Part shown: positions 1-64,000 of the stretch, piece after piece
How positions within the stretch are numbered: the stretch's first letter is position 1
How the letters are laid out: every line of letters begins with the position of its first letter
Position numbers and translations under genes: made by a program
NCBI GenBank assembly: GCA_024137785.1
Contig: JAHRHZ010000140.1
Coordinates: forward strand, 34,955,047 to 35,019,046
Length of the DNA: 64,000 nucleotides
From: Ginglymostoma cirratum
Lineage: Eukaryota
Direction of reading: 5' to 3'
Notes under the pieces: generated by a model
The model's database searches: none
Seen by the model: the letters and a program-made list of their open reading frames with translations, nothing else
What the model was told of the DNA's origin: nothing

Positions 1-260
1 GGTCAAAAGTGGTTTTAAGGAACATCTTAAAGAAGGAAAAAGAGGTAGAGATATGGAGAAGTTAAGAGAAGGAATCCCCGAGTTTAGGCCCCAGGTACAA
101 CGTCAAATGTTGAGACAATTGAAATGGGTGATGCTTATGAGGTCAGAATTAGAAATGAGCAGATCTCGAGGAGGGTTGTGGGTCTGAAGGCAATTATAGT
201 AATAGGGAGCTGAGAAGCCCAGGAAGTATTTAAGAACAATTTTAAAATCAGGAACTAGTG
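1..260 (-). mobile_element. L2-clade LINE 3' fragment (degenerate)
   Basis: Minus-strand peptide FKIVLKYFLGFSAPYYYNCLQTHNPPRDLLISNSDL resembles the L2 ORF2 C-terminus (FK.L.GLAP.YL..LL..Y.P.R.LRSS). Aligns by eye with 42960-43240. Confidence 0.65.
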
Positions 261-1458
261 TAGATGATTGAGCATAAGGTAATGAATGAACAATACTCAA
301 TGCAATGCTGCTGTCCGGTCACCAGTACTCTGAACAGCTGAATGGTGCTCCATGCAAAGTATTGCTTTTCAGTTGAGAGCAATGGCATAGTAAAAACACC
401 CATATTCCTTATAAAGCACTAACATTCTCACCAACACATCAGTGTGGGAGGTTCAGCAGCTTTTTAATCCTTTGTTAAAACTGTCAGTGTTTGCCAAGCA
501 CCACTGCTCAGCAGTACAGTTCACGCTGTGGATCATAGGAATACTAGCACACATCATGGATCGCTATCTTGTGATATACTGGCCAGTCAGTTAGACTGAT
601 CTTTTAGCTACTGGGGTTGATGTAGTTTCACAGGCATCCACTATAGTGGCTATATTTTAGCAATATATACATAGGATTCACTTAATTGCAGATTTAGTGT
701 CTAGTCCTGATCCACTTGTGAAACCAGTAGTCAACAAGTTGGGGGACTGAAAATGCAAATTCACGAAAGGAAAATGTTTGCACCACGCAACCGATGGAAC
801 TAAGTGACTGTACAGATTTGCTCCTCATTCCCTAGCCACTGGTTGAAAAACATCTCGGTTCTCTCATGCAATTTGTATTTCTCTGAAATAAATAAATTTG
901 TAAATAGTTTGAATGGTGACCTTTAACTGTTACCAGCTATGAGGCAGGTGACAAGTGGCCTGTGAATTTCATGGTTAAAATTCGATCCTGCAGAGTTCTG
1001 GAGTAACGCACAATATTCTGACAGTACAATATAAGCCTCTCATTCTCCTTGTCAGTTTTGTGTGAACATTTGTATTGAGGTATGTTGCAGTTGCATCTTC
1101 CGTTAAGTGTAGTGAGCAAAGAGTGATTAATTTCTTTACTGAGCTGTTACTTTCCTTCCATCTAGTGGAATGAACTGAGCGTGATTACAGTGATTTATAA
1201 CCAAAGATAAATTATTGCCAAACAAATAAATCAAATGCCTTTTCTTTTCAGGTTCAGTAATTTTCCACTGCATTTTGATAGTCTTCCACTGTGCTTGTGT
1301 TATAAATGACGTGTACAATATCTGATAGTTCAGAATTTGTTTAGGAAGAGAAGCAAGCTCTTGTTTGATGTTCAGACTCTGTTGCTACATTGTGAAGATT
1401 GTACATTGTTCCTCCTTACAATGTAAAATTGACATCTTCCTTTGTTTTTTATTAATAG

Positions 1459-1511
1459 TGTAAGTGGTCCAGAAAAGGCTTCATTAGAACACGATGGAGT
1501 GTCACTGATTG
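1459..1511 (+). CDS. INPP5A: INPP5A-like (type I inositol 1,4,5-trisphosphate 5-phosphatase) internal coding exon, 53 bp
   Basis: Acceptor 'tttgttttttattaatag|' and donor '|gtatgt'. Encodes CKWSRKGFIRTRWSVTD plus TG, matching the vertebrate INPP5A CKWSRKGFIRTRW motif. Its phase-2 end joins the next exon (TG|T = Cys). Confidence 0.93.
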
Positions 1512-3109
1512 GTATGTTCCAGTCCTTTTGATTTTAACTTTTACATTAATTTGCAATTTATTTAATAGCAGTAGAAGTACAAAACAGGTAGAGTTGTGAT
1601 TTGACATTTCGACCGTGGTCAGTCACTTCACTGTCATCTGTCACACCTTATGTCCTTGGAAATGCATTTATATTTGAAAGGGTTAATCCATCAACCTTGC
1701 CATTATTTTATATTATACTACGGTATTTTCATCCAACAATTTATATTTTAGTTTATCTGTCTTTAATAAGACAGAATATACATGGAAATATCAAGTTAGG
1801 ACTTCTTAGCATATCTTTTTTTCTGATCATCCATGAAGATTTCTTCCACTGATAACCATAGAAATGATCTGGATCATTAACAGTACTGTAGTGCCAAAAT
1901 ATCTTGAGGCTGCTTTTCATCTGTGATATTCCTTCTTCAAGAAAGGACAGTGGGATTTTCTGAGTTATGGAATGATCTTTAAACTGGAGATACTTTGTTG
2001 AGAAGTCGAGATATTGAGGGATGTGAAGATAAGGTAGTAAATTTGGATTTAAAAAATTGTCACTGCTAATAAAAATAATAAGGGTAAGAAGTATTTATGA
2101 CCCAGATAATGAGATTACCTGATGGCAGTTGGTTTGCCTCATGATTTTCTTATTACCCCTGAGGTAAGTGCACCACAACTACAGTAAGCTTTTCCTCTTT
2201 TTGTGGTATAAATATATTCATCCTGAGAAGGGCGATAGAGTTCTGAAGGCCATCTGTAATTGTTTCGATTAGCCCCAGATAGTCCCAGTGTATTGGACTG
2301 ACCTATACCCTTGGAATAAGATAACATAAACTACAAAGGAAACAAATCCTGAAATAATATTTTACTACTTTCCATTTAAGAATAAAATAGTTCTAGAATG
2401 TTGCAGAATACAAAATAACCTTATCTGTTTTAATATCAGTGACTTGTATATTTCTTCTGTGGGCTTTTGAAGTATGTTTCAAGTGATTTTGAGTCACTTC
2501 AGACTGATTCCAGGTCTTACCTGTATTGTTGATATCCATTGATATCAGTGGTGATTCAGTTACTGGTAGTAGGTGACCCCCTTCCCATTGCTGAGGTCTC
2601 TAAATTGTTGGAACAGAGAGGAACATTCACAATGCTGGCCTCTTTTAAAATGAGGAGAAAAGTGCACTGTTCCGGCCACTGAGCCTCTCAAACTGGCAAC
2701 ATGTTTCAATTCCTGTATATTTTTTGAAGAGACTTTGGACTGAAAGAACTTCCTTGATTTTCGTTCTTCCTTAAATATAACACGTCTATCATTTTTGGCT
2801 CATTATGTCATTTCCTTGGACCATGTCAGAAAGATTGAACAATACAAAACTATCAAGCATTCCTAATGTGGTCTAATTACTGACAACAGATACACCAGTG
2901 CTGTTCAATGCTAGATTGATCATTTAACATGGATAGCATGATGAAAAGTTAACCTTCACCTCTTAAGTAGAGTCTGCATTGTGGCTAATGTCATGGCTGA
3001 AGAGAGTCTGATCTGAGATGAGGGGTACAGAACATGGAAGAGATGAGGTTCCAAAACTTTTGAACATGGTACAAAAAGATTTATTAGAAAGGGAAGAAAG
3101 AGGAGTAGA

Positions 3110-3431
3110 GGGCAGCATGGTGGCTCAGTGGTTAGCACTGCTGCCTCACAGCGCCAGGGACCCGGGTTCGATTCCAGCTGTCTGTGTGGAGTTTGCACAA
3201 TCTGCCTGTGTCTGTGTGGATTTCCTCCAGATGCTCCGGTTTCCTCCCACAGTCCAAAGATGGGTAGGCTAGGTGGATTGGACATACTAAATTGCCCGTA
3301 GTGTTCAGGGATGTGTAGATTAGGTGGGTTATAGGGGGATGGGTCTGGGTGGGATGCACTGAGGATCAGTGTGGTCTTGTTGGGCCGAACGGTCTGATTC
3401 TACACTGTAAGGATTCTATGATCTATGATCT
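3110..3431 (+). mobile_element. HE1-type tRNA-derived V-SINE, full length
   Basis: A box 'tggctcagtgg', B box 'ggttcgattcc', V-domain 'ctccggtttcctcccacagtccaaaga', and a CR1-like tail ending (tatgatc)n. Confidence 0.9.
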
Positions 3432-4096
3432 GAGATGTCATGCACCTACAGGGATAGGGGAACAGGCCCTTGAGGAAATATGGCCAAAAGATAATGAGAA
3501 CAGGTAGCTGTGTGGGACAATATCAGGAGGTAAAGCACAATGATCTGGATGCAGATCATTGTGCTTTGATCATTTGATGAACTTGTGCTTAAACAATAGA
3601 TTAGTGATGAGACCTGTGTGCGATGAGACACAGGACATGAATGGGCTATAGCCAGAACAGTAAACTCATTGACCATCACCTATGAGGGCCAATCATCTAA
3701 CCTTGCAAGGAATGGACAATTTTCATGGTGTTGAACTGTTTCTTTCTTCTTTATTCTCTTCCTTTCTTCTTTCTTCTTTTCCTAAAGACAATGACTTTTG
3801 AGAGAGCTGCCTCAATCTGTTTGTAACATCAACAGGTGTCAGTTGGAGTCAACATGAAAATGCTTAATTCCCTTTTCTCCAGGAATTCCATTAATTTCCT
3901 ACTAATGTTTGGTCCTGACATCGAGACAAGCCCCAGTACAGATTAGTAAGTGTGCATTTGTGGAACCAGTGTAGAAGCTCGAACTCCTGAGCCTGAGCCC
4001 CAGCATGGCCTGTTCTGGAAATTCTTTCAATAAATTTGGGAACTTTTGGGAAGGCAGAAGAAAAACCATATTGTTATGACAGCTACACAGGTTCAT

Positions 4097-4226
4097 TAGA
4101 TATTAGGAGCTGCAGATGTTGGAGAATCTAAGATAACAAGGTGTAGAGCTGGATGAACACAGCAAGCCAAGCAGCATCAGAGGAGCAGAAAAGCTGATGT
4201 TTTGGGCCTAGACTCTTCTTCAGAAA
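4097..4226 (-). mobile_element. Penelope-like element terminal fragment with a degenerate hammerhead-like motif
   Basis: Minus strand 4192-4226 reads ttCTGAAGA-agagtc-ta-ggccc-aAAACATCagc. The adjacent sequence is near-identical (inverted) to the insert at 39365-39448. Confidence 0.65.
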
Positions 4227-4409
4227 CCTTCACAGGTTCATTAATGTCTTTTGGGGAAGAGGTCTTGTTACCTTGCCAAATGTGGTCTTTGTGTGACAAT
4301 AAGCCCATGTTATGTGGCTGCCTTATAAAGGTCTCTGACATGGCATTGCAAGTTGCCCAAAGGATGGGCAACAACTTGCAATCCTGATGATAAACTTGAC
4401 CAAGAATGT

Positions 4410-4944
4410 TATATGCCATTTTGGCCTTCTTATCTGAGGAACAATGTTCTTGCTAGAGAGGGAGTGCAGGGAAGGTTTAGCAAATTGATTCTTGAGATGA
4501 CAGGGCTGACATATGAGGAGAGATTGAGTCAGTTAGGTTTTATTCACTAGAGTTTAGAAGAATAAGGGGTATCTCATAGAAGCTGTTAAAATTCTAACAG
4601 GACTAGACAGGTTAGATACAGGAAGGATAGTGGGGAAGTCCGGGTAATAGTTTAAGTATAAGGAGTAAACCTTTCAGTACTAAGGTGAGAAAAACTTTCT
4701 TCAGTCAGAGAGTGGTGAGCCTGTCAAATCCACTACCACAGAAATTGGTTGCGGCCACAACATTATGTGTTTTCAAGAAGGAGGTAGATGTAGCTGTTGT
4801 GGCTAAAGGCATCAAGGGATATGTGGGGAGGGCAGGATTAGGAAATTGAGCTCGAAGGTCAGCCATGATCATAATGGCTTAGCAGACTGTGGGGAATGAA
4901 TGGCCTACCCCTGTTCCTATCTTCTATCGTCCTATTTTTCTATG
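4410..4944 (+). mobile_element. CR1 LINE 3' fragment
   Basis: Peptide EGVQGRFSKLILEMTGLTYEERLSQLG (CR1 ORF2 C-terminus) followed by a CR1 3' UTR ending 'cctatcttctat...ttctatg'. Confidence 0.88.
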
Positions 4945-5025
4945 ACCTGCTAAAAGGTGCAACTTAATTTCAATAAATCATGGGGAGGGGGAAAATGACT
5001 AGTTTCTTTCAAGAACAATTTCAAA

Positions 5026-5645
5026 GAATCATAGACAATACAAACAGGATAAAGCATTTGGCCAGCTTGCTCCGCCATTCAATAGGATTATAACTGATCA
5101 CTAACTTAGCACTCTGATTCGACTGTTTCCCGATACCCTTTGATCCCTTTAGCCCTAAAAACTATTCAATATTTTGGCCTCAGCTGCTTTCATGGAAGAG
5201 GAATCCACAGGCTCACCAATCTCTGGGTGAAGAAACTTCTCCTCATCTCAGTCCGAAATGGCTTACCCCATATCTTCGACTGCCTCTTGTCCTGGACTCC
5301 TCAGTCATCAGGAACATCCTTCCTGCCTTCACCCTGTCTAGTGATTTTAGAAAATTACGGTTTGTTTGAGATACCCCTCTCACTCTTGTGATTTCCAATA
5401 AATATAGTCTTAACCGATCCATCATGTCTTCATACGCCAGCCCTGCCATCCCAGGATAAATTTTGGTTGCACTCCCTTTGTAGCAAGAACATTCTTCCGC
5501 AGGTAAGGAGACCATAACTGCACACAGTACTCCAGGTGTGGTTTCACCAAGACGCTGTGCAATTGCAGCAACACATTCCTGCGGCTGTTTTGAATCCTCT
5601 CGTTGTGAAGGCCACTATACCATTTACCTTCTTCGTTATGTTACC
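5026..5645 (-). mobile_element. CR1 LINE 3' fragment
   Basis: ORF 5243..5515 peptide PGMAGLAYEDMMDRLRLYLLE...LDRVKAGRMF, with the CR1 tail at the left end. Confidence 0.85.
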
Positions 5646-7122
5646 CTGTGTTTGGTGCATATCTACATCCACAGGTCTAGCAAAAATAATGGCTTGCTAC
5701 ATGTCAATTTCACACATGTAAGCGGCATGCCACAGTAGGCCATCCTGGACTGTACCTATTATATACTCATGTCTGCTTTCCAGCAAGGACAACTGGGTAG
5801 CCACCAGGACCTAATCAGCCTGATTTTCTTCTTCCCACAGCACCAGTGCCAGTGACATCAAAGCCAATTGTAGTCCATTCACTGTCACCTCATTTGAACT
5901 GAATTAAGTCCAAATGGGTCAAGGATTTTGTAGCTTCCTTCTCTGGGTGGCTGAGCTACCCACAATGCGATGCATGCGCTAAATGTTTCTTTGTGAGAAT
6001 GGTGCCCGCACTCTCATTTATTTGATTTTAATTTGTTTAAAAATGTATTATTGGTTAAATTTGTAGAATATTTACTAGGGGGAGAAATCCATCAACTAGT
6101 TTTACAGGTCTGATCATTCTCTAGTCCCTCATCCCACATTACAATTTCATAATCAAATCTGAATGGATGAAACAGTCTTCATTACAGTGTTGTTACAAAT
6201 ATCAGCGTTGGATCACAATATTGAGTAGATTTGCATGTGGTAAAAGTGTGATGTGATTAAGTATTTTTCTTCCTAAGGATCTTCACCTGGTCAGAAGAGG
6301 AATTCACTTGTACTCCCTACCATTTAACTTTGGTATTCAGTTAATATCTTTCAGATCTGGAGCTCCTGTTAATGTTAATCTGTGCTCTTGATGAACTATA
6401 GAAAGATATTAAATGAAAGACTAAAAGGAATTCTTTTCAGCTGTTGGCAATTTCTTAATGAATGACATTTCTTCTCCAAGGTGAAAACGATTTTATTTTC
6501 CTATTTTCTTTGTATGAAAATTTTGCCTCAGATCTCATAAATCCTTCTTCTCCGAGTGCTTCCAAATGCTGGCTTTAAAACACTTAAAATAATGAAGCTT
6601 GGTTTTACAGATGTTTAATAACACTTAATAAACTAATGCATGAAATGGCATATTTTTATGATTGTGTTGTTCTTATTGTGAAGCTGCTGTCCCAAAGCAT
6701 ATGCATGGGGATGCATTGTTTAGTTTTCATGGATTAGATGACAATAGCATACAATATATAAGGCGTGAGCTGACAGGTATAATGAGGCTCCATCTGTGGA
6801 GTGATAGATATCAGAGTTTACTTACAATGTATTGTTTAAAAGCAATTCTCCATTAAAACAACAGAGGCAGTATGCTTAGCAAGCATATATGAATTTTGTA
6901 AAGGAAAATGGGCAAGCATTATTTTTGAAAGAATTTTAGTATTTTGTTAACCATAATATTTAACCTCCGTATGTGCAAAGGAAATGTTCCAAAATACAAA
7001 TGTCTTTGTATGGCTCCTATTATGGCAGTTTGATATGCAATGCTACCATTTTCTAAATTCTGTCATGATCGTAAGAGCACTTGCCTGATGATTCACTTGT
7101 GTGATGGTTATTTTCTTGACAG

Positions 7123-7242
7123 TGCCTTTGACTTGGTGAACATTCATCTTTTCCATGATGCTTCCAATTTAATTGCTTGGGAAACAAGCCCATCTGTCTA
7201 CTCAGGAACCCGACAGAAAGCTCTCACTTACGTACTAGATAG
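7123..7242 (+). CDS. INPP5A: INPP5A-like internal coding exon, 120 bp
   Basis: Acceptor 'ttttcttgacag|' and donor '|gtaaga'. Encodes AFDLVNIHLFHDASNLIAWETSPSVYSGTRQKALTYVLD plus AG, including the 5-phosphatase NIHL motif. Visible inside ORF 7040..7246. Confidence 0.95.
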
Positions 7243-7989
7243 GTAAGAAGGATATATACTTTACATTTTATACACTGAAACCAAGTGACCTCTTAATTTA
7301 GAAAATTATTTGCTTGGATGTGATAGCCAGCACCTAAAAGTCTTTATTTTGTTTGGTTTGCACTGTTGATTGGATCAGGTCCAGGACTGGGAGTTACTCT
7401 TAAAGAGTGTCATCTTCCTAATAAGCATTCAGCATGTGTTCCTTCATTTGATTAGAAGCACATAGCATAATGAGGAAAATCGCATTGAAATTCATCATTT
7501 CTCTATCTGTGTACGATGCCTTGAGATGAAAATAATGTTTGCCCTCTTCCCCTCACCAAAACAAAAAAGCAGATGTTGCCAACTACTTTTCGTGAAGACA
7601 GTATCCCTTTAACTGGAGGTAATTTTTAATGTACTGGTGATATATAATCAGCAAATTGCCAATTGAAAGGCTGCAAGGGGCAAATAGTTCAACATCTTCA
7701 GACTTGTATTGGACTGACTGCCTGTCATACACTCAGCAGATTTAATGCGTACAAAAATCAAACAGAGTGTATAACAGATCAAGCCATTGCTTGTCTCATG
7801 TTCCTCTATAATTGGAAGTTCCACCTGAGGTCTTAAAGCTTTGTTGTCAAGCTTTCTTTCTGAAGTCCCAGTATATCATGGTATTATCAATGCAGTGTGT
7901 AGTGGAGGGGTCAGTGGCACTGACACCATTTATGCCCACCTGGAACAAGAACTCAGCACCTTCTCTGCTGATGTGGCACCGAGCATGTG

Positions 7990-8500
7990 CCTAACATGCA
8001 TTGTTGTACTTGTTGCTCTGCTGCCCAGCCACTGCGCTGCTTCACCAGTTCATTGCACTGTCACTCCACTTCTCCTCTGGCCTGCTGCTCCATTGCCCTG
8101 TTTCTCTGCTGCTCCACTGGCTTTTGTCTCCATTGTGCCACTGCTCTACCACTTTGCTTATGCACTGGCTTGCCACACAGCTGCGTTGCTGCCCGGTTGC
8201 TCCAATGCACCATTGCTCCACTGGCTCACAACTCCATTGATCTATTGTTCCTCCACTGCCCTACCTTCTAGTTCACTACTGTACTACCCAGTCGGCTCAC
8301 CATCTGCTGCCCTGTTGCCCATGGCTTGTTGTCCTGCTGTGTCTCTCTATGCCCCGCTGTCTGTCTGTCTGTCTGCTGATTTTTGTCTCACTGTCCTGAG
8401 GCCTGTTGCCTTGCTGTCTCATTGCTCTACATTCTCACTTTCTCAGTGCTCCAATGCCCCACTGGCTCACCATCCTAGCCCATCTTTTGACTCTCTGCTA
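7990..8500. repeat. Degenerate pyrimidine-rich tandem/low-complexity repeat (ccactgc / ctccactg / ctgctc-like units)
   Basis: Many imperfect 'ccactg/ccattg' and 'ctgtct' units. Low A content gives long open frames rich in L, P, C, A and S. Confidence 0.7.
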
Positions 8501-10629
8501 TAATTGGCCATGTGAAACTTTGATTCTGAGCTAAAATATTAGGCTGGCACAATAAGATCACATAACATTTACAAGTGTGCATATCAGATAAACACTTGAA
8601 AAAGGTCACATTTTATTGTTTCTTTGAATTGCTCAATGGTAATGATAGTCCTAGACTTTGCAGGAAGTTATCTCCTCTGGCAGCGCTGCCATAGGCATTA
8701 TGACCTGCCTGAGTGGTGAGTGTTCCGCTGTAGTTGTAGTGGCAGTAAACACAGCCTTGTCAATGAGTACAACATAAATATTTTTGAAGGAACAGTAATT
8801 CCAGGTTACTCTGTTAGCCTTCACTTTGTGTCTCAAAACAATTAAGCTGAGTCCCTTTTAAATATGGAAATGAGCCAGTAAAAGGCTGAATTCTTTTGGG
8901 GCAGCTTCAATTTTAACAGAGCAGAATGTTTATAAGCATAAAGTAATGAACTGTGTTAAAATTAATAATATCAGCTGCCTTAAAACTTTGATGCTTTTCT
9001 GCAGCTTTTTTTTTGCTAAGAGCAACTTAAAAAAGGCTCAGTTTTAAAAAGGACCAACATGACTACAACCTACCCAAGGTTTTCTTGGCAGAACTTTAGA
9101 CATTCCTGGTCCTGTTAAGATCAGCTTAATTTCTGCCACATATTTTCTAAATGAATTATTCTATCTCTCGAATCCATTCTATCCATTTTGCTTTTGAGAT
9201 TTTAGACTACCTCAGGTGATGATAATGGTTAAACATTAAATGCCCTTGCACTAGATGTTTATTAGGAGGAGTTGAATTGGGATATTTAGCTGGTTTATAA
9301 TCCAATGCTTCTATTAAAAGCAAGAAAATTTCTATCTTTATGTGTCTCCACGTACAAGATGCTGAGAATTTGTTATTCGCTTTTATTGTGGAGTGCCACA
9401 ATAATGAAGTATGGTTGACACTGTGCATACCTACTGTTGCTTCTTTGTACAATGTGAAATGAATGGGCTTACACTGGCATTTAATATCCTCTTTGATCAG
9501 AACCTGTTAGATTTCTTCTGTGAGTTGCTTGCATTTGCTCCAGAATCTTTATCAGTCATATTTTTTTCACGTAGCATTGCAGGCTTTGATCTTAAAAGTA
9601 CCGTTGTGGGAAGGCATGCTAATTCCCAGAAAATACATGATGCAACCCCACCCCAGTGTGCACAGCTCTCACTATTTTCTTGTGGCTGCGAGGCACAAAG
9701 TGCACAAATTCCATTTTGGATATGCAGAGCACCTCATTAATGCAATTAAATCTGTCTCCTACCAATTGACTGGGAGCCCAACTTAACTTTAACTGGTCAC
9801 AGGCCAGGTTTTCCAAAACTCAGCAGCAAAACTGAGATGATAGCTTCTAGAAGGGGCAGTTAAGTTTTTTTTCTTGCAATTCTTGTAGGCTCAGGAGGAC
9901 CATGTGTGCTTCCTGGACGTCATCATCAGCCATCACTCTGCTGATTGTGACGTCTCTATCTCTTTCCCCCTGCCGGGTTTAGCCAGCAGCCCCACACCCG
10001 CAGACTCTCAACCAGCTGTTGGCTGGGAATTGAAATTGAGATATGCTGATGTGGCCTTGCCATTAAATTTTGCTTTTCCATGCTCCTGGATTGCTTTCAC
10101 TCTCCTTCACTCTCTTCGATGTCTTCCTATAAATATTAGAGAAAGGTGCTAGATGCACTAATGATATAGAAGTACTTGTAGAATTCCTGGCCTTTCAGTA
10201 TAGTCTGTGCATCCTAAATTTCTCATTTGTTTCTCTTTTATGCAGTATTAAGGGAGATTACCTCCCTCCATCTTATTTCCACCTAGACAGCATTGACTTG
10301 CTGCTCATTACTATACTCACATGATTAATCTGCAGCACTTAATCTCAAAGAGGCCAATCATTCCCTAAAGAGCCAATCTTAGTCCTGATTTTCAGCAACA
10401 GACAAATTTGAATCATGTTACTGCTGCAAAAACATAAGCCAGTCCCCAAACTGATATTTGATCATTTTAGTGTCTTGTGAGGCTTTTTCATTCAGATTTC
10501 AGAGAGTGTAGTATGTAGATGGTCACTCCCCTGACAGTGGATGCTGCGATGTTTCCTGCTTTATTTAGCTTCGACTTTTCTCATTCTCCTCTTAATTTGT
10601 TTTATTTCTTGATTTTGTTTATGTTTCCG

Positions 10630-11080
10630 CCACCATGATTCAGTTGGTCGCACACGTGCCTCCGAATCACAGGATTCCAGGATTAATCTGACTCCAGAAC
10701 TTGAGTTCAAAAACTAAGGTTGATCCTCCAGTGCAGTACTAAAACAGCAATGCACTGTTCAAGGTGCCAGCTTTCAGATGATATCTTAAACCAAGGCCCC
10801 ATCTGTGCACTTGGGTGGATGTAAAAGGTCATGTGGCACTATTTCAATGAAGAGCAGGGGAGTTATCCCCAGCATCCTGCCTAATATTTACCACTCAACA
10901 GTTTAGCTAATTATTATCACACTGCTACTTGTGGGAATTTACAGAGTACAAATTAGCTGCCTTATTTCCACATTGCAAAAGTGACTGCATTTCAAAAATG
11001 TACTTACTTCATGGTTTATAAGGTACTTTTGAGACATCTGGTTGACATAAAGTGCACTGTATAAGTGAAAGTTTTTCTTT
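10630..11080 (+). mobile_element. Deu-domain SINE (SacSINE1/AmnSINE1-like), near full length
   Basis: Degenerate tRNA head, Deu core 'ctttcagatgatatcttaaaccaaggcccc...ggtggatgtaaaag...ggcactatttc...gaagagcaggggagttatcccc', and an L2-like tail. Confidence 0.85.
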
Positions 11081-11136
11081 TTCCTTGTCTCCCTCATTTC
11101 CAGTGTCAGCTTCAAAAGCATCCATTTCATATCCTT

Positions 11137-11238
11137 GTTCTGAGGAACGGTCACTGGACTCAAAATGTTGACTCTGCTTTCTCTGCACAGCTGCTGCCAG
11201 ATCTGCTGAGTTTTTCCAGTAATTTCTGTTTTCGTGTC
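11137..11238 (+). mobile_element. Penelope-like terminal fragment with a degenerate hammerhead-like motif
   Basis: gttCTGAGGA-acggtc-actg-gactc-aAAAtGTTgac followed by 'gctgccagatctgctgagtttttccag', shared with the copies at 25450, 39340 and 42485. Confidence 0.75.
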
Positions 11239-12049
11239 CATTTCATAATTATATAGATTGAGATTTCCCCAAACAACTTGAGTGAAACTGTCCTGCAAGT
11301 TGTGATGATTATAGAGCACTTTCACTGTTATTGAACAACATGGTGAGTATTGCCTCCATTTGTAGGAAATTGACTCTCAACGAATAGCACAGTTTGAACT
11401 GCTGTTAAAGCATATCAAGCCATGTGCAATGATGACCCCAACTAGTGACAACGATACGCATGTATTGAACTAAAATTGTTCATGGCGCAATTGATTATTT
11501 ATCATTTAGATCTATTCGCAACCAGTTTTCTCTTTGTTCTGGGATTTCTTGTACAAACTGACACAAAAACTCATGTGTCATATGGGCAATTGCAATTAAG
11601 TAAGGTCCCAAAACTATAAAAATCTCAAATTTGACCCTAACCTGAATTTTATGTAAGCAGTTCTCGGTTTAATAGAATTAGGACAGAGTTGGCAATTTTA
11701 ATATGTGTTTTATGAGGCCAGTGCCTTAAATCTAACCTGCTTAGCAGGTTCAACCCGGGCGTGAGAAAACATGACAGAATACTTCTGTGGAGATATCTTC
11801 AGGAAGAAATGAGTGCCTTTATAGCAGCGCTTGTGGGCCAAGAGCAGCAGGACTGTTTCTGCTTATCCATGACCATTCTCCACTTTACCCTACCTTGAAT
11901 CAAAACATTTTTGTATTCAGGTGTCAGCCCCCTTACCCCCAAAGAGCCAAATCTGTCAGTCAGGCATCTTCCAGATGTGCAACCTGCGATAAAAATGCTG
12001 TGTTGTTGATTAAAACATTCTTGTGTAAATGGGGAGGAATCGAGTTGGC

Positions 12050-12190
12050 AACGGAGTGCAAAATTCGAGCTAGGCCGTACAGAGGTAAAGGGTGGAAACA
12101 TCTCTTTCATAGAATGGGCTGTAGAAATCTGGAACTCTCTCCCCATAAACTCATTGAGGCTGGGCCATTAGAGCTGGAAATCAATACTCC
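12050..12190 (+). mobile_element. Short, old CR1 3' fragment
   Basis: Peptide KIRARPYRGKGWKHLFHRMG..WNSLP-like ('tggaactctctcccc'). Confidence 0.55.
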
Positions 12191-12684
12191 CTGACTTGAT
12201 GAACAGCTAAATATATGACTTTCAGGACTTTTGATCATTTTTTGTTCGCAAGGATTTTGCGATTGAATTATGTTAAAGTATTAGGTTTTAATACAAAGCA
12301 AATGTACACAGTTTTGAAAGCTGCAGAACTTGAAGGAATACATTCAAACCAAATGGACTAGATTGTTGATTGCCACAACTGATGTATTTATGCCTCGTTG
12401 TCTCATCTCAAAGCATTATTACTAAGAATGACTTCCATCCACTTTAAGATCAACAGGAAATATTCCCTTTAAAGCCACACTCAGAAACTGTGAGATGTAA
12501 GGGATTGAGTGTGAGCGGAGTCAGAGGTGGAAAATAGGTTTTATTTCAAATCATTAGCAAGGAGAAACCTCTTTATCCAGAGAGTGGTTGGAATGTAGAA
12601 GTTGTTAACCACAACGAATAGCCAAGGCTGCTTGTACTGATGCATTAAAGTAGAAGCTAGATTCAGACTTGATCATGATTCATG

Positions 12685-38700: not shown

Positions 38701-39339
38701 CTATAATTGCATTGAGGGTGGTGTTTTTACACTGGTATTTGTTTAGTCTTGATTCAGGGAGTTTAGTGTCTGTGTGCCAAGCTAAATCTAGCTATTTTAT
38801 CATGGTGGCTGGTTGGATCATAGACCCAGTCTTTTTTTGTCAGTGTCATGCTTTGCTGCTGGGATCAAGAATCTGAATTTAGCACTTTTACAGCTTGACA
38901 GTTGCCAGATTCTGGTCTCCAAAATCCAAACCAATTGGAGGGTAAAGATTGATTTGGACCCACCATTACTGGGTCAAACAGCAAATTTTGAACATCACAG
39001 AAAGAAAAAAGATCTGTTGACTTTTGGGGTAATGAGGAAACAATATTTCAGAAGAAATGTACATTTGGGACAAATAGGTGGACACCTATTGAAAGCTAAA
39101 ATTAGTATAAAAGGGACAAATAATAACATAGAAAGAGATGACAGCATTTGAAAAGTTATCATACAGAGGTGTCATCCATGCATGTTAAAGTCTTTGGTGC
39201 AGATGGTTAGGCTGAAAAAAAGCGTTGCGACAAATATTCTGTGACTGACACAATAAAAGTGAAGACAGAAAATGGGGTCTAATTGTCCAATCATTGGATT
39301 ATGAATCAAATCCATGTTTGATACATAATAAAAAGTGGA

Positions 39340-39626
39340 GCAAAAACAGAAATTGCTGGAAAAGGTGATGCTGCTTGGCCTGCTGTGTTCATCCAGCTCC
39401 ACACCTTGTTATCTCGGATTCTCCAGCATCTGCAGTACCTATTATCTCTTGCTGGAAAAGCTCAGCAGGTTTGGCAGCATCTGTGGAGAGAAATCAGAGT
39501 TAGCGTTTTGGGTCGAGTGACCCTTCCTCAGAATGTTACTCAGAGGTTGCCAGACTTACTGAGTTTTTCCAGCAATTTCTGTTTTTGTTTCTGATTTACA
39601 GCATCCGCAGTTCTTTTGTTTTTTAT
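39340..39626. mobile_element. Fold-back Penelope-like terminal element containing a nested 84-bp PLE-terminal insert with a 12-bp TSD
   Basis: Inverted arms 'aaaaacagaaattgctggaaaa' and 'ttttccagcaatttctgttttt'. 'ttgctggaaaag' is duplicated at 39353-39364 and 39449-39460. Hammerhead-like motif on the minus strand at 39533-39497. Confidence 0.8.
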
Positions 39627-39929
39627 GTAATAAAGTGGAGGTTTGGTGTACAGGAGCTTATTGAGAACTCTACTTCCAACTCCAGGACACACCTTCCAAA
39701 TGATATAAGAGTATTGTGTAGATGATGCTATGGAGAACTTGAACTGTAAAGTGAAGATTTTTAGGACTGCAGAAATAAAGATCTTGCTTTGTGAAATGTA
39801 TTCTGAAACTTCAAGACCATCCACAAGTGCTATCAGAGCCTGCAAATGCCAGATCCTATCCATGTTGTTGAACTCACAATCCTTTGACAGTGCTGGCAAA
39901 TATGAAATATTTTCCTCCAGTTAGTACAC

Positions 39930-40500
39930 TTTTATTCATTTCTAGGATGTGAGCAGTGCTGGCAATACCAACATTTGTTGTCCATCCTAGTTATTCTTGA
40001 GAAAGTGGCAGTAAGCTATCTTCTTGATCCATTGCAGACCAGTAGTGCAGATACTTCTACAGTACTGTTAGAAAGGGAGTCCCAGGACTGTGAAGGAATG
40101 ACAATATCTTTCCAAGTCAGGATGGTGTTTGTCTTGGTGGAGACTGGCCGTAGGCCATATTTCTTTATACCTGCTGCCCTTATCCTTCTTAGTAGTTGAT
40201 GTCATGGGTTTAGTGGGTGCCATTATAAAAAAATTGTGTGGTACTGTGGTGCATATTGTAATTGGTTCCTACCACAGTTGGGGCACTAGTTATGAAGGAA
40301 ATTAATGTTTAAAATGTGGAGAGATGGCTTTAAAGTAGATAAATCTGTCCTGGATGGGGTCACATGTTTTGAGTTGGACTCATTCAGGCAAATGGAGAAT
40401 ATTCCAACATGGTCCTTACCTGTACCTTCTGTCATGTATATTATTTCTCCAAAGGACTTAGTGAAATGGCAGAATGTCATGTGGTAAAAAAATGTCACTT
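39930..40500 (-). mobile_element. LINE 3' end (same family as 35298-35710), degenerate
   Basis: Shared tail 'ttattcatttctaggatgtgagcagtgctggcaataccaacatttgttgtccatcc' and body. Confidence 0.65.
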
Positions 40501-40827
40501 GACCTGCACATTGTAAACCAAAACTTCATATAATATATTTTTCATTGTTCATCAAGACACACATTAGAAAGCATTATACCAGCTGAATTGCCCTGAGAAA
40601 TATAAATGTGATCTGTTTGTTCATGATGTAACTTTTGTTATTTAGCGTAACTTTACCCAAAGTGATCCAGCTTCAAGGGTAAATTCACCAATCCTGTGCT
40701 TCTGGCAGGAGTCACTCAAGATTTGTCTTTGTATCCTTGATTTAACGCAGTTTTGTTATTTTAAATTTAAAAACTTAAGCTAAAAGTATATAGAAAATGC
40801 AAATAAATTTCTCATCCCTCACTCTAG

Positions 40828-40912
40828 GATTACAGATCAACGATATGAGAAGGTACCACACTTCCTGTTTGGTGACTTCAACTTCAGGTTGGATTCTAAA
40901 GGTGTGATAGAG
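40828..40912 (+). CDS. INPP5A: INPP5A-like internal coding exon, 85 bp
   Basis: Acceptor 'ctcatccctcactctag|' and donor '|gtaggt'. AG|G = Arg, then ITDQRYEKVPHFLFGDFNFRLDSKGVIE, which contains the catalytic GDFNFR motif. In frame with the previous exon across a 33.6-kb intron. Confidence 0.95.
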
Positions 40913-41198
40913 GTAGGTGTTATTAATGGACAGAAATTCTACCAGATTCCAGTTCCACCAACATTACAGTTTTTATTCTCTAGTTTCACAACGTTCTCAA
41001 GAATTGGGTTGGGTTTCCAAAAAGGGCAAAACAAAAGTTGAAGTTGAAATGTTAGAGCCAGGAAACATCATATAAAAATTCTTGAGGGGAGATTGGGAAT
41101 TTGAACTCCCTTGGAGCATAATTATCTCAGTTAACCACATTACAGAGGTATCATTGAAATAAACAATTTCCGCATGGCTGTTCATCACTGCGCATTTT

Positions 41199-41609
41199 GC
41201 TGGAGTTCAGATGAATGATGGGGAATCTCATAGAGACATATAAAATTCTACCAGGACTGGACAGGGTAGATGCAGGGAGGATGTTCCCAATGGTGGGTCT
41301 GTCCAGAACCAGGGTCACAGTATGAGAATTTGGGGTAGGTGACTTAGAATGACGATGAGGAGATATTTCTTCACCCAAAGAGCGGAATTCATTACCACAG
41401 GAAGTGGTTGGTGCCAAAACATTGAATGTATGCAAGAGGTAACTTGATCTCGCACTTGGGGAGAATAGGATCAAAGGTTATGGGGAGAAAGCAGGATTAG
41501 GCTGTTGAGTTGGACAATCATCCATGATCGTGAAGAATGACAGAGCAGTCTCGGAGAGCCGAAGGCCCTCCTCCTGCTCCGATCTTCTATGTTTCTATGA
41601 TTCTATGTT
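41199..41609 (+). mobile_element. CR1 3' fragment
   Basis: 'ctcatagagacatataaaattct...ggactggacagggtagatgcagggaggatgttccc', with tail 'ttctatgtttctatgattctatg'. Confidence 0.88.
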
Positions 41610-41894
41610 TAAGTGAAGTGACCATTGACACAATCAGCTCTTGTTTTACAGAGAGAAAATTGTTAGCATTTTTCAAATCATAACAAATGAGGAATCAGCA
41701 GGTTATCTAATTCCCTTCCCACTTTGTTCCAGTTTGTAGACAATGGAATTATGTCATTAGGAAGTTTGTACCACTGGTGGGGGCACTGAACCCTTCTATA
41801 TGTGTGTGCAGTATAATTGATCATTTACAGATAATTTGGGTGTAAAAGAAGATAAATTAAAGAAGAACAAATGGAGTTAAATAAAAGAGAAATT

Positions 41895-42275
41895 GCATGA
41901 TAGGGTAAATAGCCAAGGTCTTTTCCCCACGGTAGGGGAGTCCAAAACAAGCGGGCATAGGCTTAAGACGAGAGGGGAAAGATTTAAAAGGTACCTAGGA
42001 GGCAATTTTTTCACAGAGGGAGTGGTCCATGTCTGGAAGGAGCTTCCAGAGGAGATAGTGGAGGTTGGTACAATTACAACATTTAAAAGGCATCTGGGCG
42101 GGTATGTGAATCGGAAGAGTTTAGAGGGATATGGACCAAATGCTGGCAAATGGGACTAGATTCATTTAGATAACATGATCGGCCTTGGAGGGCCAGGTAG
42201 TGTTGAGGAAGCATGGAAGCTGCAGAAGGACTTGGACAGGCTAAGAGAGCGGTCAAAGAAGTGGCAGATGAACAT
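41895..42275 (+). mobile_element. CR1 3' fragment followed by a short CR1 RT piece
   Basis: ORF 41893..42159 GLFPTVGESKTSGHRLKTRGERFK...WKELPEE, then LQKDLDRL..KKWQM at 42218-42270. Confidence 0.88.
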
Positions 42276-42484
42276 AGAACGTAGAACATAACGGAGGGAG
42301 TCTAGGTCAGCCCACAGCAAAACCCCAAAACAAAGCCAAACCTCTGCCAAATCACAGTCCATCATAAAATTAAATTATTTTTATTTCTGCAGCATCAATC
42401 TGCAGTTCAAAATAAGGCAGGAGAGGACTTTTAGAAATAAGTGCAAGGATTCTAAATACACTCCTTGTTAAACAGTTAGAAACT

Positions 42485-42644
42485 AGAAATAAAAACAGAA
42501 ATTACCAGGAAAACCTCCAAATGAGGGTCACTAGATTGAAACATCAACGTTAGTTTATCTCCAGAGATGCTGCCAGAGCTGCTGAGTTTTTCCAGCAATT
42601 TATGTTTCTGTTTCTGATTTCTATTATCCACAGTTCTTTCTTTT
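42485..42644 (+). mobile_element. Fold-back Penelope-like terminal fragment
   Basis: Left arm 'aaaaacagaaattaccaggaaaa' is inverted relative to 'tttttccagcaatttatgtttct'. Truncated motif gggtc-actag-att-GAAACATC-aac. Confidence 0.7.
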
Positions 42645-42825
42645 CATTACTAGAAATGATTTTGTCCCGCAAAACTGATTCTACTGAAGTCTTTTATCAG
42701 CTGGTTCAGTTCAAATTAAGTGAAAGCCGATGTACGCTGCATGTTTTATATCAGTGTATAAACTGTTTCAATTTTGCATGAAGTTTACGAACCTTCATTT
42801 GCTTTTGTGGCTTATCATGACCCCA

Positions 42826-43545
42826 ACAATGACAACAACTTATATTTCTGTAGTGCTGTTCATGCAATAAAATGTTGTAAGGCACTTCACACCAGCATTG
42901 TAAGACGACAGTGGCAATAAACCACATAAAGAGATGTTAGATGAAATATAGAGAGGCTTGGTCAAAGAGGTATGTTTAACAAGTGTCTTAAAAGAGGGAT
43001 ATGAATTGGAGGAGAGTATGGAAGAGATCCAAACTTGTGGTCTAGGCACCTGAAGGCATCGCCACTGATGGTGGATCAATTGTAATTGAAGATGCACATG
43101 ACCTCAGAAGTAGAGGAGTGCAGGGATCTTGAAAAGTTGTGGACTTGGAGAAGGTGACAACTGTAGGAGGGGCAAGGCCATGGAATGATTTGAAAAGGTG
43201 GATGAGAATTATAAATGAAAGACATTGCTTGATTGGGAGCCAGCACCAGTCAACCAGCACATCCCTGTTAAGGAAACAAGACTTTAGCGAGCTAGGTCAC
43301 AGCAACAGAGTTTTGCATCTCCTGAAGTTTACAGGACATAGAATTTGGGAGCCCAGCTAGGAGGTTCATTAAAATAGCTGGGGCCAGAGACTATGTAGGC
43401 AATACATAAGAGTTTCAACAGCTGATGAGCTGAGACAGGGCCAAAGTTAAGCAATGTTACCGAGATGTAAACAAAAGGAGTCTTAGTGATGGTGCGAAAA
43501 TGAGGTTGGTAGCTCATCTTGGCTTCAAGTGGGCACTAAGGCTCA
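42826..43545 (-). mobile_element. L2-clade LINE 3' end
   Basis: ORF 43042..43260 WLPIKQCLSFIILIHLFKSFHGLAPP (the L2 LHWLP..FK..GLAP motif), with a (caa)n-type tail. Confidence 0.8.
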
Positions 43546-44339
43546 GATTTTCATTCCTGGAACAGATATACAGAGGTGAGAACATTCCCAGATAACCTGA
43601 TCTTTATAAATGTGTCAGACCTTAGGTCAGAGGGTGTTGGGTTATGGTGAAGTAGAGGTTAGGCAGGTAAAGGCAGAAGAACTGAGGAGACTGCCGAGAG
43701 CAGAGGTGGGGTTGGGTGGAAAGCCTGCCTCAGGAATCTGCCATCTGTCCAGGTGATAAAACATGAAATATCCCTCCAGCCCTCAACCTCGCACTGTCTA
43801 TGACCCATCCATGGCTCACGTTCTCCCTGTCCCTCATGCCCCCATTCCAACATAAATGGCTGCACACTCTCCCATGACTTCTCTGACATTCCTTATGAAC
43901 CTATAGTCCCTTTGTTAACATAATACCAATGCCTTTCCGACCTATTCCCTCCACCTACCATCCTTTGCCCTTATACCTACTATGAAAATTCACTTAGTAC
44001 TTACCATGGGCAGATCTCAGGACTCATGCTGAGATTAGATACAATAAAGTATCTATTACAGACTTCACTACATTGAAAAAAATACATTTATTCATGATCA
44101 CCAATTTATTGCATTTACAATCAGTCATTCGGTTATAAAATTGAGTATTGCTGGGAAATGCCAAATTTTGTCAAAACTTTTTATCTTTTGCTCATTAGCA
44201 CAATTTGCAAACAATACCGAAATAAAGGGAAAGCAGCATTTAACTGTATGAAGAACAAATGTGAATTGGTTGTAAGTGGACTCAATTCGTAGCAGCATTG
44301 CCATTTAAAAAATGCACAAGTTAATGATGATTTACTGTT

Positions 44340-45005
44340 AACTGCCAAGCTCTGTTTAAGTTGACTCTAACTGGTCAGGGCATTACCCTGAGAAATGAAT
44401 CAGAGGATGGCTGTCAGCTATTATGTTGAGTTGAAAGAAGTACAGTGGGTGTATTTGTTCTTTCAATCTGCAAAGAGTGGCATCCTATTTATTAATCTCT
44501 GTAATTTACTGAACATACACATATACCACATTGTCACTAATTGACAATCCCAAATCCCACAGTGATTATCAGCTCTGTTTTTTCTTGCCCACACAGGATT
44601 ATTTAGCAAATGTTGGTCCATCATAAAATCACATCTAATGTTGGACATTGTGTGAGTTTTGCAAATGCAGACTGGTTGGATGTGGCCACTACCTTGCTGT
44701 TGAGAACAGATGTGATTTCATGACTGAACAACATTTGCTAAATAATCCTGACTTTACAAAATGATATGCTGATAACTGATTTAGGATTGTCAATCTGTAC
44801 GCGCAGTGTGAGACATGTGCATGTACCAGAAGCTAATATAATAATACACAGGGCTCTGTATTTTGCAGCAGAAAGAAAAACATGCCTGTTTCAACTCATT
44901 AAAATAGGTGACAGCCATTATCTGGTTTATTTCACTGGGTAATGCCCTGACCAATCTATTAGCCTATCTGGTTTAAAATTTAAACAAAGCTTAATAGCAG
45001 GACAA
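44340..45005. repeat. Long imperfect inverted repeat (arms about 300 bp, loop about 70 bp)
   Basis: 'caggattatttagcaaatgttggtccatcataaaatcacatct' pairs with the reverse complement of 44708-44750. Outer matches 'ggtcagggcattaccc', 'atggctgtca' and 'ttgacaatcc' recur inverted. Confidence 0.88.
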
Positions 45006-46249
45006 GCTTTGACAAGTGCAAATTGCACTTAGACCTTAACCTCAAGGTAATAGTTTCACACCTATGCTACAGTTATAATGTCAATACACCCTAAATGTAA
45101 ACAAAGACCAGAAATAACTTTGATGCCCAATATTAGAAACTGTCTGGAAATGTCAGCCCAGGTTATAATTATTGCCTTATTGCCTGCTATGCCATACCTC
45201 TGAATATGTCCAGTTCCTTGATTGACTGAAGTGAACTGATGCAAGTGGAAGATCTGTGAATAAGTGTTAATTGTCATGGTAAAATAAATGTCCCAGAAGT
45301 AAGAGAAACTGCTTTTGAGGTTTTAAGAAGACACTTGCAATTGGAAAGGTGTCTTTTTTTTTGTCTGTTCAAGACTTCTGCTCACGAGGAGCTCTCTCCT
45401 TCTTTCCTTTAGAGGTTATTGAGATTAAATTGTTTTACTATAATTATCTCCACCATCGAATTCGGGCAGAATTAATGTTTTCAGCACGGTTTGTTAATCT
45501 ATTTATCTATCAAATATATATTTCAATAGCTGAATTTCAATTGAATTTGATATACAGAGTAGCTGATTGTAAGGAAAAAAAAGAAAAACTAATTCATTAT
45601 TAGCAAACATGCAAATCCAAATCCTGGATTTTTTGTCAAAAGTTACATTTCCTTTGGCATATAGAGAAAATTGACCCTTTTTTTTAGAAAAATGGATGTT
45701 ATGGATTGTTTTACTTTATAACATTGTTACATGCTTTGAAATGTTGTGACTTTTTCAATATGCTATTGTGGAATTTCTCACAGCTGTCAAATGCGAGCAG
45801 AGTTTTCAGAACAGGTTGTTGGATGTGATTTGCTTGAAGCTTTTTCAGTGAGAAGAAAGCTCTTATTAAAAGGTTTATTTTAAGATTTGTAGTTTTGGAG
45901 CATGAACCAACGAGAAAATAAAGTCTCAAGAAAGAGCTGCTTAATTCCAATGTTAGCACAGAATGACAGAGTTATGCACTCACTGAGTGTCCACTTTACT
46001 GGTTTTACTTTGATTTGTAATACAAATCACAATCAATTAGGAATCAATATTGACAGTAATACCAACTAAATTACCTTACCTTCCTTTTCTGCATTTTCCT
46101 TTTTTTCAAACCCATCAGTGAATAAGATGATCACACACAAGGTAGGCATACCCAAGTGAGCTCATTTATCTCTGCCAAATTTAATACTTGTTCCAGCCTC
46201 TTTGAACAACAGTATACTGCCTCAGGAATCTTTCCTGATCAGCACTTTT

Positions 46250-46582
46250 TTTTTATTCATTCACGGGATGAGGGCGTCGCTGGTTAGGCCAGCATTTATT
46301 GCTCAACCCTAATTGCCCAGAGGCCATTTAAGAGTCAACCACATTTCAGTGAGTCACGTGTAATCCAGATGACGTAAGAATGGCAGTTTCTTTCCTTAAA
46401 GGATGTTAGTGAACCAGATCATTTTTCTGACAGTCGACAATGGATTTATGGTCATTATTAGACTTGGAATTCCAATTTTTTTAAAATTTGAATTCAAATT
46501 CTACCATCAAGACATGGTGGGATTTGAACCTGAGTCCAGAGAACATTGCCCGGGTCTCTGGGTCAATAGACCAGTGATGATA
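46250..46582 (-). mobile_element. tRNA-derived SINE, second family
   Basis: Reverse complement of the 20033 element: 'aggccagcatttattgc', 'agagtcaaccaca', 'tccttaaaggatgttagtgaaccagat', B box 'ggatttgaacc'. Confidence 0.82.
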
Positions 46583-49329
46583 CCACTAGACCATCTCCTT
46601 CCCTAAATTCCAAATAATAAGTAATCATAATACAGATAATGAAGAAGAAAACCCTTTTTTGTTTAAGAAAAATGTGCGATGCAACCCAGCTGCTGACAGA
46701 ACTGCCCACCTGAAAATCTCTGGAAAACTGCTTAGTCTGCAAGCAAAGTTTGAAAATCCATTGGCTGCATTTCTAAGGAACCATGGCCTGCATGATTCAG
46801 GGGCATTTCAGTTAGTAATTTAATATTAGCCTCGTTCAATTTCAACTGCATGAGAATTAGATTTACTTCCCCTTGTCCTTTCCTGGCAATGAATAGATAC
46901 TGAGCTCATTATTTCAAATAACCATTTTTTCAGAATAGATTTGAATGGACTTCTGATGTGAGTCTAACTTTAGTCTGCTAATTTTGGAGCTCAAATTCCA
47001 TGGGCAGAATATGTATTTTACAGTTACTTTTTTGTAATCTTTTGGCTTTATTTGTCTCCTCCTTTGGGGGTGCTTCCATATTAATCAAGCTTTGGAATGA
47101 TATTCCACCCATTAATTACTAATTGGATTATGTAATCAGATGTTAATGATGCTACAATATGGAGTCCTGTTCTGTAATTTTAAAATGTCTTTGCAGAATG
47201 TATTGCTGTATCTGGAGTTAAAGTGTCTTTGGCATGTGATAATTTATTGGCAAGTTAAATCATTGTAGTTTTCGGAGTTCTACCACAGTAATGTAATATT
47301 GATAGTGAATATCCAAATATTGTCAGTTTTGTTCCAATTTGATAAATATTGTACTGTTTTCTCATGGGTCAATTTTGCTATGAGCATTTCCATTTGGATG
47401 TAAGAAAAACTGGTCCTTATTTTCCATTCCAATTGGCAGAACATTTCAGAGGCAGAAAATACACATATGATGCGTGTAATGTAGAAGCGACATGAAATAT
47501 AGAGCAGAACAGTTGTGTTGAATTAATTTTGAAAGAGACTACAAAAGTAATTCAAGCACAAACGGTGCTGTACCTCAACTTTACATCCATTCTCTGAGAC
47601 TAAATAAATACATTTTGTTGCTAGGCCTCTCTTGAGATTTTTTCCAACAAATAAGAGCCCTGAAAATCTATGAGTGCATGCCCACCATAATCTGGAGATT
47701 TGTTTGCCATTTTGTATGAGTTCAGGCTGGACCTACCCATGTGTATTAAGAGACTGGTCTCATTCGTCTCACTTGGTATACCAGCTTCACAGATTATAGC
47801 CAATCCTGGATGATCTAAGGAAATCTCTTGTCCAAATTTCAAAACCTCTCCCCTCACTAGCACTGATTATCTTGAGGCAGTCTTTAAAGGCATGCTAGAA
47901 ACAGCAGAAACACAGTGCAAGGTGTAATTTTTTTGGTAGGTTCCATCAGTTCTTTCATTGCAAAGTTAGAGTTTCCCTTTTCTTTTCCCATTTTCCTGGA
48001 ATTCTATTGACTACTTGCCTTCCAACCCTCTGCCCCACACTCCCTTCATTAATTTCCTGACATGTTTATCCTCAAAGTCTTCAACCTTCCCAGACAAATT
48101 GGAAAGTAAAGGCAAACTCTTCATTTTAATGACTGGATGAGCCTTGACTATCAGAGCTACTGATGACACTTCTAAGATTAATGAAGAAACAGTACAGAGA
48201 AAATGAAAAAAGTCTTTATTTTAACATTCCTTGATTTTCTTTTCCCCTTGGCATTACTAGAGATTAATCTTTATTTCCTACAGGAGACTCCTAGCAGGTT
48301 GACAACCCTTCTTAAGACAGGTGGGGGCAGAAACTGCATGGAAATCTGGGGCCAGGACGTGCAAATGGTCCTTTGAGGCCGGCTCAAACTCATTTTATTA
48401 CATTTTATTTATTACTTTGGAGCAAATCTGTTCAGGGTTTTAAAGGGCCAAGCTTTGCTTCCTTTGTTTTCTTGTTACTTTAAAGAACTGAAGAGCAAAT
48501 ATCACTTCAATGCCTTGTTGCCCTGAACAGCTAATCAGTATCAATTGCTGGAGCCACTGCACACTTGTAATTGGTGCTTCTTTGTCGCCACTGAGATAAT
48601 GCAGATTTCAAGCTCATTATTCATGTAATCACAGTCATCACAGCTGTGTTTATTCTGAAACTGCATTGTTACCACTGATGTTTATGCCCATTATAGTGCA
48701 GGCTAGAATGGGGATACAATTCATTTAAAAAGTCAGAAGGAGAAAATGCTGTCCTGAAAGAAACCAAATCTTACACAGAGAACAAAAGGGAAATACAGGA
48801 CAATCCCACCATAAAAGAGGAAGTTTTCTAATGAGCGTGGGAGGGTGTACACATCAGCTGGCAAAAAGAGTCTGAGAATTTTACAGCAACTTTAGTTAAA
48901 GTCACCTGTAGTTTTACTTCAGGGGTAAATGTAGCAGACATTTATGATTTGGGACCCAAATGAAATAGTGTTTGAGAATGTTTAACATTCCTATATTGCA
49001 ACCCATGTCATTGAGATTAAGTGACGAGAAGCTACATGTGGCTTGGATGATGCATGACCCTGAGGAAACTGCTTTAAATCTGATGAACAGTTACCAAAAT
49101 GTAATATGTTTAAATCCAGAACGTTTTTGAGTCGTGCCAGTTCCCAATTGGACTTTTAGATGGAGCTCTCATGGTGACATTGCCAATTATTTTGAGGGAG
49201 GAAGAATGGAGATGGGTGAATGTGAAAAATTATTTACCGTGAAGCAATCCTGCAGATGACTAATGTAAGTTGGCATCATAATAGCCAGGGAGAGAGCCAC
49301 CCGACTTCTCTGACAAAATCTGGGCATAT

Positions 49330-49572
49330 AAAGAAATATGTAGCACCTTTCACATATCTCTGGACATTCCAAAATGTGGAGTACTTTCAAAATGTAGTCA
49401 CGTTGGAATGTAGTAAACAAAACAGCCGATTTTCGAACAACAAGCTCAAAGAAACAGCAATATGCTAATATCTAAATAATCTATGTTTCATGTTGTTGAT
49501 TGAGAAGTAAATATTGACTAGGCCACTGGGGACAATGGGGAGAATTCTTCTGCTTTTCTTGAAAGAATGTCA
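49330..49572 (-). mobile_element. Deu-SINE 3' fragment
   Basis: 'tgttgttgattgagaagtaaatattgactagg...ttcttctgcttttcttgaaa' matches the reverse complement of the Deu core. Confidence 0.7.
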
Positions 49573-49719
49573 ACTGAGACTTGTGTGTTGAGTTGCTAGA
49601 CTGAGTCTTGAACTCATAGCCTTCTGACACTTTGAGACTTGAGTGTCACCAGCTGGACCATGGAAGGAGGAAAGGAGATAGGGACGACAACAGAAACTCA
49701 ATTTGTTGTGAAATAGCCA

Positions 49720-49990
49720 TGATGTAGGTACTGTAGCTTTGTGACTTAGTACTGAACCAATAGATCGGAGGTCACAAACTGTAATCCCACCATTGCAAGC
49801 CATTATATTGCATTTAATAAAGCTGGCAAGCAGGAAGCAGATAATGATAGAAAACTGTTCTATTTGGTGTCTTTTAAGGAAGAAAGCTTCCTATCCCTAA
49901 TTGTTCTGGCCTAACATTGTGGGACGGAGTCATATATGTGGCTGACTCTTAAATGTCCTCAGAGTAACTAGAGCTGGACAGTGAAGGCTA
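49720..49990 (+). mobile_element. Degenerate copy of the second SINE family
   Basis: 'gtcttttaaggaagaaagc...tctggcctaac...tgtggctgactcttaaatgtcctc'. Confidence 0.55.
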
Positions 49991-50258
49991 TGACATTGTG
50001 TTTTTTTTAAATAAACAAATTATGGAACAGAATATTGCAGAAAAGGTAGGCAAAATTTAACCCAGGTGGAGGGGTTCTAACTTCTGAGCTGAAAACTGGT
50101 GGCACTACCCTGACCCTAGCTCCATGGCTCTAACAAAGTAAAATGCCTAATTAGCAACTGGAACCTTGATGCCCAAGGTCCCAGCTTCACCAGTGCCATT
50201 GTACTATCTAGTGAGCAGTGGATATTCCACCCACAGGAAAATCTGCTTCACTAATCTG

Positions 50259-51523
50259 CTTTACGAACTTAATAGAGTTCTTTGAGGAAGTGACCAAGTT
50301 GATAGATGAAGGAAGGGCTGTAGATGTCATCTACATGGACTTTAGTAAGGCGTTTGATAAGGTTCCCCATCGTAAACTAATGGAGAAAGTGAAGTCACAT
50401 GGTGTACAGGGTGTTCTAGCTAGGTGGATAAAGAACTGGTTGAGCAACAGGAGACAGAGAGTAGTAGTTGAAGGAAGTTTCTCGAAGTGGAGAAAGGTGA
50501 CCAGTGGTGTTCCACAGGGATCAGTGCTGGGGCCACTGTTGTTTGTGATATACATAAATGATCTGGAAGAAGGCATAAGTGGTCTGATCAGTAAGTTTGC
50601 AGATGACACGAAGATTGCGGGAGTAGCAGAAAGCATTGGGGATTGTCAAAGAATACAGGAGAATATAGATAGACTGGAGAGTTGAGCGGAGAAGTGGCAG
50701 ATGGAGTTCAATCCGGGCAAGTGTGAGGTGATGCATTTTGGGAGGTCTAATTCTAGAGCAAACTATACTGTAAACGGAAGAGCCTTGGGAAAAGTTGATG
50801 AGCAGAGAGATCTGCGAGTTCAGGTCCATTGTACCCTGAAGGTGGCTGCACAGGTGGATAGAGTGATCAAGAAGGCATATGGTATGCTTGCCTTCATCGG
50901 ACGGGGTATTGAGTATAAGAGCTGGCAGGTCATGTTAAAATTGTACAAGACTTTGGTTCGGCCGCATTTAGAATACTGTGTACAGTTCTGGTCGCCACAT
51001 TACCAAAAGGATGTGGAAGCTTTGGAGAGGGTACAGAGAAGGTTTACGAGGATGTTGCCTGGTATGGAAGGTGCTAGCTATGAAGAGAGGTTGAGTAGGT
51101 TAGGATTGTTTTCATTAGAAAAAGGGAGATTGAGGGGGGACCTGATTGAGGTCTTCAAAATCATGAAGGGTATAGACAGGGTTGATAGAGATAAGCTTTT
51201 TCCCAGGGTGAGGGATTCAATAACGAGGGGTCACGCGTTCAAGGTGAGAGGAGAAAAGTTTAAGGGGGATACACGCGGAAAGTACTTTACACAGAGGGTG
51301 GTAGGTGCCTGGAACGCGTTGCCAGCAGAGGTAGTAGAGGCAGGCACGGTAGATTCATTTAAGGTGCGTCTGGACAGATGCATGAGTAGGTGGGGAGCAG
51401 AGGGATACAGATCCTTAGGAATTGGATGATAGGTTTAGACAGTGGATTTGGATCGGCACAGGCTTGGAGGGCCAAAGGGCCTGTTCCTGGGCTGTCAGTT
51501 TTCTTTGTTCTTTGTTCTTTGTT
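50259..51523 (+). mobile_element. Young 5'-truncated CR1 LINE (RT domain to 3' end) with an 8-bp TSD
   Basis: ORFs 50218..50685 and 50701..51429 share a frame and are separated by one TGA. They contain YMDFSKAFDKVPH, GVPQGSVLGP and FADD. Tail (tttgttc)n; 'ctaatctg' at 50251-50258 and 51524-51531. Confidence 0.95.
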
Positions 51524-53256
51524 CTAATCTGAAGCTGGAAGCTCCTCAGCACCTGGCAGTGCCACTGGGAATGTTAGCCACTGCCACTACTTTACTAGGT
51601 CCAGGCAGAAAATCAGGGATGGCATCCCAGGAGAAAGGTAAGTGGGGCAGATTTGGCAGGAAAGTGGAAACAGTCCAGCCCCATCAACCTACAAGAAAAC
51701 CTTTAACTGAAACGTTATTAATTCTCGGAGCTTCCAATGAATCATGATGCAGGTCCTGGCAGCTCTGGCTACAACTACAACTGGTAGCTACAACTGGTGT
51801 CCTGGTCAGGCTTAGGTTACTAGATGCAGTAGGAACTCAATCTCTACTTTTAGAGAATGACCCTGCTGGCATCAAGCAAGCATGCTTACTGGCTATGCTT
51901 TAAAAATGTCAGTAAATAGATTGAGTCAGGAAGTGGGTAATTCTCTCTCCATTTTAACAATTGATTAAATCTCCATGGGGGAACCACAAACCAGAACAAT
52001 CACATCTACCGAACAACCCCAGAATTGAGAAATCATCAACATGATTTCAGCCTGTAACTTTTACTTTAACATGAATTAGAACCAACATAAATTAACAGGC
52101 AAATGATACTTTCAATAAAGAGGTAAATATCACTTTAAATAGTTAGTCACTGCAACAAAGCTATATCTGACATAACCACAAGCACCGACACCACTCCCCA
52201 CAGAAACATGGCTTTAAAGATCTACAGAGTTCCATAAAGGCAATTCTTTATTCACACAGCATAAGTCAGGAGTTCCACTAGACTATCAACATTTACCTCT
52301 AAATTTCGTGCATGCAATTATCATCAGCAGGACACACTTCCATGAACATTCACTCCCTCGGGTTATGACAATCCTAGTGGAGTAGCTTCCCAGAGTTTGT
52401 TTCAACTGACCAAATAATAACATCCTGGTTATTTCTGGGAAATTTCCTAGGTCTGAGCTATTAATTTAGTTTTTGGATCTTTCTAATCAGCTTGCATAGT
52501 ACCTGTACTGTTTTCCATCAGACTATTCCCCTTAAAACATTTGTTTCTTCTCCTTACAGGAATCCAGTGTTTTCCTATTTCTGTATCTGTCTGTTATCTT
52601 TTTGAGTCTATAACGTCACCTGCCATGTCCTCTACACGTGGCTCTTCTGCATGTCTGGTCACACAACTTAAGTAACATGTAACTGTTAACTTCTCTCTGT
52701 TCATACTGCTTCCAGATCAAGGTTTTACACGCCGCGTGTAGAAGTACATTTTTATTAACCAAGGAAGTTATATAGTCATTGATCCTTTATAATTGTTGCT
52801 GCGTCGTAAAGTCATTTTCAACTGTTCTGCAAATTTTTTAAAGAAATTACAAATTGTCTGTATTCCCTTGCTTCCAGGTCAAAGGTTAGCACACAATTGG
52901 AACATTTCCCTCATTATTATCAGATTCCTGTGTTATGATGGCCTTCTCAAATAATTTCTCACTAAACTCTTGCTCTTTGGACTGATCAAGGATACTTTTC
53001 CCTTTAACAGTTTATATTTCAGTAATTATACTCAATGTGAATGGGTCAGGTCAGTAATGCAGCTGTGTAATGACTAAGTGAGCATGATAGAGTTTACATT
53101 CAGACACCTCCAGTTTCAGCCATGTGTAGATGATTCCTGTCCTCACCTTTGATGAATTGGCTTGACCACAGCGTATACAAATGTGTACTGCTATTTTGCT
53201 GCTTGCTTTCAATAAGTAAAGTATTATTCTGTGGATAAGTGGCCAACACTAATAAT

Positions 53257-53566
53257 TAGAATCCCTACAGTGTGGAGACAGGCCCTTCGGCCCAACAAGT
53301 CCACACCGACCCTTGGAGCATCCCACCCAGACCCATCCCCCTATAACCCACACACCCCTGAACACTACAGGCAATTTAGCATGGCCAATCTACCTAGCCT
53401 GCACATCTTTGGACTGTGGGAGGAAACTGGAGCACCCGGAGGAAGCCCACACAGATACGGGGAGAATGTGCAAACTCCACACAGACAGTCACCTGGGGCT
53501 GGAATTGAACCCAGGTCCCTGGTACTGTGAGGCTGCAGTGCTAATCACTGAGCCACCGTGCCGCCC
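53257..53566 (-). mobile_element. HE1-type V-SINE, full length
   Basis: Reverse complement of the 3110 element with intact A/B boxes and V-domain. Confidence 0.92.
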
Positions 53567-53959
53567 TGGAGTGGATAATGGAGTGTTATCTAAGGGCACA
53601 TGGTGAAGGAATTTGAGCAAGTTCACTGCGGATACAGCAGAATGTGGAGTGGTGGGATGTGCTACTGCCCCATCGTCTGACCTTTAGTTTCCCCGTCTCT
53701 TGCCCTGTCAGGACCACTATTGATCACAATTCTCTGTTCATTGTGCATAAATGCTCATGGGGGAGAGGGGACTTGTTTTTCCTTCAAGCAACATTACCAA
53801 AACAACCCAACTCCTTTTAGAATTTGTGAAACCTTGCTGTGTACAAATTAAGTTGCATTCAGCGGTTTGAAAGCGAGTTATTAGCTGTGGTTTGGTTTGG
53901 GGCTCTCCTGTAGATATGTAAATACATGTCTTGTTAATTTTATTCTCCAAATATTTTCC

Positions 53960-54190
53960 AATCAACCTGTTCTGAGGTATCATTACCCACCTCTAAAGCA
54001 GGTTGGTCTTGAACTCAGGCCTTTCTGACCCAGATGCAGGGATGTACCTACTAAAGAGCCCTCATTTTAGACATTTTCTAACTAACCAGCTCAGTGGTTA
54101 TGTCACATACCTCTGGAATAGGTGGAACTGAAACCTGGGCCTCCGGATTCTAGAGCAAGGGATGGTACTACTGCACCAGAAGAACCCTCG
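53960..54190 (-). repeat. Tandem dimer of a short tRNA-derived unit
   Basis: Two diverged copies of 'cacctct...aggt.g..cttgaac.caggcct...agggat...actac...aagagccctc' (about 53960-54063 and 54085-54189), each with a B-box-like reverse complement. Confidence 0.6.
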
Positions 54191-55086
54191 AATTTCATTT
54201 TGTACTGTCCTTTCCTCATTTTAAAAAAGTGCTCTCTTTAAAGACTTCCATGTTATTTCACTAATTAATCCAGTTTGTTTGCCATTCACCAAGAGGACAG
54301 TGAGTATGAGTGAGGCTAATGTGGCCTCTGATTCCCCTGTTTTCTTATGGAGCCATGTCCAACCTGCAGCCTAAGCCTCTTGATTGTACAGCTGAGATCA
54401 GGATCTTGCAGGCTGTTGATGAACTGCTGTTCCCTTTGTCCTTAATGAAAGCTTGGCAACTGTGCTATAGATCTGGTTTTATGAATAGTTATTATCCTCA
54501 CTCTTATTGAAGCAAAAAAAAATTTCTGCGTGGTAGTACATGAAAACGCATTCAATGAAGTGTAGCAACTTTTTTGGTGGTTTTATTCTATTGTTTTTAT
54601 GCATATGTGTATGTGTTACAGCTGAGACCAGGTCATGACCTTTTTTCATAAATTTGAAAGCAGCCCACAGATCAGTGTTTGCTTCTTGCTGTCATTTTGT
54701 TCTTTTAACATGTAGCAGTGCCCTTTCCCCTGTGCTGTCCAGGCAGATGTTCTTACTTGTTGATTGATTTATTTGGCATAAGGAGGAACCTCTCCTGGGG
54801 GAGGAGGAAGGGGGAATATCTGACAGCTTCAGAGAATTTGAAGTGGGAAGGAGAAAACACCCTTCACAAATCCTACAGTAGGAGGTAATAGTATCTCCCA
54901 GAGGACAGTATGTTAACTCAGTCCACAACCTGATGCCTTGGAAAGAGTTTGCAATCTCATGAACGTTTTAATGTCACAGCTCAATGTTCATCCAAAAAGG
55001 TGTTAAGCATGGAGCAGATAAATAAAGAAAAGCTGACTGAAATGGACTGACGAAAGTTTTAACAATGCTAATGACACTGCATTAGT

Positions 55087-55415
55087 GGGCAGTGCGGTGG
55101 CTCAGTATTTAGCACAGCTACCTCACAGTGCACGGGAGCTGGGTTGGATTCCAGCCTCAGGCTGCTGTCTGTGTGGAGTTCCTCCGGGTGCTCCGATTTC
55201 CTCCCACAGTCGAAAGATGTGAAGGTTGGTTGCATTGGCCATGCTAAATCGCCCAGGGATTTGTCCAAGGATGTGCAGGCTAAGTGGATTGGCCATGGGA
55301 AATGCAGGGTTACAGGGATAGGGTTGGGGAGTGGGTCTGGGTGGGATGTTCTTTGGAGGTAAGTGTGGACCGAATGGGCTGACTGGCCTACTTCCACGCA
55401 CAGAGATTCTATCAT
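55087..55415 (+). mobile_element. HE1-type V-SINE variant with a short internal deletion
   Basis: 'gggcagtgcggtggctcagt', V-domain, and a duplicated 'gatgtgcagg.tag.tggattggccatg' unit. About 27 bp are missing after 'gtgtggagtt' relative to the 3110 copy. Confidence 0.88.
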
Positions 55416-58400
55416 GCTATAATAGCAATTTATTTCTTCTCCTGAAGGGGGAAGGATCGATAGCCATGGAAATGGGCCAGGGGACTGGGATAAATTTGAT
55501 AACTCGTTCAAAGAGCTGAAAGGCCCTTTACCAACTTCTTAATCTCACTCAAGCACTGATCCTCACATTATCCTCTGGGCCACATTGCAGAAATGAAGAG
55601 CGATGCAATTACGTATTTCAAGCCAAATTTACAAATCAACTCATGCTATATATAGCCAGGAACTGCCTCACATGCCCCACATGACTTGCCAGAGGTCATT
55701 GCAGATAATAATGCAACCTGGCTCTTGACCAATTGAAAGGCAGCACGACAGAAAACAAACCAAGGGTGGAAAAAAAAAAGCCGCTTAAGCTTTCTCTTCA
55801 AGGAAACCTTCAAGAGCACCATTTTGATTGACTTCACCACTGAAGTAGTGGACAATAATGGTGATAGTTGTCAAGTCATGGATCAATGCTGTTTGTCCAG
55901 AAACCATGAAGAACCAGGATGCAAATATGTGGATAGGGCATGTCAAATTCACTTCTAAAATCATGGAAAGTTGGATAATCCCAGGAGTCCTGTGTCATTC
56001 TGAAGTTGTTAACCCCGAAAGACAGGAAAACTGACCAATGATGGACTCGAGAAATGGAAGAAACTGTTCTGTTTAAGTTTTTGTGCTCATGGGCTAGGAC
56101 TAGATTCCAGAATTAGATAAATATTGGGTTTGCTTTCCCATACTTCTCATTGACATGAAATGCAATCTTATGTGAAGACCTACCTACTATAGGTCAATCA
56201 ATGAATGCCACACATTTCTTAGACCAATCATTAAAGGCCAATGACCAACTGTAAACTCTTCATTTACCTTAGTGACAAGAATGGATACTCAGCAATTCAT
56301 TCCAGGGTTGGGTACCTATAACGGCCTTTTACAGAAAATCATAAAAAGTTATCTACACTGATTACTTTGTGCTGTTGACACAGCCACCAGTGCTAGACGA
56401 AGTGGATAGGATCCCTACCAGTAACCTGGATCTACTTTTGGGCCTGATTCCTCCAATCCTGATAAGACAGTTGTGTCACCATCCATTAGGAATGATACTG
56501 TTGGGTAAGAACTTGAGTAAATCACATTAAAGAAAGGAAGGCATTTACCCAAAAAACTTATGTGGCACCACAGACACAAGTCTCACCTGTCAGCCTCATA
56601 TCACCAACCCTAGTTAAAAAGTCAAAACAAAAGGGTGAATTTGGTCTGTAAACTTGCTGGAATGTCTAGTCTTCTGCCACAAATACTGCGACATTTTATG
56701 ATCTTTCAATCATTACACAAATATCACAATATTTTACTAAGTTGTACCACAAAAAGAGTACTGGAGATGCTGAAGTCCATTCCAAATGAGTGGCTCCCAA
56801 TGCTAGTTTCCTTCCTCAATTTAATGAACACAATTTAATGAATGATTGTTTTTTGTTCTTATCTAATTTTAAATATTTCACTTATTCGTTATCACAATAT
56901 TGGAACTACGGGTAAAGGCTGTTTGACACACAGAAATCATTTAAACAATACAACCGTGTAACTCGCACATTTTCCCAGTCTGTAATTCATTTTAATGGTA
57001 TATTGAGCTCAATGAGATGGAAAAAGTCACTCACAAAGACTTGAAATACCTACTGAGAAAGTGCTGAAAATTACAACTGTCCACTCATAATATCCATGTA
57101 CCTGGTACAAGCTCGTATCATGATGGAAATAATAGACATACACTAGCAGCTTAAAAAAAGACACGTAATCACTAACTGAACAGCAGAGGTCCTGAGCTTT
57201 TATTTCCCAGAAGGTAATGGATACCACACAATCTGTTCAGGACATGACTGAGCGGCCAACTGCTCCATAAATGAAAGGGGAGGGTGATCTTATGAAATTG
57301 TGGTCTTGAGTCTCAGACTATTGATCATAGCATTTCAATTTGCCCATTAAGATCTGTTGGAAGAGATGTCTTGTTTCTCCCACTCAACACTTCAGAAGAT
57401 CTTTGAATAGGTAGCAAAACTAGAAATCCCATTATAAACTTTTCCTATTGTAGAAAAGTAGCAGTCATCTTACACAGTGCAATCACTTATTTTTCATGTT
57501 TTGCTTCCAAAGGTTTTGTTCCTTCCAGGTGCTTCAGCAATGGCAGGAAGAAGATGACTTGTTGTTATGTATCATTGGCATATCTTGGGTTTGTAGTCCT
57601 CTGCACCTTAGGTTGAGTACTGAAATGGGAGCCACACTTAGGGTACCACTTAAGGTACCATGACAGATCACAGTGCAGAAAAGACCTTGTGCAGAACTGC
57701 CCTGATGCAACTAGTAGACTTCTCCACACTTAGTATCGGGCTTTGCAGGATACTTACCACAATCACTCATTATTGTTTTTTATTTTGGTGCTCTTTTAAG
57801 TGCTGATGCTGTAAGGTTTCATCTGCTGTAGAAGAAGCCAGGTTTGCCTTCCACAGAGCCCCTTCTTTCTTTTCCACTTGCAGCAGCACTTGGTCTTCGA
57901 AACTCATATTCAATCCTGCACCCTGTGGTCCTTTGTAAAACACATTACTTGACTTGCCCCAGGTAAATGTATCCATGTTGGCACTTCAGCAAAGAATGGC
58001 GCAACACTTTGTAAGGTGCTGACTCCTTGTGGCATTGCTTCTTGTTAAATGCTCATAGAAGTATTTGAAGAAACATGCAATATAATGTTGCTTCAATGAT
58101 GATTACATTGTGAGTTTATGGTATAATGTTTTAAATGGATCCCCAGGGAGAAGAGTGAACAGAGTGATGAGAAAGTACATGAAAAAGCCGAAAATGTCCT
58201 GAACTTAAAGAAGGGGCTTCATCTTCCCACTATGGAGCCCATTGCCATTGATTTCCAATGTATAACTTTTGAAGGAACTCAAAGTTCTTTACATTAACAA
58301 CCCTTCTTCTCATCAATGTTTATTTACTTTAGATTAATGTGCCATTTTGTTGTGGAAGCAAAGAAGCACTTAGGAAATGTGGAGAACGCATGTAATGGTT

Positions 58401-61400
58401 TCATAGGCCATCATTGGAGTGTAAATTTGTACACACACATGCAGGTTCAATTTATTTGAATTTTTTCACTGAATTCCTTTGCTGATGTCAGTATTGGAAG
58501 AGTTACAGATAAATTAATGCTGCAATGTGCTATTCTTTGGATAGGCCATGTGTCATAACTATTTAATAGACTGTAGTGTATTTTGAGGGAAGAATGAACT
58601 CTATGGTACTTTGCTAATGCATTTGCTATAAGAACATGAAGGATTGCCCTATTTTAGCTTACTTAGTTTTCTAATTTCTTTAGCATGTGCAACCAGGTTA
58701 AAAGCAGCAATGATGTGGAATGTTAATTGTTCCCATGCTGACAGTCTGACTTAGTTCAATGGGTGCTATATTTCACCTGTCACTGGAAACTCTATTGCAA
58801 TGCTTGTTTCCTGTTTGAACGCTGACCACACAAAATATTTTAAATGGTTCTGTCATCTGCTTTGTGCCATTGTCAAGAAGCAGTGGCATTATTTTAAGCT
58901 TTCACTTGTTGTTTATTGCAGCAAAAGTGATAATTTGAGCATTGGGTAAAATTTTCGAATGTAACACATTATGTGTCTTAGTGAATGCTTATCTTGTTCA
59001 GCCCAGCTGCTTGTGCATACTGACCCTATCAAAATTATGTATAGTTGATTCAGAGTTTAACTTGAAGATTGCCACAAAAATTTGATGTTCTTTCTCTGCA
59101 GTAAGCTTCCAACATATCTGTGTTGGGTACCATAATGTGTAAATTAGATTTCAAAACAATTAACTATCATAAAAGCGTCAAAGGTTTGACTAGAATATTT
59201 ATTTTGAAATGAAAGGAAGTTTGATAAAGCTATGGGGGATCTCTAAAAAATATTTCTCTGTATATGTACTTCCCCATTTGCGTAACAATTTTTGTAATAT
59301 ATTTATATTGCGTTGTGGCATCGGAAAGACTCTGAATATATTGCAGGCAAATTTGCTACGTGAAGTACCTGACATTCAAACTGTCCATTTTGATTTAACT
59401 TTTTTAATGAATTACATCTTTTTTTCCTACTGTTTGCTGTTTTATATATATTTGATTCTGCAGCCATTTCAATGCAACGTCTCTCACAGCAGCATTTCTA
59501 CTGCCAGCAGTTTACCCCCTGCAGCTAATGATAGTTTTAGCCATGTGCATCCCGATGTATCTGTCAATTAATGTGCTGGATGTGAAGGAGGAAGAGCAGT
59601 TCCTGCAGACGGAAGGGAAGCAGGTTGGCTTGCAATGGTTACCTGGCACCTTCCCTTAGGTAATATATGAATCATGTCAGAAAACAGAACAATACCTTCT
59701 AGTGCATGGTGGAAGATACTTATACAGATTACCATTCAACAGGGAGGCATTCATAAATATGTGTCATCTACCACACAATGACCTTCAGAGGATATCCAGC
59801 CCTGCCTGTTCTGGTTAAATTCACCATCCCATTTAATGCTTATCCTACTGGCTCATTTGAAGTTACCACTGTTGCCATTTGCCAATTGAATCAGACATTC
59901 ACGCAGCCTTGTTTACCACCTTCACAATGGAAAAACAGCTAACAAATTGAAAGGATTTAGTGCTTCTACCAGGTGATCAATGATACTCTGCACTTTTAAG
60001 AACCCAAATCAAATGAGAAAGATAAGGTCCTCGTCAAACTCTCCTGCTACCTGGCCCTTGCAGGCAATAAGGAATGTGACTATGCCATCAGGATACTCTT
60101 GAACTGATACCCTAAACTAGAAGTCAGAAGATCCTATAAATTGATGCCCAAGGTTCCAATAGCATCATCAAGCTTGTGCAAGCAAAGTCAATTGAAAATT
60201 TGAAGTCTCTAAGCCCCAGATGATGCTATTGAGCTGTAACTCACAATGTGTTTCTCTGGAAGTTTCCAGAACTACTTTGCACACATAAACACACATCTGG
60301 TGAAGGTAGCAATTATAGGGGCAAAGGAAATTCTCCAAACGATCTTGAAAGTTTATAAGCAAAGGGAAGAAACTGTTGACAGAAAGTGTATAGATGTGTT
60401 CTTTTCTCTTCCATACCATATCAAGAACTCTGAAGATGGTCTAAGGACCACAGTAAAAGCTTATGCAGCTTGATATTTAATCTTGTGTCGGTTCCAAACC
60501 CATGGGAATTTTCATAGCTAACTATACATCCCTAACTTTTCATCCTCCTTTTCCTGGTCCCTGCTGTACATGGACCTGAAAGGGTTAATACTGAGGAGTG
60601 CCATAAGCACCACCTGCTATGATATTGTTACAGAAGGCATTTGAAGGAAGCTGATGTGCAATTATGCACCTTCGGGAGCTCCTTCAAAGCAAAAGTATTC
60701 ATCGTCCAGTAAGGATCACAAATGTTAATCATCGCAATTTAAGGTCAGGCACAAATGCAGCTCACAGATTCAATTAATTATTCAAAAATACGGTATTATC
60801 ACTCACGAGAGCAAGAGCATAAAGAATTTTTTTTTCAGTATGATGCTTTAATTCCACAGATGCACCACAAAAGGAAAGGGGACATATGTTAGCATACCGG
60901 GTAAGCGTGCACACAGTAACATGATCACAGTGGTGTCACAATAGAAAGCAGTCTGTTGCCCGTAAATTCAGTGAAAGCTGCTAACGAGAAGTCAAAGTTG
61001 AAGTGAATCTTTATCCTGTTAACACAAAACAAGATTACCAATCTCCTGTTCACCCACTACATAAGTGACCTTCATGCCAAATATTTGGAGGGCGGGCTTT
61101 TTCTTACACCTAAGGTGTTGTAGGTTGAATGAATCATCAGCATGGGTTCCCTGCTCATGGTTACGTGGAACTTTCTCCCTTGCAGAATACGAAGGCAAAC
61201 CTTTGAGCTGTAGCAGGTGACTAGGGACAATTGTTAAACATTACCAAGAGAAGCGTTCATGTATATTAACTACAGTTATTTATTGCCTATTTTAGGGTTA
61301 TTCTGCATCACATTCAGATCCATTAGTTAAAACACTGGAAAGACGATACTTGGAATGTTTAGAATCATTCTGTAAATTGTGAGTTTGTAACTTCATGCAA

Positions 61401-63159
61401 ACTACCGACAATATTATAAGAAAAGACCCATAATGGAAAATATTTGAGTTATCAGGTTGATGGAAAAAGAATAGTGGATCACAGCATGTGCTGTGAATTA
61501 AGGAGCCTCCATAACTTCTGGCTCTGATCCTCCAGCACAGGTAGAATTTATGTAAATTAATCCTCTGTCATTTATGATCCAGGGGAGCAAATGCTATCTT
61601 ATTAACATTTTGTAAAGTGATACAATAATAAACAGTTTAAATCTGATCATAACAAAATTAAGACAGTTACCCAAGGGAATGGTAGTCCTGTCAGAGTTAA
61701 GACAATCTATATGAAGACAATAAAAGTCAAACATCTACCATACCTATCTCATCTCAAAGTGCCACGCATGCACCTGATTCACTAATATGATATTTGATCA
61801 AAGAACAATACTTTGCCCTTTCCCTCATATGTGGCATACATTAATTTTGGATATCAGATTAAATCTGCGAACTGCGTTTGTACCTGCTGCTTAGATTATG
61901 ATGATTTCCATTTGTGATCCTCACTGGACAATGAAAACAGTACTGCACTTTGCTTTCAAGGAGCCCACCATGGTGCATAAATGCATATAAACTTCATTCA
62001 GTGGTCCTTTTGTAAATTCTGATAAGTTGGTTTTATAATTGTCAACTTCCTAAAACCTGTTAATTTTGCTTGAAAAGGTAAAGATTTAACATGGGACAAA
62101 AAAATCCATTCATACATTCTGCCACAATTATGCCACTGGCAGAGAATTTTTTCCATGACTTTGTCACGTGGCAAATTAGAAAAGTTTTCTTATGAAATTT
62201 GTTGGATATTATTTTATGTCAAAATTAGTTTCTCCCTCTCTGGCCCTTACAACAGTGATGGCTAGGTATTCGGGTACATTGCAAAACATTGAATGAGAAA
62301 AAAGCAGTCCGTTTTTCAGTAGGACCCCAAGAATGACTTTGCAGTCAGGATAAGGAGTGTATTCTTTTTATAGATACTGAAGCTAAATGTTCCCAGTACA
62401 CTAAAAAAAAATCATAATGTGTTTTTTGTGTGATTACATGAATTTTAAGCTCCATCCCACTTTAAAGAGTTATTCAGGAAGACATGCAGTTGGATTCATG
62501 CCACAATATCAAAATGTAATATTCATATATCAATCTTCCTACAATAATCTGTAAACTGAATAAAACCTTTTATTCTTTTTAAAGTTCAAATACATAATGC
62601 TGTTCTACATATAGCTTATTTCTGCTTTATTGTGCTTGTATCACCATTAAGATGTTGTTACCCGTCTCAATTATATAAAACATGTTCCAAAAAAAACCAG
62701 GAAAGTAAATGAAATTATATTAAGGCAAGCTTTATTGAACAGCCAACTTATGCAGGAATAAAATTATAAGAATGTAGCAAGGTCATCACTGAGTTGCTTA
62801 ACTTCCTTGAAACAGGAATTAAATGCTGTAGCAACAAAATAGAGGAATGTCACAAGTGGAACAAAGTTTCCTACAAAGTCTTTTGATCTTATCCAACTGC
62901 ATAGTGACATTATATACATTGATAATAATCACTGTATAATGGAGAAATCTCCCACAGTTGAATTGATAAATGAAAGATAACAGATCAGTGCAGGGCCATG
63001 GCAATAATTCATGGGCTGTAATGTTTGTTGTTCATTTGAGCCCCTTGTTCTCCCCACCCTGACTCCACATTAACCCTCCCACTCAACCATGTGTGTCTTT
63101 TTTTACCGCTTTCAAAGTTCACTAATCAATTCATCAAACAATTACTTTAAAGTCCTTCG

Positions 63160-63951
63160 AGAATCATAGAGCTCTACAGCATGGAAACAGACCCTTCAAT
63201 TCAACTTGTCCATGCTGACCAGATATCCCAAATTAATCCAGGCCCATTTGCTAGCATTTGCCCATTTCCCTCTAAACCCTTCCTGTTCATATACTCATCC
63301 AGATGCCTTTTAAATGGTGTAATTGTACCTGTCTCCACCACTTCCTCTGGCAGCTCATTCCCTACATGCACCACCCTCTGTGAGAAAAAGTTGCCCCTTA
63401 GATCCCTTTTAAATCTTTACCCTCTCACCTTAAACCTATGCCCTCTAGTTTTGGACTCCACTGCCCTGGGGAAAAGACCTTGACTATTCACCTTATCCGT
63501 GCCCCTGATGATTTTATAAACTTCTATAAGTTTACCCCTCAGCCTCTGACACTCCAGCGAAAATAGCCCCAGCCTATTCAGCCTTTCCCTATAGCTCAAA
63601 CCCTCCAACCCTGGCATAATCCTTGTAAATCTGTTCTGAACCCTTTCAAGTTTCACAACATCCTTCCTATAGTAGGAAGACCAGTTTTGCATGCAGTATT
63701 CCAAAAGTGGCCTAACCAATGTCCTGTAAAGCCACAACATGACCTCCCAACTCCTATACTGAGTGCACTGACCAATAATGCAAGCATACCAAACACCTTC
63801 TTCAATATCCTGTCTACTTGCAACTCTACTTCCAAGGAACAATGAACCTGCCTGCACTCTTTGTTCAGCAACACTCTCCAGGACCTTACCATTAAGTGTA
63901 TAAGTCCTGTCCTGATTTACCTTTCCAAAATACAGCACCTTACATTTATCT
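63160..63951 (-). mobile_element. CR1 LINE 3' fragment (about 790 bp)
   Basis: ORF 63417..63938 LYRTLVRPLLEYC...LERVQNRFTRIMPGLEGLSYRERLNRLGLFSLE, with the CR1 tail at 63160-63210. Confidence 0.92.
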
Positions 63952-64000
63952 GTCCTTTGTTGGCATCACATTACAAATTTCATGCAATATATCCAGCATA

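Follow-up and report, generated by a model that had tools for sequence, protein, structure and literature searches.

The stretch of Ginglymostoma cirratum DNA analysed here (64,000 nucleotides, referred to as the window) contains exons of a host gene which, from its motifs, we take to be INPP5A; a PDB search with the product of the exon at 7115..7240 gave no match and did not confirm this name. The window also carries short modules of three families (A, B and C), and self-BLAST links its elements at E values of 1e-9 to 1e-25 (Table 1). All five ORF-less, hammerhead-like elements listed in a preliminary description of this DNA were recovered, as were its three subfamilies, and every window copy is indeed damaged in its core. 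What had been taken as one element at 39340-39626 consists of three pieces, a family A fragment with its own 12-bp duplication lying within a head-to-head family B pair, and for the helix II loops read as 2 nt ('ta', 'at') a length of 3-4 nt is more plausible. Self-BLAST further revealed a sixth, longer member at 25455..26057, absent from that list.

Table 1. Modules and host exon in the window (duplication, target duplication).
Feature	Position	Strand	Remarks
Family A solo module	4098..4226	-	Starts 3 nt upstream of CUGAAGA, whose C3 is at 4223; tail long; core changes G12>A and G16.2>A; 13-bp duplication
Host exon	7115..7240	+	Further exons at ~1462 and ~40871, likewise +
Family B solo module	11137..11238	+	Starts 3 nt upstream of CUGAGGA, whose C3 is at 11140; tail short; 11-bp duplication; sense to host gene
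Family B 5'-truncated PLE copy	25455..26057	-	Broken C-terminal GIY-YIG piece at 25875-26060 (tblastn E 1.6e-21), 3' UTR, a hammerhead whose C3 is at 25584, then the long tail; 10-bp duplication
Family C head-to-head inverted pair	34852..34992	.	Cores decayed; each arm begins at the upstream core edge (~34942 on -, ~34945 on +)
Family B arm with core, split by family A insert	39341..39533	-	C3 at 39531; duplicated flank around the whole unit with 39541-39632
Family A tail fragment without core	39366..39447	+	+17 to ~+98; sits in the family B arm
Family B second arm	39541..39632	+	Long tail (+19 to +110); paired head-to-head with 39341-39533
Family B short inverted arm and direct arm	42479..42644	+	Arms 42479-42517 and 42524-42644; CUGAnGA missing from the direct arm; 9-bp duplicated flank

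The hammerhead motif and its abundance

Rfam, scanned at E ≤ 5, yielded four weak matches, all unrelated, and none to a hammerhead family; the motif was therefore assessed by parsing. It reads as a minimal type I hammerhead, the helices of which differ between families A, B and C by compensatory changes. All families have the helix II pairs G-C/G-C/G-C/U-(A,G); the first pair of helix I is U-A in families A (83 of 89 parsed copies) and B (129 of 139) and C-G in family C (11 of 17). With a helix I of 3-5 bp and no loop III, the motif falls outside the canonical type I hammerhead and corresponds to the minimal hammerhead of pLTRs, a predicted ribozyme. When a single head from each family was folded by MFE, the hammerhead monomer did not form, and head dimers gave no clean double hammerhead; these folds were uninformative.

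That the family is very abundant, as had been supposed, is borne out by 62,840 exact intact cores of family A; one family B variant accounts for 70, and a reversed control gave 0. Insertion density is ~190-215 per Mb, from which a total of roughly 0.5-0.9 million can be extrapolated. Within the host-gene span, 20 matches are sense and 19 antisense. The proposed selection against intact sense cores is not supported, since they are not depleted there (4 sense and 6 antisense, a small sample) and core changes are mostly CpG transitions. Outside CpG, core mismatch is 1.8% (A) and 4.0% (B) compared with a downstream mean of 10-11%, a difference that we rejected as a sign of selection since the downstream figure includes subfamily differences. 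The existence of more than 60,000 intact cores, some of them sense in introns, suggests that, as monomers within host pre-mRNA, the predicted minimal ribozymes are all but silent.

Terminal modules of Penelope-like elements

Judged from their sequence, the modules are almost certainly the terminal (pLTR/tail) module of three families of EN+ Penelope-like elements (PLEs). In longer copies all three families run seamlessly into RT/GIY-YIG ORFs, which upholds the connection to PLEs drawn earlier, and the long ORF starts ~140-150 nt past the core. At locus L131, an 813-aa open frame contains RVT_1 (E 5.7e-7) and GIY-YIG (E 5.5e-5) domains and is followed after ~260 bp by an intact family A core. 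At locus L147, a family B element carries two pLTRs in direct orientation, spaced 3.55 kb apart, which form a 440-bp direct repeat of 92% identity. In family C, PLE ORF pieces lie upstream of the module, in sense, at 6 of 30 loci (L153, L160, L161, L165, L169, L173). Short ORF pieces gave GIY-YIG below the cut-off only, or nothing, in a Pfam search. The translations of L131 and L148 share the Cys motif C-x4-C-x2-C, which fits the CX2-5CxxC linker between RT and EN that defines the Neptune clade (PMC8557442, PMC3846280); a linker of this kind occurs in Nematis too, the homologues retrieved bear no clade names, and the Neptune-type assignment is putative.

The independent retrozyme-like system that had been put forward falls because this kind of element is already known: the families continue into RT/GIY-YIG ORFs, the modules as mapped are not tandem units, and a separate retrozyme family is not supported. 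In the accessible literature, no title or beginning of an abstract dealt with shark PLE hammerheads or with a strong-stop PLE model, and families A, B and C may already bear names in Repbase or Dfam.

Copy ends and insertion structure

Copy ends were mapped in 777 kb of unselected DNA, in which 187 matches were found and 167 retained after 20 adjacent to Ns or to an edge had been dropped; the map was refined by adding references for older family B subfamilies and by taking the most upstream end. Among the 112 copies reaching -25, 77 stop 25-40 nt upstream of the predicted cut, and the ends of the 35 that pass the -40..-25 boundary are scattered up to -900. The boundary is sharp, lies 2-6 nt before CUGAnGA with a spread of ~6 nt, and coincides with the upstream limit of the motif, at a distance of ~30-36 nt from the predicted cut; in family A, the match to the upstream element falls from 0.77 at C3-3 to 0.43 at C3-4. 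Copy ends are thus non-random relative to the motif, as the preliminary description had maintained, but they lie at its upstream edge and not at the cut site. The 5' end falls within 3 nt of the cut in only 5 of 167 copies and the 3' end in 1 of 167, which contradicts the delimitation by ribozyme cleavage that it had suggested. A secondary 5' peak at the cut (10 matches at 0..3) was reduced to 5 once N-adjacent matches were dropped and references added, and it was not accepted. Splicing was also rejected as the cause of the boundary: CAG occurs there in families B and C, but family A has no AG, and many of the short solo copies (stubs) retain the AG directly after the target duplication.

At the other end, 73 of the 167 copies stop at +55..80, 76 at +85..120 and 18 elsewhere, and the two peaks (~+66 and +95..110) are ~35 nt apart, as given by the optional 30-40 bp tail of PLEs. 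Neighbours among the 187 matches are head-to-head in 33 cases, which represent the inverted 5'-truncated copy found at the 5' end of PLEs, and direct in 4, none of them a clean unit repeat; the first end mapping contained 1 tail-to-tail case. Of 30 inverted pairs, 20 combine an arm with the short end and an arm with the long one. The partial tandems that give PLEs their pLTRs are represented by the direct repeat of L147 and by 13 of 29 ORF-linked family B copies, which continue beyond the core and upstream of the transcript start proposed below; 6 of the 29 start at -29..-36. Neither the head-to-tail tandem units of 150-450 bp nor the cleavage-delimited units of retrozymes were found among the mapped matches, and same-strand pairs within 450 bp, counted by eye, numbered 2 among the first 100 listed of the 62,840 family A matches. 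Target duplications, commonly 9-14 bp long, were present (at least 10 matches) in 8 of 34 solo stubs compared with 0 of 170 shuffled pairs, and in 17 of 22 inverted pairs compared with 0 of 110.

Promoter-like motifs and RNA

In copies that extend upstream, an initiator (YYANWYY) is found at the 5' boundary in 45 of 51 cases in family A, 63 of 68 in family B and 5 of 6 in family C, and the starts of a TATA-like box cluster at -29 to -31. Because the families are related, these motifs do not constitute independent evidence. No cap-derived extra G preceded the start A in any of the 14 family B or 5 family A copies that begin there.

Among the 22 runs listed, none was recognised as an RNase R or small-RNA run, and RNA depth came solely from a polyA run, X22 having given 19 reads. 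The polyA run contained no site at which many molecules begin, and no transcription start was observed in it. In 81% and 94% of cases its reads continue into unlike sequence; mate directions are approximately equal, and the reads look like passengers within host transcripts. Stubs exceed ORF 5' ends hundreds of times in read depth. An apparent enrichment over the family A ORF start was not counted as evidence of PLE transcription, as a single rearranged expressed locus, or a few such loci, probably account for it (joints of 250-500 reads).

Comparison with known systems

EN+ PLEs with minimal hammerheads in their pLTRs are known from Neptune, Poseidon and Xena, and the accessible sections of that study report them in fishes, the coelacanth (~4,000) and Xenopus (~9,000) and name no shark (Cervera and De la Pena, 2014, PMC4209133). 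These elements share with the shark families a minimal type I core that lacks loop III and has palindromic 15.2-16.2, an extra base before helix II, G10.1-C11.1, a predominance of single motifs from truncated copies, opposite-strand pairs and an RT plus GIY-YIG ORF; the shark differs by at least 62,840 exact intact cores in one family and by 5' ends that map to the core's upstream edge.

PLE insertion units comprise a pLTR, an inverted 5' copy and the optional tail (PMC8557442, PMC3846280). In the anole Poseidon element PAc, the tail is defined by two internal RT start sites, the minimal template requires ORF sequence 3' of these sites, and hammerhead mutants leave insertion unimpaired (PMC11167929). 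The shark shares with known PLE units a pair of 3' ends that differ by one tail, as well as head-to-head inversions and partial tandems (PMC8557442, PMC3846280, PMC11167929). Rotifer PLEs resemble the shark families in their 8-10 bp duplications and in a TATA/Inr-like pair in one pLTR, and those rotifer solo pLTRs that lack duplications have been put down to recombination or deletion (PMC8557442, PMC3846280). In the shark, by contrast, solo stubs are the majority product and have duplications of their own. The ORF starts well past the core in the shark but at stem II in PAc (PMC11167929). Metazoan non-LTR retrozymes form tandem units of 150-450 bp with canonical hammerheads and are expressed as circles (PMC7229834; bioRxiv 10.64898/2026.07.22.740005); like the stubs they are non-coding, carry a type I hammerhead and pLTR-related sequence and occur as dispersed monomers, but the stubs measure 100-140 bp, are single or head-to-head, and have minimal cores with an internal cut site.

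Origin of the stubs

The stubs are probably run-off cDNAs of the first 100-140 nt of PLE mRNA, derived from the terminal modules of the three families, because a TATA-like box and an initiator lie exactly at their 5' boundary. The modules would begin a few bases before the motif because the element RNA likely starts there; on balance, we place this start at the A that precedes the core by four bases, served by the TATA-like box at -29 to -31 and the YYANWYY initiator. The element protein would nick the target and start reverse transcription internally at either of two tail sites, as the anole PLE does in vitro, and RT would meet the 5' end of the RNA after ~100 or ~135 nt. There, RT would mostly finish, leaving a solo stub, or restart on the other strand, giving an inverted pair; less often, it would go on into the 3' UTR and ORF by jumping to another template or by way of a circle or a tandem read-through RNA. 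Since 13 of the 29 ORF-linked family B copies pass the proposed start, a jump, a circle or a longer RNA is needed as well. The stubs are dead-on-arrival copies, and their ends are not defined by the ribozyme cut.

In LTR retroelements, minus-strand strong-stop cDNA is a short first product that is started internally near the RNA 5' end, and a transfer is needed for the rest. By analogy only, the shark PLE may make a short first product that needs transfer: helix I would be the very 5' end of the mRNA, the cDNA of 100-135 nt would be strong-stop-like, such abortive first cDNAs would have become fixed in the genome by the hundreds of thousands, and full copies would arise by a jump to a 3' copy of the same 34 nt, exposed by a downstream hammerhead cut. 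This extension is conceivable but doubtful. Compared with the LTR case, there would be no tRNA primer, LTR or integrase, and the short product would itself be inserted by target priming.

The same PLE stubs could instead owe their boundary to stalling or release of RT at the 5' strand of helix I, or to the endonuclease cutting its own pLTR or cDNA during resolution. The boundary falls on this very strand, the 13 ORF-linked copies cross it seamlessly, the cap G is absent, and family A has ATT at the boundary, which the anole endonuclease favours at its own ORF-pLTR junction (PMC11167929). A structural stall would, however, be expected on entering the helix from its 3' side and not after exit, families B and C have AGT instead of ATT, and the canonically spaced TATA-like and Inr motifs of all three families would be left unexplained, so that we consider this reading unlikely.

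It is very improbable that the stubs are independent non-autonomous retrozymes, that is, ribozyme-cleaved monomers or circles mobilised in trans by PLE proteins, as first envisaged. The number of intact cores, the target duplications on solo stubs, the high stub read depth and a report of pLTR-related tandem retrozymes in one chondrichthyan genome (bioRxiv 10.64898/2026.07.22.740005) agree with such a system, but each stub has a single hammerhead and is cut inside, the end map contradicts it, direct neighbours are few and unclean beside the head-to-head ones, subfamily sequence is common to stubs and ORF-bearing copies, and RNA reads run into unlike sequence with mate directions nearly equal. 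Ordinary random 5' truncation combined with biased detection is hardly credible, as are longer copies that later underwent deletion or recombination: although heavy 5' truncation is known for PLE copies (PMC8557442), local alignment ends are imprecise and the first mapping lacked older family B references, the peak survived the added references, the most-upstream ends and the removal of the 20 matches, the family A upstream match drops within one position, and duplications directly flank the stubs.

For run-off cDNAs, the sharp 5' boundary together with the TATA/Inr spacing provides a precise and testable prediction for the transcript start and the strand-transfer step. The stubs offer a natural record of PLE intermediates on a very large scale. 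If the strong-stop and jump reading is true, the ribozyme of PLEs would acquire a role, and partial tandems would be accounted for.

Hammerhead-bearing modules and their link to Penelope-like elements

All five short elements of the preliminary description were confirmed at their coordinates, and self-BLAST of the window, which links the elements to each other (E 1e-9 to 1e-25), added a sixth at 25455. The modules sort into three families, A, B and C, whose positions are listed below together with other repeats. An Rfam search of the window returned no hammerhead match. The motif parsed from anchored copies (89 of 110 in family A, 139 of 182 in B and 17 of 32 in C) is a type I hammerhead core of the minimal sort (CUGAnGA-A-helix II-GAAAC-GUH). 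Its helix II consists of three G-C pairs and one further pair, U-A or U-G; helix I comprises 3-5 bp, beginning with U-A in families A and B and with C-G in family C. This predicted motif agrees with the minimal hammerhead of Penelope-like elements (PLEs; PMC4209133).

Features of the window
Feature	Position	Remark
Family A	4098-4226, 39366-39447	
Family B	11137, 25455, 39449, 39541, 42524	
Family C	34852-34992	
PLE ORF piece	25875-26060	broken, C-terminal
Truncated family B copy	25455-26057	5'-truncated; GIY-YIG C-terminal remnant; 10-bp target duplication
Direct repeat, 311 bp	13072-13382, 15182-15492	98% identity; overlaps the LINE-like family
LINE-like family	15030-15350, 21246-21548, 41899-42167, 63160-63497	
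Short interspersed repeat	10630-10898, 15646-15912	no hammerhead motif; resembles a SINE
Further short interspersed repeats	3109-3418, 53257-53567, 55083-55290	no hammerhead motif

The GIY-YIG remnant of the truncated family B copy ties the modules to a PLE within the window itself. In the genome (4.36 Gb in 289 contigs), the sequence preceding the 25455 copy on its upstream side was used as a query and found 40 scored matches, the window and 39 further ones at 77-85%, whose translations include a GIY-YIG endonuclease end. Among 20 ten-kb stretches picked for long frames, one (L131) has an open frame of 813 aa in which RVT_1 and GIY-YIG both score above cut-off and a C-x4-C-x2-C linker is present; an intact core of family A follows about 260 bp further downstream. 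Locus L147 is an element of family B that carries two pLTRs in direct orientation. ORF pieces lie upstream, in sense, at 6 of 30 family C loci. This linkage to PLE ORFs identifies all three families, on sequence grounds, as PLE pLTR/tail modules. Among named proteins, the closest homologues (75-93%) come from Chiloscyllium, Rhincodon and Stegostoma and are uncharacterised, and by the linker the clade is probably Neptune (PMC8557442, PMC3846280). The repeats recorded for the whale shark also include Penelope (PMC8455134).

ORF-linked copies run from core to tail to an ORF start about 140-150 nt past the core. Common to the three families are a short upstream ATG frame ahead of the main ORF start and GATGCTG ... 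CAGCATC arms at +20 to +100 after the predicted ribozyme cut (L207, L240); these arms can pair as a long tail hairpin, a candidate protein-binding or RT-start structure.

Copy number and ends

The ends of copies were mapped in 464 kb around the window and in 10-kb stretches taken at 60 evenly spaced positions, together 777 kb free of N. A first pass gave 180 matches in 146 insertions, with 70 insertions in 325 kb of spaced DNA. The resulting 190-215 insertions per Mb bear out the earlier view of a very abundant family and extrapolate to roughly 0.5-0.9 million genome-wide, depending on the treatment of masked DNA; exact family A cores number 62,840. In a stricter pass, older-subfamily references were added, the most upstream end was taken and 20 of 187 matches adjoining N or an edge were dropped. 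Positions are counted from the predicted cut as 0. Among 112 copies reaching -25, 77 stop within -40 to -25 and 35 extend further. Only 5 of 167 5' ends fall at -2 to +3, versus 29 at -24 to -3 and 13 at +4 to +25; the 3' ends (n = 167) cluster at +55 to 80 (73) and +85 to 120 (76), with one at the cut. Cleavage by the ribozyme, once proposed to delimit the modules, thus does not set their ends, in agreement with the anole PLE, whose hammerhead mutants still insert and for which no reads beginning or ending at the cut were reported (PMC11167929). An independent retrozyme system is likewise unsupported, since the cut does not delimit the stubs (short inserted module copies) and all three families are PLE modules.

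Neighbouring copies lie head-to-head in 33 cases versus 4 direct, and 20 of 30 inverted pairs have one short and one long arm, which matches descriptions of the PLE tail. Target duplications with at least 10 matches flank 8 of the 34 solo stubs and 17 of the 22 inverted pairs, versus none of 170 and none of 110 controls, respectively, so at least those stubs inserted as such. Young head-to-head pairs are often split by runs of about 400 N (L132, L282), and several opposite-strand pairs among genome-wide core matches (G000:C1) are separated by 439-467 bp. In this assembly, palindromic sequence seems to have been broken or masked.

Origin of the 5' boundary

Base-by-base comparison indicates that short copies retain mostly 2-5 nt ahead of C3, the first base of the core. 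Upstream-extending copies carry a YYANWYY initiator with its A at C3-4 (45 of 51 in family A, 63 of 68 in B, 5 of 6 in C), with TATA-like words beginning at -29 to -31 relative to this A. RT of the anole element initiates at two internal sites and requires ORF sequence 3' of both (PMC11167929), so that it should start near the mRNA 5' end. If transcripts began at the initiator A, just before the core, the first RT product would end by run-off at about 100 or 135 nt, matching the two stub lengths. This combination of transcript start and strong stop is a plausible origin of the shark stubs. Against it, a cap G looked for at stub starts was absent, among 29 ORF-linked family B copies 13 cross the boundary whereas only 6 begin there, and the RNA data have no sharp start; a boundary set by a stall or an endonuclease cut at helix I is a live rival. 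In family B stubs starting at GTT, the preceding base is T in 19 of 21 where the element has A. This T often lies outside the target duplication (e.g. L053, L152, L177 and window 11137) and may be an untemplated addition or else belong to a fold-back arm of 1-4 nt.

Transcripts, host gene and core decay

In the polyA RNA run X21 (about 24% of the run), the family B module is covered to a depth of about 4,600 in each direction, compared with 150-350 over the 3' UTR and about 10 at the ORF start, a profile that parallels the contig set X17. The two mate directions are represented about equally. Of the mapped reads, 94% for family B and 81% for family A continue into dissimilar sequence, and no site was found in X21 where many molecules begin or end. 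This fits modules carried as passengers in host transcripts; small circles would escape polyA selection. At L240:1951-2416, within the start of the family A ORF, about 500 X21 reads carry a joint that jumps back 466 nt, and a strand change at 2005/2717 is seen in about 250; the probable source is a single rearranged locus with high expression. In one X17 contig (L240:2684-2717), a 9-nt inverted piece connects a copy that ends at the predicted cut with a new head, a single joint that might derive from cleaved RNA.

The + strand exons of the host gene, presumably INPP5A by its motifs, reach at least from -93 kb to +120 kb relative to the window start. Modules in this span are 20 sense and 19 antisense, and intact cores 4 sense and 6 antisense among 24 whole cores; a depletion of intact cores in sense is not apparent in this small sample. 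Among 102 whole cores, 48 are intact (29 if the CG palindrome is included), and the commonest changes, G12>A (17), C15.2>T (21), G16.2>A (34) and C11.1>T (23), are all CpG transitions.

The supplements of bioRxiv 10.64898/2026.07.22.740005, where chondrichthyan species and families are listed, may bear on novelty here. The modules are abundant pLTR-head stubs of shark PLEs, a kind of element that is already known.
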